Positions 1 to 64,000 of a DNA stretch of 64,000 bases are shown here, piece by piece (the stretch's first letter is position 1; every line of letters starts with the position of its first letter). A program made the translations under genes and the position numbers. The notes below the pieces were generated by a model. It was not told the DNA's origin. It saw only the letters and a program-made list of their open reading frames with translations, and searched no databases. The stretch covers positions 64,001-128,000 of the forward strand of contig CAWHCF010000052.1 of assembly GCA_963827655.1 (NCBI GenBank), in the 5' to 3' direction. The stretch comes from an uncultured Acidobacteriota bacterium (GTDB lineage: Bacteria > Acidobacteriota > UBA6911).

Positions 1-669
1 GTCGAGGAGATAGAGACGACCGGCGGCGCGGAGGCCGTCGCGCCTGGAGCGGAGGTCTCGACACGCCAGATATTGGAGTCCTGGAAACTGCGAACGTAGA
101 CCAGACGAGACGGCAGCCCGGGCCGGGGGCGCGAAACTACCGGCATCAGACCGTCCTCGCCTACAAAAGGCAACCTGGCTGGTGTGGTTTCGCCGCCATC
201 TTTATCGGCAACCACCAACCTCCAAAGATTTCCCCGGAGACTACCTCCAGCGGTGGAAAAGAGAATCTCTTGACTGCCGGGCATCCACGTGGGGTAGCCC
301 GCATCCAGCGTGGCCGGCGTGAGCCGCTGCGGCTCACCTGCGGGGATCACGCCCTCTTCGCAGCGGAAGCCGGTAAAGCTCAGCATTTTCGAGGCTGCCG
401 ACGGCGGTAGACCAGCCACCTGCCGTCGGGAGAAATGGTTGGGTTGGTGTCGCCAAACGCAGGGGGTTGCGGATTGGTCAACTGCCTTTTCTCTCCGCTC
501 TCGAGCGCAACGACGAACAAAGCAGCCGGCTTGCCCTCACCCGGGGAGTCCGTAACAATCAAACAGTTGCTGTCAGGACACCAGGCAAGATACGGCGGAA
601 TGATGAAGTAGGTGTCGCGTACGCGGATCTCGGCCAATTTGCGCTCCGGACCGCCCAGTGGCGGGATCG
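1..669 (-). pseudogene. 5'-truncated, frameshifted TolB-like/PD40 beta-propeller gene fragment (runs off window start)
   Basis: Manual minus-strand translation across two frame changes (~400, ~350) gives PPLGGPERKLAEI..LAWCPDSNCLIV..PTISPDGRWLVY..PTWMPGSQEILFS..RLVYVRSFQDSNIWRV, i.e. repeated SPDG-type blades. There is no plausible start: similarity begins right at the hairpin repeat at ~670. Confidence 0.7.
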
Positions 670-735
670 CCTTCGTGTCTTCGTGGTTAGAGCTTTCTAA
701 CAAATACCGCGAAGACGCGAAGAAACACCAAGAAT
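670..735. repeat. 8-mer-array hairpin element (family A)
   Basis: CTTCGTGTCTTCGTGGT-TAGAGCTTTCTAACAAAT-ACCGCGAAGACGCGAAG inverted repeat; same loop motif at 15740, 43370 and 46628. Confidence 0.85.
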
Positions 736-758
736 CCTGCCCAAAAAGCAATACAAAA

Positions 759-1541
759 CTAATCGGCCGAAACATTCACCCGGACAATCGAGTCGGCGCG
801 GCCGCTCTGCTCGTCGATTTCTATCACGGCGCCGCATAGCCGCGGATTGCCGGTGGCCGGCTCCAGGCGCACAGGCATCTGGCGGATGAAGCGCTCCAGC
901 GCGAGGTCCGGTATCGAGCCGATGACCGAGTCATAGGGTCCGGTCATGCCAAGGTCGGTTATGTATGCGGTCCCTTTTGGAAGGAGCCGCTCATCGGCGG
1001 TCTGCACGTGAGTGTGAGTGCCGACCACGGCGCTGACCCGGCCGTCAAAATACCAGGCGAAAGCCTGCTTTTCGGAAGTGGCTTCCGCATGGAAATCGAC
1101 CACGATGACCGGGGTTTCTTTGCGGATTTGTTCAACCGCCGCCTCGCCGACAGTGAAAGGGCAATCAAGCGTGGGCATGAAGACACGGCCCTGAATATTA
1201 AGCACGCCCACTCGAACTCCGCAGCGGGTATTTCCGATGAAGATTCCAGTTCCGGGCGCGGAAGGCGGATAGTTTTGAGGGCGCAACAGCCTGGGTTGTT
1301 CGCTCAGGTAGGGTATGATCGCACGCTTGTCCCAGATGTGGTTTCCGCTCGTCATAAGATCAATCTCGGATCTCAGCAGCTCGTCGGCGATTTCGGGAGT
1401 TATGCCGAAGCCGGCGGCGGCGTTCTCAACGTTGGCCACACAAAAATCTATGCGTAGCTGCTGAATGAGACCGTGCAGCTTCTGCTGGATGAGCCGGCGG
1501 CCAGGCTTCCCGAAAACATCGCCGATAAAAAGGATGCGCAT
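759..1541 (-). CDS. ymdB: YmdB/TIGR00282 family metallophosphoesterase
   Basis: MRILFIGDVFGKPGR, NVENAAAGFG, TSGNHIWD, DFHAEATSEK and VGTHTHVQTAD motifs. Confidence 0.95.
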   Translation of the reverse strand: MRILFIGDVFGKPGRRLIQQKLHGLIQQLRIDFCVANVENAAAGFGITPEIADELLRSEIDLMTSGNHIWDKRAIIPYLSEQPRLLRPQNYPPSAPGTGIFIGNTRCGVRVGVLNIQGRVFMPTLDCPFTVGEAAVEQIRKETPVIVVDFHAEATSEKQAFAWYFDGRVSAVVGTHTHVQTADERLLPKGTAYITDLGMTGPYDSVIGSIPDLALERFIRQMPVRLEPATGNPRLCGAVIEIDEQSGRADSIVRVNVSAD

Positions 1542-1560
1542 AGGTCACGTGAAAACAAAA

Positions 1561-1741
1561 CGCCCCCGCGCAGCCGTGTGACATGGTCTATTTGAACCTG
1601 AAATCCAGGTGGGTGTCCTGCGCCCCGCATCAGGCAATCAAGTTCCCGAAGGAAAGACTGCTCACCGCCGAGCGACTCGGACTCCCATTCAAATAGATGT
1701 TGGCTCAAATATGTGATGCCATCACCAACATTGCAGGGGCG
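1561..1741 (-). ncRNA. ssrS: 6S RNA
   Basis: ~180 nt with complementary ends (CGCCCCUGC / GCGGGGGCG), UUGAGCC..GGUUCAA pairing and CCCACCUG..CAGG, directly upstream of ymdB as is typical for ssrS. Confidence 0.85.
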
Positions 1742-1789
1742 ACGCTCATGATAGCCGGAAGGCGCTGGAACGGTCAAGGAACCCGCCCG

Positions 1790-1870
1790 CTTCGCGCCCT
1801 TAGCGTCTTCGCGGTCACTTTTGTGCACCAGCACTAACCGCGGAAGACATACAGAAGACGTAAAGAAGGC
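1790..1870. repeat. degenerate 8-mer-array hairpin (family A)
   Basis: CTTCGCGCCCTTAGCGTCTTCGCGGT ... ACCGCGGAAGACATACAGAAGACGTAAAG, just past the uvrA stop. Confidence 0.65.
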
Positions 1871-4846
1871 TTACGAAACTCGGACGGCGGGACGACTTTT
1901 CTCGCTTTTCTTTAGATAGTCCTTCAAGAACTGGCCGGTATAGGAGCCGCGGGCTTGCAACAGGTCATCCGGAGAACCTTCAAAGACACTCCGGCCCCCC
2001 TTCGCCCCCCCTCGGGTCCAAGGTCAATGATCCAGTCGGCGGTCTTGATCACATCGAGGTTGTGCTCGATCACGATCACCGAGTTGCCGGCAGCTGATCA
2101 GCTTGTCGAAGGCGGAGAGGAGCTTGCGGATGTCGTCGAAGTGCAAGCCGGTCGTCGGCTCGTCAAATATGTAAAGCGTGTTCCGGGTGGCCTTCCTGGA
2201 AATAAAAGAGGCCAGCTTGATCCTCTGAGCCTCGCCTCCCGAGAGCGCAGTAGCGGACTGGCCCAGACGAAGATAACCTAATCCGACTTCCTCCAGAACC
2301 TTGAGCTTGCGCGTCAGCCTCGGATTTCCTGAGAAGAAGGCGATTGCTTCGTGAACAGTAAGATCAAGGACATTCGAGATATTCTTTCCCTTGTACTTGA
2401 CGTCCAGAACGGAGCTCTTGAAGCGCGTTCCCTTACAGTCTTCGCAGGTCAGCTCCACATCAGCCAGGAATTGCATCTCGACCGTGATGGTGCCGCTGCC
2501 CTGGCAGGTTTCGCAGCGACCCCCGGCGAGATTAAATGAAAAGTGGCCCGGTCCCAGGTTCCGGGCATGAGCGTCGCGAGTACCGGCGAATATGTCGCGG
2601 ATGTCCTCAAATGCCTTTACATAAGTTACCGGATTTGACCGCGGCGTCCTTCCGATGGGAGACTGGTCGACCAGCACAGCATCCGTGATGGTCTCCGCGC
2701 CGCTGATCGAATGGTACCCATCGGCCGGATCCTTTCTTTCCCCCTTGGCCCTTTTTACCGCGAGGTAAAGAATATTGTGCACCAGGGTCGACTTTCCGCT
2801 GCCGCTGACACCGGTCACGCAGACAAACATGCCTAGAGGAATCCGGATATCGAGGTTTTTCAGGTTATGTTTCTGGGCTCCCCGCAATTCCAGGTAACGG
2901 CCATTGCCCTTACGCCGGAATAGTGGAGTATTTATCTTCAGCTCTCCGCTCAGGTAACGCCCGGTCAGAGATCTGGGTTCTTGCAAAATGCCGTCGTATC
3001 TTCCCTGAAAAACAACCTCGCCTCCGGACTCGCCGGCCCTGGGGCCGAGATCGATCAGGTAATCCGCCGAACTCATGATCTCGGCGTCGTGCTCTACCAC
3101 CAGCACCGTGTTCCCCAGTTGTTTGAGATTCTTGAGTATTTCCACCAGGCGCTGGCTATCGCGAGGATGGAGGCCGATGCTGGGTTCGTCAAGTACGTAC
3201 AGCGTCCCCACAAGCGTGGATCCCAGCGACGTAGCCAGCTGTATCCTTTGCGATTCTCCCCCCGAGAGCGAAGAGGAGAGACGATCAAGCGTGAGATAGT
3301 CAAGCCCCACCCTGATCAGCAGGTCCAGGCGATACCGAATTTCATCGAGAATTCTCCCGGCGACCGAAATCTGGTGAGTCGAAAGGTTCACTTCCCGGAA
3401 GAACTGCGCCGCGTCGGCGATCGTCAGCCGCGCAATCTCAGGAAGGCGCTTGCCTCCGACGACGACGTCGCGGGCGGCCGGGCACAATCGTTCACCCCGG
3501 CAGCTCAGGCAGGTCGTGTAGCCCCGATACCGGCTGATAAAGATGCGCACGTGCATCTTGTATTTCTTTTCTTCCAGGTGATTGAAGAAGCCAACGATGC
3601 CTGGAAAGTCCCCGCTACCATTAATAATCGCCTCCTGTGATTCCCGGGGAAGATCGGACCAGGATGTCCCAACGTCTATTCCGCGTTTTCCCGCGAATTT
3701 CAGCAGACGTTGCTGAAAACCGCGATAGCGCGGCTTGTTCCATGGGTCGATCGCGCCTTCTTCCAGGCTTTTACTCTGGTCGGGAATGATCAGATCCAGG
3801 TCAAGCGTCATGGTGTTCCCAAAGCCCTGGCAGTTCGGGCAGGCGCCGAAAGGGTTATTGAACGAGAACAGACGGGGCTCAGGTTCTGAATAGGAAAGAT
3901 GACAGAGCTGGCACTCAAACCTCTCGCTGAACTTGACCAGGATACCTGCCGGATGCTCGACCCAGCGAACCTGCGGGAAATGCTCCTTCAGCATCTGCTG
4001 GGTTTCCTGCGGAGACGGCGTCAGCAAGACCAGCTCGATCCGGCCTTCCCCTTCGCGTCCGCAAAGCTCCAGGGAATCAATCAGCCGCTTCCGAATGTCC
4101 GGCTTGACGATCAGCCGGTCGACCACGACATGAGCTTCCTTGCGTGCACTGCGCTTCAGAGTTTCAAGTGCCTCCGCCAGGTCGACCAGCCGGCCGTCGA
4201 TCAGCAAGCGCACAAATCCTTGCTGTTGTAACCCGGGGAGCATGACGGCCAGTTTCTCTTCGGGTTTTTGATCTCGGGTGGCGCTCAGCACCCGCCCCGC
4301 CGGCCCTTGGCGCTTGCCTCCAGGCTTGCGTACCGGCGCGCGTCCAGCCTCGAGCGAAAGAGGAAAACAAAGATAAAGCCGGGTTTCTTCCGGCAAATCC
4401 ATTACAAAGTCTGCGATCTTCTCGGGGGTGTCCTTCTCGACGCGGCGGCCGCAGGAATGGCACACGGTGACTCCGATCCGGGCATAGAGCAGCCGGAGGT
4501 AATCGTTGATTTCGGTGACCGTCCCTACGGTTGACCGCGGATTGCGTGTGTAGTTCTTTTGGCGGATCGCCAACGCCGGGCAGATTCCCAGGATGTCATC
4601 CACTTCCGGCTTGCTGATCCGCTCCAGAAACTGGCGCGCGTATGCCGAAAGCGATTCCACGTAACGTCGCTGCCCCTCGGCGTAGAGCGTGTCAAAAGCA
4701 AGAGTACTCTTGCCGCTGCCGGACACACCGGTAACCACGGTAAGCGAATTGAGAGGAATCTCAACCGTGATGTTCTTCAGGTTGTGAACTCTGGCGCCGA
4801 CTACGACAATGCTGTCTTTCGCCGGCTCGGGGTCGAGTGGAGTCAT
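1871..4846 (-). CDS. uvrA: Excinuclease ABC subunit A (frameshift near 2095, probable sequence error)
   Basis: [10 protein letters not shown], two Walker A motifs [10 protein letters not shown], two LSGGE signatures, Zn-finger CxxC pairs. The C-terminus [29 protein letters not shown]...YTGQFL continues in another frame to a stop at 1871. Confidence 0.95.
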
Positions 4847-4859
4847 CCGCAGCCACATT

Positions 4860-4935
4860 TCTTCGAGTCTTCGTGCCTTAGCGGTCGGGTTCTGGTCCCG
4901 CGCATTGACTACGAAGACACGCACACACCAAGAAA
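4860..4935. repeat. degenerate 8-mer-array hairpin (family A)
   Basis: CTTCGAGTCTTCGTGCCTTAGCGGT ... ACTACGAAGACACGCACACACCAAG. Confidence 0.65.
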
Positions 4936-5010
4936 ACGAAAAATGTTATTTTTGACGGTCCGGCTTGTCAACTTGATATTCCGGAAGCGGCGATGACATA
5001 ATCCGCTCGA

Positions 5011-6030
5011 ATGGAATCTCCAGCTATTCAAATCAGCGCAGTCAATCCAGCCATAGGAGTCGCCGGCGGGGAAGTAGGAATCCAGGGCAGCGGATTTCGG
5101 CCGGGCCTTCCTGGATCGATCAAAGTCCTGTGCGGCGAAATCGAGGCGCATATCGTCTCCGCGTCCGAAGAGTACGTCATCATTCAACTGCCCGAGAGCC
5201 CGAGTGCTCTCGGAATCACACTGAGGGTAGGAGACAAGAGCTCCGCGCTGTTTCCTTTTAGCTTCGCGGCCAGGCTGGCGACTGGGCTGCATCCGGTCAC
5301 GAACCCGCTGATCGCGCCCGACGGCACAATCATAACGACGATCAGCGGCGCTCGCGGGCAGCAAACCCCTCAACCGCTCGTGCGCATCACCCAGTCGGGA
5401 GAAAAAGTCCCGTTTCCGTGCGAGATCATGAATCCCACGGGGCTTGCTTTCGGGCCTGACGGCCAGCTTTATGTTTCAAGCCGCGCCGATGGCGCTGTCT
5501 TCTGTTACCGGGATTTCCAGAATCTGGAAGTGGTCGCCGATGATCTTGGCGTTCCATGCGGATTGGTCTTCAATTCAAAGGGTTTCCTCTTTGTGGGGGA
5601 CAGGTCGGGCAGGATCTACCAGCTGGATCTTGCGACCGGAAAGAAGGAGTTCGCTTCGCTGCCCCCCAGCGTTTCGGCTTACCACCTGGCGATCGACGCC
5701 CAGGATCACCTTTACGTCAGCGGGCCGACTCTAGCCACAAGGGATGTGCTCTACAGGGTCACACCGGATGGCCATGTCGAGACCCTCGTGCAGGGTCTGG
5801 GCCGTCCTCAGGGAATGGCGGCGCTCTCAGACGGCACCCTTCTGCTGGCCGCATCCTACGGCGGCAGCAAGGGCGTTTTCAGAATCTCCGCACGCGAGGG
5901 GAAAATCGAACACTACATCGCAGCGCCGACCCTGGTCGGGGTGGCGGTTTCGGGAGGAGACGTCGTTCTGGCAGACAATTCGTCGGTTTACCGCGTCAGG
6001 TTAGACGGTGCTTCATCGAGACCTTCGTAG
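5011..6030 (+). CDS. IPT/TIG domain plus SMP-30/gluconolactonase (NHL-like) beta-propeller protein
   Basis: N-terminal PAIQISAVNP..GGEVGIQGSGF Ig-like motif; repeated NPTGLAFGPDGQLYVS / PCGLVFNSKGFLFVGD / PQGMA blades. Confidence 0.75.
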   Translation: MESPAIQISAVNPAIGVAGGEVGIQGSGFRPGLPGSIKVLCGEIEAHIVSASEEYVIIQLPESPSALGITLRVGDKSSALFPFSFAARLATGLHPVTNPLIAPDGTIITTISGARGQQTPQPLVRITQSGEKVPFPCEIMNPTGLAFGPDGQLYVSSRADGAVFCYRDFQNLEVVADDLGVPCGLVFNSKGFLFVGDRSGRIYQLDLATGKKEFASLPPSVSAYHLAIDAQDHLYVSGPTLATRDVLYRVTPDGHVETLVQGLGRPQGMAALSDGTLLLAASYGGSKGVFRISAREGKIEHYIAAPTLVGVAVSGGDVVLADNSSVYRVRLDGASSRPS

Positions 6031-6047
6031 GAACAGGCAACCACCAA

Positions 6048-6113
6048 GACAGAAGTCAGAAGTCAGGAGTCAGAATAATTCTGGCTTCTGGCTCCTGGCT
6101 TCTTGCTTCTGTC
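6048..6113. repeat. 7-mer-array hairpin (family C, AGAAGTC/GGCTTCT)
   Basis: GACAGAAGTCAGAAGTCAGGAGTCAGAAT-A-ATTCTGGCTTCTGGCTCCTGGCTTCTTGCTTCTGTC, between convergent genes and overlapping the oxidoreductase stop. Confidence 0.9.
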
Positions 6114-7250
6114 ACGCAACGCTTCCATCAGGATGCGGGGAGAGTGGATCAGCAGCTGCTTTCGCAGGGCGTCGTAGCCATCGGCACCGCAGATAAGATT
6201 GTCGGTCAATCGTTGCACCGTCGGACTAAGGCGGGTGATCTGGACGGCGCGCGTGGTGAAAGAACCGAAGAGAAACCTCCCGCCGTAAAAATGGTCTCGC
6301 CATTTCGCCGCGCGTTCGAGCTCGGCGCCGAAGTCCTGTCTCCAGACCGCTTCATACTCCAGAGGATCGTCGCTCAGCCTCGATTGCGCCAGAAGCTCAG
6401 CCGAGCGCAGCGCAAAATAGATTCCCTCGGCGGTAATGGCGTCGGCAAAACCCGCGGCGTCGCCAAGCAGCGCCCAGTTGCGGCCGCAAATCCTTTGCCG
6501 CATTAGACTCTCGCGGCTCAAACAAGGAATTCGTGCCGCATAGAAGTTCATGTCGCGCCCCGCGCCCGGGTAGTTGCGCACAATGAATTCGACCACGCGT
6601 TGTCGTAGATCCCGGGCATTGGCAGAAGGAAGCCGTCGCAAGATGCCGACCGACGAGTGGTCGACGCGGGGAAAAGACCACAGGTAACCCTGAAACCCCG
6701 GCTCCTGAAACAGAGCCAGAGCCGTGTCCCGATGGTACAGTCCTGGGAGATAGAAACCCAGGGCCAGTGAGAGATCGCCGGCTGAATATTTTCCGGCGGT
6801 CACAGCCCTTACCGAACTGCAGGCGCCATCCGCGCCCACCAGAAACGATACTTCGTATTGCCCCCGGTGAGTCGAGATGGCCCACGCTTCCCCAACAGGG
6901 GTAAAACCCGTAGCCCTTTCGGGAATGAATCGCGCGCCCGCTTGCATGGCCGCATCGCGCAGCGACAGATCAAGCGTCGCGCGGGAGAAGATGTAGATGG
7001 GCCGCCGGAGCGGCAGCTCGGCGGCGCGTCCGTCCTTCGTAGTCATTCGCAGAGTGCGAATCTCCGTGTGCGGCAGCGGGTGTTCGCGAAACCACGAGAT
7101 TCGACGCAAAGCCTTCGAAGTCACTCCGCCTCCGCAAGGCTTTTCTTTTTCCGTGCTCCCGTCGAACAATAAGACCTCGTGTCCCAAACGAGACAGAAGC
7201 AAGGCGGCGTACGAACCCGCCAGCCGGCCGCCAATGATTCCGATTCGCAT
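6063..7250 (-). CDS. NAD(P)/FAD-dependent oxidoreductase, geranylgeranyl reductase family
   Basis: MRIGIIGGRLAG Rossmann start, EKPCGGG, VGADGA, GYLWSFP, LGDAAGFADAITAEGIYFA. Confidence 0.9.
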   Translation of the reverse strand: MRIGIIGGRLAGSYAALLLSRLGHEVLLFDGSTEKEKPCGGGVTSKALRRISWFREHPLPHTEIRTLRMTTKDGRAAELPLRRPIYIFSRATLDLSLRDAAMQAGARFIPERATGFTPVGEAWAISTHRGQYEVSFLVGADGACSSVRAVTAGKYSAGDLSLALGFYLPGLYHRDTALALFQEPGFQGYLWSFPRVDHSSVGILRRLPSANARDLRQRVVEFIVRNYPGAGRDMNFYAARIPCLSRESLMRQRICGRNWALLGDAAGFADAITAEGIYFALRSAELLAQSRLSDDPLEYEAVWRQDFGAELERAAKWRDHFYGGRFLFGSFTTRAVQITRLSPTVQRLTDNLICGADGYDALRKQLLIHSPRILMEALRDRSKKPGARSQNYSDS

Positions 7251-7368
7251 ACCCGGCACTATACTCGCAAATCTCCCGCTGCGGCGCGTGTTTCACAGCT
7301 CCCCTTGCCTCTCGGCGGCTACGGGGGCCACGCACTGCGAAGGACGCGACAGAATCACGACGCGGCTA

Positions 7369-7433
7369 GCCACGGATTCCACGAATTTCATGAAATCTAA
7401 ATTGGCTCTGTGGAAATTCGTGGAATCTGTGGC
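7369..7433. repeat. 9-mer-array hairpin (family E)
   Basis: GCCACGGATTCCACGAATTTC ... GAAATTCGTGGAATCTGTGGC, a 21-bp inverted repeat with one G.T pair. Confidence 0.8.
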
Positions 7434-7544
7434 GGCTGCTTTCGCTCTCTGCTCGTGGAGAATCTTGCCCGGAAAACAAACCGGTTTTCCCTTGTTATAC
7501 TAAAGAAAAGATAAGTTACTGCTCTGCTATAGTAACTTCGTTCT

Positions 7545-8681
7545 ATGGATGGCTCTCGCGACCCGATCTCTTTCAGCTTCAAAGTCCTCCAGAAAGATTC
7601 AGGCACCTCGGCCCGCCTGGGCATTATCCGGACGGCTCACGGAGATGTTCAGACGCCGGTCTTCATGCCGGTCGGGACCGCGGGCGCGGTCAAGGCCATG
7701 TCGCATGAGTGGCTGGAAATGCTCGACGCCCAGATTATTCTGGCCAACGCGTATCACCTGTATCTGCGTCCCGGTCACGCTCTCATCGGGCGCTTGGGTG
7801 GGCTCCATCGCTTCATGTCATGGAAGAGGCCCATCCTGACTGACAGCGGTGGATACCAGGTCTACAGCCATCGGGAGCTCCTCAGGATAAACGAGGAGGG
7901 AGCCTCGTTCCGGTCTCATCTTGACGGAAGTCCTCATCTCCTGACCCCGGAGAGCGTCGTAGACATCCAGCAGGCCCTGGGATCCGACATTCTCATGGTT
8001 CTGGACGAATGCACACCCTATCCCTGCAGTCACGCCGAAGCGGAGCGCTCGATGGAGCTTTCAATGCGCTGGGCCAGAAGGGGCCTGGCCCGCTGGCATC
8101 AGACGGGTGACGGGTCTCAAGCACTGTTTGGCATCGTGCAAGGGGGGATCTACTCGGACTTGAGACGTCGGTCAGTGGAGACTCTGCAGGAAATGGGCTT
8201 CCCTGGGATTGCCGTGGGTGGCCTGAGCGTGGGAGAGCCCAAAGACGCGATGTTCGAAACCCTGGGTCACACTGCGCCACTGCTCCCGTGGGACAGGCCG
8301 CGCTACCTGATGGGGGTGGGCACACCGAAAGATCTGGTCCGCGCCGTGGCCTGCGGCATCGACATGTTCGATTGTGTCCTGCCGACGCGAAACGCGAGGA
8401 ACGGTTGCCTTTTCACGAGCCAGGGACGAGTGTTGATAAAAAACGCGCGCTACGCTGAAGACGATCGAGCGGTAGACCCCGGCTGTTCTTGTCTTGTCTG
8501 TCGCAGGTATTCCCGGGCCTATCTGCGTCACCTGTTCATGTCCGGCGAGCATCTTGCCGCCATTCTGAACACGTTTCACAACCTCGCCTTTTATCTTGAC
8601 ACCGTACGGGAAATAAGGGAGTCTATCGCGTCCGGTACTCTTGGTAAGTACTTGGAGGAAATGGAGAAAAGGCCCGATTGA
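7545..8681 (+). CDS. tgt: tRNA-guanine transglycosylase
   Basis: TPVFMPVGT, LTDSGGYQV, GIVQGG, YLMGVG, DMFDCVLPTRNARNG, CxCxxC zinc site. Confidence 0.97.
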   Translation: MDGSRDPISFSFKVLQKDSGTSARLGIIRTAHGDVQTPVFMPVGTAGAVKAMSHEWLEMLDAQIILANAYHLYLRPGHALIGRLGGLHRFMSWKRPILTDSGGYQVYSHRELLRINEEGASFRSHLDGSPHLLTPESVVDIQQALGSDILMVLDECTPYPCSHAEAERSMELSMRWARRGLARWHQTGDGSQALFGIVQGGIYSDLRRRSVETLQEMGFPGIAVGGLSVGEPKDAMFETLGHTAPLLPWDRPRYLMGVGTPKDLVRAVACGIDMFDCVLPTRNARNGCLFTSQGRVLIKNARYAEDDRAVDPGCSCLVCRRYSRAYLRHLFMSGEHLAAILNTFHNLAFYLDTVREIRESIASGTLGKYLEEMEKRPD

Positions 8682-8784
8682 GGGATGCGTTCCCAACGTC
8701 GGCTGTTCCAAACTGCATCCTGCGATCGCGTTAGCTCTTGGGTCTGCCAACCACGACGTTTCTGGAAAGGATCAATCGGAATCG

Positions 8785-9123
8785 ATGGGTTTCCCCGCAC
8801 TAGCACAAGCTGCAGTCCCCGAAATCGTGATACAGATGGCTCCGTTTCTTCTTATCGGAGTAATTTTCTATTTTCTACTCATAAGGCCTACGCAGACCAG
8901 GCAGAAGAAGCTGGATGCTCTCATCACAGCTCTCAAGAACGGCGACAGAGTCATTACAAACTCAGGCATCTACGCCGTCGTGGCGGGAGTTAAAGATACA
9001 ACCTTTATTCTCAAGATTGCCGACCAGGTGAAGATCGAGATCTCAAAAAACGCCATCGCCGGGCTCCAGTCTATAGAAGAGCCCGCAGCACCTAAAGCAC
9101 ACTCACCCAACGTCGGACGGTAA
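8785..9123 (+). CDS. yajC: Preprotein translocase subunit YajC
   Basis: IFYFLLIRP..Q...LKNGDRVITNSGIY motif; located downstream of tgt. Confidence 0.92.
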   Translation: MGFPALAQAAVPEIVIQMAPFLLIGVIFYFLLIRPTQTRQKKLDALITALKNGDRVITNSGIYAVVAGVKDTTFILKIADQVKIEISKNAIAGLQSIEEPAAPKAHSPNVGR

Positions 9124-9320
9124 GCTCGTCGAAACGATCGACAAGGCCTTGACCATGCAAGAGACACCCGCCGTATTCGCGTTTTCACGGCGGCTTTTCG
9201 AACTGCTCCTTGCCAAGCGAAAGGTTAAGGCTTTATCGATGTGTTTTGCAGGGAACTTCCGAGTGTGGGCGGGGTCCAATAACTTCGCAGAAGAAGTCTG
9301 GGTGGTCGATTGCGAAAGTG

Positions 9321-9402
9321 CTCTTAGTGTTTCTTCGTGTCTTCACGGTCAGCGCAACAGATAACAGACAGGACACAAAAGACACGAAGAAACACCAAGA
9401 AA
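9321..9402. repeat. 8-mer-array hairpin (family A)
   Basis: TCTTAGTGTTTCTTCGTGTCTT ... AAGACACGAAGAAACACCAAGA. Confidence 0.8.
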
Positions 9403-9478
9403 TCCGTTCTTGTCAGTCAGGTGTCACTTGGAGGCCCGGAAGGTGTGGAATCTACAGGGATGCAGGGGCAAAAACTCC

Positions 9479-9508
9479 TTGACAGGTTTTGCGGCGCGAG
9501 ATTAAGAT
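9479..9508 (+). promoter_or_regulatory. putative sigma70 promoter of the tonB operon
   Basis: TTGACA-N18-TAAGAT ~70 nt upstream of the start codon. Confidence 0.5.
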
Positions 9509-9580
9509 CGCGTCCTCTGTTTTCGGCGCCGCAAACACCCCACTTTTCAAGCACCAAAGGGCCGTCCACGAGGGGGAAAA

Positions 9581-10336
<756 letters not shown>

Positions 10337-10370
10337 ATTGATTTAACTCGCACCGGAGATTACAAATTTT

Positions 10371-11051
10371 ATGGGACAAATGAACATAGTTGAATTGTGG
10401 AACGCGATGGGCTGGATAGCCAAAGGCGTCGTTATCATTCTGGCCATCATGTCAGCCTATTCGATCAGCGTGATGATCGAACGGTGGATAACCTATCGCC
10501 AGGCGCGGCAGCAATCCCGCGTGTTTACTCCCGCTGTTGCGGAATGCCTCAAGGAGGGAAAGATCGATGAAGCGATCGCCCTCGGCGAGCAGAACAACAA
10601 GAGCCATCTGGCCAAGGTGCTGATAAGCGGATTACACGAGCTTCAGGCGCACTCCAGGAGCAAGGAAATCCCAGGGGAGACGATTGAAGCGGCCAAACGG
10701 GCACTGGATCGAGCCACGGCGATCGGAATCGAGGACCTCAAACGAGGCCTGGGCGGCCTGGCAACAATCGGTTCGGTGGCGCCTTTCGTCGGTTTGTTTG
10801 GAACGACTATCGGGATCATCAACGCTTTCCAGGGAATGAAGACTGAGGAAACCGCCGGAATTGCCGCGGTCGCCGGCGGGATTGCGGAAGCGCTGGTAAC
10901 AACGGCTTTCGGGTTGTTCGTGGCGGTCCCGGCCGTCATGGCCTTCAACTGGTTCACGAACAAAATAGAAACCTTTACCGTGGAAATGGACAACTCGGCT
11001 TCGGAGCTGATTGACTATTTCCTCAAGAGGCGGGGGCAGCTAGGTGGCTAA
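10371..11051 (+). CDS. exbB: MotA/TolQ/ExbB proton channel protein
   Basis: LATIGSVAPFVGLFGTTIGII and GIAEALVTTAFGLFVAVPA. Confidence 0.93.
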   Translation: MGQMNIVELWNAMGWIAKGVVIILAIMSAYSISVMIERWITYRQARQQSRVFTPAVAECLKEGKIDEAIALGEQNNKSHLAKVLISGLHELQAHSRSKEIPGETIEAAKRALDRATAIGIEDLKRGLGGLATIGSVAPFVGLFGTTIGIINAFQGMKTEETAGIAAVAGGIAEALVTTAFGLFVAVPAVMAFNWFTNKIETFTVEMDNSASELIDYFLKRRGQLGG

Positions 11052-11463
11052 GCGAGGATTAGGGATAAGCAACGTCACGGCCGACATCAATGTTACGCCG
11101 ATGGCGGATATCATGCTGGTGTTGTTGATCATCTTCATGATCACGACGCCGCTTCTGCAATCCGGTATCACTGTGAATCTTCCCAAGGCCAAAAACCCGC
11201 TGGACGCGCCCGATGCCGACAGCAAAGACGCCGTGATCGTGGCGCTCACGCGGGAAGGCCGGGTTTATCTCGCCAAGAACCCTATCACTGAGGATGAGTT
11301 GATGACGCTTCTCACGGAACGCTTCACGGGCGAGATGAACAAGACGATGTTCCTGAAGGCCGATCAGGCAGTTGCCTATGGCCGCGTGGTGCAGATCGTC
11401 AACCAGTGCCGGAGGGCCGGAGTCGAAAAGATCGGGCTCATGGCCGAGAAGGAAAAACAGTAG
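11044..11463 (+). CDS. exbD: Biopolymer transporter ExbD/TolR
   Basis: DINVTPMADIMLVLLIIFMI; LKADQAVAYGRVV. Confidence 0.92.
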   Translation: MAKRGLGISNVTADINVTPMADIMLVLLIIFMITTPLLQSGITVNLPKAKNPLDAPDADSKDAVIVALTREGRVYLAKNPITEDELMTLLTERFTGEMNKTMFLKADQAVAYGRVVQIVNQCRRAGVEKIGLMAEKEKQ

Positions 11464-11493
11464 TTCCGTTGTCGCGCCGAGGAGAATTCTCCT

Positions 11494-11910
11494 ATGTCAA
11501 TGGCAGTTGGTGGGAAGAAGGGTCCGAAAGCGGATATCAATATCACCCCGTATATTGATATCCTCCTGGTACTCCTGATCATCTTCATGGTGATAACTCC
11601 CGTCCGCCAGATGGATCTGGACGTCAAGGTGCCCCAGCCTCCACCGCCGGGACAGGAAAATGCACCGCCCGATCCCAGCGTGATCGTGGTATCGGTGGGA
11701 GAGAGTGCCAACATCACGATCAATCAGGACCCTGTCGATATCACGGCTTTAGGTCCTAAGCTGCAGGAAATCTACAGCGCTCGAGCCAACAAGAATATGT
11801 TTATCAGCGCCAGCCCCAAGCTTCCTTATGGCGACGTCGTCAAAGTTATTGACATCGCCAAAGGCGCTGGAGTAGGCGATGTAGGCCTGATCCTCGAAGA
11901 AATCAGGTGA
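11494..11910 (+). CDS. exbD: Biopolymer transporter ExbD/TolR (second copy)
   Basis: DINITPYIDILLVLLIIFMVITP; LPYGDVVKVID. Confidence 0.92.
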   Translation: MSMAVGGKKGPKADINITPYIDILLVLLIIFMVITPVRQMDLDVKVPQPPPPGQENAPPDPSVIVVSVGESANITINQDPVDITALGPKLQEIYSARANKNMFISASPKLPYGDVVKVIDIAKGAGVGDVGLILEEIR

Positions 11911-11949
11911 TCTAAGCTCGATGTGCTTATCACAAATTCGGAGGCTTTG

Positions 11950-12744
11950 ATGAGGTTCACGCGCAAAGGTGTCGCCCTTCTGTGTCTGGCGGCGGCTGTG
12001 CCTCTCTCGGGATGCAACTTTATTACTAAGTTGAAGGCGAGGGACAGCCTGAACAAAGGTGTAAGAGCCTTTACCGAGCAAAAGTATGAGCAGGCGGCAG
12101 AGTTTTTCAACGAATCGATAAAGCTGGATCCTGACTTTCAGGTTGCGCGGATGTACCTGGCGACGACCTACACTTCACAGTTCGTGCCTGGGTCGACTGA
12201 CCCCAAGAGCAACGAGATGGCGGAGAAGGCCGTTTCGACCTTCCAGGAGGTCCTGGAGAAGGAGCCGGACAAGGGTAATCAAAACGCCAAGAATGCGATG
12301 CTGAGCATCGCCAGTCTTTTTTATCAGCTGAAGAAGTACGACGAATCGAAACAGTGGTGCCGCGAGATTCAGAAAGTGGATCCCGACAACGCGGAAGCGC
12401 TCTATCGGATCGCAGTCATCGATTTCGATCAGTCTTTGAAGAGAACCGGACTCCAGGGCGAGAACGTCGAATTCCTCAAGCAAGCAGAAAAGGACGAGAC
12501 GCTCGGGATGATTGAGGAGGGGTTGAAGGCTCTCGAGAAAGCTATCGCAATCCGACCTGATTACTTCGATGCCATGGAATACCAGAACCTGCTGTGGAGA
12601 GAGAAGGCTAAGTTCGAGAAGGATGAAAAGGCAAAGAACGAGTTGATCCGGCAGGCCGATCTGGTCGCCCAGAAGGCTCTGGCGCTCCGATTGAAGGCCC
12701 AGGAGGAAGAGGCAAAAAAACCCAAGAAACTTGCCACCAAGTAA
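11950..12744 (+). CDS. TPR-repeat lipoprotein
   Basis: Signal peptide with LSGC lipobox; TPR-like helices (AAEFFNESIKLDPDF, ALEKAIAIRPDYFDA). Confidence 0.8.
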   Translation: MRFTRKGVALLCLAAAVPLSGCNFITKLKARDSLNKGVRAFTEQKYEQAAEFFNESIKLDPDFQVARMYLATTYTSQFVPGSTDPKSNEMAEKAVSTFQEVLEKEPDKGNQNAKNAMLSIASLFYQLKKYDESKQWCREIQKVDPDNAEALYRIAVIDFDQSLKRTGLQGENVEFLKQAEKDETLGMIEEGLKALEKAIAIRPDYFDAMEYQNLLWREKAKFEKDEKAKNELIRQADLVAQKALALRLKAQEEEAKKPKKLATK

Positions 12745-12768
12745 AAGTTGCGATAGGGCTCGTTCGCG

Positions 12769-12796
12769 AAGGGGGCTTTTTAGCCCCCTTTTTTTT
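12769..12796 (+). terminator. Rho-independent terminator of the tonB-exb operon
   Basis: AAGGGGGCT-TTTT-AGCCCCCTT stem followed by a T tract. Confidence 0.88.
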
Positions 12797-12829
12797 GCCA
12801 GCCGGACGGTGATTCGGACGATCTCTTCA

Positions 12830-12990
12830 GGGTCTGATGAGGCTGGTTGCAAAAGTCGCCGGGCTATATGTGCGGACGGGCTCATCAAGCCCGTCCGGCT
12901 CCCTAGTGGCACGAGAGCCTTCTTGAGGCGTAACTCATCGCGATACGGCATGTACTTGCGACGGGTCTGATGACCCTTGCGCCACATAAG
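12830..12990. repeat. MITE/REP-like repeat, homologous to 20435-20640
   Basis: Shared GGGTCTGATGAG..GTTGCAAAA.TCGC...ATGTGCGGACGGGCT..GCCCGTCCGGC; second inverted palindrome GGGTCTGATGACCC..CCACATA. Confidence 0.65.
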
Positions 12991-13259
12991 GCTTGTCGGA
13001 AGAGTGCTCATGAGCCACCGTCCAGGCAGAGCTGAGTATCGGAGGTTACGACGGCCTCCGGAGGCCCATCCCGGGCCAATTTCGGAACCTGGTCAAGCCA
13101 GCGATCTGGCATTATCCCGCCCCCCGCCGCTGGCGCAGCACGGCAGTCATGCTGCGCGGTTGGGCCGGCGTTCACTTCACCCGAAACTAACGCATGGCCG
13201 CCGGCGTACTTTCCTCAATGCTCCCCTTTCTCTATAATGTGGCCGAGAACACACTTCCT

Positions 13260-15425
13260 ATGATTCGCTACGAGGATCTGGCGGAAAAGGTATCTCGATA
13301 CCATTCCGCAGCTGCGCTGGAGCTGATCCAGCGCGGTTATGTCGTGTCGGCGAAATTCCATAAAGGACAGGTGCGGATGAACGGCGAGCCCTACCTGACT
13401 CATCCGCTTGAAGTGGCTAACATTCTCGCCGAGCTCAGGCTTGATGCAACAACCGTCACCGCAGGTCTGCTTCATGACGTTCTCGAAGACACACTCGTCT
13501 CGCCCGAGGAGCTGAGGAAACAGTTCGGCGACGAGGTCTATCAGATTGTCGATGGCGTCACCAAGATTTCCCAGGTCCAATTCACCTCCAGACATGAAAA
13601 GCAGGCTGAGAACTTCCGCAAGATGCTTCTGGCCATGGTCGGCGATATCCGAGTCCTGTTCGTCAAGCTTGCCGATCGGTTGCACAACATGCGCACTCTT
13701 CAGTACCTTCCACCTGATCGCCGGGAACGAATTTCCCTGGAGACCCTGGAGATCTATGCTCCCCTGGCTCACAGGCTGGGTATGGCCAAGATCCGCGGGG
13801 AACTGGAAGATCTGGCCTTCAGTTTCCTGGACCCGGTGGCCTATCAGAATACGGTGGCGCTGATTGAAGCTCGGCGCGCGGTGAGCCAGACCTTCATCGA
13901 AGAAACCAAGAAGGTCATTGCCGACGAACTGGCCGAGCACAAGATTCCGGCACGGCTCGAGAGTCGTATCAAGCGGATCTATGGCGTTCACCAAAAAATG
14001 CGGCGTCAGAAAATCAGCATCGACGAAGTCTTCGATTTCATTGCCATCCGAGTGATCACGGATACGGTAAAGAATTGCTACACGACGTTGGGAATTCTGC
14101 ACAATCTCTGGAAACCGGTTCCCGGCCGCATCAAAGATTACATCGCCATCCCGCGGCCGAATCTCTACCAGTCGCTGCACACGTCGGTGATTGGCAAGAA
14201 TGGACAGCCGTTTGAGATCCAGATCCGAACCCAGGATATGCACCGGATCGCGGAGGAGGGAATCGCGGCTCACTGGAAATACAAGGAAGGGAAGTCCGGC
14301 GTCGCCGATGATGAAGAACAATTTCGCTGGTTACGCCAACTCATCGATTCGCACCGTGAGATCAGCGACCCGCGCGAGTTTCTCAGCAGCCTGAAGGTCG
14401 ATCTTTATCCCGAAGAAGTCTACTGTTTCACGCCGATGGGAGAAGTAATCACGCTGCCTCGCGATGCGACGCCGGTCGACTTTGCTTACGCCATCCACAC
14501 CCAGGTAGGACATCACTGTGTTGGAGCCAAAGTTAACAATCGGATCGTCTCGCTGCGGCACAAACTGAAAAACGGCGAGATCGTCGAGGTCCTCACCTCC
14601 AAAGACGCGGGGCCATCAAGGGACTGGCTTTCGTTCGTCACGACGGCTCGCGCACGCAATCGAATCAAACACTACATCAACCAGAAGGAAAGGGAAGACG
14701 CCGCGGAGCTAGGCAAGAAACTTCTCGAGAAGGAAGCCCGCAAATTCAAGTCGACCTGGAAGAAGGTGCTGGGCAGAGAGGAACTGACGGGAGTCTTGCA
14801 GGACCACGGTATCCCGAAAGTAGAGGATGTCTACCCTGCGGTAGGTTTCGGGAGAATCGCTCCCCGCCAGATTCTGAGTCCGCTCTTTCCTGACGTTGAG
14901 CCTCCGCCGGAAAGAGGGAAAACGAAGCCTTCCGCCCTGGTATCGGCCGTGAACAAAGTTCTCGGGAGGCAGGAGTCTCCCATAACGGTGAAAGGGGAGG
15001 ATGGATTGCTGGTATACCGCGCCAAGTGCTGTAACCCGATTCGAGGCGACGAAATCGTCGGCTACATCACCCGCGGAAAAGGAATTTCAGTCCATGCGAC
15101 CAGCTGTCCCAATCTGGTCAATCTCCTCGGTTCGGAGCGCACCACTGAGGTCGAATGGATCGACGTGCCCGGCGAGGAGGTATTCACGGTGAAGCTGGCT
15201 ATTTCAGTGGAAGACCGGCAGGGGATGCTGGCCGATATTACCGCTGCGGTCGCCAACCTCAAGGCCAACATCCGTGAATCACGTTCACGGACGGGGGACG
15301 ACGGCAAGGGTTCGGTTGACCTCACCGTAGACATCAACGACACAAGACATCTGCAGAGAGTAGTTCAGGTCCTCAAAGGAATCCGTGGTATTCAGGACGT
15401 AGAAAGAGTCTCAAGACTACCCTGA
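13260..15425 (+). CDS. relA: Bifunctional (p)ppGpp synthetase/hydrolase RelA/SpoT
   Basis: GEPYLTHP, LLHDVLEDT (HD hydrolase), KLADRLHNMRT, YQSLHT, EIQIRT, TGS and ACT domains. Confidence 0.96.
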   Translation: MIRYEDLAEKVSRYHSAAALELIQRGYVVSAKFHKGQVRMNGEPYLTHPLEVANILAELRLDATTVTAGLLHDVLEDTLVSPEELRKQFGDEVYQIVDGVTKISQVQFTSRHEKQAENFRKMLLAMVGDIRVLFVKLADRLHNMRTLQYLPPDRRERISLETLEIYAPLAHRLGMAKIRGELEDLAFSFLDPVAYQNTVALIEARRAVSQTFIEETKKVIADELAEHKIPARLESRIKRIYGVHQKMRRQKISIDEVFDFIAIRVITDTVKNCYTTLGILHNLWKPVPGRIKDYIAIPRPNLYQSLHTSVIGKNGQPFEIQIRTQDMHRIAEEGIAAHWKYKEGKSGVADDEEQFRWLRQLIDSHREISDPREFLSSLKVDLYPEEVYCFTPMGEVITLPRDATPVDFAYAIHTQVGHHCVGAKVNNRIVSLRHKLKNGEIVEVLTSKDAGPSRDWLSFVTTARARNRIKHYINQKEREDAAELGKKLLEKEARKFKSTWKKVLGREELTGVLQDHGIPKVEDVYPAVGFGRIAPRQILSPLFPDVEPPPERGKTKPSALVSAVNKVLGRQESPITVKGEDGLLVYRAKCCNPIRGDEIVGYITRGKGISVHATSCPNLVNLLGSERTTEVEWIDVPGEEVFTVKLAISVEDRQGMLADITAAVANLKANIRESRSRTGDDGKGSVDLTVDINDTRHLQRVVQVLKGIRGIQDVERVSRLP

Positions 15426-15488
15426 TTCGAGTCTTTTGGGGCTTCTGATTGTCCGCGTGGTAACCGTCAGGATGCAAAGAGGTCAGGC

Positions 15489-15680
15489 CTAGATGGCTTT
15501 TCGCACTTTACCGGAACGGAGGCAGCGTGTACATACACGAACCCGCTTGACCGCGCCCTTTTCCATGATCCTGACACTTTGAAGATTCGGGTTAAACTGG
15601 CGCGAGCTCACGTTGTGTGCATGGGAAATGGTGTGGCCAAACACCGGGGTTTTCGCGCATACATAACATTGTCTGGGCAT
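15489..15680 (-). CDS. rpmB: 50S ribosomal protein L28
   Basis: MPRQCYVCAK..GHTISHAHN..RQFNPNLQ..VCTRCLRSGKV. Confidence 0.95.
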   Translation of the reverse strand: MPRQCYVCAKTPVFGHTISHAHNVSSRQFNPNLQSVRIMEKGAVKRVRVCTRCLRSGKVRKAI

Positions 15681-15738
15681 TGTCGGTTCCAAGGTGAAAA
15701 AAGAGCGTGATAATACCAGTCCGACGACTGCCAGTCAA

Positions 15739-15810
15739 CCTGGTGTCTTCGAGTCTTCGTGGTTAGGGCTACGAAACAAGTACCACCAGGACACCAAGAA
15801 CACTAAGATT
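15739..15810. repeat. 8-mer-array hairpin (family A)
   Basis: GTCTTCGAGTCTTCGTGGT-TAGGGCTACGAAACAAGT-ACCACCAGGACACCAAG. Confidence 0.8.
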
Positions 15811-15820
15811 CAAGGTCTTC

Positions 15821-17236
15821 TTGATTGACCGACGAAGCTCTATTCCGGCACGAAAGGTGAACTATCGACTGCCCTTGCGCATCGCTCATGCTTCGAGTGT
15901 CTGGATCCTCCGCTTCCTCAAATCGACCGACCTCCTGATTCTGAGTTTTGCCGGGGCGATTCTGGCGGGCTCAATCATCTTGATGCTGCCCCAGAGCACG
16001 ACCGGAGGCAGTCTCGCGTTCATTGACGCTCTCTTCACCGCGACGTCCGCTGTCTGCGTCACCGGGCTAACCGTGGTCGACACCGGAACGACTTTCACCC
16101 GGACTGGGCAGATCGCCATCTTGAGCCTGATCCAGCTGGGCGGCATGGGCATCATGATGTTTTCGGTCGTGCTGCTGCTGCTCTCGAGACATCGCATATC
16201 AATCAGGGATAAACTTACTATCCAAGATACTTTATCTCCATATAGCTCAGGTCAAATATCCAATCTGGTAAAGCAGATTTTCTTGACTACCGTGGCGATG
16301 GAGTCGATTGGAGCCGTACTTCTCTGGGTATGCAGCGCGGACCGGAATTGGTTCGCTTCGGTTTTTCACGCCATCTCGGCTTTCTGCAATGCAGGATTCG
16401 GGCTGCAACCCTCCGGTTTCATGGATCCCCGGAACAACCTGGGCATCAATTTGACGCTTTGCATGCTGATGGTGCTGGGAGGGTTGGGCTTTTTCACCTG
16501 CGCCGAACTGGCCCGGCTGCTGAGGCCGAAGGTCCGTGAGCGTCTCAGCTTGCACACGCGCCTGGTTTTGGTCGTGACTCTTGCCCTCCTTTTCGGAGGC
16601 GCTCTCTGTTTCTATGCTTTTGAGAGCAGGAACGCACTCGCTTCTGAAGGTGTCCGCCGTGGTCTTCTGCTGTCGTTCTTCCAATCGATTACGGCTCGAA
16701 CGACCGGCTTCAGCGCCGTCGATCTGCGCACGTTGACGAATGCAACCCTTTTTCTGATGATACTCCTGATGTTCGTAGGAGCCTCGCCAGGATCAACGGG
16801 CGGCGGTATCAAGACCTCAACCCTGGGCGTTTTGATCGCGATGGCTCGGAGCAGGTTGCGGGGTGAAGTTAACGTGAGTCTTTTTCGCCGGACTATCCCT
16901 GACAGCACCGTCTCCAAGTCGCTGTCGGTTCTGGTGCTCGCATTTACCATCGTTACCTTCGCGGTGCTGGCTCTGGCCTTGGTGGAACTGGGGTTCGAAC
17001 CTTACACGCAAAGTTCAAGGCAGTTCATCGAAGTGTTCTTCGAAGTGGTTTCGGCCTTCGCCAGCTGCGGCCTGAGCACCGGCATAACCCCGCATCTCAG
17101 CCGTCTTGGAAAGTTGATTCTGATTTTGGTAATGTTTGTCGGACGAGTCGGGACCTTGACCGTTGCCACGGCCGCGGGGCGCGGCCTGGGTCGAGTAAAA
17201 TACCGGTACGCCGAAGAAAACGTCATGATAGGATGA
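15821..17236 (+). CDS. Trk/Ktr potassium uptake membrane subunit (TrkH/KtrB); start uncertain
   Basis: ALFTATSAVCVTGL, SAFCNAGF, GASPGSTGGGIKT, SAFASCGLSTG selectivity motifs. Confidence 0.92.
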   Translation: MIDRRSSIPARKVNYRLPLRIAHASSVWILRFLKSTDLLILSFAGAILAGSIILMLPQSTTGGSLAFIDALFTATSAVCVTGLTVVDTGTTFTRTGQIAILSLIQLGGMGIMMFSVVLLLLSRHRISIRDKLTIQDTLSPYSSGQISNLVKQIFLTTVAMESIGAVLLWVCSADRNWFASVFHAISAFCNAGFGLQPSGFMDPRNNLGINLTLCMLMVLGGLGFFTCAELARLLRPKVRERLSLHTRLVLVVTLALLFGGALCFYAFESRNALASEGVRRGLLLSFFQSITARTTGFSAVDLRTLTNATLFLMILLMFVGASPGSTGGGIKTSTLGVLIAMARSRLRGEVNVSLFRRTIPDSTVSKSLSVLVLAFTIVTFAVLALALVELGFEPYTQSSRQFIEVFFEVVSAFASCGLSTGITPHLSRLGKLILILVMFVGRVGTLTVATAAGRGLGRVKYRYAEENVMIG

Positions 17237-17262
17237 CCTGGTTCAGGAGCAGGAAGGACAAA

Positions 17263-17925
17263 ATGCGAAGATTCGCAGTGATCGGCGCGGGGACTTTCGG
17301 CTCTGCGGTAGCTGAGACGCTCTCCGAGGGACGCAATGTCGTGATCGTCATTGACACTGCGCCGGAAAAAGTCCAGGCGCTCCAGGGATTCGCGTCGCAG
17401 GCGGTCCAGGCCGACGCAACCGATCTGGAGACGCTAACCGCCCTCGGCGTGAACGAGGTCGACTGTGCCATTGTCAGCCTGGGCGAAAAAATCGACCTGA
17501 GTATTCTGGTCACCCTTCACCTCAAGGAGATGGGAGTGCCTGAAATCGTGGTCAAGGCGACAACTCCCGAGCATGGCAAGATACTCCGACTCATCGGAGC
17601 AACCGAGGTTGTTTTTCCAGAGAAACAGATGGCCCAACGCGTAGCCCGTCGATTGAGCGCTCCCCACGTATACGATCAGATTCCCCTTGCTGAAGATCTC
17701 TCGGCCCTGGAAGTCATCGCGCCCCCCAAGTTGGTAGGAAAGACGTTGAAAGATCTTCGGCTGCGCGATCAATACCACGTAAATCTGATCGCGGTCCGGG
17801 AACCCAACGGAAAGGGAGAGATGCGCACCATTATCCCTAAAGCGGAATTTCAGATCCGGCCCGGCCACATTCTTGTGGTCGTGGGTATGGACTCTGATAT
17901 CGAGCACTTCAAGAGTATCAAGTAG
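17263..17925 (+). CDS. Trk/Ktr potassium uptake regulatory subunit (TrkA/KtrA)
   Basis: FAVIGAGTFG RCK_N Rossmann fold plus RCK_C domain (VGKTLKDLRLR). Confidence 0.92.
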   Translation: MRRFAVIGAGTFGSAVAETLSEGRNVVIVIDTAPEKVQALQGFASQAVQADATDLETLTALGVNEVDCAIVSLGEKIDLSILVTLHLKEMGVPEIVVKATTPEHGKILRLIGATEVVFPEKQMAQRVARRLSAPHVYDQIPLAEDLSALEVIAPPKLVGKTLKDLRLRDQYHVNLIAVREPNGKGEMRTIIPKAEFQIRPGHILVVVGMDSDIEHFKSIK

Positions 17926-18001
17926 GCTCCTCCGATTGCCGATTCGCTTTAATGAAACCTCAGTGACAACCTCGTTCAATCCGTCATTGATCTGAGGATT
18001 T

Positions 18002-19168
18002 ATGCCGCAGCCGGTCATAATAAGCGCCTGTCGCACACCGATCGGAAGCTTCATGGGCGCGCTGGCGTCGTGTAAGGCCACGGAGCTCGGAAGCCTGGTC
18101 GTGAGGGAAACCATTCGACGGGCGGGCGTGAATCCGGCTCAGGTCGACGAGGTGATTCTGGGAAACGTCATCAGCGCAGGTCTCGGGCAGAATCCGGCCC
18201 GGCAAGCAGCCCTCCGTGCCGGCATTCCTTCTTCCGTTGGCGCGCTGACCATCAATAAGGTATGCGGATCCGGTCTTAAGGCTGTCATGCTGGCCGCCCA
18301 GTCGATCCGGCTGGGGGAAACCGACGTCTGCATCGCCGGCGGCATGGAGAGTATGTCTAACGCCCCGTATCTGCTTTTTCAGATGCGCGGCGGCGCGCGG
18401 ATGGGAGACTCGCCGGCCGTGGACTCTCTGATTCATGACGGGCTGTGGTGCGCGCTTGAGAACTGTCATATGGGCGGCACGGCCGAATGGGTGGCCGAAA
18501 AGTATGGCATTACCAGAGAGCAGCAGGACGAGTACGCTTTCCATAGTCACATGAAAGCCGTCGCCGCGACCGCGAGCTGCCAGTTCAGGCGCGAGATCGT
18601 TCCCGTGACAACAGGAACAGAGGAGTTTGCGAAAGACGAACGCCCTCGCCCCGAAACCTCGATCGAGGCGCTCGCCCGGCTCAAGCCGGCGTTTAAAAAG
18701 AACGGGACTGTGACCGCGGGAAATGCTCCCGGCGTGAATGACGGGGCAGCGGCGGTCCTGGTTACTTCGGAGGAAAAGGCCGCCAGCCTCGGCCTTAGAG
18801 TCATGGCCCGAATAGCAGGTCAAACATTCAGCGGCGTTGACCCTTCAATGGTGATGATGGCTCCCGTTCCAGCCTTTCGCAAGCTCTTGAGGACTACCGG
18901 GTGGACCGTTGACGACATTGATCGCATTGAGTTGAATGAGGCTTTCGCCGTACAAGCCCTGGCGGTGACGCGCGATCTCGGCCTCGATCCCGCGCGCGTC
19001 AACGTGCGCGGAGGCGCCGTCGCACTGGGGCATCCGATAGGCGCGAGCGGCGCCAGGATCCTGGTGACGCTCCTTCATGCCCTCGAGGATTCGGGTGGGA
19101 ATCGCGGGGTGGCCATGCTGTGCATGGGAGGAGGCAATGGGCTGGCCCTGGCCGTGGAGCTCGTGTAG
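18002..19168 (+). CDS. Acetyl-CoA C-acetyltransferase (thiolase)
   Basis: [38 protein letters not shown]. Confidence 0.95.
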
Positions 19169-19269
19169 ATTTTGTGGCTCAATCCTTTGTTTCCTGGTTA
19201 GATCATAGGAGCGTTTTCTTGGGCGCTTAGCGAAACGTTCAAACCATGTTGTCGTTCACATGGGGCCTT

Positions 19270-19297
19270 TCGTTCGGGGCGAGGTCCCCGAACGAAC
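19270..19297. other. perfect 11-bp inverted repeat upstream of recA
   Basis: TTCGTTCGGGG-CGAGGT-CCCCGAACGAA. Confidence 0.6.
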
Positions 19298-19363
19298 CTT
19301 AGCGTCTTCGCGTCCGTAAGAGCGAGGAGAGGTATCATTCAAGTCGCGCAGAAGGGACAAAAG

Positions 19364-20407
19364 ATGGCAGAGGATAGAAATAGCAAAAACAGGGCGATCG
19401 AAATGGCCTTGACCCAGATTGAAAAGCAGTTCGGGAAGGGATCTATCATGCGGCTGGGTGACCGCGGCGACACGACCGGAGTCCAGTCCATTTCGACCGG
19501 TTCGATTTCCTTCGACGCGGCGCTGGGAGTTGGGGGCTTTCCGAAAGGAAGGGTGGTCGAGATTTACGGGCCCGAATCGAGCGGGAAAACAACCATCGCT
19601 CTGCACGCCATAGCGCAGGCACAGAAAAACGGCGGGTCCGCGGCCTTCATTGATGCCGAGCACGCAATGGACGCTGCTTACGCAAGAATGCTCGGAGTCA
19701 ATACCGACGACCTTCTCGTGTCGCAGCCCGACAGCGGTGAGCAGGCCCTCGAAATTGCCGAGGTTCTGGTTCGCAGCGGTGCCATCGATATCCTGGTGGT
19801 GGATTCCGTAGCCGCGCTGGTTCCAAAGGCGGAGCTTGAAGGCGAGATGGGTGACTCCCTTCCCGGGCTTCAGGCCAGGCTGATGTCCCAGGCCCTGCGC
19901 AAACTCACGGCAATCGTCTCGAAATCAAACACTTGTCTGGTTTTCATCAATCAGATTCGTGAAAAGATTGGCGTGATGTTTGGTAATCCGGAGACCACGA
20001 CCGGTGGGCGCGCGCTGAAGTTTTACGCCTCGGTCAGGGTGGATATCCGCCGTATCGGGGCGATCAAAGAAGGGGATGTCGTAGTCGGCAGCCGAACCAG
20101 GGTAAAAATCGTAAAGAACAAGATGGCTCCCCCGTTTCGCGAGGCCGAATTCGATCTCATTTACAACCAGGGAATTTCATACGAAGGTGATCTGCTGGAC
20201 CAGGCCGTTGAGAAACGACTCCTTGAAAAGAGCGGCGCCTGGTTCGCATACAAAGGAGAGCGGCTCGGACAGGGCCGGGAAAACGCGAAACAGTTCATCC
20301 GAGAGCACCCCGATGTCGCCAAGGCCCTGGACCTCAAATTGCGCGAGCTGCTGGGACTGACCAAACCCGCTCCCGCGGTCGCTGACGTAAAGAGCAAGCT
20401 GGGTTGA
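19364..20407 (+). CDS. recA: Recombinase RecA
   Basis: [37 protein letters not shown]. Confidence 0.99.
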
Positions 20408-20434
20408 GGGCAAAGTCAACGTCGTTCCACGCGC

Positions 20435-20640
20435 GGGTCTGATGAGACAGTTGCAAAACTCGCTGCCGATACATGTGCGGACGGGCTAGGCCCGTCCGGC
20501 CCCCGGCGGATTACCGAACTTTTGGTTGCGGATAGCGAGTCATCAACTTCGACGCGCCACGTCAGCCGATGGCCCGTCGCCATAGGGTCTCGTAAGGAAA
20601 TCGCCAAATACGGGGAATCGAGTTTGCGCAGACGCATCAA
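20435..20640. mobile_element. MITE-like element with imperfect terminal inverted repeats
   Basis: Left TGATGAGACAGTTGCAAAACTCG versus right CGAGTTTGCGCAGACGCATCA; internal palindrome CGGACGGGC-TAG-GCCCGTCCG; homologous to the 12830 region. Confidence 0.55.
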
Positions 20641-20881
20641 GCCTGTCTGGCGCCCGAGGCCCAATGATCCTCTTTAAGGGTAAATCGTTCATCGCTATTT
20701 GAGCGCCGAAAGGTGCGCCACAGGGTGCTCCAGTCGGCCGAATCTCGGATCGCTGGTCTGGCAGATCGATGCCCACGCCACGACCCTGTTTAACAGCTCG
20801 AGCGAGCTTGGGAGAGCTAGCGGCACGTCTGAATCACAGAGCACCTTCAATCTGCAAGTCGAAGCAGGTAAAATAGCCAAG

Positions 20882-21245
20882 TCGGAGTCAGCCAGGCAAT
20901 CGCGGTCCGTTAACGCGGACCGAGGAAAGTCCGAACTCCACAGGGCAGTGTGCCTCGTAACGCGAGGGAGGGGCGACCCTACGGAAAGTGCCACAGAAAA
21001 CATACCGCCTCCACTAAACCGGAGGTAAGGGTGAAAAGGTGCGGTAAGAGCGCACCGCGCGGCTGGTAACAGGCGCGGCACGGTAAACCCCACACGGAGC
21101 AAGGTCAAATAGAAAAGCGATTGAGGGCGGCCCGTCCGACGCTTTTGGGTAGACCGCTAGAGCCCTGGAGCGATCCAGGGACGAGATGAATGATTGCCGT
21201 CTCTGCTCCGCAGAGAAACAGAATTCGGCTTACGGCTGACTCCGA
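20882..21245 (+). ncRNA. rnpB: RNase P RNA, class A
   Basis: GAGGAAAGUCC, GGAAAGUGCCACAGAAAA, GGUAAACCCC and ACAGAAUUCGGCUUA conserved regions; P1 ends TCGGAGTCAGCC/GGCTGACTCCGA. Confidence 0.97.
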
Positions 21246-21254
21246 TCTTTCCTT

Positions 21255-22073
21255 TCACGGATACGATTCCTTTAGCTTTCCGGAAACCTTCCCGAGACTC
21301 GCCTTGGCCTCGAATTGAACTGGAAGCCGGCGATGATCGGTAGTAAGCCAGATTCTGAACTCACCCCCCGCCCTGAATAAACCTCCAAGAACCGCGACGG
21401 TATTGATTCTCCAGGTCTCGTAACTACCCTTCGGGGTCTCGATGACCTCCTTGGTCTCGACCCGAGCCACGACCTCTTTGACACGGTCATTATCCCCCAC
21501 CAGCGAACGATGGCTGATCCCGGCGCCGAGTTCTCGACGGCGCACTGAATAAAGGGCGGAGAAAACGTCCTGAACACACTCCGGTATGTCCTCGACCAGT
21601 TCATCGCGCCTCATCTTGGGAGGAACCGCTGCCACATCTACTTCGCGGATGTGCAAGCTCTTCTTCTCGGGATGGTAGACGACGTCAATATCGCGCTTGC
21701 GCTTTCCCTCACGCACTTTCTTGGTCACGCTGAAGGTGCAGAGCGTTTCAGCATCGGTCAGAAATTCAAAGTGATCGTCGATTTTCACTCCGGCCAGTTT
21801 AACCAGGGTACCACTCGAACGGGCATTAAAGATGATCTTGATCGCTTTCTTGTCTTTGTGGAGCGTCTCCCCGGCGACACTCAACTCCGCTTCTCCCGCA
21901 TCCATGGTTGGCAGAAAGAACAGATACCACGGAGGGCTCCACTCCACGTGATACACCAGTTTTTCTCCCACGGCGAAGGGCATTGAACCGGTCGCGGCGG
22001 GAGGCGGTTGTGATTGGGAGGCGGCGTTTCCCAGCAGCAACAGCGCCGCGACTGCGCTCCGTACAGCGGTCAT
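21255..22073 (-). CDS. DUF3108-like exported protein
   Basis: Signal peptide; PFAVGEKLVYHVEW start, E.IETPKGSY.T and IWLTTDHRRLPVQ C-terminal motifs. Confidence 0.75.
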   Translation of the reverse strand: MTAVRSAVAALLLLGNAASQSQPPPAATGSMPFAVGEKLVYHVEWSPPWYLFFLPTMDAGEAELSVAGETLHKDKKAIKIIFNARSSGTLVKLAGVKIDDHFEFLTDAETLCTFSVTKKVREGKRKRDIDVVYHPEKKSLHIREVDVAAVPPKMRRDELVEDIPECVQDVFSALYSVRRRELGAGISHRSLVGDNDRVKEVVARVETKEVIETPKGSYETWRINTVAVLGGLFRAGGEFRIWLTTDHRRLPVQFEAKASLGKVSGKLKESYP

Positions 22074-23122
22074 CGCGGGTCTCTCGCTCTGGCTAACCGG
22101 CGCGTCACGGCACTGAAGACCTCTTCCACCGAAATATCCATGCATTCATTCTGAGTCGGGCAGCTCCGGCCGTAGCAGAAGCTGCAAGGAAGCAGATGCA
22201 CCACGACTTCGTCATGCTGCGATAGCGGCCCGTTCCGAACCGGTGAGGTCGGGCCGAAGACCCCGACCACAGGGGTTCCCAGCATTGACGCAAGATGAAA
22301 CGGGCCCGTGTCTCCTCCGATCACCAGCCGCGCTCCCTGGTAAAGCGGAATCAATTGGCGGAACGGGACCGAAAACTGCCGGGGTGGCGCCCCCGTGCAG
22401 TGACGGCACATCTCTTCGAACAGCGGCTCTTCGCCGGGCCCTGTGGTCACGACCACGCCCAGCTTCAATTCCTCCTGGATGCGCGACGCCAGCGCTCCGT
22501 ATTTCGCCGCATTCCATCGCTTGGTCGGCCAACCACCCCCCGGATTGATGACGACATACTCGGAGAGTCGGTCGACCCGAAGCCGCGCCAGTATTGTATC
22601 CCGATCGTCATCACTAACGCTGAGCGGGAATGGTCCCGAACTCGCAATTCCTCCGGCCGCGCGCGCAAGCTCCTGGTTAAGCCGCGTCACATGAGTCTGC
22701 TGCGCCGGCGGTCTCAGGTAATGATGATAAAACCAGTGAGCCGGACGCTCGCGGACGAGCTCTCGAGAAAACCCCATTCGGACCTTGGCGCCTGTCAGGT
22801 AAATCAAAAAGGCCGTCTTCAGAAGGCCCTGGAAATCGAGCGCAAGATCGTAGCGGCGGGCGCGCAGTTTGCGGATCAACCGGCCGCATTGGCGCCAGGC
22901 ATCGAGACTCCAGGGTCGGGAACGTAACGACTTTGTGTCGAGCACCATCAGCTGGTTGAGGCCGGGAAGCGCGGCCAGCAGAAATTTCATGCGCTTTTCA
23001 ACCAGCCAATCAATCTCAGCCTCCGGAAAGGCGGCGCGCAGGCTTTGGAAGGCGGGAAGCGTATGCAGAATGTCGCCCAGAGAACTCAGACGAACTACCA
23101 GGATCTTGCGCGGGAGACTCAT
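22070..23122 (-). CDS. waaC: Lipopolysaccharide heptosyltransferase I (GT9)
   Basis: ILVVRLSSLGDILHTLP, DFQGLLKTA, GGDTGPFHLA. Confidence 0.88.
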   Translation of the reverse strand: MSLPRKILVVRLSSLGDILHTLPAFQSLRAAFPEAEIDWLVEKRMKFLLAALPGLNQLMVLDTKSLRSRPWSLDAWRQCGRLIRKLRARRYDLALDFQGLLKTAFLIYLTGAKVRMGFSRELVRERPAHWFYHHYLRPPAQQTHVTRLNQELARAAGGIASSGPFPLSVSDDDRDTILARLRVDRLSEYVVINPGGGWPTKRWNAAKYGALASRIQEELKLGVVVTTGPGEEPLFEEMCRHCTGAPPRQFSVPFRQLIPLYQGARLVIGGDTGPFHLASMLGTPVVGVFGPTSPVRNGPLSQHDEVVVHLLPCSFCYGRSCPTQNECMDISVEEVFSAVTRRLARARDPR

Positions 23123-23600
23123 AGGTTTCGCTTCGCCAGGATGGTCTCGATCAGGTCCCGCGTGGAATGCCTCTTGGGGTCTCCCACGATGGCCACGCTT
23201 CCTCCGTATGAGCGGACGGTTTCTCGTTCCGGCACGGTGTCGCTGCTGTAGTCGGTTCCCTTGGCATGAATGTCCGGGGTCAGCTGCAACAGGATGTCAT
23301 CGACGGTGGGAGCGTCGAAGATCGTAACGTAGTCCACGCATTCGAGAGCCCCCACGATTTCTGATCTTTCGTCCTGGGACTGCAGCGGCCGTCCGGGTCC
23401 TTTAATCCGGGCAACCGAACTGTCGCTATTAAGCGCGACTACCAGGACATCACCGAGCGCCTTCGCCTCGCGAAGGTATCGCGTGTGTCCGACATGAATC
23501 AGATCGAAGCAGCCGTTGGCCAGGACGACCCGGCGTCCCGCAGCGCGCAGGCTTGTCACAAGCTGCTTCAATTCCGACACGGTCTTCGATTGCTTGCGGA
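23119..23600 (-). CDS. D-glycero-beta-D-manno-heptose-1-phosphate adenylyltransferase (RfaE domain II / HldC); 5' end unclear
   Basis: VLANGCFDLIHVGH, VALNSDSSV..KGPGRP, AKGTDY, STRDLI. Confidence 0.88.
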
Positions 23601-23679
23601 TCGCGGATTGCAGATAATCATGGTCGTCACCAAGAAACTCGCTTGCCGATGGAGACGCGAAGACATCCAAGCGCAATTC

Positions 23680-24743
23680 AATCCGCAACGGCAAGTCCTG
23701 GTTGATGGCGGCTCGAAGTTCCTCGGGGTCACTGTAGCCGTGCCTCGCTTCATGACAACGATACCCCCTGCGTAATTGGCGAGTCGCGCAGCTTCCTCCG
23801 GAGACCCGCCGCAGGCAAGAGCCAGAGTGAAGACGGCAATGACCGTGTCGCCCGCCCCGGTAACGTCCGCAACTTCATCGGTCCCGAAAATCGGGATATG
23901 GGTCGGAGGGCGGCCCGCCTCCAACAGCGTCATGCCGAAGCGGCCCTGAGTAACCAGAAGGTGGGCGAGTCGTTGCTTCCGAATTACCCGGCGGCCCGCC
24001 TGTTGCAGGAGCCGCGCGTTGGAACCAATTGAAACGCCCAGCGCGGACTCGAGCTCGGTTATGTTAGGCGTGATCGACGTTACGCCTTTGAACCCGGTCA
24101 TTCGGAACCTGGAATCTGCCACCACTGGAATGCGATTCTGCGCTGCCACCCTGGTCGCGGTTTCAACCAGCGACGGCGTGACGCAGCCATAACCGTAGTC
24201 GCTCAAGACAATGCCGTCCACGGAGCTTAACCTGGCGCGCAGCCGTCTCTCGGGAATTCGAAAATCAGAATCGAGTTCCGCGGCACGATCCACCCTGACA
24301 ATCTGCTGCCGAGAAGAATGGAGCGCCCCAGCCAGAATTCGCGTTTTGACGGGCGTCGCGTACGATTCGAGTCGCTGGACATCATCGACATCGGCGCCTT
24401 TGTTCGCGAGCGCCTCCACAAGAATTCGTCCCGATTCGTCGTTCCCGACCGCCCCTTCCATCCTGACATGGCATCCGAGATCGAGCAGGTTATTGGCTGC
24501 GTTAGCTGCTCCCCCGGGAATGGTGATCAGATCGCGATACTGTAGAACCAGGACCGGAGCTTCGCGTGAAACGCGCGCAATCTCCCCGTAGAGAAACTGA
24601 TCGGCAATGAGATCGCCCGCGACCACCAGGCTCCGGCGCGAGAACTGGTCCAGGATACGAAGCAGCCGGTCGCGCAAGCCTGCACTTGCGGCAACACCGG
24701 CTTTACCCTTTCGTTGCGGGAGAGGGGCCAACCGCTCCTTCAT
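23680..24743 (-). CDS. Heptose-7-phosphate kinase (RfaE domain I / HldA); frameshift near 23725, 3' end uncertain
   Basis: RVSREAPV, PGGAANAANN, LSDYGYG, DVTGAGDTV, ANYAGGIVVMKRGTATVT. The expected EELRAAI lies in another frame. Confidence 0.88.
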
Positions 24744-24766
24744 TTTGCTCTCCTGACGCGACGACT

Positions 24767-24804
24767 GTTCAATCGTCAATCGTCAATCGTAAATCGTCAA
24801 TCGC
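24767..24804. repeat. 7-mer array (family B, AATCGTC/AATCGTA), solo arm
   Basis: GTTCAATCGTCAATCGTCAATCGTAAATCGTCAATCGC, identical over 38 bp to 50955-50992. Confidence 0.92.
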
Positions 24805-25362
24805 GATGATCCATTCTGCGGCATCGGATAGGTCGCGCGCTACGTAATCAGGCTGCCGGCTCCACGTCTGCTTGTCGCTGGAGTACTCCCCTTCGCCGTA
24901 ACCGGAGAGGACGAGGATAGAGCGCGCCCGGGCCCGAAATCCCGTTTCCAGGTCACGGTAGCGATCGCCGACCATGAAACTGGCGGCGAGGTCCACGTCA
25001 AACTCGCGGGCCGCCCGCTCGAGCATTCCAAGGCCTGGCTTGCGGCAATCGCATTGACGCCGATACAAGCTGACGGTGCCCTCGGGATGGTGCGGGCAAT
25101 AGTAGATGGCGTCCAAATAGGCGCCTTCCCGTGCCAACTCCTGTCGCAGCTTGGCGTGAATCCTTTGAACCACCTCTTCAGAAAAGTATCCGCGAGCGAC
25201 TCCTGATTGGTTCGTCACCAGGATAACCCGAAGCCCGGCCCGGTTGAGCCTTCGGATGGCTGGAGCCGCGCAAGGGTAAAGTCTGAAGCGCTCCACCTGA
25301 TCGATGTAGCCAGTCTCCTCACTGACCGTGCCGTCGCGATCGATGAAGACAGCCTGGCGCAT
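24769..25362 (-). CDS. gmhB: D-glycero-D-manno-heptose-1,7-bisphosphate phosphatase
   Basis: AVFIDRDGT, VTNQSGVARG, YYCPHHP..CDCRKP, MVGDR. Confidence 0.93.
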   Translation of the reverse strand: MRQAVFIDRDGTVSEETGYIDQVERFRLYPCAAPAIRRLNRAGLRVILVTNQSGVARGYFSEEVVQRIHAKLRQELAREGAYLDAIYYCPHHPEGTVSLYRRQCDCRKPGLGMLERAAREFDVDLAASFMVGDRYRDLETGFRARARSILVLSGYGEGEYSSDKQTWSRQPDYVARDLSDAAEWIIAIDDLRLTIDD

Positions 25363-25375
25363 CGAAACCCCCACA

Positions 25376-25465
25376 TCGATTTACGATTGACGATTGACGA
25401 TTGTGGGTGCCGCCTCTCCGCGCCGGTTCAAATCGTCAATCGTCAATCGTCAATCGTAAATCGAT
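25376..25465. repeat. 7-mer-array hairpin (family B)
   Basis: ATCGATTTACGATTGACGATTGACGATTG ... AATCGTCAATCGTCAATCGTCAATCGTAAATCGAT. Confidence 0.92.
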
Positions 25466-26548
25466 CAGAAATCCCCGCGGTTCCCGGTCGAGCTGTTTCA
25501 CCGCCACGCTCAAAACCTGCTCAACTGAAATGCGGGTCATACAGCGAAAGTCAATCGGGCACTCGCGCAGGAAACAGGGGCTGCACTCTACCGCTTGCTT
25601 GATCACATGAGCGCGCGGGCTGAATGGCCCGGTGGCGGTTTCACTGGTCGATCCAAAGATCGCGATTTGCGGCACGTCAAGCGCCGCAGCCAGGTGCATG
25701 GGGCCTGAATCATTGGTAATGAACAAGCTGCAATCCTTGATGAGAGCCATCAGCTGGCCTAATGAAGTCAGGCCCGAGCATACGACCGGCGTGTGCCGCA
25801 TCTGGCCGGCGATCTCCCGGGCCAGGTGGCGTTCATCAGCGGCTCCGAAAATGAGGATCTTGGCCCCGCGCTTTTCCGCCAGCTCGTCGGCCACGCGGGC
25901 ATACCGGTCTGTGAGCCATCGCTTGGCCCAGCCATAGGCTGCGCCCGGATTCAGCCCGATGATAATCTGACCTGGCAAGGCGCCGCTTTTGGTGAGCAAT
26001 TCCCTTGCCGCCGCGGCGTCCGCGTCCCTCACTCGGACGTCGACCGAAGGGCGATACGCGCCGTTTCGCCACGGCGTGCCAGGCAAGAGTCCCGCACCCG
26101 AGAGGATACCGAGATAGTAGTAGATCTGATGGACCTTGAGCACGTCGGGGTCGATCTTGCATCGGTGAGTAAGAAACAGACCTCGACCGTCGCGCGTGTA
26201 GCCCAGTCGCTGGGGAATGCCCGCCCACCAGGCGATCAGGGCGGCCTCCATCGCGTTTTGAAGAAGTATCGCCAGGTCGAATCGCCTCTGTCGAATCTCG
26301 CGTACGATTCTTCTCAGGCCGCTCCAGCCCTGGTGCGCTCCACGCTTGTCATACTCGATAATCTCGTCAACAAAATCGACGGCGGAATATACATCCTTCA
26401 CCCAGGGCCGTACCAGGAGGGAGACCTCCGCCTGTGGAAAAAGACGGCGGATCTCCTTCAACGCAGGCACGGACATGACGGCATCACCGATCCAGTTGGT
26501 GCCTCGAACCAGGATTTTCCGCACGCGTCCGGGCTCAATCGGTCTCAT
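25436..26548 (-). CDS. waaF: Lipopolysaccharide heptosyltransferase II (GT9)
   Basis: ILVRGTNWIGDAVM, LNPGAAYG.AKRW, TNDSGPMHLAAA, CSPCFLRECP. Confidence 0.93.
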   Translation of the reverse strand: MRPIEPGRVRKILVRGTNWIGDAVMSVPALKEIRRLFPQAEVSLLVRPWVKDVYSAVDFVDEIIEYDKRGAHQGWSGLRRIVREIRQRRFDLAILLQNAMEAALIAWWAGIPQRLGYTRDGRGLFLTHRCKIDPDVLKVHQIYYYLGILSGAGLLPGTPWRNGAYRPSVDVRVRDADAAAARELLTKSGALPGQIIIGLNPGAAYGWAKRWLTDRYARVADELAEKRGAKILIFGAADERHLAREIAGQMRHTPVVCSGLTSLGQLMALIKDCSLFITNDSGPMHLAAALDVPQIAIFGSTSETATGPFSPRAHVIKQAVECSPCFLRECPIDFRCMTRISVEQVLSVAVKQLDREPRGFLIDLRLTIDD

Positions 26549-27599
26549 TTGGACTTTCAATCAGCGTTCCGACGATTCGCTGAAAGACTTCCGGCTCATG
26601 CATGCGGGTCGATTGCACCGACACCAGAAGAGGAAACTCCGGCGCCGCGGATAACTTCACCGCGTCTTTTTCGGTCGTGATCATCGCTTCGGCTCGACTG
26701 CTTCGAGCCTCCTTGACGCACTGGACCAACGCCCGTGGGCTCAACGGTTGATGATCGCGAAAAAACCGGGTTCCCACGATGCGCACGCCGAGAGTCTTGA
26801 TATCGTCGCGAAACCGCTCCGGATTTCCTACCGCGGCGACCAGAAAGGCCGAACCGGGATTGCTGTTGTTTCCGGTTATCCGTGAAGTGCTCCAGCGCTC
26901 ATACGGGACAAGGGCGTCCACCCTCTGAACACAATGCAGGATCTGGGCCCTGGGATTGATTTCTCTCACGGAAGCTTCCAGCGGATCGGCGCTCCCCTGG
27001 TAACGTCCGTTAATAAGAACAACCTGGGCGCGCTCGAGACCCGTCAGCGGCTCGCGCAGCGTACCGCGGGGGAAGACGCGATTGGCGGAGAGCGGCTGTG
27101 CGCGATCGACCACTACTATGTCGAGGTCACGGTGGAGCTTTCGATGCTGGAAACCGTCGTCCAGAATGAACACCGCATCGGGTCTTTGCTCGAGGACCCT
27201 TTGTCCCGCGGCCCGTCGGTCTTTAGATACTCCCAGCCATATTGCAGGCACGCGGCGGCGAACCAGAGCCGGTTCATCGCCGGCGCGCCGGACGAGATCC
27301 GAGACTTCGTCTTCAGGGCCAAATACCTGGATCCTGTCCCGGGAGTGTCTGCCATATCCCCGGCTCAGAAGCGCCGGGGCAGCGTTTAGCTTGCCCAGGA
27401 GCTCGGCCAGGTAGATGGCCAGCGGAGTCTTGCCGGTTCCGCCGAGTGTCAGATTGCCGATGCTGATGACCGGCCGGGGCAAGCGAGTCTGACGCAACCA
27501 CCCTGAGGCATAAAGTTCGTTGCGCGCCCGCACGATGGCTTCGAAGACAAAGCTCGGAACCGACAGGTAGGGTGACGGGGTCGCCGAAACAAAGGACAT
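26535..27599 (-). CDS. lpxK: Tetraacyldisaccharide 4'-kinase
   Basis: PVISIGNLTLGGTGKTP, LSRGYG, GDEP, LDDGFQH, PRGTLREP, TTEKDAVKL. Confidence 0.95.
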   Translation of the reverse strand: MSFVSATPSPYLSVPSFVFEAIVRARNELYASGWLRQTRLPRPVISIGNLTLGGTGKTPLAIYLAELLGKLNAAPALLSRGYGRHSRDRIQVFGPEDEVSDLVRRAGDEPALVRRRVPAIWLGVSKDRRAAGQRVLEQRPDAVFILDDGFQHRKLHRDLDIVVVDRAQPLSANRVFPRGTLREPLTGLERAQVVLINGRYQGSADPLEASVREINPRAQILHCVQRVDALVPYERWSTSRITGNNSNPGSAFLVAAVGNPERFRDDIKTLGVRIVGTRFFRDHQPLSPRALVQCVKEARSSRAEAMITTEKDAVKLSAAPEFPLLVSVQSTRMHEPEVFQRIVGTLIESPNETD

Positions 27600-27605
27600 G
27601 CGTGA

Positions 27606-28883
27606 TTATGGAATACCGGAAAGAAGAAAATCCATGGTGTTATCGGTCGCCCCCTGGTTTTGCCTGAAGGTGCTGGCAGCGCGCTGCCCGAGGATATTCC
27701 GAGCCCTGGTATTCCGGAGAAGCTCAATCAAGGCGCCAGGAAGTGATTCCAGAGTGGACTGGCGGGCTGCCTGCTCGTGCAAGAAAACCCGGGCTATCTC
27801 CCTGAAATTCGACATTTCCGGACCAAAGATGATGGCCTTGCCGAATGCGGCCGGCTCGAGCGGATTGTGTCCCCCGTGAGGAAGAAGGAAACTGCCTCCG
27901 ACTACAGCCACGGTTGCGAGAGAATAGACCGCGCGCAGCTCGCCAATGGTATCGAGCAGCACGACGTCGGCTGATAAACCGCCGTCCAATTCGGTGCGGC
28001 GCGCGAAGGCCACGCCAGAGCCTTTGAGAAGATCTGCTACTTCGTCGAATCGTTCAGGATGACGCGGGGCCAGAATCATGCGGGCGTTAGAAATCGTCTG
28101 CCGCACTTTACCAAATGCCGCCAAAAAGTGCGGCTCTTCTCCCTTCATGCTGCTTCCCACCACAATGGTGACCACCCCTTGATCCAGGCGCAGGGTCGAT
28201 TTGATCTTTGACAGCAAGTCGCGGTGCGGTTCCAGTTCGGGTATGGGGAAGTCGAATTTGAGGTTCCCTGTCACTCTGACCCGCCGCTCCTCGGCCCCCA
28301 GTTCCAGGAAGCGGTTCTTGTCTTCATGGGATTGTGTCCCGATCACCGTCAGGTGGTGGAGCATGCTGCCGGCCAGCATCTTGAGGCGCCGGTAGCGCCG
28401 CAGCGACCGGTCGGAAATTCTCCCGTTGGCAACGAAGACCGGAATCTCCTTTCGCGCGCAGGCTCTGAGGAAGTTCGGCCACAATTCCGTTTCCATGAGG
28501 ACAACGGCGCGCGGCTCCACTCTCGAGAGAAACCGCTTGACGCTGAAGTTCCAGTCAAAAGGGAAGTAGAAGACATCGGCCGCGGGCGACAGTTCTTTCC
28601 GGGCCAGCGCCTGGCCCGTCAACGTAACGGTAGAGCAGACAACCGGAAGCTGCGGCCGCGTCTTCTGGAGAGACAAGACCACAGGTTTGGCCGCCAGGAC
28701 CTCACCGACCGAGACACAATGGATCCAGAGAGGTCTCTGCCCGGGATGCGCATCCGGAAGCTTCAAGCCCAGCCGCTGTCGGAAGTTGGCTATGTACTTC
28801 TTCTCCCTGATCGCCTTATATATCCAGTAGGGAGAACCGACCAAGGCTGAAACGGTGAGAACCAGAGAGTACAGGAAATACAT
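27606..28883 (-). CDS. waaA: 3-deoxy-D-manno-octulosonic acid transferase
   Basis: WIHCVSVGE, ETELWPN, TGNLKFD, APRHPERF, GGHNPLEPA. Confidence 0.95.
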   Translation of the reverse strand: MYFLYSLVLTVSALVGSPYWIYKAIREKKYIANFRQRLGLKLPDAHPGQRPLWIHCVSVGEVLAAKPVVLSLQKTRPQLPVVCSTVTLTGQALARKELSPAADVFYFPFDWNFSVKRFLSRVEPRAVVLMETELWPNFLRACARKEIPVFVANGRISDRSLRRYRRLKMLAGSMLHHLTVIGTQSHEDKNRFLELGAEERRVRVTGNLKFDFPIPELEPHRDLLSKIKSTLRLDQGVVTIVVGSSMKGEEPHFLAAFGKVRQTISNARMILAPRHPERFDEVADLLKGSGVAFARRTELDGGLSADVVLLDTIGELRAVYSLATVAVVGGSFLLPHGGHNPLEPAAFGKAIIFGPEMSNFREIARVFLHEQAARQSTLESLPGALIELLRNTRARNILGQRAASTFRQNQGATDNTMDFLLSGIP

Positions 28884-29035
28884 GGCAGTAATAATTCCTT
28901 AATCGAGGCGCAAATGCTCTCGCCCGCATATTCTAATCAGGACCTCACCCCGTGGAAACATTTGCGTTTCGCTCTTCTTGGTGTGTTACTTGACGCGCCA
29001 ACCACGAAGGCGCGAAGACACCCAGGGCAGGATGT

Positions 29036-29346
29036 GTGCTTAACCGTTTTGGGAACCGTCCTCGTTCCCGTTCCCGTCCACGTTCCCGATCAATCGACGT
29101 CGAGGCGCTTGGTGAGCTTAATCAACATCGACACGACGCGTTCGAGCATCGCCTTGCTGGCGCGCATCGATAAGCTTGAGCCATACGCAAACGTCAAGTA
29201 TGACTGCGGACTCGGTCGCTGGCCCAGCGGGGCTGAGATAATAGCGGCGCAATCGGCATTACTGTAGGATGCCGCCGGGAAAACGGGAACGGAAACGGGA
29301 ACGTGTACGAGGAGGGAACCCCCAGTTTGGTTAAGCGCCTAAGGCC
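29036..29346 (-). mobile_element. 6-mer-array (CGTTCC/GGAACG) element, copy 1, carrying the 3' remnant of a four-helix-bundle gene
   Basis: Both arms match 30611-30897 in inverted orientation. The minus-strand interior (29090-29259) reads in pieces DCAAI..ILDVCVWLKLID..SKAMLERVVSMLIKLTKRLDVD*. Confidence 0.8.
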
Positions 29347-29378
29347 AGGATCGTCCCCTTTTGGTTAATTCCCGGCTG

Positions 29379-29387
29379 TGCTAAACT
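29379..29387 (+). promoter_or_regulatory. putative extended -10 promoter of aminotransferase-serA
   Basis: TG-C-TAAACT ~60 nt upstream of the ATG. Confidence 0.4.
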
Positions 29388-29447
29388 TCGCGTCTTTCAT
29401 CGATGAGAAGCGGGCGCCCGCGCGCTTCTCCGTGAGGGAACGGATCC

Positions 29448-30620
29448 ATGAAGCCAATCGTTAAACGCCGCGTGTTCACGCCAGGTCCCACCCCGTTGCT
29501 GCCGGAAGCGATTTTGCCGGCACTGGTGGCGCCCATGCATCACCGGAAGGGGGATTTCAAGGCGCTCTTTCGTGAGGTGCAACAGGGCCTCGGACAAGTC
29601 TTCAAGACACGAAACGAGATCCTGCTCCTAGGTTGCTCCGGAAGCGGGGCCATGGAAGCTGCCATGACCAACCTGCTGGCTCCCGGACAGAAGGCCGTCG
29701 TGGCGGTTGCGGGAAAGTTCGGCGAGCGCTGGATGGAGCTGGCTGAAAAATTCGGCGTCCGAGCTGAAGTGGTGAAGGTGCCCTACGGCCAGTCAGTGAC
29801 GCCAGACCAGATTTCCGCCGCGCTGTCTAAAGATCCTGAGATCAGCGCCGTTTTTGTCCAGGCCACAGAAACATCCACGGGCGCCCGAATGGATATTGAA
29901 AGAATCGGAGCCCTGGTCAAACGCCAGGAAAACACCCTCCTCGTGGTCGACGCTATAACGGGCCTGGGAACGTCGCCCCTGCACACCGACGAGTGGGGGC
30001 TCGACATCGTCATTGGCGGATCTCAAAAAGCGTTCATGGTTCCTCCCGGGGTTGCGATGATGTCGGTCAGCGCGAAGGCCTGGAAGCAGATTGAGAAATG
30101 TGCTCGCCCTCGCTACTACTTTGACCTCGTGCGCGAACGGGCGGGGCAGCGAGAGGGCCAGAGCGCATTTACGCCATCCATATCCATCATTCAGGGATTA
30201 AAGGCTTCGCTTGATCTCATCCTTAAGGAAGGTGTGGATGGTCTGGTATTCAACGCCTCGCTGCAGGCGGGCGCTACGCGGGCGGCCATTACCAGCTGGG
30301 GGATGAAAATATTCCCGGACTGCCCCAGCGACGCGACTACCGCGTTCGTCCCGCCGTCGGGACTCAGCGCCGCCAAGGTGCAGTCGCTCATGGAAGAAAG
30401 GTTTGGCGTATTGATAAGCGGTGGTCAGGGAAACCTCAAGGGAAAGCTTCTCCGGATCGGTCACCTGGGCTACTTCGACTTTCTGGAAACGCTCGGGATG
30501 ATCGCATGCCTTGAACTCTCCTTCGTGGAGGCGGGCGCAACCATCGAGCTGGGCACCGGAAGCCGGGCTGCCGTTGAATACTACCGGCAAGCAACGGGAG
30601 CAGGACGCCCAGGTGCTTGA
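29448..30620 (+). CDS. Class V PLP-dependent aminotransferase (alanine/serine-glyoxylate family; probable phosphoserine aminotransferase role)
   Basis: FTPGPTP, SGSGAMEAA, ETSTG, VDAI, GSQKAFMVPPG, LRIGHLG; directly upstream of serA. Confidence 0.9.
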   Translation: MKPIVKRRVFTPGPTPLLPEAILPALVAPMHHRKGDFKALFREVQQGLGQVFKTRNEILLLGCSGSGAMEAAMTNLLAPGQKAVVAVAGKFGERWMELAEKFGVRAEVVKVPYGQSVTPDQISAALSKDPEISAVFVQATETSTGARMDIERIGALVKRQENTLLVVDAITGLGTSPLHTDEWGLDIVIGGSQKAFMVPPGVAMMSVSAKAWKQIEKCARPRYYFDLVRERAGQREGQSAFTPSISIIQGLKASLDLILKEGVDGLVFNASLQAGATRAAITSWGMKIFPDCPSDATTAFVPPSGLSAAKVQSLMEERFGVLISGGQGNLKGKLLRIGHLGYFDFLETLGMIACLELSFVEAGATIELGTGSRAAVEYYRQATGAGRPGA

Positions 30621-30897
30621 GAACTGGGGATTCCCTCCTCGTACACGTTCCCGTTTCCGTTCCCGTTTTCCGCGGTATTCTATAGCAATGCCATTTGATC
30701 ACGAGCGTCTCGACGTCTACCAGGTGGCCCTGGACTTCCTGCTGCTGGCCGGTGAAGCCAGTGAGCACCTGCCACGAGGGCGCAGCCACCCATCAGACCA
30801 GCTGACGAGGGCATCCAGCTGACGTCGATCGATCGGGAACGTGCACGGGAACGGGAACGAGGACGGTTCTCCAAAACGGTTAAGCACCCCTAAGGCC
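30611..30897 (+). mobile_element. 6-mer-array element, copy 2, carrying the 5' remnant of a four-helix-bundle gene
   Basis: GTACACGTTCCCGTTTCCGTTCCCG ... CGGGAACGTGCACGGGAACGGGAACGAGGACG arms; inverted homolog of 29036-29346. Confidence 0.8.
30688..30822 (+). pseudogene. truncated four-helix-bundle (23S rRNA IVP/Avd-like) protein, N-terminal 44 aa
   Basis: MPFDHERLDVYQVALDF...LPRGRSH..DQLTRASS*; matches the family's FxHExLDVY..DQLxRAS start. Confidence 0.78.
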
Positions 30898-30927
30898 CTT
30901 TGGGGCCTTTAGTAGTGGATTTGTCTT

Positions 30928-32511
30928 ATGACAAGGATCCTGATCCTGGAAGAAATAGCGCCGGCCGGGCTCGACCTGCTCAAAGCTGAGCCAAGCTTTG
31001 ACGTGCAGGAACTCTACGACGAGGACACCGGCAAGATTCAGCAGGCCCTCGCCGAGGCTGAAGTCCTGGTGGTTCGCAGCCGTACCAAGGTCACGGCCCA
31101 GCTGCTCGAAAGCGCCCCGAAGCTCAAGATCGTCGGTCGCCCGGGAACCGGGGTGGATAACGTCGACGTCCCTGCGGCCACTCGCCGCGGCATCGTAGTC
31201 ATGAACACGCCGGCAGGAAACAGCATCAGCGCTGCCGAACACACCATGGGACTCCTGCTCGCGCTGATGAGGCGAATTCCTCAGGCCGATTCCTCGATCA
31301 AGCAAGGAAAATGGGAAAGGCAGCGGTTTATTGGAACCGAACTGGACGAAAAAGTACTGGGCGTCATCGGCTACGGCAAGATCGGCATCGAGGTGGTGAA
31401 GCGCGCCCAAAGCTTCAGGATGAGGGTTGTGGTGTTCGACCCATACGTTTCCGACGCGCTAGCCCGGGACCATAACCTCCGCATGGTCAGTCTGGAGGAG
31501 CTTCTGGCGGAATCGGACATCGTGACACTGCATTGCCCGTTGACCGCAACGACCCGAAAGCTCATCAACACCGGCACGCTTGCCATGATGAAAGATGGCG
31601 CCTGCCTGATCAACGCCGCCCGAGGAGAACTGGTCGACGAAGGCGCGCTGCTGAACGCGTTGAAATCGGGAAAGCTGGCCGGAGCCGCCCTGGATGTCTT
31701 TGCCAACGAACCCAAACCCGACCCGGAGCTGGTCAGACTCCCGAGCGTCATCGCCACGCCCCACATCGGAGCCTCGACCGTCGAGGCCCAGGAGAAGGTA
31801 GGAGTAGATATTTCGATCCAGATCCGGGACTACTTCCGGGATGGGATTGTCCGGAATGCGGTTAATTTTCCCTCGGTTTCGCTGGCAGAATATCGCAGGC
31901 TGGCGCCCTATCTCGAACTCGGGGAGCGGCTGGGAAGTTTCGCCGGCCAGATCTGCAACGGCAGGATGGAGGAAGTGACGGTTCGCTACTACGGCGAGCT
32001 CGCCGAAATGAACACGCATCTGATCTGCAGCTCAATCCTGGTGGGAGTGCTCAGGCCGATTCTCACGGAGCGAGTCACGCTCGTGAACGCGGTGGAGACC
32101 GCAAGGGAGCGCGGCATAAGTTTCGTCGAGTCCACCAGCACCAGGCAGCGGAGTTACAGCAATCTCATCTCGGTCAAACTGATTACCAACCGCGGCGAAG
32201 AATGGGTGGAAGGGACGGTGCTGCATCAGAATCACCTTCACCTGGTCTCTCTTTACGGCATCGATGTCGATGCGCCGCTTCGGGGAGACATGCTCATCAT
32301 TCGCAATGCCGACACGCCGGGTGTTATCGGGCGGGTTGGGACTATCCTGGGAGATCAGCAGATCAACATCGCGAATTTCGCGCTCGGGCGCAGCGAGACT
32401 TCGCCTCAAGCCGTGGGCGTGGTCAACGTCGATTCCGAGATCAGCGCCCAGGTGTTGCAGGCGATACGCGCCTTGCCGCAGGTGCTGCTAGCCCAGGTCG
32501 TCCGGGTCTAG
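30928..32511 (+). CDS. serA: D-3-phosphoglycerate dehydrogenase
   Basis: VRSRTKV, GTGVDNVD, GVIGYGKIG, INAARG, TPHIGAST.EAQ, C-terminal ASB and ACT domains. Confidence 0.96.
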   Translation: MTRILILEEIAPAGLDLLKAEPSFDVQELYDEDTGKIQQALAEAEVLVVRSRTKVTAQLLESAPKLKIVGRPGTGVDNVDVPAATRRGIVVMNTPAGNSISAAEHTMGLLLALMRRIPQADSSIKQGKWERQRFIGTELDEKVLGVIGYGKIGIEVVKRAQSFRMRVVVFDPYVSDALARDHNLRMVSLEELLAESDIVTLHCPLTATTRKLINTGTLAMMKDGACLINAARGELVDEGALLNALKSGKLAGAALDVFANEPKPDPELVRLPSVIATPHIGASTVEAQEKVGVDISIQIRDYFRDGIVRNAVNFPSVSLAEYRRLAPYLELGERLGSFAGQICNGRMEEVTVRYYGELAEMNTHLICSSILVGVLRPILTERVTLVNAVETARERGISFVESTSTRQRSYSNLISVKLITNRGEEWVEGTVLHQNHLHLVSLYGIDVDAPLRGDMLIIRNADTPGVIGRVGTILGDQQINIANFALGRSETSPQAVGVVNVDSEISAQVLQAIRALPQVLLAQVVRV

Positions 32512-32578
32512 ACCTTACACACCACCAAGACGCCAGGGCGCCCAAGGATTTTCATTCCCCTTGCGAAAATTGACACTG

Positions 32579-32616
32579 GTTGTATAATTAGTCGCCTCTT
32601 TGCATATTTATTTCGA
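32579..32616 (+). promoter_or_regulatory. tandem ARG boxes (ArgR operator) overlapping a TATAAT -10 element
   Basis: TGTATAATTAGTCG (32581) and TGCATATTTATTTC (32601), 20-bp period, resembling TGMAT-W4-ATKCA, immediately before argR. Confidence 0.7.
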
Positions 32617-33062
32617 TGGGCGGGATTTCGAAGAAGACGCGACAAAGCAGGATCCGGGAAGCGGTGGGAAGATCCCAGGTTCGCAGCCAGCGAAGTCTAT
32701 CGGGGATCCTCGAGCGGGACGGGATTCACGTAACCCAGTCGACCCTGTCGCGCGACATCCTGGCGCTCGGGTTGGTCAAGGTCCGGGGAGTCTATCGTGT
32801 GCCCGAAGAAGCTCAGAGTTCTCCTCCGACAGATCTCCGGCGCTCGCTCCGGCAGCTCGTCGTTGATAGCGGAGTTTCCGGCAACATTCTTATTATGAAA
32901 ACAGCTCCCGGCGACGGCCACGCTCTGGGCGTGGTTCTGGATGCGGCGGGCTGGCCGGAAATTCTTGGAACGGTCGCGGGGGATGATACCGTCTTTGCCT
33001 TGCTCCGTAGTTCGCGGATCGGCAAACAGGTGCTTCGCCGGATCGAGGGCCTCAGATTATGA
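32616..33062 (+). CDS. argR: Arginine repressor
   Basis: VTQSTLSRDI wHTH motif; ILGTVAGDDTV. Confidence 0.93.
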   Translation: MGGISKKTRQSRIREAVGRSQVRSQRSLSGILERDGIHVTQSTLSRDILALGLVKVRGVYRVPEEAQSSPPTDLRRSLRQLVVDSGVSGNILIMKTAPGDGHALGVVLDAAGWPEILGTVAGDDTVFALLRSSRIGKQVLRRIEGLRL

Positions 33063-34111
33063 AGATCCCAGTGGCAGTGGTCGGCGTGACAGGCTACTCA
33101 GGCTTGGAGCTGATGAAGATTGTTCTGAGGCATCCGGCGATGGATTGCGTCGCCGTGATGGCTTCGGAGTCAACCGGCGAGAGGCCGCTGGGCGAGATTC
33201 ATCCGCAGTTGCGAGGAGCTTCTTCGTTAACCTGCGTCCCTCAGGATCCCGAACGGCTGGCTTCACTGAGGGTAGACACGGTCTTTTTATGCACTCCGAA
33301 TGAAGTCTCCTACGTTCTTGCCCCCAAGCTGCTGATCCACGGCATCCGGGTCATCGACCTCAGCGGATCGTTTCGCCTGAAGGACAGCGCCAGCTATTCG
33401 TCATGGTACGGTTTCAGCCATGATGAGCCCCAGTTGCTGCGCCAGGCCGTCTATGGTCTGCCGGAGTGGAACGGCCGCGCGCTCGCGCACGCAACCCTGG
33501 TAGCCAATCCCGGATGCTATCCTACTTCGGTATTGCTTCCTCTCCTTCCCCTGGTGAAATCGGGAATGTTGGAACCAGGATCGGATATCATCTGTGATTC
33601 GAAATCCGGAGTCACGGGCGCCGGCCGTAGTGCGAGGCTCGATTTGTTGTTTGGCGAAGTGTCGGAGAATTTCCGGCCCTATAGCCCGATCACCCATCGC
33701 CACGCGCCGGAGATCTGCCAGGAGCTCGGCTGGGACCGGACAAGTTTTCTTTTCGTGCCGCACCTTCTTCCCGTCAACCGGGGTATTCTCTCGACGATCT
33801 ACGTCACCTTCCAGCACAGGGTAAGCGCGGAGGAGATCGAGAGTGAATTCAAGCGACGCTACAGCCCTCATCCCTTCATCCGAACGCTCGGAACCGGACG
33901 ACTTCCGGAGTTGCGCGCCGTGGCTCACACAAACTTCTGCGACGTTGCGTGGTACCTGACTTCGGGCGGCCGGCGCGGACTCTTCTTTTCGGCTATCGAT
34001 AACCTGATCAAGGGAGCCGCAGGACAGGCGGTACAGAACTTCAACCTGATGCATGGTCTGGATGAAAGCGTCGGACTGCTGGAGAGGGAGCCCGTTGCGG
34101 TTCACGATTAA
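33059..34111 (+). CDS. argC: N-acetyl-gamma-glutamyl-phosphate reductase
   Basis: GVTGYSGLEL, VANPGCYPT, SGVTGAGR, IDNLIKGAAGQAVQN. Confidence 0.96.
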   Translation: MKIPVAVVGVTGYSGLELMKIVLRHPAMDCVAVMASESTGERPLGEIHPQLRGASSLTCVPQDPERLASLRVDTVFLCTPNEVSYVLAPKLLIHGIRVIDLSGSFRLKDSASYSSWYGFSHDEPQLLRQAVYGLPEWNGRALAHATLVANPGCYPTSVLLPLLPLVKSGMLEPGSDIICDSKSGVTGAGRSARLDLLFGEVSENFRPYSPITHRHAPEICQELGWDRTSFLFVPHLLPVNRGILSTIYVTFQHRVSAEEIESEFKRRYSPHPFIRTLGTGRLPELRAVAHTNFCDVAWYLTSGGRRGLFFSAIDNLIKGAAGQAVQNFNLMHGLDESVGLLEREPVAVHD

Positions 34112-34919
34112 GCTGGGCGGGAGTGTTTTGGAGGACCCCCGCACGCGTCTCAACATCCTGGGTCAGGTATCCAGGATCTGGGGAGAAGGACATGAAATCG
34201 TTCTGGTCCACGGGGGAGGCAAGAGTCTGAGCCGGCGTCTCGATCAGCTAGGCATAGCCTCACGCTTCGTGGACGGTTTGCGGGTCACCGACGCCGAGAC
34301 TCTTCGAGTCGCCGTGATGGTTCTCGCGGGAGAAGTCAACAAGACAATCGTCGCGGAGCTGGCCGGTCTTGGAACCCGGGCGGTGGGATTCTGCGGCGCA
34401 GATGCCGGAGCCGTGTCATGCGTGCCGGCTGAGGAACCCCCGGGCGGGAATGAAAAGCTGGGTTACGTAGGCCGGCCTGTGGCGATAAATCGAAGCTTCT
34501 TCGATTTGCTGCTGGGACAGAAGCTGGTTCCAGTGGTTTCGAGTCTCGCCCTGGGCGAGGACTTCCGCTTGTATAACGTCAATGCGGACCAGATGGCATC
34601 GGTTTGCGCCTGGAGCACCCATTCGCAGGCGCTGGTTTTTCTCACCGATGTCCCTGGTGTTCGGAGCGGTAGTGGTGAGGTACTGAAAGAAATCGGACGT
34701 AAAGATATCGAAAGACTTCGAGGCCAGGGCGTGATCGCGGGAGGCATGCTGCCCAAAACACGCTCGTGCCTGGAAGCGATCGATCGAGGCGTGCCAGCCG
34801 TGTACATTGTCCCCGGCGCCGGCCACGAGGTGCTGAGGGATCTCGTGGACGGAAACTTGACGGAGGGAACATTCATTCATGGAAACGACAGAGATTCGGG
34901 ACACTTACTTGCGGATTGA
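34095..34919 (+). CDS. argB: Acetylglutamate kinase
   Basis: TTG start; IKLGGS, VHGGG, GLRVTD, NVNAD, LTDVPGV, GGMLPK. Confidence 0.94.
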   Translation: MRFTIKLGGSVLEDPRTRLNILGQVSRIWGEGHEIVLVHGGGKSLSRRLDQLGIASRFVDGLRVTDAETLRVAVMVLAGEVNKTIVAELAGLGTRAVGFCGADAGAVSCVPAEEPPGGNEKLGYVGRPVAINRSFFDLLLGQKLVPVVSSLALGEDFRLYNVNADQMASVCAWSTHSQALVFLTDVPGVRSGSGEVLKEIGRKDIERLRGQGVIAGGMLPKTRSCLEAIDRGVPAVYIVPGAGHEVLRDLVDGNLTEGTFIHGNDRDSGHLLAD

Positions 34920-36138
34920 GCCTGCTGAAATTCAGGTCCTCGAGGAAAAGTATCTATTTCCCACCTACAAGCGATACGACCTGTCTGTGTCGCATGGCTC
35001 GGGGGCCTACGTTTACGACCTGGAAGGGAACCGGTACCTGGACTTCCTGGCCGGGATCGCGGTCAATTCGCTGGGCTACAACCACCCCAGACTGGTCCGG
35101 GTTCTGCTGGAACAGGGGCAGCGCATGATTCATTGCTCCAATCTTTTCTATCACCCGTACCAGGGTCAGCTCGCGAAGCGCCTGGCCGAAGTCTCAGGAA
35201 TGTCCCGGGTATTCTTCACCAACAGCGGTACCGAGGCAATCGAAGCGGCGCTAAAAATCGCGCGGGCGTATTCGCGCAGCCAGGGAAATGACGCGAAGGC
35301 GGTAATTCTCAGCCTCAAGAATTCGTTCCACGGCAGGACGCTTGGAGCCTTGAGCATTACCGCACAGGAGAAGTACCAGGCTCCTTTCCGCCCCCTGGTT
35401 CCAGACGTCGAAGTCGTTGAAGATTTTACGGTCCCAGCGCTGCGCCGGGCCTTCTCGGACCACACCTGCGCGCTGGTACTGGAGCCCGTCCAGGGCGAAG
35501 CCGGCGTGGTCCCGCTGCCGAAAGACTTTCTTCAGGCTGCCCGGGATCTTTGCGACCAGTTCAATGCCTTGTTGATCATGGACGAGATCCAGTGCGGGTT
35601 GGGGAGGACGGGAACCTACTTCGCCTTCCAGCACTATGGAATTCAGCCTGACCTCCTCACGCTGGCCAAGTCGCTGGCGGGAGGGTATCCGCTCGGAGCG
35701 GTACTGGGGAATGCCCGCGTCGCAGAGAGTCTGAAGCCGGGCGAGCATGGGACCACTTTCGGCGGCGGTCCGCTCGCGTGCCGGCTTGCGCTCGAGGTCC
35801 TGGACATCATCGAAGATGAGAATCTGCTTCAGAAAGTGACTGACACAGGCGCCTACCTGATCGAGGGGCTCAGGAGGCTGGCCGCGCGACACCCGTTGAT
35901 AGGCGAGATCCGGGGGGTGGGGCTCATGGTTGGGGTGGAACTCGGGGACGCAGCCAAGGAAGTGGTTCAACGCCTCCTGAAACGGGGCGTTATAGCCAAT
36001 GCGGCGCACGAAACTGTCCTGCGGCTGCTGCCGCCATTCGTGGTCTCGCGCAAGGAAGTCGACGAATTCCTCCAAACCCTCGATCAGGTCCTGGGCGAGT
36101 TCGGGGAGCCGTCACCGGCGGCGGAGAAGGGAGTTTGA
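34879..36138 (+). CDS. argD: Acetylornithine aminotransferase
   Basis: DFLAGIAVNSLG, NSGTEA, SFHGRT, EPVQGEAG, DEIQCG, LAKSLAGG, HGTTFGG. Confidence 0.95.
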   Translation: METTEIRDTYLRIEPAEIQVLEEKYLFPTYKRYDLSVSHGSGAYVYDLEGNRYLDFLAGIAVNSLGYNHPRLVRVLLEQGQRMIHCSNLFYHPYQGQLAKRLAEVSGMSRVFFTNSGTEAIEAALKIARAYSRSQGNDAKAVILSLKNSFHGRTLGALSITAQEKYQAPFRPLVPDVEVVEDFTVPALRRAFSDHTCALVLEPVQGEAGVVPLPKDFLQAARDLCDQFNALLIMDEIQCGLGRTGTYFAFQHYGIQPDLLTLAKSLAGGYPLGAVLGNARVAESLKPGEHGTTFGGGPLACRLALEVLDIIEDENLLQKVTDTGAYLIEGLRRLAARHPLIGEIRGVGLMVGVELGDAAKEVVQRLLKRGVIANAAHETVLRLLPPFVVSRKEVDEFLQTLDQVLGEFGEPSPAAEKGV

Positions 36139-36653
36139 CAGTGTCCAGCGCAAGCTCTGTGGTCGACCTTGCCGGCGTCAGGGTTGCGCCGGTGCAGGTT
36201 AGAAAAGCCCGCGTGTTTGACGTGGAGGCCATGCATCGCCTCATCAATCACTACGCCGGACAGCAACTCATGCTCCCAAAGACGAACCTCCAGCTGTACG
36301 AGAATCTGCGCGATTATCACGTGGCCGTAGAAACTGCCGACGACAACAAGGTCCTGGGCTGCGGCGCCCTGCACATTTACTGGACCAACCTGGCCGAGAT
36401 CCGCGCCCTGGCGGTCTTTCCGGGAACGACCCACAAAGGTGTGGGGACTCTTCTGGTGGACCGGTTAATCGAAGAGGCGCGGACATTCGAGCTCGAGCGG
36501 GTCTTCGTCTTCACTTACGTGCCGGAGTTCTTCGGCCGTTTTGGCTTCGTCCAGGTAGAACACCGATCCTTGCCGCTGAAGGTCTACAACGAGTGTTTTC
36601 ACTGTCCCAAGTTCAATTCCTGCGACGAAGTGGCCATGGTGCTTCAACTATGA
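36135..36653 (+). CDS. Short GNAT N-acetyltransferase, probable N-acetylglutamate synthase
   Basis: LAEIRALAV..GVGTLLV, FFGRFGF, LPLKVYNECFHCPKF..CDE; located inside the arg operon. Confidence 0.8.
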   Translation: MTVSSASSVVDLAGVRVAPVQVRKARVFDVEAMHRLINHYAGQQLMLPKTNLQLYENLRDYHVAVETADDNKVLGCGALHIYWTNLAEIRALAVFPGTTHKGVGTLLVDRLIEEARTFELERVFVFTYVPEFFGRFGFVQVEHRSLPLKVYNECFHCPKFNSCDEVAMVLQL

Positions 36654-37891
36654 ATCCTGCGCGCCGCCTTTCCCGCTTCGGCGCGGGTTCTGCCTGGACT
36701 CCCATCGAGGGGGGGATTACCTCCGCCCAGGGCTACCTGGCCTGCGGGGTGACCGCAGGATTGAAAAAAGGCGGCCCGGACCTGGCGCTCATTTTCTCCT
36801 CGTTGCCCGCGAACGGTTCGGCGGTCTTTACGCTTAACCAGGTACTCGCGGCGCCCGTCATCGTGAGCCGAAGACACCTGAGACGCTCTCGCGGGAAAGT
36901 CCGCGCCATCATCTTGAATTCCGGTTGTGCCAATGCGTGCACGGGGGAGAAGGGAATCCGCGACGCGATCCAGAGCGCCCAGAGGCTGGCTCTCCGGCTG
37001 CAGGTCAATCCTTATCACGTTCTGGTGGCCAGCACCGGAGTCATCGGCCAACCTCTTCACATGCGGAGGCTCCTCAAAGGGATCTCGCTGGCTGTGCCTG
37101 TTTTGAGCGCCAAGGGAGGCGAGGATGCCGCCCGAGCCATCATGACTACCGACACTCGAGCCAAGACTTACGCCGTGCAAGGGAATATCGCGGGCAAGGC
37201 CGTCCGCATCGGCGGCATGGCCAAGGGGTCCGGAATGATTCATCCCCAGATGGCCACGATGCTATCGGTAATCACCACGGACGCGGGTTTGCCGCGCACC
37301 CTGATGGATTCAATTTTTCGACGCGTGGTCGATCGAACCTTCAATTGCCTTACCGTGGACGGAGACACTTCGACCAATGACATGGTCCTGCTGATGGCGA
37401 ACGGAGCGTCCGAGGCGGAGGTGGACTCGCGCTCCGCCTCGTATTTCGAGGAGGGGCTCGAACGCGTTTGTGAGGCTCTGGCCAAGAGTATCGCGCGGGA
37501 CGGCGAGGGCGCGACCAAGTTTGTTGAAGTCACCGTGCAGAGGGCACCGAGCTTTGCCGATGCCAGGCGGGTGGCCAAGGCTATCGCGCATTCGCCTCTG
37601 GTTAAGGCCGCGCTTTACGGCGAGGAGCTGAACTGGGGAAGAATCCTCTGCGCCGCGGGCTACAGCGGCATTCCTTTCAATCCGGATAAAGTCACGTTGA
37701 AGGTATGCGGGATCCCGGTCTTCCGCAACGGGACTGGAATATCGGCCACTCGAATGCGAGCCGAGCAAGCGCTAAAATCGCGCGACATTCAGATTCTTCT
37801 CGATCTCCAGAAGGGAAACTCGGCGGCCCGGGTCTGGACCTGCGATCTCACTCGCGGTTACATCGACATCAACGCCAGCTACATCACCTAG
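36650..37891 (+). CDS. argJ: Ornithine acetyltransferase ArgJ
   Basis: NSGCANACTG, STGVIG, AIMTTDT, KGSGMIHPQMATML, DGDTSTND, DGEGATK. Confidence 0.96.
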   Translation: MNPARRLSRFGAGSAWTPIEGGITSAQGYLACGVTAGLKKGGPDLALIFSSLPANGSAVFTLNQVLAAPVIVSRRHLRRSRGKVRAIILNSGCANACTGEKGIRDAIQSAQRLALRLQVNPYHVLVASTGVIGQPLHMRRLLKGISLAVPVLSAKGGEDAARAIMTTDTRAKTYAVQGNIAGKAVRIGGMAKGSGMIHPQMATMLSVITTDAGLPRTLMDSIFRRVVDRTFNCLTVDGDTSTNDMVLLMANGASEAEVDSRSASYFEEGLERVCEALAKSIARDGEGATKFVEVTVQRAPSFADARRVAKAIAHSPLVKAALYGEELNWGRILCAAGYSGIPFNPDKVTLKVCGIPVFRNGTGISATRMRAEQALKSRDIQILLDLQKGNSAARVWTCDLTRGYIDINASYIT

Positions 37892-37956
37892 CAACGTCTT
37901 GCTCGGTTTCGCCGCATCAACCACGAAGACGCGATGCAGAGCCTCCAAATAAGCCC

Positions 37957-37984
37957 TTGACAATCTACGGTCCATGTTTAAGAT
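37957..37984 (+). promoter_or_regulatory. putative sigma70 promoter of the leu leader
   Basis: TTGACA-N16-TAAGAT. Confidence 0.5.
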
Positions 37985-38037
37985 AACGTGACCGCGTTAA
38001 GAGGGCGAGAAGCGCCCTTGGGGGGACAAAGTCGACG

Positions 38038-38145
38038 ATGACTCTGCAACAGGAATTCCGGCTTTTTCAGATTGCATTACACCGGTCGTTCCTTCTTCGC
38101 ACCCTCATCCTTACTGGCCCTTTGCTCGGCCCGTCGTCCCTTTAG
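38038..38145 (+). CDS. putative Leu-rich leader peptide of leuA (35 aa)
   Basis: MTLQQEFRLFQIALHRSFLLRTLILTGPLLGPSSL*; 10 Leu codons, G-rich RBS-like run upstream, ends 66 nt before leuA. Confidence 0.62.
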   Translation: MTLQQEFRLFQIALHRSFLLRTLILTGPLLGPSSL

Positions 38146-38211
38146 GACTGCCCGGCAAAGGGATCACAGACAGTCTCAGCCCTGTTCATCAGAAAGGTAA
38201 AGGAGCAAACA

Positions 38212-39765
38212 ATGGACAACCGCGTTTATATCTTCGACACCACCCTGAGAGATGGCGAGCAGTCTCCGGGCGCCAGCATGAACATCGAGGAAAAACTCCT
38301 GTTGGCGCGCCAGCTCGAGAGACTGCGCGTGGACGTCATTGAAGCCGGGTTCCCGATCTCTTCCGACGGCGACTTCGAATCGGTAAAGCGAATAGCCGAG
38401 GAGGTTCGCACCGTGACCATTGCCGGCCTCGCCCGCGCCGGCAAGTTGGATATCGATCGGTGCTGGGAGGCGGTACAGTACGCCGCCAAACCAAGAATCC
38501 ACACTTTCATCGCTACTTCCGACATTCATTTAAAGTACAAGCTCAAGAAAACACGAGAGCAGGTTCTGCAGGATGCCCGGGAGGCTGTCCGGTACGCTCG
38601 AACCCTTTGCCAGGACGTTGAGTTCTCGGCCGAGGATGCCTCCCGCACCGATCTGGATTATCTCTGTTCGGTGCTGGAAGCGGTCATAGACGCAGGAGCA
38701 CGCGTGGTGAACATTCCCGATACGGTGGGCTATGCCATCCCGACGGAGTTTGGCGAGAGAATCAAGTACCTTCGCGCCCGCGTGAAAAACATCGACCGCG
38801 CGATCATGTCCGTGCACTGCCACAACGACCTGGGGCTGGCGGTAGCCAACTCGCTGATCGCTATCCAGAACGGCGCCCGCCAGGTGGAATGCACAATTAA
38901 CGGAATCGGAGAACGGGCAGGGAATGCGTCGCTGGAAGAGATTGTGATGGCGCTCCAGACCCGCCGGGATTTCTTCGGCCTGGATATGGAGGTAAACACT
39001 CAGGAGATCTACCCGGCGAGTCGACTGCTCACGAATCTCACCGGCTTGATGGTTCAATCGAACAAAGCGATCGTGGGCCGCAACGCCTTCGCTCATGAGG
39101 CCGGGATTCACCAGGACGGTGTCATCAAAGAGAAATCGACGTACGAGATCATGCGTCCGGAAGCCGTGGGAATCAAAGAGAGCAAACTGATCATGGGGAA
39201 ACATTCCGGCCGCCATGCGTTGAAATTGAAATACCAGGAACTCGGTTTTGAACTGGGCAACGCCGAACTGGAGAAGGCTTATGTCCTGTTCAAGAAGGTG
39301 GCGGACAAGAAGAAGGAAGTCTATGACGATGATCTGATCGTGATCGTCCGCGATGGGCTCCGGATATTCCCGGAGGCTTACAAGTTGAAGTACATTCAAT
39401 CGAGCGGCGGCAATCAAATCATTGCTACGGCGACCATCGTTCTTGAAAGGGACGGCCAGACCTTCCGCGACTCTGCGATCGGCGACGGGCCGGTCGACGC
39501 GGCGCTCAAGGTGATCGATCGCATCACGGGAATCGAGGGGCGGCTCATGGATTACAACGTCCACAGCGTGACGCGCGGGAAGGACGCGGTGGGCGAGGTA
39601 TTCATGAAGGTCGACTTCGGAAAGGTTTCGTTTATCGGCAAAGCGGCCAGCACTGATGTGGTCGATGCCAGCGCGCGCGCATACCTGAACGCGATAAACA
39701 AGATGGCCCACTACCAGATGGCGGTGGCGGAACACAGGGAAGCGGCCGAGTCGGCCGGAGCGTAA
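38212..39765 (+). CDS. leuA: 2-isopropylmalate synthase
   Basis: [43 protein letters not shown], regulatory domain GPVDA. Confidence 0.97.
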
Positions 39766-39808
39766 GGCGCTCTCAGCTTTTGGCGTCTTCTTGGGGGTCC
39801 ATCAAACA

Positions 39809-40909
39809 ATGACTGGTCCGAAATCCATTTGTATCCTGCCTGGGGACGGCATCGGTCCTGAGGTGATCAGACCTGCGGTTGAGCTTCTGCGCCAGGTGGC
39901 ATCACTTGCCGGATTTGAGGTAGACACGCGCGAAGCCGCGATTGGCGGAAACGCGTTGGACCGTTTCGGAACTTCTTTGCCCGACGAGACCCTTCGCCTG
40001 TGCAAGTCGAGTGACGCCATCCTGCTCGGGGCTGTCGGCGGACCTAAATGGGATTCCCATCCCCAGCACCTACGACCGGAAGCGGGCCTTTTGCGACTCC
40101 GAAAAGAGCTTGGCCTTTTTGGGAATCTCCGGCCGATCCGTCAGGCTTCCTCGCTTCTGGCGTGCTCGACTCTAAAGCCTGAAATCATCCGGGACGTTGA
40201 CCTGGTGATGGTCCGTGAACTCACGGGAGGGCTGTATTTCGGAGAGCCTCGGGGAATATCCGGCGAGCCGGGAAAAGAGGTCGGGCGAAACACAATGGTC
40301 TACCAGCGCCACGAGATCGAGCGAGTCGCGCGGAGGGCATTCGAACTGTCCAGAGCGCGTCGAAAGCATGTGACCTCGGTTGACAAGGCCAATGTTCTGG
40401 ACGTCAGCCGCCTGTGGAGACAGGTCGTGGACGAGCTGCACCGGGACTTCAAAGACGTCGCGCTGGATCATCAATACGTGGATAACTGCGCCATGCAGAT
40501 GGTCCTTCGCCCAACCCAGTTCGATGTCATTCTCACGGAGAACACCTTCGGAGACATCCTCAGCGACATCGGTGGCGTACTGACCGGCAGCATCGGGACT
40601 TTGCCGTCGGCGAGCGTCGGCGAGGGTCCGCCACTGTACGAGCCTGTGCACGGTACCGCGCCTGACATCGCCGGGCAAGACCTGGCCAATCCCATCGGCG
40701 CTCTTGGCTGCATCGCCATGATGTTTGAGATCTCGTTCGAACGCCCCGACTGGAGCGCCCGCATCAACGGCGCGATTGACGCGGTTCTGGCGCAGGGATA
40801 CTGCACGCGCGATCTTGCCGTCTCGGGGGGAAAGGTAATCGGCACGCAGGATTTTGCCGGACGCGTTCAGGCCCGGGTCACGGTCGAGGAGAAGGCGGTC
40901 CAGTCTTAA
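39809..40909 (+). CDS. leuB: 3-isopropylmalate dehydrogenase
   Basis: LPGDGIGPEV, GAVGGPKW, RELTGGLYFG, VDKANV, EPVHGTAPDIAG. Confidence 0.96.
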   Translation: MTGPKSICILPGDGIGPEVIRPAVELLRQVASLAGFEVDTREAAIGGNALDRFGTSLPDETLRLCKSSDAILLGAVGGPKWDSHPQHLRPEAGLLRLRKELGLFGNLRPIRQASSLLACSTLKPEIIRDVDLVMVRELTGGLYFGEPRGISGEPGKEVGRNTMVYQRHEIERVARRAFELSRARRKHVTSVDKANVLDVSRLWRQVVDELHRDFKDVALDHQYVDNCAMQMVLRPTQFDVILTENTFGDILSDIGGVLTGSIGTLPSASVGEGPPLYEPVHGTAPDIAGQDLANPIGALGCIAMMFEISFERPDWSARINGAIDAVLAQGYCTRDLAVSGGKVIGTQDFAGRVQARVTVEEKAVQS

Positions 40910-41757
40910 TGAAGCGTCCCCGAAGGCTGCATGTCCCGCGAGGCACTACGGTAGCCTTCCAGGGTGAACTGGGAGCGTTCAGCCACGACGCGACTTACAA
41001 GATCTTCGGACGTGGCATAACACCCGTCCCTTGCCACACCTTCGAGGATGTCTTCGACAGCGTCGCGCGCAAGAGGTGCGCTCTCGCCGTCATCCCCATC
41101 GAGAATTCCCTGGCGGGAAGCATTCACCAGAATTTCGACCTGTTGGCCAGGCACTCGTTGGATGCCGTCGGTGAGACTTACGTCCGCATCGAGCACAGCC
41201 TGATCGCTCATCCTGGCAGTCGCCTTGCCCAGATCAAACAGATCTATTCTCACCCCGTCGCCCTGGCTCAGTGCCAGAAGTTCCTCCGCAGGCTCAAGAA
41301 GGCTGAGAAAGTCTCGTTTTATGACACGGCCGGCAGCGTGAAATTTATTCGGGAGCAAGGATCAAAGACTGCGGCCGCCATCGCATCCGAAGGCGCAGCC
41401 CGCATCTACGGCATGAGTGTGCTGCGGCAAGGCATCGAAGATAACCGGGAGAACTATACCCGGTTCCTGGCGCTGGCGCGGCGCGGCAGGTTCAAGCGCG
41501 GCGGGGGAAAGACTACACTCGTCTTTGGTCTGAAAAACGAACCGGGCGCGCTGTTCAAGGCCCTGTCCGTTTTTGCGCTGCGCAATATCGACCTGACCAA
41601 GATTGAGTCTCGCCCGATCCACGGCAACCCATGGGAGTATCTCTTCTACATCGATCTGCACAGCGACATCCGCAGCCGGGAATGCGCCCATGCCCTGAGG
41701 CACCTTCAGGAAATGACGCCTTACTTTCAGATCCTCGGGTCGTATCCCACATTCTGA
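40909..41757 (+). CDS. pheA: Prephenate dehydratase (monofunctional, PDT plus ACT)
   Basis: VAFQGELGAFS, PIENS, SHPVALAQC, NYTRFL, LTKIESRP; TAATG overlap with leuB. Confidence 0.94.
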   Translation: MKRPRRLHVPRGTTVAFQGELGAFSHDATYKIFGRGITPVPCHTFEDVFDSVARKRCALAVIPIENSLAGSIHQNFDLLARHSLDAVGETYVRIEHSLIAHPGSRLAQIKQIYSHPVALAQCQKFLRRLKKAEKVSFYDTAGSVKFIREQGSKTAAAIASEGAARIYGMSVLRQGIEDNRENYTRFLALARRGRFKRGGGKTTLVFGLKNEPGALFKALSVFALRNIDLTKIESRPIHGNPWEYLFYIDLHSDIRSRECAHALRHLQEMTPYFQILGSYPTF

Positions 41758-41809
41758 GAGATGTCGAAAACACTCGCCGGATGAATGTTCGCACACCGTC
41801 CCGGTGTCA

Positions 41810-42527
41810 AACCCACCCTCGAGCACGGAGGCGAGCGACCCGCCTGGAACGAAAACCAGTCCCCGCCAGTGGTGGATCTCCCCCTGAGGTACCGCGGCCG
41901 GGCGGCCGCTCGCGTCAGGCGTGCTCAGCGGCTCGATCGGCATCTCGCCCCGAAACGCCCGCGCGCGCATCCCTGGGTCGATGCCCGCAAAGCCGCGCGG
42001 CCCGCTCAGTTCCATTTGGATGCGGTTCTCAGTCAGCCGCACGTAGTTGTCCCAGGCCGCAACGGTCACGGGCTCAGCTCGGCGGCCTCGGCGCGGGTCG
42101 CCGTGGCGCAGAGCGCGAGAACCGAAAGGCGGAAGACAAGCCGGTCAGTTGCCATGAAGTTCAGAACCGAGCACGCTGCAACCGCGATCAGGGTCGCGGC
42201 CAGGTAGTGGAGCCGCAAGCCTCCGACCAGCGCTGCCATCGCGGCCAGGTTGCCGCCAATCGACACCGCGCCGGTTGTCAGGTTGAAGCGAGCGAGCCGG
42301 CCCATCCATCCCGAGGGGTTAGGCCGGGTCCGGTCGCTCCAGGTCCAGCGCTCGTGCCAGAAGAAGTTGTGGAGGATCGCTCCTTCGACCGCGAGCGCCG
42401 TGGCCAGCAGGTAGTTGAAGCCGCCGACCGCCATCAACAGCCAGAGCAGTGCTGCCTGGACGCCAAGTCCGAGCGCACCAACCACATTGAATGCGCCCAA
42501 GCGCGTCATCGTCCGGTAATGCGTCAT
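41810..42527 (-). pseudogene. GtrA-family protein probably fused to a 3'-truncated conserved exported domain (frameshift ~42068)
   Basis: GtrA pattern FNVVGALG..LHNFFWHERWTW..LNFMATDRLVF, then AEAAELSP|VTVAAWDNYVRLTE..VPQGEIHHWRGLVFVPG in the next frame; the recognisable sequence stops near 41815. Confidence 0.65.
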
Positions 42528-43204
42528 GGCTGCAGCCGTTCCTCGTGGTAAAGCGCTCGCGCGTTTCGAACCGCCGAGACAGTGAGCGCAATCATAAGGC
42601 CCGCGATCGCGACCACACCACCGATGTCGAACAAGCGGAAGGGACCGTACGAGCCCAGCCGGACCAGCGGGCGATAGAGCAGATAAAGGGTGCCGATGGC
42701 GAGGGTAATGCGCAGCTCAGTCGGGCCGAAGCCGAACGACGAGAGCCGGAAGATGCCGCGCGCGTATGTGGCGAGGAACGACTCGGCCATGACCATCAGA
42801 TAGGCGACCAGCAGTCCGAGAGCAACCAGCGGATTCATGTAACCCGAGAGAGCCAGTCCGCCGAACAGAAAAAGCGCGCTGAGGCTGTCGACGACGTGGT
42901 CGACGTAGAACCCGTAGCGGGGACGTTCGCGCTTACGGACGCGGGCGACGGTGCCGTCCAGGCTATCGCCGAACCAGTTGAGCGCCAGGCTGGCAACAAC
43001 CAGAATGAGGGCGCCCTCGTGATACCGCGATGCCCAGTAGGCGCCCCCGGCCAGGAGCATCGCGACCAGACCAAGCGCCGTCAGATGGTCGGGCCCAATC
43101 CAGCCGGGCAGGCGCTCGGCCATCCAAACGAGGGCAAGTTTCTCACTGCGAGCGAGCAGGCTGCGGTGCTCGCGGACATGGTGGGTGATCGACAGGGTGT
43201 TCAT
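42524..43204 (-). CDS. CDP-alcohol phosphatidyltransferase family protein
   Basis: PDHLT and the signature DSLDGTVAR......RYGFYVDHVVD. Confidence 0.9.
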   Translation of the reverse strand: MNTLSITHHVREHRSLLARSEKLALVWMAERLPGWIGPDHLTALGLVAMLLAGGAYWASRYHEGALILVVASLALNWFGDSLDGTVARVRKRERPRYGFYVDHVVDSLSALFLFGGLALSGYMNPLVALGLLVAYLMVMAESFLATYARGIFRLSSFGFGPTELRITLAIGTLYLLYRPLVRLGSYGPFRLFDIGGVVAIAGLMIALTVSAVRNARALYHEERLQP

Positions 43205-43370
43205 TCTTTTTCCTCCAGCCAGGGTCCATGCAATTGTGGGATCAGTTCGGATCCGCGGCTGGAAGATACGCGCATTCAAGCAGAAGCGCCGCGCCCGTTC
43301 CGGCCGTCCGGCCTCAGCGGCGACCATCTTCCTGGCATCTGGCGAAAGTCCTGGCACTCCTGCGAGTGAT

Positions 43371-43440
43371 TCTTAACGTCTTCGTATCTTGGTGGTTAGC
43401 GCTCCCGAACAAATATCACTTAAGGCGCGAAGGCGCGAAG
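43371..43440. repeat. 8-mer-array hairpin (family A)
   Basis: GTCTTCGTATCTTGGTGGT-TAGCGCTCCCGAACAAAT-ATCACTTAAGGCGCGAAGGCGCGAAG. Confidence 0.8.
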
Positions 43441-43461
43441 GGGTAAAATCATTGCGTTGCC

Positions 43462-44389
43462 ATGGTCGAAGCCAAAGAATCTTCGAATCCTTTCACGATC
43501 CTGACCGGCGATCCCGGTGTGCGAAACGTTCGCCGGCCACGCCCGGACTGGCTCAAGGTGCGCCTGCCAGGGAGCGAGGGCTATTTCAATCTGAAGCATC
43601 TCGTGCGTGACGCACCGACTCAATACGGTGTGCGAGGATGCCAGATGCCCCAACATTGGAGAGTGCTGGGGAGCCGGCACGGCAACTTTCATGATTCTCG
43701 GCGATGTGTGCACGCGCGCCTGCAAGTTTTGCGCGGTTAAGACCGGCCTCCCAACCGGCTACGATCTCGACGAGCCTCGAAGGGTAGCCGTGGCGCTTCA
43801 GAAACTCGGTCTCAAGTACGCCGTCATAACCTCGGTCGATCGCGACGATCTGGAGGACGGGGGGGCCTACATTTTTGCCGAGACCATCCGCCAGACCCGG
43901 GCGGCCTGCCATGGAATCAGAATCGAGGTTCTGATTCCCGATTTCAAGGGTGACCGAAGCGCCCTTCGCACCGTCGTCGCCGCCCGGCCGGACGTTCTGG
44001 CTCACAACATCGAGACTGTGGCCAGGCTCTATCCAGTCGCGCGCGCCGGGTCGCGCTACAAGCGTTCACTCGAGCATCTATCGAATGCCAAGTCCTTCGG
44101 GTTCGAGGTCACGACCAAGTCAAGCATCATGGTCGGACTGGGCGAGAGAACCGACGAGCTTCTGGAGGTAATGAACGATCTTCGGGAATCTCGCGTCGAC
44201 ATTCTGACCCTGGGACAATACCTGCAGCCGACCAGGGAGCACCTTCCGGTAGACCGCTTTTATACACCGCAAGAATTCGCCGATTTTCGCGACTACGGAC
44301 TGTCACTCGGCTTTCGGCACGTTGAAGCCGGGCCGCTGGTACGCTCGTCATACCACGCGGAGAAGCAGGCGCAATCGACCGCGATTTGA
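43462..44389 (+). CDS. lipA: Lipoyl synthase (frameshift near 43610, probable sequence error)
   Basis: RPDWLKVRLP in the first frame; TVCEDARCPNIGECW, CTRACKFC and GPLVRSSY in the second. Confidence 0.94.
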
Positions 44390-44397
44390 CCCTGGGT

Positions 44398-44440
44398 GTT
44401 CAATCGTAAATCGTCAATCGTAAATCGTAAATCGTCAATT
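44398..44440. repeat. 7-mer array (family B), solo arm
   Basis: GTTCAATCGTAAATCGTCAATCGTAAATCGTAAATCGTCAATT. Confidence 0.9.
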
Positions 44441-44478
44441 GGCTGCCCGCTGTGCTATCATGCCGGCATCGACTCCCG

Positions 44479-45789
44479 ATGCGTATGAGCCCATCAGCCC
44501 GAATCGCGTTTCTTGTTTCGGTACTGGTGTTTCCTGCCGTCCGGCCTGCCTGGTCAAAAATTGCTCGCATCGATCTGAACCGTGCGATCGACCCCATCAC
44601 GGCTGAGTTCGTGGTGAATAGTATCGAGCGGGCTGAACGCGAATCCGCTGAATTCCTCATGATCCGAATTGAAACTCCCGGCGGGTTCGCGAGCTCCATG
44701 GAACAGATCATCAGCCGCATGTTGAGCAGCAGAGTCCCGGTTGTGGTTTATGTCACCCCGAGCGGAGCCAAGGCAGCCTCGGCAGGTTTCTTCATCCTGC
44801 TCGCGGCCGACGTAGCCGCGATGGCGCCTGGCACGAACACGGGAGCCGCCCATCCTTTGATGGCCATCGGCGGTTTTCCCGTGGACGGCGGAGAAGCGGG
44901 AAAGACTTTGAAAGACAAGATCACGAGCAATGCCACGGCCTTCTTGCGCAGCATCGCGAGCAAGCGGAATCGGAACGTCGTCGAGGCGGAGAAGGGAGTA
45001 ATCGAAAGCAAATCGTTTACCGATGGGGAGGCGCTCGAGAAGAACCTGATTGATCTGGTGGCGAAGGACGAATCGGAGCTCTTGAGCCGGCTCCAGGGCT
45101 ACAAAACTCGAATGTTTTCGGGAGAGGAACGAATCCTCAACCCGGCCGGCCAGGCAGTTACCGATTACGACATGACCGCCCGGCAAAAGTTCTTATCAAC
45201 GATTTCACAGCCAAATCTGGCTTTGCTCCTCGGGCTGGCCGGGTTGATTCTTCTTTACTTCGAGTTCTCGAATCCGGGTTTCGTGGCTCCGGGGGTAATT
45301 GGAGGCATCTGCCTGCTTCTCTCCATTCTCGGTTTTTCTTTTCTGCCCATTAACTATGTAGGCGTGCTGTTGATCCTGTTCGCCATCGCGCTCTTTGTCG
45401 CGGAAGTCAAGGTACAAGGCTTCGGGGTCCTGGGTTTTGGCGGAATCATTTCGCTGGTGATCGGGATCCTCATTCTCATCGACACCCCCGATCCTGCGGT
45501 CCGCATCGGTCCCAAGACCGCGATCTTAGCGGCATTGCCGTTCGCGGTAATTTTCACCATCCTTCTGGTCGCTCTACTTAAATCGTTCAAGCAAAGAGTG
45601 AGCACCGGAAACGAGGGGATGGTCGGGCTGACAGGGATCGCCGACAACGATATTGACGCCAAAGGCCGGGTGCGGATCCGGGGTGAATACTGGTCGGCCC
45701 GCGCCGATGCTCCAATTCCAGCGGGAAGGCCCGTAAGGGTGGTCGGCGTCGACAACCTGACTCTGCGGGTCGAGGAAGTTCGGAACTAA
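44479..45789 (+). CDS. nfeD: NfeD-family membrane-bound serine protease (long form)
   Basis: TPGG, PSGAKAASAG, MAPGTNTGAAHP, TM bundle, C-terminal OB fold GRVRIRGEYWSA; upstream of an SPFH gene. Confidence 0.92.
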   Translation: MRMSPSARIAFLVSVLVFPAVRPAWSKIARIDLNRAIDPITAEFVVNSIERAERESAEFLMIRIETPGGFASSMEQIISRMLSSRVPVVVYVTPSGAKAASAGFFILLAADVAAMAPGTNTGAAHPLMAIGGFPVDGGEAGKTLKDKITSNATAFLRSIASKRNRNVVEAEKGVIESKSFTDGEALEKNLIDLVAKDESELLSRLQGYKTRMFSGEERILNPAGQAVTDYDMTARQKFLSTISQPNLALLLGLAGLILLYFEFSNPGFVAPGVIGGICLLLSILGFSFLPINYVGVLLILFAIALFVAEVKVQGFGVLGFGGIISLVIGILILIDTPDPAVRIGPKTAILAALPFAVIFTILLVALLKSFKQRVSTGNEGMVGLTGIADNDIDAKGRVRIRGEYWSARADAPIPAGRPVRVVGVDNLTLRVEEVRN

Positions 45790-45837
45790 CCGCAACATCA
45801 AAACCCTTCTACGTGCTCTTCTGGGGGAGAGTGGTTC

Positions 45838-46599
45838 ATGGAAAACAATCTGTTTCTCTATCTCGGCTTGGGAATCGTTCTGTTTTACCTGTTGAGCACG
45901 GTCAATATCCTCAAAGAATACGAGCGAGGTGTTGTCTTCAGGCTGGGCCGTCTTCAGCCGCAGGCATCGGGACCGGGCGTGGTTTTTATCTTCTGGCCGG
46001 TTTACAAAATGGTTCGCGTCAGCTTGCGCACGATCACGTTGGAGGTTCCGCCCCAGGACGTTATCACGCGCGACAATGTTTCGGTTAAGGTTAACGCCAT
46101 TGTCTATTTTCGCGTCATGAATGCCCCTCGCGCCGTTGTTGAGGTTGAGAACTATCTCTATGCTACCTCGCAGCTCGCCCAAACTACGCTGCGATCTGTT
46201 TTAGGGGAGGTCGAGCTTGACGATCTCCTGAGCCGCCGCGAAACCTTGAACGTTAAACTGCAGGAAATTCTGGACCAGCAGACCGACGCCTGGGGGATCA
46301 AGGTGAGTCTGGTCGAGGTAAAGCAGGTGGATCTGCCACAGGAGATGCAGCGCGCCATGGCCAAACAAGCTGAAGCCGAGCGCGAGAGGCGCGCCAAGAT
46401 CATCCATGCCGAGGGGGAGTCTCAGGCCGCGGCAAAACTCGCGGAGGCAGCTGCCGTTATGTCAAAAGAACCGATTGCCATACAGCTCCGCTATCTGCAA
46501 ACCCTGACCGAGATCGGAGTCGAGCAAAACACGACCGTGATTTTCCCGATTCCGATTGACGTGATTCGCGTCTGGCTGCAGGGGAAGTCTCAGGGCTGA
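45838..46599 (+). CDS. SPFH/stomatin (slipin) family protein
   Basis: [52 protein letters not shown]. Confidence 0.94.
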
Positions 46600-46627
46600 A
46601 TTCCATCGCGTCGGTTCTTGAGTTGAA

Positions 46628-46722
46628 AGTGTTTTTAGTGTTCTTCGCGTCATCGTGTCTTCGTGGTTAGCGCTGCGGAACAAATACCACGAAGACACGA
46701 AGACACAAAGAAACACTAGGAA
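46628..46722. repeat. 8-mer-array hairpin (family A), best-preserved copy
   Basis: TAGTGTTCTTCGCGTCATCGTGTCTTCGTGGT-TAGCGCTGCGGAACAAAT-ACCACGAAGACACGAAGACACAAAGAAACACTA. Confidence 0.9.
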
Positions 46723-46756
46723 TCTTGAGTTGCCCCGGATATGATATTATCTCGCC

Positions 46757-47434
46757 ATGGATCGACAACCGGTGGAGCCTGGCTTCGAGTTCGTCCTCGA
46801 CAATCGCAAGCTGATTGTTATCTTTGCCCTGCTCATGGCGGTTTGCGCCGGTTTTTTCGTTTTCGGATTCGTCGAAGGCAAGCGCCAGGCAGTCCAATCC
46901 GAGGTTCCGAAAGCGCCTCCTGCGCCATCTAGTGTCGAGACGCCCCCGGCCCCGGCTTCCGCCGAGGGGAATAAAGTTCCCTCAAATCCCGCTCCGGCTG
47001 CCGCGGAACCTCCGATTCGCGACCAGCTGGAATGGTATAAAAACGTCAAAGATCGTCCGGAATCCGCTGCCAAGCGGAAGGAATCCCCGGCCCGCGCCAA
47101 GGCCGCGAAGAAAGGCGAACCCACAAGCACGACCGGCGCTGCCAAGCCTGAAACCAAGACTTCGCTTCCTGCGGACTCGAGCGTCGGACTTCCGCCGGCC
47201 AACAAGGCGACCTATTCAGTTCAGGTGGCTGCCTACCGGAACCGGCGAGATGCCGAGGCCCGGGCCGCGGTGTTGAAGTCCAAGGGTTACGAATTCACCA
47301 TCGAGCCCTCGAGTACCCAGGAGCTCTACCAGGTGAAGGTCGGACGATTCGACTCCCGAGCCGAAGCGGCTGACATGGAACTCAAATTAAAGCGCGACGG
47401 GTTCAGCACACTCATCAAGAAGACCAATCCCTAG
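46757..47434 (+). CDS. SPOR domain-containing membrane protein
   Basis: N-terminal TM, Pro/Ala linker, YSVQVAAY..A..LKSKGY..YQVKVGRF..AEA. Confidence 0.88.
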   Translation: MDRQPVEPGFEFVLDNRKLIVIFALLMAVCAGFFVFGFVEGKRQAVQSEVPKAPPAPSSVETPPAPASAEGNKVPSNPAPAAAEPPIRDQLEWYKNVKDRPESAAKRKESPARAKAAKKGEPTSTTGAAKPETKTSLPADSSVGLPPANKATYSVQVAAYRNRRDAEARAAVLKSKGYEFTIEPSSTQELYQVKVGRFDSRAEAADMELKLKRDGFSTLIKKTNP

Positions 47435-47435
47435 C

Positions 47436-48962
47436 GTGCCGATCCCAGCGTTCAAGCTGCTCTGGCTGCCCGCAGTATCGGGCCTTCTCCTGTTTTGCTC
47501 CTTTCCCACGATCAACCAGGGCTACCTGGCATGGGTAGGCCTGGTTCCTCTGGTTATTTACCTTTTCTTTTCCAGCGGGCCTGGACCGGCGTTCCTGGGT
47601 GGTTTCATCACCGGCAGCGTCCAGTTTTTCGGCTTGCTGATCTGGATACCGGCGGTGCTGGCGCAGTACGGCGGAATTCCCGTAGTTCTTGCCTGGGTCC
47701 TTTACGGGTTGCTGGTGGCGATGCAGGCGTGCTACGCCGGAATCGCGTGCGCTTTGACCCGCGTCTGCATGAAGCGTACCGGTGATGTCTTTCTGCTTGC
47801 TTTTCCGGCGGCGTGGGTAGCGCTGGAATACGTTAGAAACTTCGTTATCTTCGAAGGTTTCCCCTGGCTCCAGGTCGGATATTCCCAGACCGAGTACCTG
47901 CCGCTCATCCAGATCTCGGATCTCACCGGGGTCTATGGCGTCTCGTTCGTGATCTTGTGGATAAACACAGGCATCGCCTGGACCATTCTGAGATTCGGAA
48001 GAAAAAATGCTTTCGTACCGATCGTCGCGGGCGCCATGCTCGTTGCAGGAACCATCGCGTACGGACATCAGGCGCAGGGCCACTGGGTAAACTCGACCCC
48101 CGTCGCCCGGGCCGCCCTGCTTCAGGGAAACCTCTCTTTCGAGGAGCCGGACAACGTCCTGGCCTGGAAATTCCAGCACGGCTACGCAAAGATGGCAGCC
48201 CAGGTCTCGGCTTCGAAGGTGGACCTGCTGGTAATTCCCGAATCCCCCTCGCCTTTAACCTACCAGTATGATACTGCGTATCGTCAGACCATCCAGGATC
48301 TTGCCCGCCAGTTCCGCTATGGAGTGATTTTCAACAACATCAGTTTCGCCGATGGGCAAAGCGCGACGCGCTACTTCAACAGCGCTTATTTCCTCGATGG
48401 ACAGGGAAGAGAAGCGGGACGTTACGACAAGATTCACCTGGTCCCTTTTGGCGAATACATTCCGTGGTCACGGATTTTCTTCTTCGCCGAGTCCGTAACC
48501 AAAGACGTGAGCGCCTTCACTCCCGGAACTAACTATCGAATTGTCCACATGGGCGGGCACCCGGTGAATGCCGTGATCTGCTTCGAGATCGTTTTCCCCA
48601 ATCTGGTCCGGGAGTTCATCCGGCAAGGGAGCGAACTGATTGTGAACCTGACAAACGACGGCTGGTACGGGGACACTGCCGCCCCCCACCAGCATCTGGC
48701 TATGTCGCGCTGGCGGGCGGTCGAGAATCGTCGCTACCTGATTCGAGCGGCCAACACGGGCATCTCCGCCGTCGTGGAACCCACCGGACGCATTCAGGTC
48801 AGGACGGCGATCTTGCGCGAAGAGGTGTGCGTCGGGAATTTCGCCTTTATAGCGGAGCCGACCTTCTACTCCCGTCACGGCGACTTATTCGCAATCGGGT
48901 GTGCTATCATTATGTGTCTTTTGCTGGCCCTGGGGTTCCGGCCCCGGAGGAGTAAACTCTGA
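47436..48962 (+). CDS. lnt: Apolipoprotein N-acyltransferase
   Basis: GFPW..GY, QGN, PES, YDKIHLVPFGEY, ICFE, TNDGWYG, RAVENRR..RAANTGIS. Confidence 0.95.
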   Translation: MPIPAFKLLWLPAVSGLLLFCSFPTINQGYLAWVGLVPLVIYLFFSSGPGPAFLGGFITGSVQFFGLLIWIPAVLAQYGGIPVVLAWVLYGLLVAMQACYAGIACALTRVCMKRTGDVFLLAFPAAWVALEYVRNFVIFEGFPWLQVGYSQTEYLPLIQISDLTGVYGVSFVILWINTGIAWTILRFGRKNAFVPIVAGAMLVAGTIAYGHQAQGHWVNSTPVARAALLQGNLSFEEPDNVLAWKFQHGYAKMAAQVSASKVDLLVIPESPSPLTYQYDTAYRQTIQDLARQFRYGVIFNNISFADGQSATRYFNSAYFLDGQGREAGRYDKIHLVPFGEYIPWSRIFFFAESVTKDVSAFTPGTNYRIVHMGGHPVNAVICFEIVFPNLVREFIRQGSELIVNLTNDGWYGDTAAPHQHLAMSRWRAVENRRYLIRAANTGISAVVEPTGRIQVRTAILREEVCVGNFAFIAEPTFYSRHGDLFAIGCAIIMCLLLALGFRPRRSKL

Positions 48963-48990
48963 GCAAAAAAGAAACCCACAGGAGGACAGG

Positions 48991-50110
48991 ATGCTCGAGG
49001 AATTGCGCGACAAGGTTAATGCCATCGATGAAAAAATAGAACAGATTCGAGGTTATCTTTGATGCGGAGCACAAGCGCGGCGAGATCCTTGAGCTCGAAA
49101 AACAGGTGGCAAGACCGGAATTCTGGGACAACCAGGAAGAGGCGCAGGCAACACTGCAGAATCGGCGGCGGCTCGAGGAGGACGTGGAACTAGACACCAA
49201 ACTGGCGCGCGACATTTCCGACCTTCACGCCCTTGTCGAACTGGCGGTGGAAGGTGAAGATGTCCTTAACGACCTTGCCGTCGAAGTGGATCGGCTGGAG
49301 AAAGAAGCCCAGCACACCGAGATCCGGATCTTGCTGGCCGGTGAGCACGATCGCTCCAATGCCATCATTACCATACATCCCGGCGCCGGCGGAACCGAAT
49401 CCCAGGATTGGGCCGAAATGCTGGTGCGTATGTACCTGAGGTGGGCGGAGCGGTCGGGATACGTCACCGAAATGTTCGACTACCAGTATGGAGACGAAGC
49501 CGGTATCAAATCGGTGACCTTTCTCGTGAAAGGAGAGCTTGCCTACGGCAACCTGACGGCGGAGAGCGGCGTGCACCGCCTGGTCAGGATTTCCCCGTTT
49601 GATGCCGCTGCGCGTCGCCACACGAGCTTCGCTTCAGTCTTCGTATATCCCGAAATTGACGACAAGATCGACGTGCAGATCGAAGAGAAAGACCTGCGTA
49701 TCGATACTTATCGATCTTCCGGCGCGGGGGGCCAGCATGTGAATGTCACCGACTCGGCGGTTCGAATCACTCACATTCCCACCGGGATCGTGGTCCACTG
49801 TCAGAACGAGCGGTCTCAGATCCGCAATAGGGAAATGGCCCGCAAGATTCTGCGCGCCCGGCTCTACGATCTGGAGCTGGAAAAGAAACGCCAGCAATTG
49901 CAGGAGGTCGAGGACACGAAACTCGATATCGCATGGGGAAGTCAGATTCGATCCTATGTGCTGCATCCATATCGAATGGTTAAAGATCATCGCACGAAGT
50001 ACGAGACCTCCGACACTGACCGGGTCCTCGACGGCGAGATCGACGAATTCATTTATCAGTACCTGGTCCATCGCGGCGTCAAGAAGCGCAACGGCGGAGG
50101 CAGGGCTTAG
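48991..50110 (+). CDS. prfB: Peptide chain release factor 2 with programmed +1 frameshift at 49057-49062
   Basis: ORF0 MLEELRDKVNAIDEKIEQIRGYL ends GAGGT-TAT-CTT-TGA; the +1 frame continues DAEHKRGE.. to SPF and GGQ motifs. Confidence 0.96.
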
Positions 50111-50175
50111 CGATTTCGGTCTGCGTGGTGGCTGTCGTTAATCTATAAGGACACGAAGCCGCAAAGAAACACAAA

Positions 50176-50898
50176 ATGGAATCGAGAGAATTGTCCAGCT
50201 TGAAGCACCAGGCCGTCCCGATGCGCGGCGAGCAAGGGTTTTGGGGTCTGTCGCACATTTCTCGAGTTCAAGCCCGCGTCTATATGGCCCTCCTTGTGGT
50301 CGTGGTCGTCATAGGCCTCCCACTGCTCGGGATCCCTTCGCTTCGCCATCGGCTCTACACGCGGATCCACGCGCTTTATGAAGCCACCGGCCCTCTCGCG
50401 TCGCCGCCGATCTGGGCAAAAGTCGGAGAGAACCGTCACCCGTTCCCCGCGGAGTTCGAGCGTCCGGTGGTGACCCGCTCACCGTCAGCGTTACCGGGAA
50501 TGATTGATCTCACTAACAGGGTCTACCGCCCACCAGTAACCTCTTCACCGCCCGACGCCTCCAGCACGCCTGCTCCCGAATCCCAGAGTTTGCCTGAAAC
50601 CAGCGTCAGCGACGACCAGGCTCCGCCTGAATTCAGGCAGGGAAAGATCGAGCAGGAGGCCTACGACATTCTTGTGCGCTCGAGCGAAACTATTGCCGCA
50701 ATGGTGAAAGGGGGCAATCCGTCGCTGCGCTTCAAGGCCTGGTCCGCCGCGAAAAGAAGCTCAGACGCCTTTCTCGTGGACCTCACATTTACACAACTCG
50801 CAGACAACAAAGAGGTCCATTATATTTGGGAAGTGAAGATGTCTTCCAAAGAAGTGAAGCCCGAGAGTTACAATGCGCGCGCCCTGGCGCGGCCCTAA
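50176..50898 (+). CDS. hypothetical membrane-anchored protein
   Basis: 240-aa ORF with one TM segment (MALLVVVVVIGLPLLG) and a Pro/Ser linker; co-oriented with its neighbours. Confidence 0.65.
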   Translation: MESRELSSLKHQAVPMRGEQGFWGLSHISRVQARVYMALLVVVVVIGLPLLGIPSLRHRLYTRIHALYEATGPLASPPIWAKVGENRHPFPAEFERPVVTRSPSALPGMIDLTNRVYRPPVTSSPPDASSTPAPESQSLPETSVSDDQAPPEFRQGKIEQEAYDILVRSSETIAAMVKGGNPSLRFKAWSAAKRSSDAFLVDLTFTQLADNKEVHYIWEVKMSSKEVKPESYNARALARP

Positions 50899-50903
50899 CC
50901 TTT

Positions 50904-50992
50904 AGATTGACGATTTACGATTGACGATTGACGATTTACAATTGAATCCGTGAGGTTCAATCGTCAATCGTCAATCGTAAATCGTCAATCGC
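50904..50992. repeat. 7-mer-array hairpin (family B)
   Basis: GATTGACGATTTACGATTGACGATTGACGATTTACAATTGAA-TCCGTGAGG-TTCAATCGTCAATCGTCAATCGTAAATCGTCAATC. Confidence 0.92.
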
Positions 50993-50994
50993 AC

Positions 50995-52035
50995 ATGATG
51001 GCGCAAACCGCTCTGGTCCTTGGCGGGTCCGGCTACGTGGGAAACGTCCTGGTGGACGAACTCATGCAGCACGGCACCCGATGCATTAACGCCGACCTCG
51101 TCCCGCCTCATGAAAAGCTCTGTCTCTACGAACGGGTCGATATCCGCAACTCGAACGAAATCCGAAACCTTCTGAAGAAGCATCGGCCGGACCTCGTGGT
51201 CAACTCGACCGCAGCGGTCCCTCTGGTCCGCTCAGAAAAACTCTTTGAAGAAATCAACGTTCACGGAGTCCGAACGCTGCTGCAGGAATGTCTTGAAGCG
51301 CGCATTCCGAAATGTATTCACATTTCAACCTGCGGAATCTTTGGCATTCCCCGCAGGGTACCGATTACAGAGCAAAGCCCGCCTACCCCAGTCGAGGGGT
51401 ACGGCCGCAGCAAAACGAAGGGCGAAGCTGTGGTTCGTGAGTTCGTGGAACGTGGATTGGATATCACGATTCTTCGCCCGCGCAGCATGATGGGTTATCG
51501 CCGGCTGGGAATTTTCCACGTCGCCTTCGAATTGATGCGGTGCGGAAGGACCATGTGGACCTTCGGCCCAGGTTCGAACAGGATCCAGTTCCTGCATGTG
51601 CGCGACTTTGTGCGTGCCGTGCGGCTGGCGAGCCAGCGCCCGGGGGCGGGCCTTTATAATATCGGCGCCGAGAGGTTCGGTACTTTGAAAGAGGACCTTC
51701 AGCAGCTGGCCGAAGCCGCGGCGACGGGTTCCAGAGTGAGCGCCTGTCCTCGCTGGCTGGCCCTTGGCGTCATGAAAGCGCTGGCCGCGCTTCGCCTGTC
51801 GCCCGTCGTTCCTTACCAGTTCCTGCTATACGCCCATGACATCTACTTCGACGTGGAGCTCGCGAAGAAAGAATTAGGGTGGTCGAGCAAGTACTCAAAC
51901 GCAGAAATGATGATTGAATCATACCGCTGGTACGTCGATCACCACCACGAACTGCATCAGGACACCGATCCATCCGTGCAGCGCGTTCCTTTGAAGCTTG
52001 GGATGCTGAAGTTACTGAAATACCTTCCGATCTGA
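50995..52035 (+). CDS. NAD-dependent epimerase/dehydratase (extended SDR)
   Basis: LVLGGSGYVG, YGRSK catalytic motif, ILRP, FLHVRD. Confidence 0.88.
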   Translation: MMAQTALVLGGSGYVGNVLVDELMQHGTRCINADLVPPHEKLCLYERVDIRNSNEIRNLLKKHRPDLVVNSTAAVPLVRSEKLFEEINVHGVRTLLQECLEARIPKCIHISTCGIFGIPRRVPITEQSPPTPVEGYGRSKTKGEAVVREFVERGLDITILRPRSMMGYRRLGIFHVAFELMRCGRTMWTFGPGSNRIQFLHVRDFVRAVRLASQRPGAGLYNIGAERFGTLKEDLQQLAEAAATGSRVSACPRWLALGVMKALAALRLSPVVPYQFLLYAHDIYFDVELAKKELGWSSKYSNAEMMIESYRWYVDHHHELHQDTDPSVQRVPLKLGMLKLLKYLPI

Positions 52036-52037
52036 AT

Positions 52038-52111
52038 TAGGATCTAGGATCTAGGATTCAGGATCCAGGATCCAGCTAGACTAAATCCTAAATCCTAAAT
52101 CCTAAATCCTG
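52038..52111. repeat. 7-mer-array hairpin (family D, AGGATYY/AAATCCT)
   Basis: TAGGATCTAGGATCTAGGATTCAGGATCCAGGATCCAG ... TAAATCCTAAATCCTAAATCCTAAATCCTG, starting 2 nt after the epimerase stop. Confidence 0.88.
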
Positions 52112-52117
52112 CCTGCG

Positions 52118-52146
52118 TTGACTCCCTTAGTCGCGGCTCCTATACT
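52118..52146 (+). promoter_or_regulatory. putative sigma70 promoter of the lptC-lptB-rpoN operon
   Basis: TTGACT-N17-TATACT. Confidence 0.6.
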
Positions 52147-52178
52147 GCATGAGACACTAGCACGCAGTCGGAGGGAAA

Positions 52179-54672
52179 TTGCATCTGCGGCACGTAAGAC
52201 TTCTGCGTCGGGCGCTCCTGGCCTTGATCGTGCTGGTTCTCGTCGCCGTCTCGGCCAATTACCTGGAAAGCTGGCGGCGCCGTTCGCGCATCATAACTGA
52301 AGCGGCCAAGCTTCTCAGCGCAGACGCGCTCCGTTCAGCCGATAGCATCGAGTACTCCCAACACGAGAAGGGTCTCGTTCGTTTCAAGATTCGCGCTGAC
52401 CGGCTGCTCGAGACGCGCGAAGGCAAGAGCTACCTCGAGGGAATCGAGGCCTTCGATTTCAAGCCGGACGGCTCAATCCAGAATCATATCCGCAGTCGCC
52501 AGGCGCGGTACGACCGGGAACACAAGAAAGTCCTTTTTTCCGGAAACGTCCGGATCCAGATGGGCGAGGGCCTCGAGTTGCAGACCGACACCCTGCACTA
52601 TGATCTGCAAGCCAACCTGGGCACGACCGAGGACCGTCTAAGGCTCGCTTCGAGCGACATGGCAGGCTCGGCCAAGGGAGTGAGATATCAGCATCAGCCG
52701 AAATTCCTCGAGCTGCACAGCGAGATTGACTTCACATTGAAGCGGACCGTGACCGCGAAAGATGGTTCGTCCAAAGTAGAGAATGTGCGAATCACAGCCG
52801 CGAGGGCTACCTATTCGGAAGCCGATCAGCGTCTTCACTTTCAGGGCAATACATCGCTGGAGTCCGAGACGGATTCGCTTTCCGGTGAAGAACTCGTGGC
52901 AACTTTGAGCGCAGATAGAAAACAGATTACTTCCATGCTTTGTCGTGGGAACGCCCAATATCAGGTTAAGGATCCCTCGGAAACCCGGGCGCTCAAGGGC
53001 GACCAGATTGCATTCGCAATCAACTCCCCTTCCGGGGCTCTGGAGCGAATCGACGTCGAAGGGCATGCGGTCTTTTCGTCGAAGAGCCAGGACAACGAAC
53101 AGGAGTTGCGTGGTTCGGAGATCCATCTTGAAATGGATCCCGACCGAGGAATTGCCCGCGACGTGCAATGCCGTCACTCGGTTCAGTTTCATCTCAGGCG
53201 TGGCGCCAACGCAAGCCGGGCCGAAGGCGAAAACCTGCAAGCAGCGTTCTTTTCCGGAACCAGCTTGATGGAGCGCGTAAGAATCTGGGAACGCGCTCGG
53301 CTGCTTACCACGAATGATTCCGAACGGGGCAATGATGACCTGAGGGCCGAGGAAATACGGATTTCTTTCCGGAACTTCGAAGGTCGCAGCGTTCCGAGCG
53401 AACTCCAGGCGGAGCGTTCCGTCGAATGGAAGACACCGCCACGCAAGGAACGGCCGGGTACTCGTCCGGAGCCGGGGCGCTCTCTAACGGCTGCCTTCCT
53501 GAAAATGCTCTACGACGAGAGAGGCGAGACCCCGGACTCGGGCGAGCGCTTCCGGATCCGTGGTGGTGTCGGGCGTACCGGTTGGAGGACCTTCCAATCA
53601 GGAAATCCGCCGGTTGCAGGCCGACGGCATTCAATTCCGGATTTTTCCTGGCAGCAATCGCCTCAAGCTCTTCGAAGGCTCCGGAAATGTCAGGGTCTTT
53701 TTCCAGAAACCACCCGATCCCGCTACCGACGCTCCCGCCCAGGAATTCAATACTTCGAGCAAGGATATCCGCGCCACCTTCAGCGAAAAAGACGGGACTG
53801 CCGAAACAGTGTCGCAATGGGGCAACTTTCGTTATGAGGATCGTTCACGCAGCGCCACGTCCGGTAGAGCAGACTACCAGGCTGCTGCCGAAATCATGAT
53901 TCTGCGCGAGTCGCCCAAAATCGCTGATGCCAATGGGACCACGACGGGTGAGGTTGTGGAGTACGATCAAAAAAACAGGAACCTGTCTGTGAACAAGACC
54001 GTGCGCACCGTGCTTCGGCCTCAAGAAGGTGAATTGCGCGGACCGTTTGCCCCCTCCTCAAACTCGGCGTCCCCCAGCGTGGTGACTGCGGAGTCGATGC
54101 AATACTGGAGTGAGGACGGGCGAGCGCGCTACTCGGGCAGCGTCCAAATGCTCTCCGAGAATGGACAGCTCCAGTCAAAAGCCTTGGAGATTCTCGAAGG
54201 CGGAGAAAGGGTGGAGGCCGACGGCGACGTGCGCCATCTGGTTCTGCGCCATAGCGCGGCCGTCCAATCCAAAAACGAGACAACTGCGTCGCGCGCTCAA
54301 AAAAAAGAAAAGGACTCCCGGGTGTTTATTCGAAGCGATCGGCTGCGCTACGTTAGAGAGCAAAACTCCATCCATTACGCGGGGAACGTTTCGCTGAAAT
54401 CCGAAGACGCAACGATGTCATCCGAAAGCCTCGACGCTGTCTTCGACAGGGAAGGAAAGCAGATCGACCGCGCTGCCGCGCGGGGAAAGATCTTGATCCG
54501 GCAATCGAGTCGCCAGGTAAACGGAGAGTTTGCGGACTACTACCTCTCGCCCGGCAAGTTCGTGGTAACCGGAAGCCCGGCTGAGATTCTGGATCCGGAG
54601 AGAGGGAAGTCCCGGGCCGGCAGGTTGACATTCTTCAGCACCGATGATAGGATCCTGCTCGAAAACCACTAA
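52179..54672 (+). CDS. lptC: Large LptC/LptA(OstA)-repeat LPS export protein (frameshift near 53545, probable sequence error)
   Basis: N-terminal TM, repeated beta-jellyroll motifs (ARYDREHKKVLFSGNVRI, ADYQAAAEIMILRESP, IHYAGNVSL); two overlapping ORFs join by one indel; upstream of lptB. Confidence 0.8.
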
Positions 54673-54705
54673 GGGGCCTAAGAGCTTGGGTTTCAATGAC
54701 TTTGG

Positions 54706-55437
54706 ATGACTACTAGCACGTTGCGAGCCTCGGGTCTCTCAAAGGCCTATCGAGGCAGGAAGGTGGTCAACGAGGTCAGTCTCAGGCTCACCCAGGGAGA
54801 GGTTGTCGGTCTACTGGGACCCAACGGCGCCGGAAAAACCACGACGTTTTACATCATTGTCGGTCTCATTTCTCCCGATAGCGGGCGCGTGTTCGTCAAC
54901 GACATTGAGATTACCAGCCTGCCCATGTATCAACGGGCGCGCTCGGGGATCAGTTACCTGCCACAGGAGCCTTCGGTTTTTCGAAAGTTGAACGTCGAAG
55001 AAAATCTCAAGAGTATTGCGGAAACTATGAGCGTGACGGGCGAAGAGCAGGAGGCGCTCGTCAACGGCCTGCTTGAAGAATTCGGCATCGAGCACCTGCG
55101 CCGGCAGGGAGCTTATACGCTTTCAGGCGGAGAACGGAGACGGCTTGAAATAGCTCGGGCCCTTGTCCGGACGCCGAAGTTCATTCTGCTCGACGAACCC
55201 TTCGCCGGCATAGACCCGCTTGCCGTCCTGGACATCCAGCGGATCGTTGCCCGGTTCAAGGAAAAGAACATAGGCGTTCTGATAACCGACCACAATGTGC
55301 GGGAGACTTTGAATATCACGGACCGTGCCTATATAATAACCGAGGGTAAAATCCTGCGAGACGGGTCTCCGGAGGAACTCACCAACGACTTGGAAGTCAA
55401 GAAGGTTTACTTGGGCGAGCATTTCAGACTGAATTGA
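54706..55437 (+). CDS. lptB: LPS export ABC transporter ATPase
   Basis: [59 protein letters not shown]. Confidence 0.96.
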
Positions 55438-55441
55438 GCTC

Positions 55442-56902
55442 ATGAATACCAACCGCCGGCCGAACTTGAGACAATCGCTCGACCTACGACTAGCCCCTAG
55501 GCTCGCGCTTACTCCGTCGCTACTCCAGAAAATCGAGCTGCTGCAGCTGAACAAACTGGAACTGCAGGAAATGCTTAATCAGGAGCTGACGGAGAATCCG
55601 ATACTTGAGGAAGTACTTGAACAGGAAACCCCCAAGGAACTTGGCCTGGAGGAGCGCTCCGCAGACGAACCTGCGGTCAAAGAAGAGCCCCAGCCGGACG
55701 GGGAACGGGATTCATTTGATGAGATCGACTTCCGCTATTTTTTCGATGAGTACCTGGACACGGGTTACAAGAACCGCGAGATTGAAGACTCCGATAAGCC
55801 ATCTTTCGAATCCTTTCTCGTCCGTTCTCCCACTCTCAGCGATCATCTCTTGTGGCAACTCGGGCTTTCAGGAACCGAACCGCGGATGGCCGAGATCGCC
55901 GAGGAGATCATCGGCAACCTCAACGAGGACGGTTATCTTCTGGTTACACTCGAGGAAGTGTGCGAGCTGGCGTCATGCAATCTCGAAGAAGCTCAGCAGG
56001 CGCTCCACGTCGTCCAGGAGATGGACCCGGTGGGAGTGGGCGCGCGAGACTTGCGTGAATGCTTGTCCCTGCAGCTCGAGTCGTTGAATCTGCGGGACAC
56101 CCTGGCCTGGCGCGTGGTTCAAGAGCATCTACCTCTCCTGGAAACTCACAAGTTCAAAGAGGTGGCGAGCCGCACCGGTTCGACCTTCGAGGAGGTGCTG
56201 CGTGCGGTCGATACCATCAAACACCTCATTCCAAAGCCTGGTCAAAAACACAACTCTCAAAAAGCCGCCTATGTTCAGCCTGAGGTGACGATCGCAAAAG
56301 TGAACGACGAATTCGTCATTATCCAGAATGACGAGGGTATGCCGCATCTCAGACTCAATGCGCGCTATCGTGACCTTTTGAAGAATAACGGCGTGACCGG
56401 CGAGGCCAAGACCTTCTTAAGAGAGAAATTTCGTTCCGCGGTGGATCTTTTGCGAAGTGTCAGCCAGCGCAAGCAGACAATCTACAAGGTGTGCGCTTGT
56501 ATTTTGAACCGGCAGCGGGAATTCCTCGAGCAGGGACCTTCGGCTTTGCGTCCTATGTTGATCAAGGACGTAGCCAGCGAGCTGGGAGTTCACAGCTCGA
56601 CGATCAGCAGAGTTGTCACCAACAAATATGTGGATACGCCCCAGGGAGTCATCGAGCTGCGAAAGTTCTTCACAATGGGAGTAGAGAATCCTGATGGCCA
56701 GGAAGTATCGATAGTTCAGGTCAAACTCAAGCTAAGGAAGATGATCGAGAACGAGAGTAAATCAAAACCGTATTCAGACAACCAACTGGGGCAGCTGCTG
56801 CGCCGCGATAATATCTTCATTACCCGTCGCACCGTAGCGAAATACCGGGAACAGATGCAGATTCCAGGTTCCCGCGAACGAAAGATCGGGTATCTCTTCT
56901 GA
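55442..56902 (+). CDS. rpoN: RNA polymerase sigma-54 factor
   Basis: Leu/Gln-rich region I, PVGVGARDLRECL, HSSTISR, RpoN box RRTVAKYRE. Confidence 0.96.
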   Translation: MNTNRRPNLRQSLDLRLAPRLALTPSLLQKIELLQLNKLELQEMLNQELTENPILEEVLEQETPKELGLEERSADEPAVKEEPQPDGERDSFDEIDFRYFFDEYLDTGYKNREIEDSDKPSFESFLVRSPTLSDHLLWQLGLSGTEPRMAEIAEEIIGNLNEDGYLLVTLEEVCELASCNLEEAQQALHVVQEMDPVGVGARDLRECLSLQLESLNLRDTLAWRVVQEHLPLLETHKFKEVASRTGSTFEEVLRAVDTIKHLIPKPGQKHNSQKAAYVQPEVTIAKVNDEFVIIQNDEGMPHLRLNARYRDLLKNNGVTGEAKTFLREKFRSAVDLLRSVSQRKQTIYKVCACILNRQREFLEQGPSALRPMLIKDVASELGVHSSTISRVVTNKYVDTPQGVIELRKFFTMGVENPDGQEVSIVQVKLKLRKMIENESKSKPYSDNQLGQLLRRDNIFITRRTVAKYREQMQIPGSRERKIGYLF

Positions 56903-57002
56903 GATCGCCGGTCTTCTTTACTCATTCCGCACTACTGGTATTCTGGATGTCCACCAGGCCCGCGAAATGATGTTTGGTCCGAGATCTCGAGGGGTAATAC
57001 CG

Positions 57003-57533
57003 ATGAACGTCGAAATAACGGGCCGGCACATTCTCATCACGCCGGCCATTCGATCTTACGTGCTGAAGAGGCTTCGTAAATTCACAAAGATTCTCGGGAG
57101 TGATCTCAGTTTTCACGTTATCATCGCGGTCGAAAAAGACCGGCACAGTGCCGAGATTCTTTTGAAATCGAAGCTGCTTGACCTTACCGGAACGAGCGAA
57201 ACCAAGGACATGTATTCTTCAATCGTCCTGGCGCTCGAAAAACTCGAGCGCCAGGCGCTTAAGCACAAGACCAAGATCATCGAAAAGAAGCGTCATCTGG
57301 CAAAAGTGAAATCGGTCGCGGAGAAAAGCGGAGTTGGGGTGGTCCCCGTCGGATTAGGCCGAAACGGCATTCTGGAAGAAGAGGCCCACAAGAAGCCGAT
57401 GGGACTCGAAGAAGCGGTGCTCGAATTGGGACAGTCAGACTACCCCTTTGTCGTTTTTCGCAGTTCCGAATCAGGCGCCGTAAACGTTCTGTACCGCCGG
57501 AAGGACGGCTCATTGGGTCTGATCCACGCTTGA
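57003..57533 (+). CDS. hpf: Ribosome hibernation promoting factor (long HPF/RaiA)
   Basis: MNVEITGRHI..TPAIR.Y..KRL, DMYSSI..KLERQ, C-terminal KPM..EEAV..NVLYRRKDGSLGLI. Confidence 0.92.
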   Translation: MNVEITGRHILITPAIRSYVLKRLRKFTKILGSDLSFHVIIAVEKDRHSAEILLKSKLLDLTGTSETKDMYSSIVLALEKLERQALKHKTKIIEKKRHLAKVKSVAEKSGVGVVPVGLGRNGILEEEAHKKPMGLEEAVLELGQSDYPFVVFRSSESGAVNVLYRRKDGSLGLIHA

Positions 57534-57655
57534 GAGCTGCATCACCTCTTGAGTCTTCGTGGCTGGTTTTTTCCTCTGCGCTTTGCCACGCGGGCGAAAG
57601 TTAGAAGGCTCTTCCCGTTACGAAGCAGGCCGCTTACGACCGTCACCTGAATGCC

Positions 57656-58516
57656 ATGAGTCTGCAGGATCTTGTCGTCGTCACCGGCATGAGCGGGTCC
57701 GGAAAAGGGACTGTGCTCAAAGCCTTCGAGGATCTCGGTTTCTTTTGCATCGATAACCTCCCCGTTCCACTGATACCCAAGTTCATCGAAGGAATCCACG
57801 TTAGTGGAGGCGAGGTCGAAAGGGCGGCGCTAGTGATAGACGTTCGCGCAGGCGAAAAGCTGCGCGATCTCGAGAAGATGATCACCGAGATCAGAAAATT
57901 CGAGTTCCGGTTGTTCGTCCTTTACCTCGAGGCGCGCAACGAGATTCTCGTCCGAAGGTTCAGTGAAACCAGGCGACCGCACCCTCTGGTCGGTGAAAAA
58001 TCGCTGCCCGACGCCATCCGTCTCGAGAGGAAACAGTTGCGCCCGATCCGGGAGCTTGCCGACGTGATCATCGACACATCGGAATACTCCATCCACCAGG
58101 TAAAGGCTCTGGTCATGGATCGCTTCCGGTCGCATCCGCGGGGGGCGTTGAACGTGAACCTCGTAAGTTTCGGCTACAAGCATGGGGTGCCGCTGGAAGC
58201 GGATCTCGTCTTTGATGTCCGCTTTCTCCCTAATCCGTACTTCGTTTCAGGTTTGAGATCTCTGACCGGGCAGGACCGCAGGGTGATAAAGTATCTTCGC
58301 TCGGTACCAGAGACACTGGAGTTCGTCCAGCGAGTCAAGGACTTCCTCCAATATCTCATCCCATTTTACGTCCGGGAGGGGAAAAGCTATCTGACCATTG
58401 CGATTGGGTGCACGGGAGGACGTCACCGCTCCGTCTTCGTGGTTGAAGAGTTGGCTCGGCTTCTCAAACTGCGAACAGCGTCCATTCGAATTCGACATCG
58501 CGATCCGTATCGCTGA
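57656..58516 (+). CDS. rapZ: RNase adapter RapZ/YvcJ P-loop protein
   Basis: VTGMSGSGK, IDNLP, FSETRRPHPL, SFGYKHG, DVRFLPNP, IGCTGGRHRSV. Confidence 0.95.
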   Translation: MSLQDLVVVTGMSGSGKGTVLKAFEDLGFFCIDNLPVPLIPKFIEGIHVSGGEVERAALVIDVRAGEKLRDLEKMITEIRKFEFRLFVLYLEARNEILVRRFSETRRPHPLVGEKSLPDAIRLERKQLRPIRELADVIIDTSEYSIHQVKALVMDRFRSHPRGALNVNLVSFGYKHGVPLEADLVFDVRFLPNPYFVSGLRSLTGQDRRVIKYLRSVPETLEFVQRVKDFLQYLIPFYVREGKSYLTIAIGCTGGRHRSVFVVEELARLLKLRTASIRIRHRDPYR

Positions 58517-58630
58517 GGACGGCGGGTTTGGAGTGCCCCTTTCTTCAGTCCGGCCATTTTCGCGAGGCTCGGCGGCAAGCTCAGCAAGATTGCGCACTAT
58601 GGACAGAATGCCTGGTTGCCAGGAGGTAGC

Positions 58631-59029
58631 ATGATCGGCGCTCTAGCGGTGACCCATGGTCAACTCGCTCACGAACTCGTGGCTGCGGCAGAAATGATCG
58701 TGGGCGAAATCTCTCATATCCAGGCCGTGTCCATTGGATGGCACGATGACGTCAACGACGCGCGCAGGGAGATCGAGAGGCGTATCGCCGAGGTCGAGCA
58801 TGGCGCCGGAGTACTCATCCTCACCGACATGTTCGGAGGGACTCCCTCGAACATCGCGTTTTCCTTTCATGAGCCGGGCAAAGTCGATGTGGTCACCGGG
58901 GTCAATCTTCCCATGATCATCAGGATTGCCACGCAGAAAGAGGGAGAAACGCTCGATTCGATGGCGCGCGGTGTGCGAGATCAGGGCCGGTCCAGCATCT
59001 CAATGGCGAGCGACTTTCTCGGCGCATGA
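58631..59029 (+). CDS. PTS EIIA component, mannose/fructose family
   Basis: VTHGQLA, LTDMFGGTPSN, VTGVNLPM. Confidence 0.92.
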   Translation: MIGALAVTHGQLAHELVAAAEMIVGEISHIQAVSIGWHDDVNDARREIERRIAEVEHGAGVLILTDMFGGTPSNIAFSFHEPGKVDVVTGVNLPMIIRIATQKEGETLDSMARGVRDQGRSSISMASDFLGA

Positions 59030-59301
59030 TCCGACATCTCATCCAGGTGCAAAATCGGCTGGGGTTGCATGCCCGCGCGGCGGCCAAGCTGGTCCGGTTG
59101 ACCTCGCGCTTCAGGAGCGAGATCCTGCTCTCACGCAACGGAACCAACCAGCAGGCCGACGCCAGGAGTATTCTGGGGGTCCTTATGCTGGCCGCGTCTC
59201 AAGGGACGTCACTGGTTGTCTCGATCGATGGAGAAGACGAGGCCGAGGCTGGTGCCGCCATTCTGCGCCTGTTCGAAGAGAAGTTTGGAGAAGAGAATTG
59301 A
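59026..59301 (+). CDS. ptsH: Phosphocarrier protein HPr
   Basis: NRLGLHARAAAKLV (His15), DARSILGVLML (Ser46). Confidence 0.93.
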   Translation: MIRHLIQVQNRLGLHARAAAKLVRLTSRFRSEILLSRNGTNQQADARSILGVLMLAASQGTSLVVSIDGEDEAEAGAAILRLFEEKFGEEN

Positions 59302-61118
59302 TCACCTCGAAACCCGAACACATCTTTCATGGAAATGGTGTTTCGCCCGGCCTGGCGATAGGTAACGCGCTGAAACTGGACACGCGCAACCATGTGGTCT
59401 TCAAAATCCATGTTGATCCATCTTTAGTGGAAAGAGAGGTAGGACGTTTCCGCCGCGCCGTGCAAGCGTCGAAAGAACAGTTGGAAGCCCGGAAATCCCG
59501 GCTGGAAGAAAAGGTGGGACATGAGCATAGCTACATTCTTGATGCCCACATCCTCATGCTGGAAGACCCGAGCCTGCTCGTGGAGATCGAATCGAACATA
59601 CAGGCCGACAAGGTGAATGCCGAATGGGCCGTTCGTCGAGCGACCGATCGCATGCGCCGCGCCTATGAGTCTTTGGAAGACGAGTATTTCCGCGACCGGG
59701 TCAGCGACATCGAAAACGTAATGGGTCGCATCCTTGTCAATCTATCCGGTGATAACCAGGTGGGGTGGGATGCGTTGCCCGATGATCTCATCCTCGTGTC
59801 GAATGACTTCGATCCGACGACCTTCGCCACACTGGATCTTCAGAAGATCAGGGGATTGGCTCTGGAGTCTGGAGGACGAACTTCACACACCGCTATCATT
59901 GCCAGGAGCCTTCGACTTCCGGCGGTCATGGAAGTACGCGAGTTTCTCAACTCCGTTACCACTGGAGATACCGTGCTGCTCGACGGAGATGAAGGCCTGG
60001 TCGTGATAAATCCTTCTCAGAGTCGAGTCCATAGCATTCATACGCGCCTGGAAGAATTCAGGTCGATGGCCGACATCCCGTCCATTCCATTAGAATCGCC
60101 CAATCTAAGCCGGGAAGGGTTGGCCATCTCGCTGCGCGCCAACCTCGAGGTACCTCACGAAGTCGAAGCCGCCAGGAAATGCGGAGCCGAAGGCATAGGG
60201 CTCTTCCGTTCAGAATTCCTCTTCTTCGCTCATCCCACCGGCTTTCCACAATTGCACGAACAAATCGCAACCTACCGGATGCTGGCCGAAGCCGTCCACC
60301 CCTTTCCCGTAACCATTCGCACCCTGGATGCGGGTCCAGACAAAGTCGCGCCGGGCACGGAGTTCGAAACCCAGCGCAATCCGAGCATGGGAATCCGCGG
60401 CATACGCATGAGCCTTCAGTCGCCGGCACTCTTTGAGATCCAGGTTGAGGCGATCTTGCGCTCTAGTTCCTCGGGCAAAATGCAGATCGTACTTCCGATG
60501 GTATCGACCCTGGAAGAAATCTGGGAAGCCAGGGCGTTGATCGATGGTGTGCGCTCTCGCCTCGACCGTTTACACCAGGGGCCAGGCCCGGTTCCGCTCG
60601 GCATCATGGTTGAGGTGCCCGCAGCGGTTCTGGCGCTGGAAGGGCTGGCCCGTGAGGTAGACTTCGTATGCGTCGGAACCAATGATCTGGTTCAGTACAC
60701 GCTCGCGGTCGATCGCAGCAATCCGCAAGTGTCCTATCTGTTTCAGCCGTTGCATCCTTCAATCCTCCAGTGTCTGAGCCGCGTAGCGGAAGTAACGCGA
60801 AATCAGAACAAGCCAGTCAGGATTTGTGGCGAGATCTCGGCCAATCCGTTCGTTGCCGTGTTGCTGCTTGGGTTGGGTTTCGGCGACTTGAGCATGAACG
60901 CCTACTCGATTCCGGTAATTCGCAGCGTGCTTAACTCGGTAAGGCTTGATTCTGCCTCCAGGCTGGCCGAGAGGGCGCTGAGTTTCGCAACCGCCAGAGA
61001 GGTTGCAGACTACCTGATCGAGACCGTGTCGGAATTGGTTCGGATCGATCTGGCGCCGTACATCAGAGAGATCAGGAATCAGAGCGAAAGCACGGGCGTA
61101 AGCACCGTACGCCCCTGA
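59298..61118 (+). CDS. ptsP: PEP-protein phosphotransferase, enzyme I
   Basis: TTG start overlapping the HPr stop; GGRTSHTAI, GIGLFRSEF, RTLD, GTNDLVQY, ICGE. Confidence 0.93.
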   Translation: MITSKPEHIFHGNGVSPGLAIGNALKLDTRNHVVFKIHVDPSLVEREVGRFRRAVQASKEQLEARKSRLEEKVGHEHSYILDAHILMLEDPSLLVEIESNIQADKVNAEWAVRRATDRMRRAYESLEDEYFRDRVSDIENVMGRILVNLSGDNQVGWDALPDDLILVSNDFDPTTFATLDLQKIRGLALESGGRTSHTAIIARSLRLPAVMEVREFLNSVTTGDTVLLDGDEGLVVINPSQSRVHSIHTRLEEFRSMADIPSIPLESPNLSREGLAISLRANLEVPHEVEAARKCGAEGIGLFRSEFLFFAHPTGFPQLHEQIATYRMLAEAVHPFPVTIRTLDAGPDKVAPGTEFETQRNPSMGIRGIRMSLQSPALFEIQVEAILRSSSSGKMQIVLPMVSTLEEIWEARALIDGVRSRLDRLHQGPGPVPLGIMVEVPAAVLALEGLAREVDFVCVGTNDLVQYTLAVDRSNPQVSYLFQPLHPSILQCLSRVAEVTRNQNKPVRICGEISANPFVAVLLLGLGFGDLSMNAYSIPVIRSVLNSVRLDSASRLAERALSFATAREVADYLIETVSELVRIDLAPYIREIRNQSESTGVSTVRP

Positions 61119-61157
61119 CCCCTTGGACGGCAGGAGTCACGTTCCCGCGCTTCTCTC

Positions 61158-61400
61158 AGGGTTCGCGCAGAAATAAGTTCACATTCTGCTGCAGGCCCCC
61201 AGGCCCGCTGCCGAGGCGCGAGCGACGATGCGTACCCGGCGCGGTACGTGAGGAGCGAGCGACAATGCCAGCGGGCCTGGGGGCGGCAGCCCGATGGCGC
61301 GTCCTGAAGGTGCCAGTCTAGGCAGCCGAGAGAAACCACGGTTCAATAATGGATCACCGACTCTGGCGCCAGAATGCGAAGTTATTTCTGCGCGAACCCT
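61158..61400. mobile_element. 243-bp MITE with 31-bp terminal inverted repeats
   Basis: AGGGTTCGCGCAGAAATAAGTTCACATTCTG ... CAGAATGCGAAGTTATTTCTGCGCGAACCCT (2 mismatches); internal perfect 16-bp inverted repeat 61195-61210 / 61269-61284. Confidence 0.85.
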
Positions 61401-61499
61401 TTATGTGACATAATTTTGTCGACCGGTCAGGCGGATTTGGATGAGAAATTACCAGGGATCTTACATCCAATTGAGTAGTCGCTCCGGGCGGAGAGTTAT

Positions 61500-63591
61500 A
61501 TGTCCCGCGCAGAAGAACCTTTGATGACGCTTGCCACCTTCCTAGTCCTGACTCTGTCCCTGGTCCTGGCTGCACCTTCGGCTGAAGCCCAGGACATGAA
61601 AAATTTTAGCCGGATCGTCCGGCTCTCGTACGTCGAGGGGCACGTCAGTTTCCAGCATTCGAGCGACGTCGACTGGACCGCAGCCAGCGTTAATCTGGCC
61701 CTCCAGGCGGGGGATCGAATCTACACGGGAGAAGATGGCAGGGCAGAGATTGAGTTCGACGATGGGTCGGTCTTGAGGTTGGCTGAAAAAAGCGACGTCG
61801 AAATCCTCGCCCTGAAAGATGACTTCATCCAGTTCAGGATCTTGCTCGGACTATCTACTTTGACGGTCGGGAGCAGCCTAGGTTTTGAGATTAACACGCC
61901 CGCGGCTGCTTTCAACACCCTCCGAAAAGGCGTCTACCGGTTTGACGTCCACGAAAATGGGGATAGCGACGGGATCGTTCGCAAGGGTCTCATGGAAGCG
62001 GCAAACAACAGCTTCACTGAGCGCCTGGATTCGGGTGAACTGGTCCACGTGAGCCCCGGCGATCAGGACACGCACGTCCTGTCGCGCTACACCGATAGGG
62101 ATGCCTGGGATGAATGGACCGACCGCCGAATTGCCGACGCGGTGGCCTATGACAGCAGAAAGTACGTTCCAGATTATGTTCATCCAGGCGTTCGCGAGCT
62201 CGACCGACATGGGCGCTGGACTGTGATTGACGAGTATGGTCCGGCATGGGTTCCGCAATCTGTGACCCCGGGATGGGCTCCCTACGTGGATGGGCGCTGG
62301 TGCTTTCGTCCGAATTGGGGATGGACCTGGGTATCATACGAACCCTGGGGTTGGCTCCCCTATCACTATGGCCGCTGGTTCCACAGTGTCAGCTCGGGTT
62401 GGTGCTGGATCCCCGGCCCTTCTTTCGGGTTCCACTTCTGGTCTCCAGGCCTGGTGCGTTTTTATCAGGGACCGACATCGGTCTCGTGGTGTCCGCTCGG
62501 ACCTGGCGACTACTATAACGTCAATAACTTTTACTACAATCCGGCGTACCGCTATCGTCTCAACCACCTGAGGCTGGTTCAGCGGCGCGGGCCCGACGAT
62601 TTGATCAACCGCAATGTACCCGGTGCGTTCCAGACCCTCAGAACCGAACAGTTCACGAATGGAGAGCGCGGCCTCAGAACCCGAACTCTTCCGCCCGAGG
62701 GTTTCGAACGTCCCTGGCAGCAGGGCCGATTGATCGCAGGTCAACCGGAAGTGAGGCCGACCGCGCACAGTTACGCTCCAGTTCCTGAGCGCGCAGCATT
62801 TCGCCCGCCGGCAGGTGGTAGCCGGCCGGTCGTCGTGCGCACAGAGCCCCCGGCTGTAACTGGAGGGTCGAATCGGTATGTGCGCATAGTAACCGCGGCG
62901 CCGATGCCGTTCATCCGGGGTGTGGAGCGGAATGACGCAACCCAAACCGCTGGAAGCCGCCGCACGCCTTCCAGCGGTGCGCACGGACCCGAAGCTTCTG
63001 CTTCGCCGCGCACGGGCGCCGAATCTGGAAATCGGTGGCGGCGGGAGGTCCAGTATCTGGAACCGGCGCGCTCCGAATAGTCCCGACCAGAGTGAGCGAA
63101 GCGGGGGGCGCATCTACCCGGCTCAACCGGGATTTGACGGACAAGACGGGCGCAAGGGAAGAGAAATGCCCGGAACGCCCGACGTCTCCCCCCAGTTGAC
63201 GCAGCCAGGAAGACCCTCCGAATCGCGGCGGTTTCAGAGCCGCGCAAGGGAACTGCCGGGATCCCGTCCGGATTACGGCTCGGCGCAACCATCGGAAATC
63301 CCGATTCCGCAGGCTCCTCGATACGAAAGGTCCGCACCGGAGATCACGCCTCGAGATACGAATCGCGCCCGTCCCGAATCGAGGGCGCGGCAGCCCGAGC
63401 CGGGAACGCCGCGTGATTTCGGGCATTCGCGCCCGCGGGGTGGCGACGGCGGACCTTCCAGCAGGGCGGGGTCCGCCCCCGCACACATACCGCGAGGTTC
63501 CATGGGCACCATGCGTCAGAGCGCTCCTCCTCCGGCAGCGCGGGGTGAACCTCGAGGTGGCGGCGGCACTCCACGCCGCCGTGACCAGTAA
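61500..63591 (+). CDS. FecR-domain / DUF6600-like exported protein with low-complexity tail (frameshift near 63030)
   Basis: Signal peptide, RLSYVEGHV, GDRIYTGEDGRAEIEFDDGS, GWAPY..GRW, WVSYEPWGWLPYHYGRW; R/P/G/S-rich tail continues in the +1 frame. Confidence 0.8.
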
Positions 63592-63630
63592 GGACATCGA
63601 GTCTCTTGACGCCCTGGTTGTCGGCGCGGA

Positions 63631-63659
63631 TTGACTCGCCCGCAGTGAAGACCTAGAAT
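63631..63659 (+). promoter_or_regulatory. putative sigma70 promoter
   Basis: TTGACT-N17-TAGAAT, 9 nt before the ATG (near-leaderless). Confidence 0.5.
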
Positions 63660-63668
63660 CCCCAAGCC

Positions 63669-64000
63669 ATGAATGAACTGCGCAGGCTCTTACCCTACGT
63701 CCAGCCCTACCTCGGATTGTTGAGCCTCTCACTTCTACTCCTGGTGTTCGCCGGCACTTTCGAGGTTCTGGTCACGGCTCTCGCCATTCCCCTGTTTGAT
63801 GACGTACTGGGGATGGGAACAGGGAATCCGCTTCACGGCAAGTTCGCATTCGTCCACCGTTACTTGTCCCTTCTGCCGGGAGACTCCATCACTCGCTTGG
63901 CGCTCGCGCTGCTGACCCTTACTCTGCTCAAGGGAGTCTGCGTCTACTTCTCCAATTCGTCGATGAACTATGTCGGACAAAGCGTGGTGATGGAACTGCG
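63669..64000 (+). CDS. MsbA-like ABC transporter, N-terminal TM region (partial)
   Basis: MNELRRLLPYVQPY..LAIPLFDDVL..LLKGVCVYFSNSSMNYVGQSVVMELR, open to the window end. Confidence 0.8.
   Translation, partial: MNELRRLLPYVQPYLGLLSLSLLLLVFAGTFEVLVTALAIPLFDDVLGMGTGNPLHGKFAFVHRYLSLLPGDSITRLALALLTLTLLKGVCVYFSNSSMNYVGQSVVMEL

Follow-up and report, generated by a model that had tools for sequence, protein, structure and literature searches.

Introduction

PF05635 is a large protein family for which, outside the Avd proteins of diversity-generating retroelements (DGRs), we know of no function. Members of the family occur in intervening sequences (IVS) of 23S rRNA, in which a stem of terminal inverted repeats surrounds the open reading frame (ORF); the IVS compared here is 428 nt long. 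The helix-45 IVS of Coxiella burnetii, with S23p, carries an ORF of this family, and the Leptospira IVS was described by Ralph and McClelland 1993, as cited in PMC4990558. Passages of the same article on IVS describe a sporadic distribution, suspected horizontal transfer and no known mobility mechanism, report as an experimental result that RNase III cuts the stem of the ORF-bearing IVS, and present the origin and mobility of ORF-bearing rRNA IVS as a question that has been open since the early 1990s (PMC4990558).

Other described systems share single features with the locus studied here. PF05635 is introduced in a passage of PMC10053308 as a Pfam family resembling Avd, and Avd itself (4DWL; ribonucleoprotein 8UB7) has the four-helix-bundle fold that is predicted for the cassette protein (TM 0.81). 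Unlike Avd, the cassette has no adjacent reverse transcriptase, its gene stands alone between repeat arms, and the two proteins are 9% identical in the structural alignment. Short intergenic tandem words are known as the heptamers GGGAATC of Xanthomonas and GGGGAYT of Nostoc, often in paired arrays on opposite strands. Rehm et al. 2015 (PMC4692102) describe them as convergent inverted pairs that can form stem-loops, and the passages on these pairs report no link to a gene family or mobile element. In contrast to these heptamers, the cassette has a 6-nt unit, and a specific gene lies between its arrays. MITEs and REP/REPIN elements resemble the cassette in that they are small, intergenic and present in many copies, carry terminal inverted repeats or a hairpin, and propagate non-coding derivatives. 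Unlike MITEs and REP/REPIN elements with their RAYT transposase, the cassette has no cognate transposase or RAYT carrying the same repeats that we could find; no target duplication was seen by eye, and the full-length form encodes a four-helix-bundle protein. To our knowledge, the four-helix bundle is not a known transposase fold.

Here we describe a hairpin cassette from an uncultured soil bacterium of the Acidobacteriota, two copies of which lie in the window, the whole 64,000-nt stretch of DNA that was analysed. In its architecture the cassette matches an ORF-bearing 23S rRNA IVS; its size (~490 bp) is similar, and its occurrence is likewise sporadic, with suspected horizontal transfer. Unlike the IVS, it lies in mRNA spacers and promoter regions and not in rRNA, a short tandem word is arrayed in its arms, and multiple copies are present in one genome, across which gene-less derivatives have spread. 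Full-text literature searches returned no article that connects PF05635 genes located outside rRNA with arms of tandem repeats.

Results

The window holds two decayed copies of one hairpin cassette

Two copies of one ~490-bp element, both decayed, were found where a preliminary description of the DNA had placed them, copy 1 at 29036-29346 on the minus strand and copy 2 at 30611-30897 on the plus strand (Table 1). In its full form the cassette consists of two mutually complementary ~60-nt arms enclosing a 118-codon gene. Each arm comprises about five CGTTCC hexamers and an 11-nt terminal inverted repeat, GGTGCTTAACC; the earlier account of the arms as CGTTCC/GGAACG hexamer arrays was upheld, with the hexamers being imperfect. 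The gene-upstream arms (29278-29327 and 30622-30671) are complementary at 49 of 50 nt (98%), exactly as first reported. The gene-downstream arms (29047-29101 and 30821-30875) match at 93% over 55 nt without gaps, and blastn reproduced the longer match described before, at 95.5% over 67 nt with one gap. Inside the copies, arm-to-arm complementarity extends over 38 nt at 79% in copy 1 and 33 nt at 82% in copy 2. An extension of the ends, GGCCTTAGG, which had been noted as well, is real but was seen at two ends only, on the left in copy 1 and on the right in copy 2, and is missing from the other 8 copies in the genome.

The element is not a chance pattern, because blastn found homology to the copies on 11 contigs of the genome and CGTTCC-type arrays are rare outside them: arrays of at least 3 units occur at 18 places in 8.18 Mb, 13 inside cassette copies and 5, all weak, elsewhere. 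The internal arrangement of both window copies is that of the genome assembly only, because none of the four sequencing runs compared covers the interiors.

Table 1. Parts of the two cassette copies and the adjoining host genes (window coordinates)
Feature	Position	Strand	Description
Copy 1 gene-downstream (right) arm	29036..29089	-	Terminus GGTTAAGCAC and about five GGAACG-type hexamers
Copy 1 gene remnant	29090..29259	-	ATGCC fused to residues 63-118, in two frames (11-bp deletion)
Copy 1 gene-upstream (left) arm	29278..29346	-	CGTTCC-type hexamers, terminus GGCGCTTAACC, with GGCCTTAGG before the terminus
Class-V aminotransferase gene between the two copies	29448..30620	+	PF00266, E 3e-24
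Copy 2 left arm	30611..30671	+	Terminus GGTGCTTGAG and CGTTCC-type hexamers
Copy 2 gene remnant	30688..30822	+	Residues 1-44, then stop
Copy 2 last codons and right arm	30821..30897	+	GGAACG-type hexamers, terminus GGTTAAGCACC (30878-30888), then CCTAAGGCC
serA-type D-3-phosphoglycerate dehydrogenase gene	30928..32511	+	Profile match and locus comparison

With the protein of an intact sibling copy (P0001, see below) as tblastn query, copy 2 retained residues 1-44 (30688-30819, 82% identity) followed by the last codons, and copy 1 retained residues 63-104 (29249-29130, 64% identity). The last ~22 residues of copy 1 lie in a second frame after the 11-bp deletion, within a match at 29335-29093 of 40.7% identity overall, and residues 45-62 are missing from both copies. 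The interiors therefore differ in the way first described, with the 5' part joined to the last codons in copy 2 and ATGCC joined to the 3' part in copy 1. That the two copies hold complementary halves of the gene looks coincidental. A single element split by inversion was ruled out, since a left and a right arm are present in both copies, which are therefore two elements. The family assignment stood by way of the intact sibling, which matches both PF05635 and TIGR02436, and not for the remnants by themselves: a profile search of 3 remnant pieces against Pfam and NCBIfam at E up to 1 gave 0 families, and the remnants are tied to the family only through their identity to P0001 and DNA homology.

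The arms form a long stem, and the cassette gene occupies its loop. Minimum-free-energy RNA folding paired the left arm with the right arm in both window copies and in the intact element, with z-scores of -3.1 for copy 2, -4.6 for copy 1 and only -1.0 for the intact element. When the arms of all 10 copies were folded as sense and antisense RNA (left arms truncated), energies and G-U counts were similar, so that an RNA stem is not told apart from a DNA hairpin or cruciform. Both window copies lie between protein-coding genes, outside any 23S rRNA helix. A single 23S gene was found (C8:188093-191122); it has no PF05635 match, and the first part of its alignment shows only small expansions.

The cassette encodes a predicted four-helix-bundle protein

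P0001 matched PF05635 with 74.9 bits (cut-off 33.8; E 6.8e-21) and TIGR02436 with 67.6 bits (cut-off 24; E 9.9e-19). Its AlphaFold2 model (pLDDT 96.8) has helices at residues 9-27, 33-55, 59-85 and 91-117, and Foldseek aligned this model with 2GSC (TM 0.90), 2RLD (0.82) and Avd 4DWL (0.81), the matches also including the DGR ribonucleoprotein structures 8UB7, 8UBE and 8UB8. As modelled, the fold resembles those of XCC0516, BT_0352 and Avd. The closest solved relative is XCC0516 from Xanthomonas campestris; its structure, 2GSC, contains 5 chains, and a title cited in PMC10053308 describes the protein as a pentamer. Comparison of P0001 with 9 relatives gave pN of 0.13-0.28 and pS of 0.63-0.94, with dN/dS of 0.14-0.18 in the 5 comparisons in which dS was correctable. 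By this measure of codon change, the cassette protein is under purifying selection.

The cassette has multiplied within the genome and decays by internal deletion

By blastn, 10 two-armed copies and 2 solo arms are present on 11 contigs of the genome. Eight of the two-armed copies are internally deleted and one is frameshifted; the search for a full-length copy with an intact ORF found one, on contig C14 (C14:39134-39487), which encodes P0001. In intact form the ATG lies ~25 nt past the left arm and the stop 2 nt ahead of the right arm. An alignment of the 10 copies showed that homology stops at the arm termini and that the loci are unrelated. Four copies (C52a, C3, C51 and C41) have an identical 5' deletion junction in unrelated flanks, and new sites have therefore received copies of a gene-less derivative; C51 and C41 have a second deletion in common. 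In another copy (C23), the deletion falls between a 14-bp direct repeat within the gene. The cassette family has thus multiplied within the genome, gene-less derivatives included.

The preliminary description had proposed that the cassette spreads and decays by internal deletion while its arms stay conserved. The first part is borne out by the 8 deleted copies among 10 and by the four unrelated loci with one junction. The second holds in that every deleted copy retains its arms, but they are no more alike than the gene remnants are (mean pairwise identity 0.77 for left arms and 0.67 for right arms vs 0.80 for the remnants); 6 of the 10 copies have the same 26-nt core in their left arm. Copying by homologous recombination into pre-existing hairpins of the same word was weakened as an explanation by the near absence of CGTTCC arrays outside the copies.

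Near-identical strains differ at both insertion sites

The position of copy 2 coincides exactly with the aminotransferase/serA junction, and copy 1 lies in the divergent spacer between kdtA and the aminotransferase gene. The last codons of the aminotransferase gene and its TGA stop (30618-30620) fall in the left terminus of copy 2, and the spacer to serA measures 307 bp here. At 5 of 7 related loci examined, covering five related genera, the aminotransferase stop and the serA start overlap (ATGA). Empty sites, by which the proposed mobility can be checked, are therefore found at this junction in related genera, at 64-70% protein identity, but none was found within the same species. No syntenic orthologous conservation of copy 2 was seen at the junction across related genera; no clean filled/empty pair was found within one species, the sequencing-run contigs showing no joints, and an exact 28-nt pattern from the aminotransferase 3' end had 0 matches among the metagenome contigs.

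Three soil metagenomes (runs X1, X3 and X4) contain contigs from strains near-identical to the window. These contigs match the window up to 30600/30601 and again from 30922, with other repeats in between, and the X3 contig departs likewise between 29021 and 29332. The replacing repeats are an abundant ~90-bp element and 8-mer arrays. The cassette, which decays by internal deletion, therefore also turns over between near-identical strains. The arm pattern matched 3 metagenome contigs. Two of them carry the C19 and C41 loci as found in sibling strains; the third (L097) comes from an unrelated locus, where the array is longer and the 650 nt downstream of the match contain no PF05635 gene. Metagenome contig L099 matches the C41 copy at 98% identity, includes the first (5') deletion and ends before the second. 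In an RNA run (X15), contigs were found on both host genes and none on the cassettes. From the copy distribution and these strain differences, we infer that the cassette is probably mobile.

Cassettes with hexamer arms occur in other phyla

The closest protein relatives of P0001 (60-77% identity) are mostly from Myxococcota, and also from Krumholzibacteriia and Acidobacteriota. CCCGNN hexamer arrays stand on both sides of the gene in 10 of the 11 closest two-flank loci, in most as the mirror-image type. As judged from these flanks, the cassette with the same hexamer-type arms is present in other phyla, where the relatives keep the hexamer arms and not the terminal motif. Among 65 loci with enough flank, 31 had tandem arrays on both sides, as against 0 of 129 displaced control windows, and 45 had inverted 8-mer sharing of at least 10, as against 5 of 129. 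The protein clade of P0001 is tied to one repeat period, here 6 nt. At two loci (L026 and L027), the gene orientation is flipped relative to the C-rich and G-rich arms. Plasmid and phage collections gave no match by tblastn at E 1e-5, and no PADLOC or PHROGs family pointed to a defence or phage link.

Proposed copying of the cassette by a trans-acting factor

The copies form a hairpin-cassette family, and on balance we favour the reading that the arms of this family are copied by a factor acting in trans, without target duplication. The arms and termini would be the cis-acting part of the cassette, and the trans-supplied factor would carry copies to new gene junctions. The most likely candidate is the cassette's own protein, supplied from an intact copy; it would bind the repeated arm words as a pentamer, and host replication or repair would act on the hairpin alongside it. 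Inside a host transcript, the arms would form a long double-stranded RNA stem that RNase III may cut, as was shown for rRNA intervening sequences. Such cutting would explain why insertion between translationally coupled genes is tolerated.

Neither a transposase nor a reverse transcriptase was found in the cassette, and a motif-pair scan detected no larger element with the same ends in the assembly: of its 5 pairs, 2 are cassettes and the other 3 are chance pairs that do not continue into arm sequence. The term transposase-less, under which the cassette was first described, thus applies to the element itself. In an assembly that is 90% complete, a partner gene may be unassembled. Reverse transcriptase and Y1 transposase matches are present in the genome but on other contigs. 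There are two RVT_1 matches (C22:192008 and C49:4426) and a single Y1_Tnp match (C35:41745), the latter on a contig without a cassette; none of the 13 PF05635 matches in the genome lies on the two reverse transcriptase contigs, and no CGTTCC arrays occur within 1.5 kb of either reverse transcriptase locus or of the Y1 locus.

The Y1 gene bears on an alternative that we regard as unlikely, namely that the cassette is a MITE-like non-autonomous transposon in which a remote transposase recognises GGTGCTTAACC and the four-helix-bundle gene is cargo. The spread of gene-less derivatives would fit such an element, as would the 11-nt termini, which lie outside the hexamer arrays and are conserved in most copies. 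Furthermore, the sequence CTTAGGCGCTTA, with which copy 1 ends on its left side, also terminates the abundant ~90-bp element, which gave 86 blastn rows (66 near full length) and is bounded on both sides by CTTAG in the manner of a target duplication. At the 10 cassette copies, however, whose ends are defined to ~3 nt, no target-site duplication was seen by eye (no statistical test), and a larger element with these ends is missing from the assembly. The absence of the terminal motif in relatives from other phyla, which keep the hexamer arms, also speaks against this reading, and the supposed cargo is a protein under purifying selection that always occurs with arms of its own word type.

The two RVT_1 matches, the Avd fold of the protein with its Foldseek matches to DGR ribonucleoproteins, and the lack of a visible target duplication would suit an RNA route, in which a host reverse transcriptase, with the Avd-like protein as cofactor, makes cDNA from the transcribed hairpin and this cDNA is integrated. 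We consider this improbable, given that the reverse transcriptase loci have neither PF05635 genes on their contigs nor CGTTCC arrays nearby, that identity to Avd is so low, and that no poly-A or other mark of a retro-copy was seen. A symmetric hairpin also accounts more readily than a directional RNA template for the flipped gene orientation at L026 and L027. Least probable of all is that nothing moves and the arms are a cis-regulatory RNA of a host gene family, copied by duplication and recombination and then decaying, since this reading, for all that the stem encloses the ORF exactly, the protein is conserved and no mobilising enzyme was found, is opposed by copies at unrelated loci whose homology ends at the arm termini, by same-deletion gene-less derivatives at 4 loci, by a copy 2 that splits a gene overlap conserved in 5 related genera, by near-identical strains with different elements at both sites, and by closest proteins that belong to another phylum.

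The genome offers a natural series that runs from an intact through a frameshifted copy to eight deletion derivatives, four of them from one gene-less ancestor, and to solo arms and two variable sites. This series marks the arms as the copied unit and the gene as dispensable in cis, and binding and mobility experiments are therefore easy to design; it also bears on how rRNA intervening sequences with an ORF arose and how they move. A wider proposal, tentative and somewhat doubtful at present, is that the protein is a sequence-specific partner of its own arms, a pentamer reading one 6- or 7-base word per subunit, and that protein and arms together constitute a previously unrecognised class of transposase-less mobile elements of which the 23S rRNA IVS is a special case. 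Short tandem repeats of 6 and 7 bases are in unexplained excess where bacterial genes adjoin, and gene-less remnants of such elements might then account for much of it.

Repeat words at other loci of the genome

Short 8-mer-like stretches are visible by eye beside four cassette copies (C52a, C51, C44 and C40). They are statistically unsupported, because a period-8 array detector flagged 0 of the 12 copies, which rules out strict adjacency of the cassette to 8-mer arrays. Among the PF05635 loci of this genome, inverted seeds are present at 9 of 11, with seven different words. Two other loci carry tandem copies of the gene 3' end together with the right arm.

Two inverted copies of one element in the window

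The preliminary description had claimed two inverted copies of one element, and both the sequence and a repeat finder confirmed this (see table). The repeat finder gave 49 of 50 identical nt for the gene-upstream arms of copies 1 and 2 and, for the gene-downstream arms, 93% over 55 nt ungapped; blastn, with a single gap, extended the latter match to 67 nt at 95.5%. The left and right arms are mutually complementary inside copy 1, and likewise inside copy 2 (repeat finder), each arm being made of about five imperfect CGTTCC/GGAACG hexamers followed by an outer terminus, GGTGCTTAACC / GGTTAAGCACC. The complementary halves of a gene that had been described are real: compared with P0001, the intact protein of the copy on contig C14, the copy 2 remnant covers residues 1-44 (82% identity), and the copy 1 remnant covers residues 63-104 (64%) and, in another frame, the final ~22 residues of the protein. 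Because both arms are present in each, copies 1 and 2 are two elements, and the complementary halves are read as coincidence. The sole sigma-70-like promoter match in 28800-31100 (28930-28958, minus strand) falls in the interval from copy 1 to the start of the Kdo-transferase gene, so that copy 1 is probably upstream of this gene's promoter rather than within its transcript; this is one consensus match, no more than shuffles give.

Coordinates of cassette copies, neighbouring genes and examples of the ~90-bp repeat
Feature	Position	Strand	Remark
Copy 1	window 29036-29346	minus	sequence and repeat finder
Copy 2	window 30611-30897	plus	sequence and repeat finder
Class-V aminotransferase gene	window 29448-30620		between copies 1 and 2
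serA-type dehydrogenase gene	window from 30928		3' of copy 2
Kdo-transferase gene	upstream	opposite strand	
C14 copy	C14:39054-39540		full length, intact 118-codon gene (P0001)
C29 copy			full length, 1-nt deletion
C19 copy			arms only
~90-bp repeat	C36:86142-86250		
~90-bp repeat	C8:32664-32776		
~90-bp repeat	window about 19216-19314 (C52:83216-83314)		

A deletion series within one genome

With both copies as blastn queries, the whole assembly (8.18 Mb, 53 contigs, 90% complete) returned cassette matches on 11 contigs: ten two-armed copies (the window pair plus those on C14, C29, C3, C8, C51, C41, C23 and C19) and two solo arms (C44, C40). When the ten were aligned, homology ran from the left terminus to the right terminus with unrelated flanks, and eight had internal deletions. 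A common junction, from the gene's first ten bases to the codons of residues 62-63, was found in one window copy (C52a) and in the copies on C3, C51 and C41, with no sign of microhomology that might have produced it repeatedly; C51 and C41 also have a second deletion in common. The simplest reading is that one gene-less derivative reached at least four loci. On C23 the deletion is bounded by the units of a 14-bp direct repeat within the gene (ERLDV codons near the start, KRLDV codons at the end) and is thus an ordinary slippage or recombination deletion.

Nucleotide identity, averaged over pairs of copies, was no higher in the arms (left 0.77, right 0.67) than in the gene remnants (0.80); a 26-nt core of the left arm was identical in six of the ten copies. 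By these alignments, the cassette appears to be the unit that is copied, and the gene appears dispensable in cis. Of the 18 places with CGTTCC arrays in the genome, 13 are within cassette copies, indicating that the arms move with the cassette rather than marking a target that was already there.

The cassette protein and the arms of its gene family

P0001 scored 74.9 bits against PF05635 (cut-off 33.8) and 67.6 against TIGR02436 (cut-off 24), which bears out the four-helix-bundle assignment of the preliminary description; the window remnants alone had no match in searches of the Pfam and NCBIfam profile libraries. An AlphaFold2 model from a 49-sequence alignment is a four-helix bundle (pLDDT 96.8), whose top Foldseek matches were XCC0516 (2GSC, TM 0.90), BT_0352 (2RLD, 0.82) and Avd, the accessory protein of the Bordetella phage diversity-generating retroelement (DGR; 4DWL, 0.81). 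Scanning one genome per species gave 451 relatives; those of highest identity (60-77%) came mostly from Myxococcota MAGs, together with one Krumholzibacteriia and one Acidobacteriota MAG. Comparison with nine relatives gave pN of 0.13-0.28 and pS of 0.63-0.94, with dN/dS of 0.14-0.18 in the five comparisons where dS was correctable; these values and the phyla of the relatives argue that the protein is under purifying selection and has crossed phyla. P0001 belonged to no PADLOC or PHROGs family and had no match among plasmid or phage records.

CCCGNN hexamer arrays (CCCGCT, CCCGTT, CCCGTG, CCCGAT or CCCGCA) flank the gene on both sides in 10 of the 11 closest loci with both flanks, the eleventh having an array on one side only. 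In the majority of the ten loci the two arm words are reverse complements of each other (by eye, complete mirror symmetry in about eight and partial in L021 and L022), indicating that the two arms of a cassette change together. In two loci, L026 and L027, the G-rich arm is upstream of the gene, so that gene orientation inside the hairpin is not fixed. Tandem arrays stood on both sides in 31 of the 65 loci with enough flank as against none of 129 displaced control windows, and at least ten inverted 8-mers were shared in 45 of these loci as against five controls; the period was 6 or 12 in 40 of 44 upstream arrays. Our own genome has 13 PF05635 matches, and among the 11 loci inspected nine had exact inverted 9-mer seeds between the flanks, the other two had degenerate arrays (by eye), and seven different arm words occur at these PF05635 loci. 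The arms therefore appear to be a trait of the PF05635 gene family. A 76%-identity relative on an uncultured delta proteobacterium MAG contig (L018, locus coordinates 1351-2000) has arms of at least 20 hexamer units, and its ORF of 161 aa extends into the right arm, where it encodes a GTGTGT tail.

Insertion sites and turnover between strains

No genome of the same genus was found among the 41 related genomes searched. The aminotransferase/serA junction was compared at seven related loci. Five of these come from the same family but other genera, and in them the stop of the aminotransferase gene and the start of serA overlap in the sequence ATGA; in our genome the distance is 307 bp and the aminotransferase stop codon is inside the left terminus of copy 2. 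The sixth of these loci, from another family of the same class (L015, G028:C227), has two gene-less CAGGCTC-heptamer hairpins inside a 238-nt spacer at the same junction, which therefore looks like a repeated landing place.

Contigs from three soil or rhizosphere metagenome runs (X1, X3, X4; pieces mostly 95-99% identical to the window, some 90-95%) match the window up to 30600/30601 and again from 30922, with different sequence between, and X3 likewise departs between 29021 and 29332, the site of copy 1. The foreign ends match a ~90-bp element abundant in our genome and the 8-mer arrays that host it, indicating that both cassette sites hold other repeat elements in sibling strains. The outermost 15 nt of the left end of copy 1 are the same as in the ~90-bp element. 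A clean empty allele was not seen in the metagenome contigs aligned to the window; the cassette interiors are spanned by none of the runs, and the window arrangement rests on the assembly. Two further metagenome contigs match loci of our genome at 98% identity, L098 that of C19 and L099 that of C41. L099 carries the C41 copy, its first deletion included, and stops before the second. L098 retains the left arm of C19; set against C19:2125-2796, it departs from the arms-only copy 1.5 hexamers into the right arm and resumes ~670 bp further on, an arm thus being a deletion or insertion breakpoint between strains.

Possible mobilisation and relation to known systems

Predicted RNA folds pair the left with the right arm around the gene (z -3.1 for copy 2, -4.6 for copy 1 and -1.0 for the intact element). 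The same layout is known from ORF-bearing 23S rRNA intervening sequences (IVSs), whose stem is cut by RNase III (PMC4990558). In relatives the site of copy 2 is an operon junction, so that removal of such an IVS-like hairpin from the transcript would plausibly account for tolerance of the insertion. Sense and antisense RNA hairpins of the arms are equally stable, and the cassettes were covered by no RNA contig in the runs aligned to the window.

We propose that the arms and termini would form the cis part and that a factor acting in trans would move the cassette, the most likely specific factor being the cassette's own protein made from an intact copy. No mobilising enzyme was found: no larger element with the same ends turned up in the assembly, and its single Y1 transposase match and both reverse transcriptase matches are on other contigs with no CGTTCC arrays nearby. 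By eye, no target duplication was seen at the ten aligned copies. A conventional transposase acting in trans is judged unlikely, and retro-mobility with a reverse transcriptase improbable. A non-mobile regulatory hairpin is, in our judgement, very improbable.

The closest known systems are ORF-bearing rRNA IVSs, Avd of DGRs, the inverted heptamer arrays between genes of Xanthomonas and Nostoc, for which the available portions of PMC4692102 report no link to mobile elements, and MITEs and REPINs. The family is treated as uncharacterised in the corresponding portions of a TAACTGA-repeat paper (PMC4679880), a DGR survey (PMC10053308) and a preprint on CPR rRNA insertions (10.1101/2024.02.27.582315), and full-text searches turned up no account of PF05635 genes that lie outside rRNA between tandem-repeat arms. 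The identification as an IVS-type cassette outside rRNA is well supported, and the earlier interpretation holds overall. The window adds a deletion series inside one genome that includes a lineage with a common junction, turnover between strains at both cassette sites, and a hexamer-specific protein clade across Acidobacteriota and Myxococcota.

Other repeat elements in the genome

The ~90-bp repeat gave 86 blastn rows, 66 of them near full length. It starts with CTTAGGCGCTTAGCGAAAC, ends with GAACGAACCTTAG and has an inner GC hairpin; its left terminus resembles that of the cassette. Usually it is embedded in GTGTCTTC-type 8-mer arrays and flanked at either end by CTTAG, which resembles a target duplication. 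PF05635 genes also occur in a second multi-copy cassette family, whose arms are CAGAAGT/CAGGAGT heptamers; among its five copies (C51:53465, C32:33728, C26:254324, C4:22263, C19:49651), at least the one at C19:49651 has an internal deletion, and those at C4 and C26:254324 look frameshifted. At C25:45220-45531 and C26:290717-291013, the last ~100 nt of a PF05635 gene plus the right arm are tandemly repeated downstream 2-3 times, with a period of roughly 110-165 bp. Finally, a frameshifted PDDEXK_3 (GxxExxY-type) nuclease gene (C19:35526-35878, minus strand) lies between inverted 8-mer arrays, GAAGTCAC-type upstream and GTCTTCGC-type downstream, and the hairpin-cassette design is thus shared by a second, unrelated small gene.
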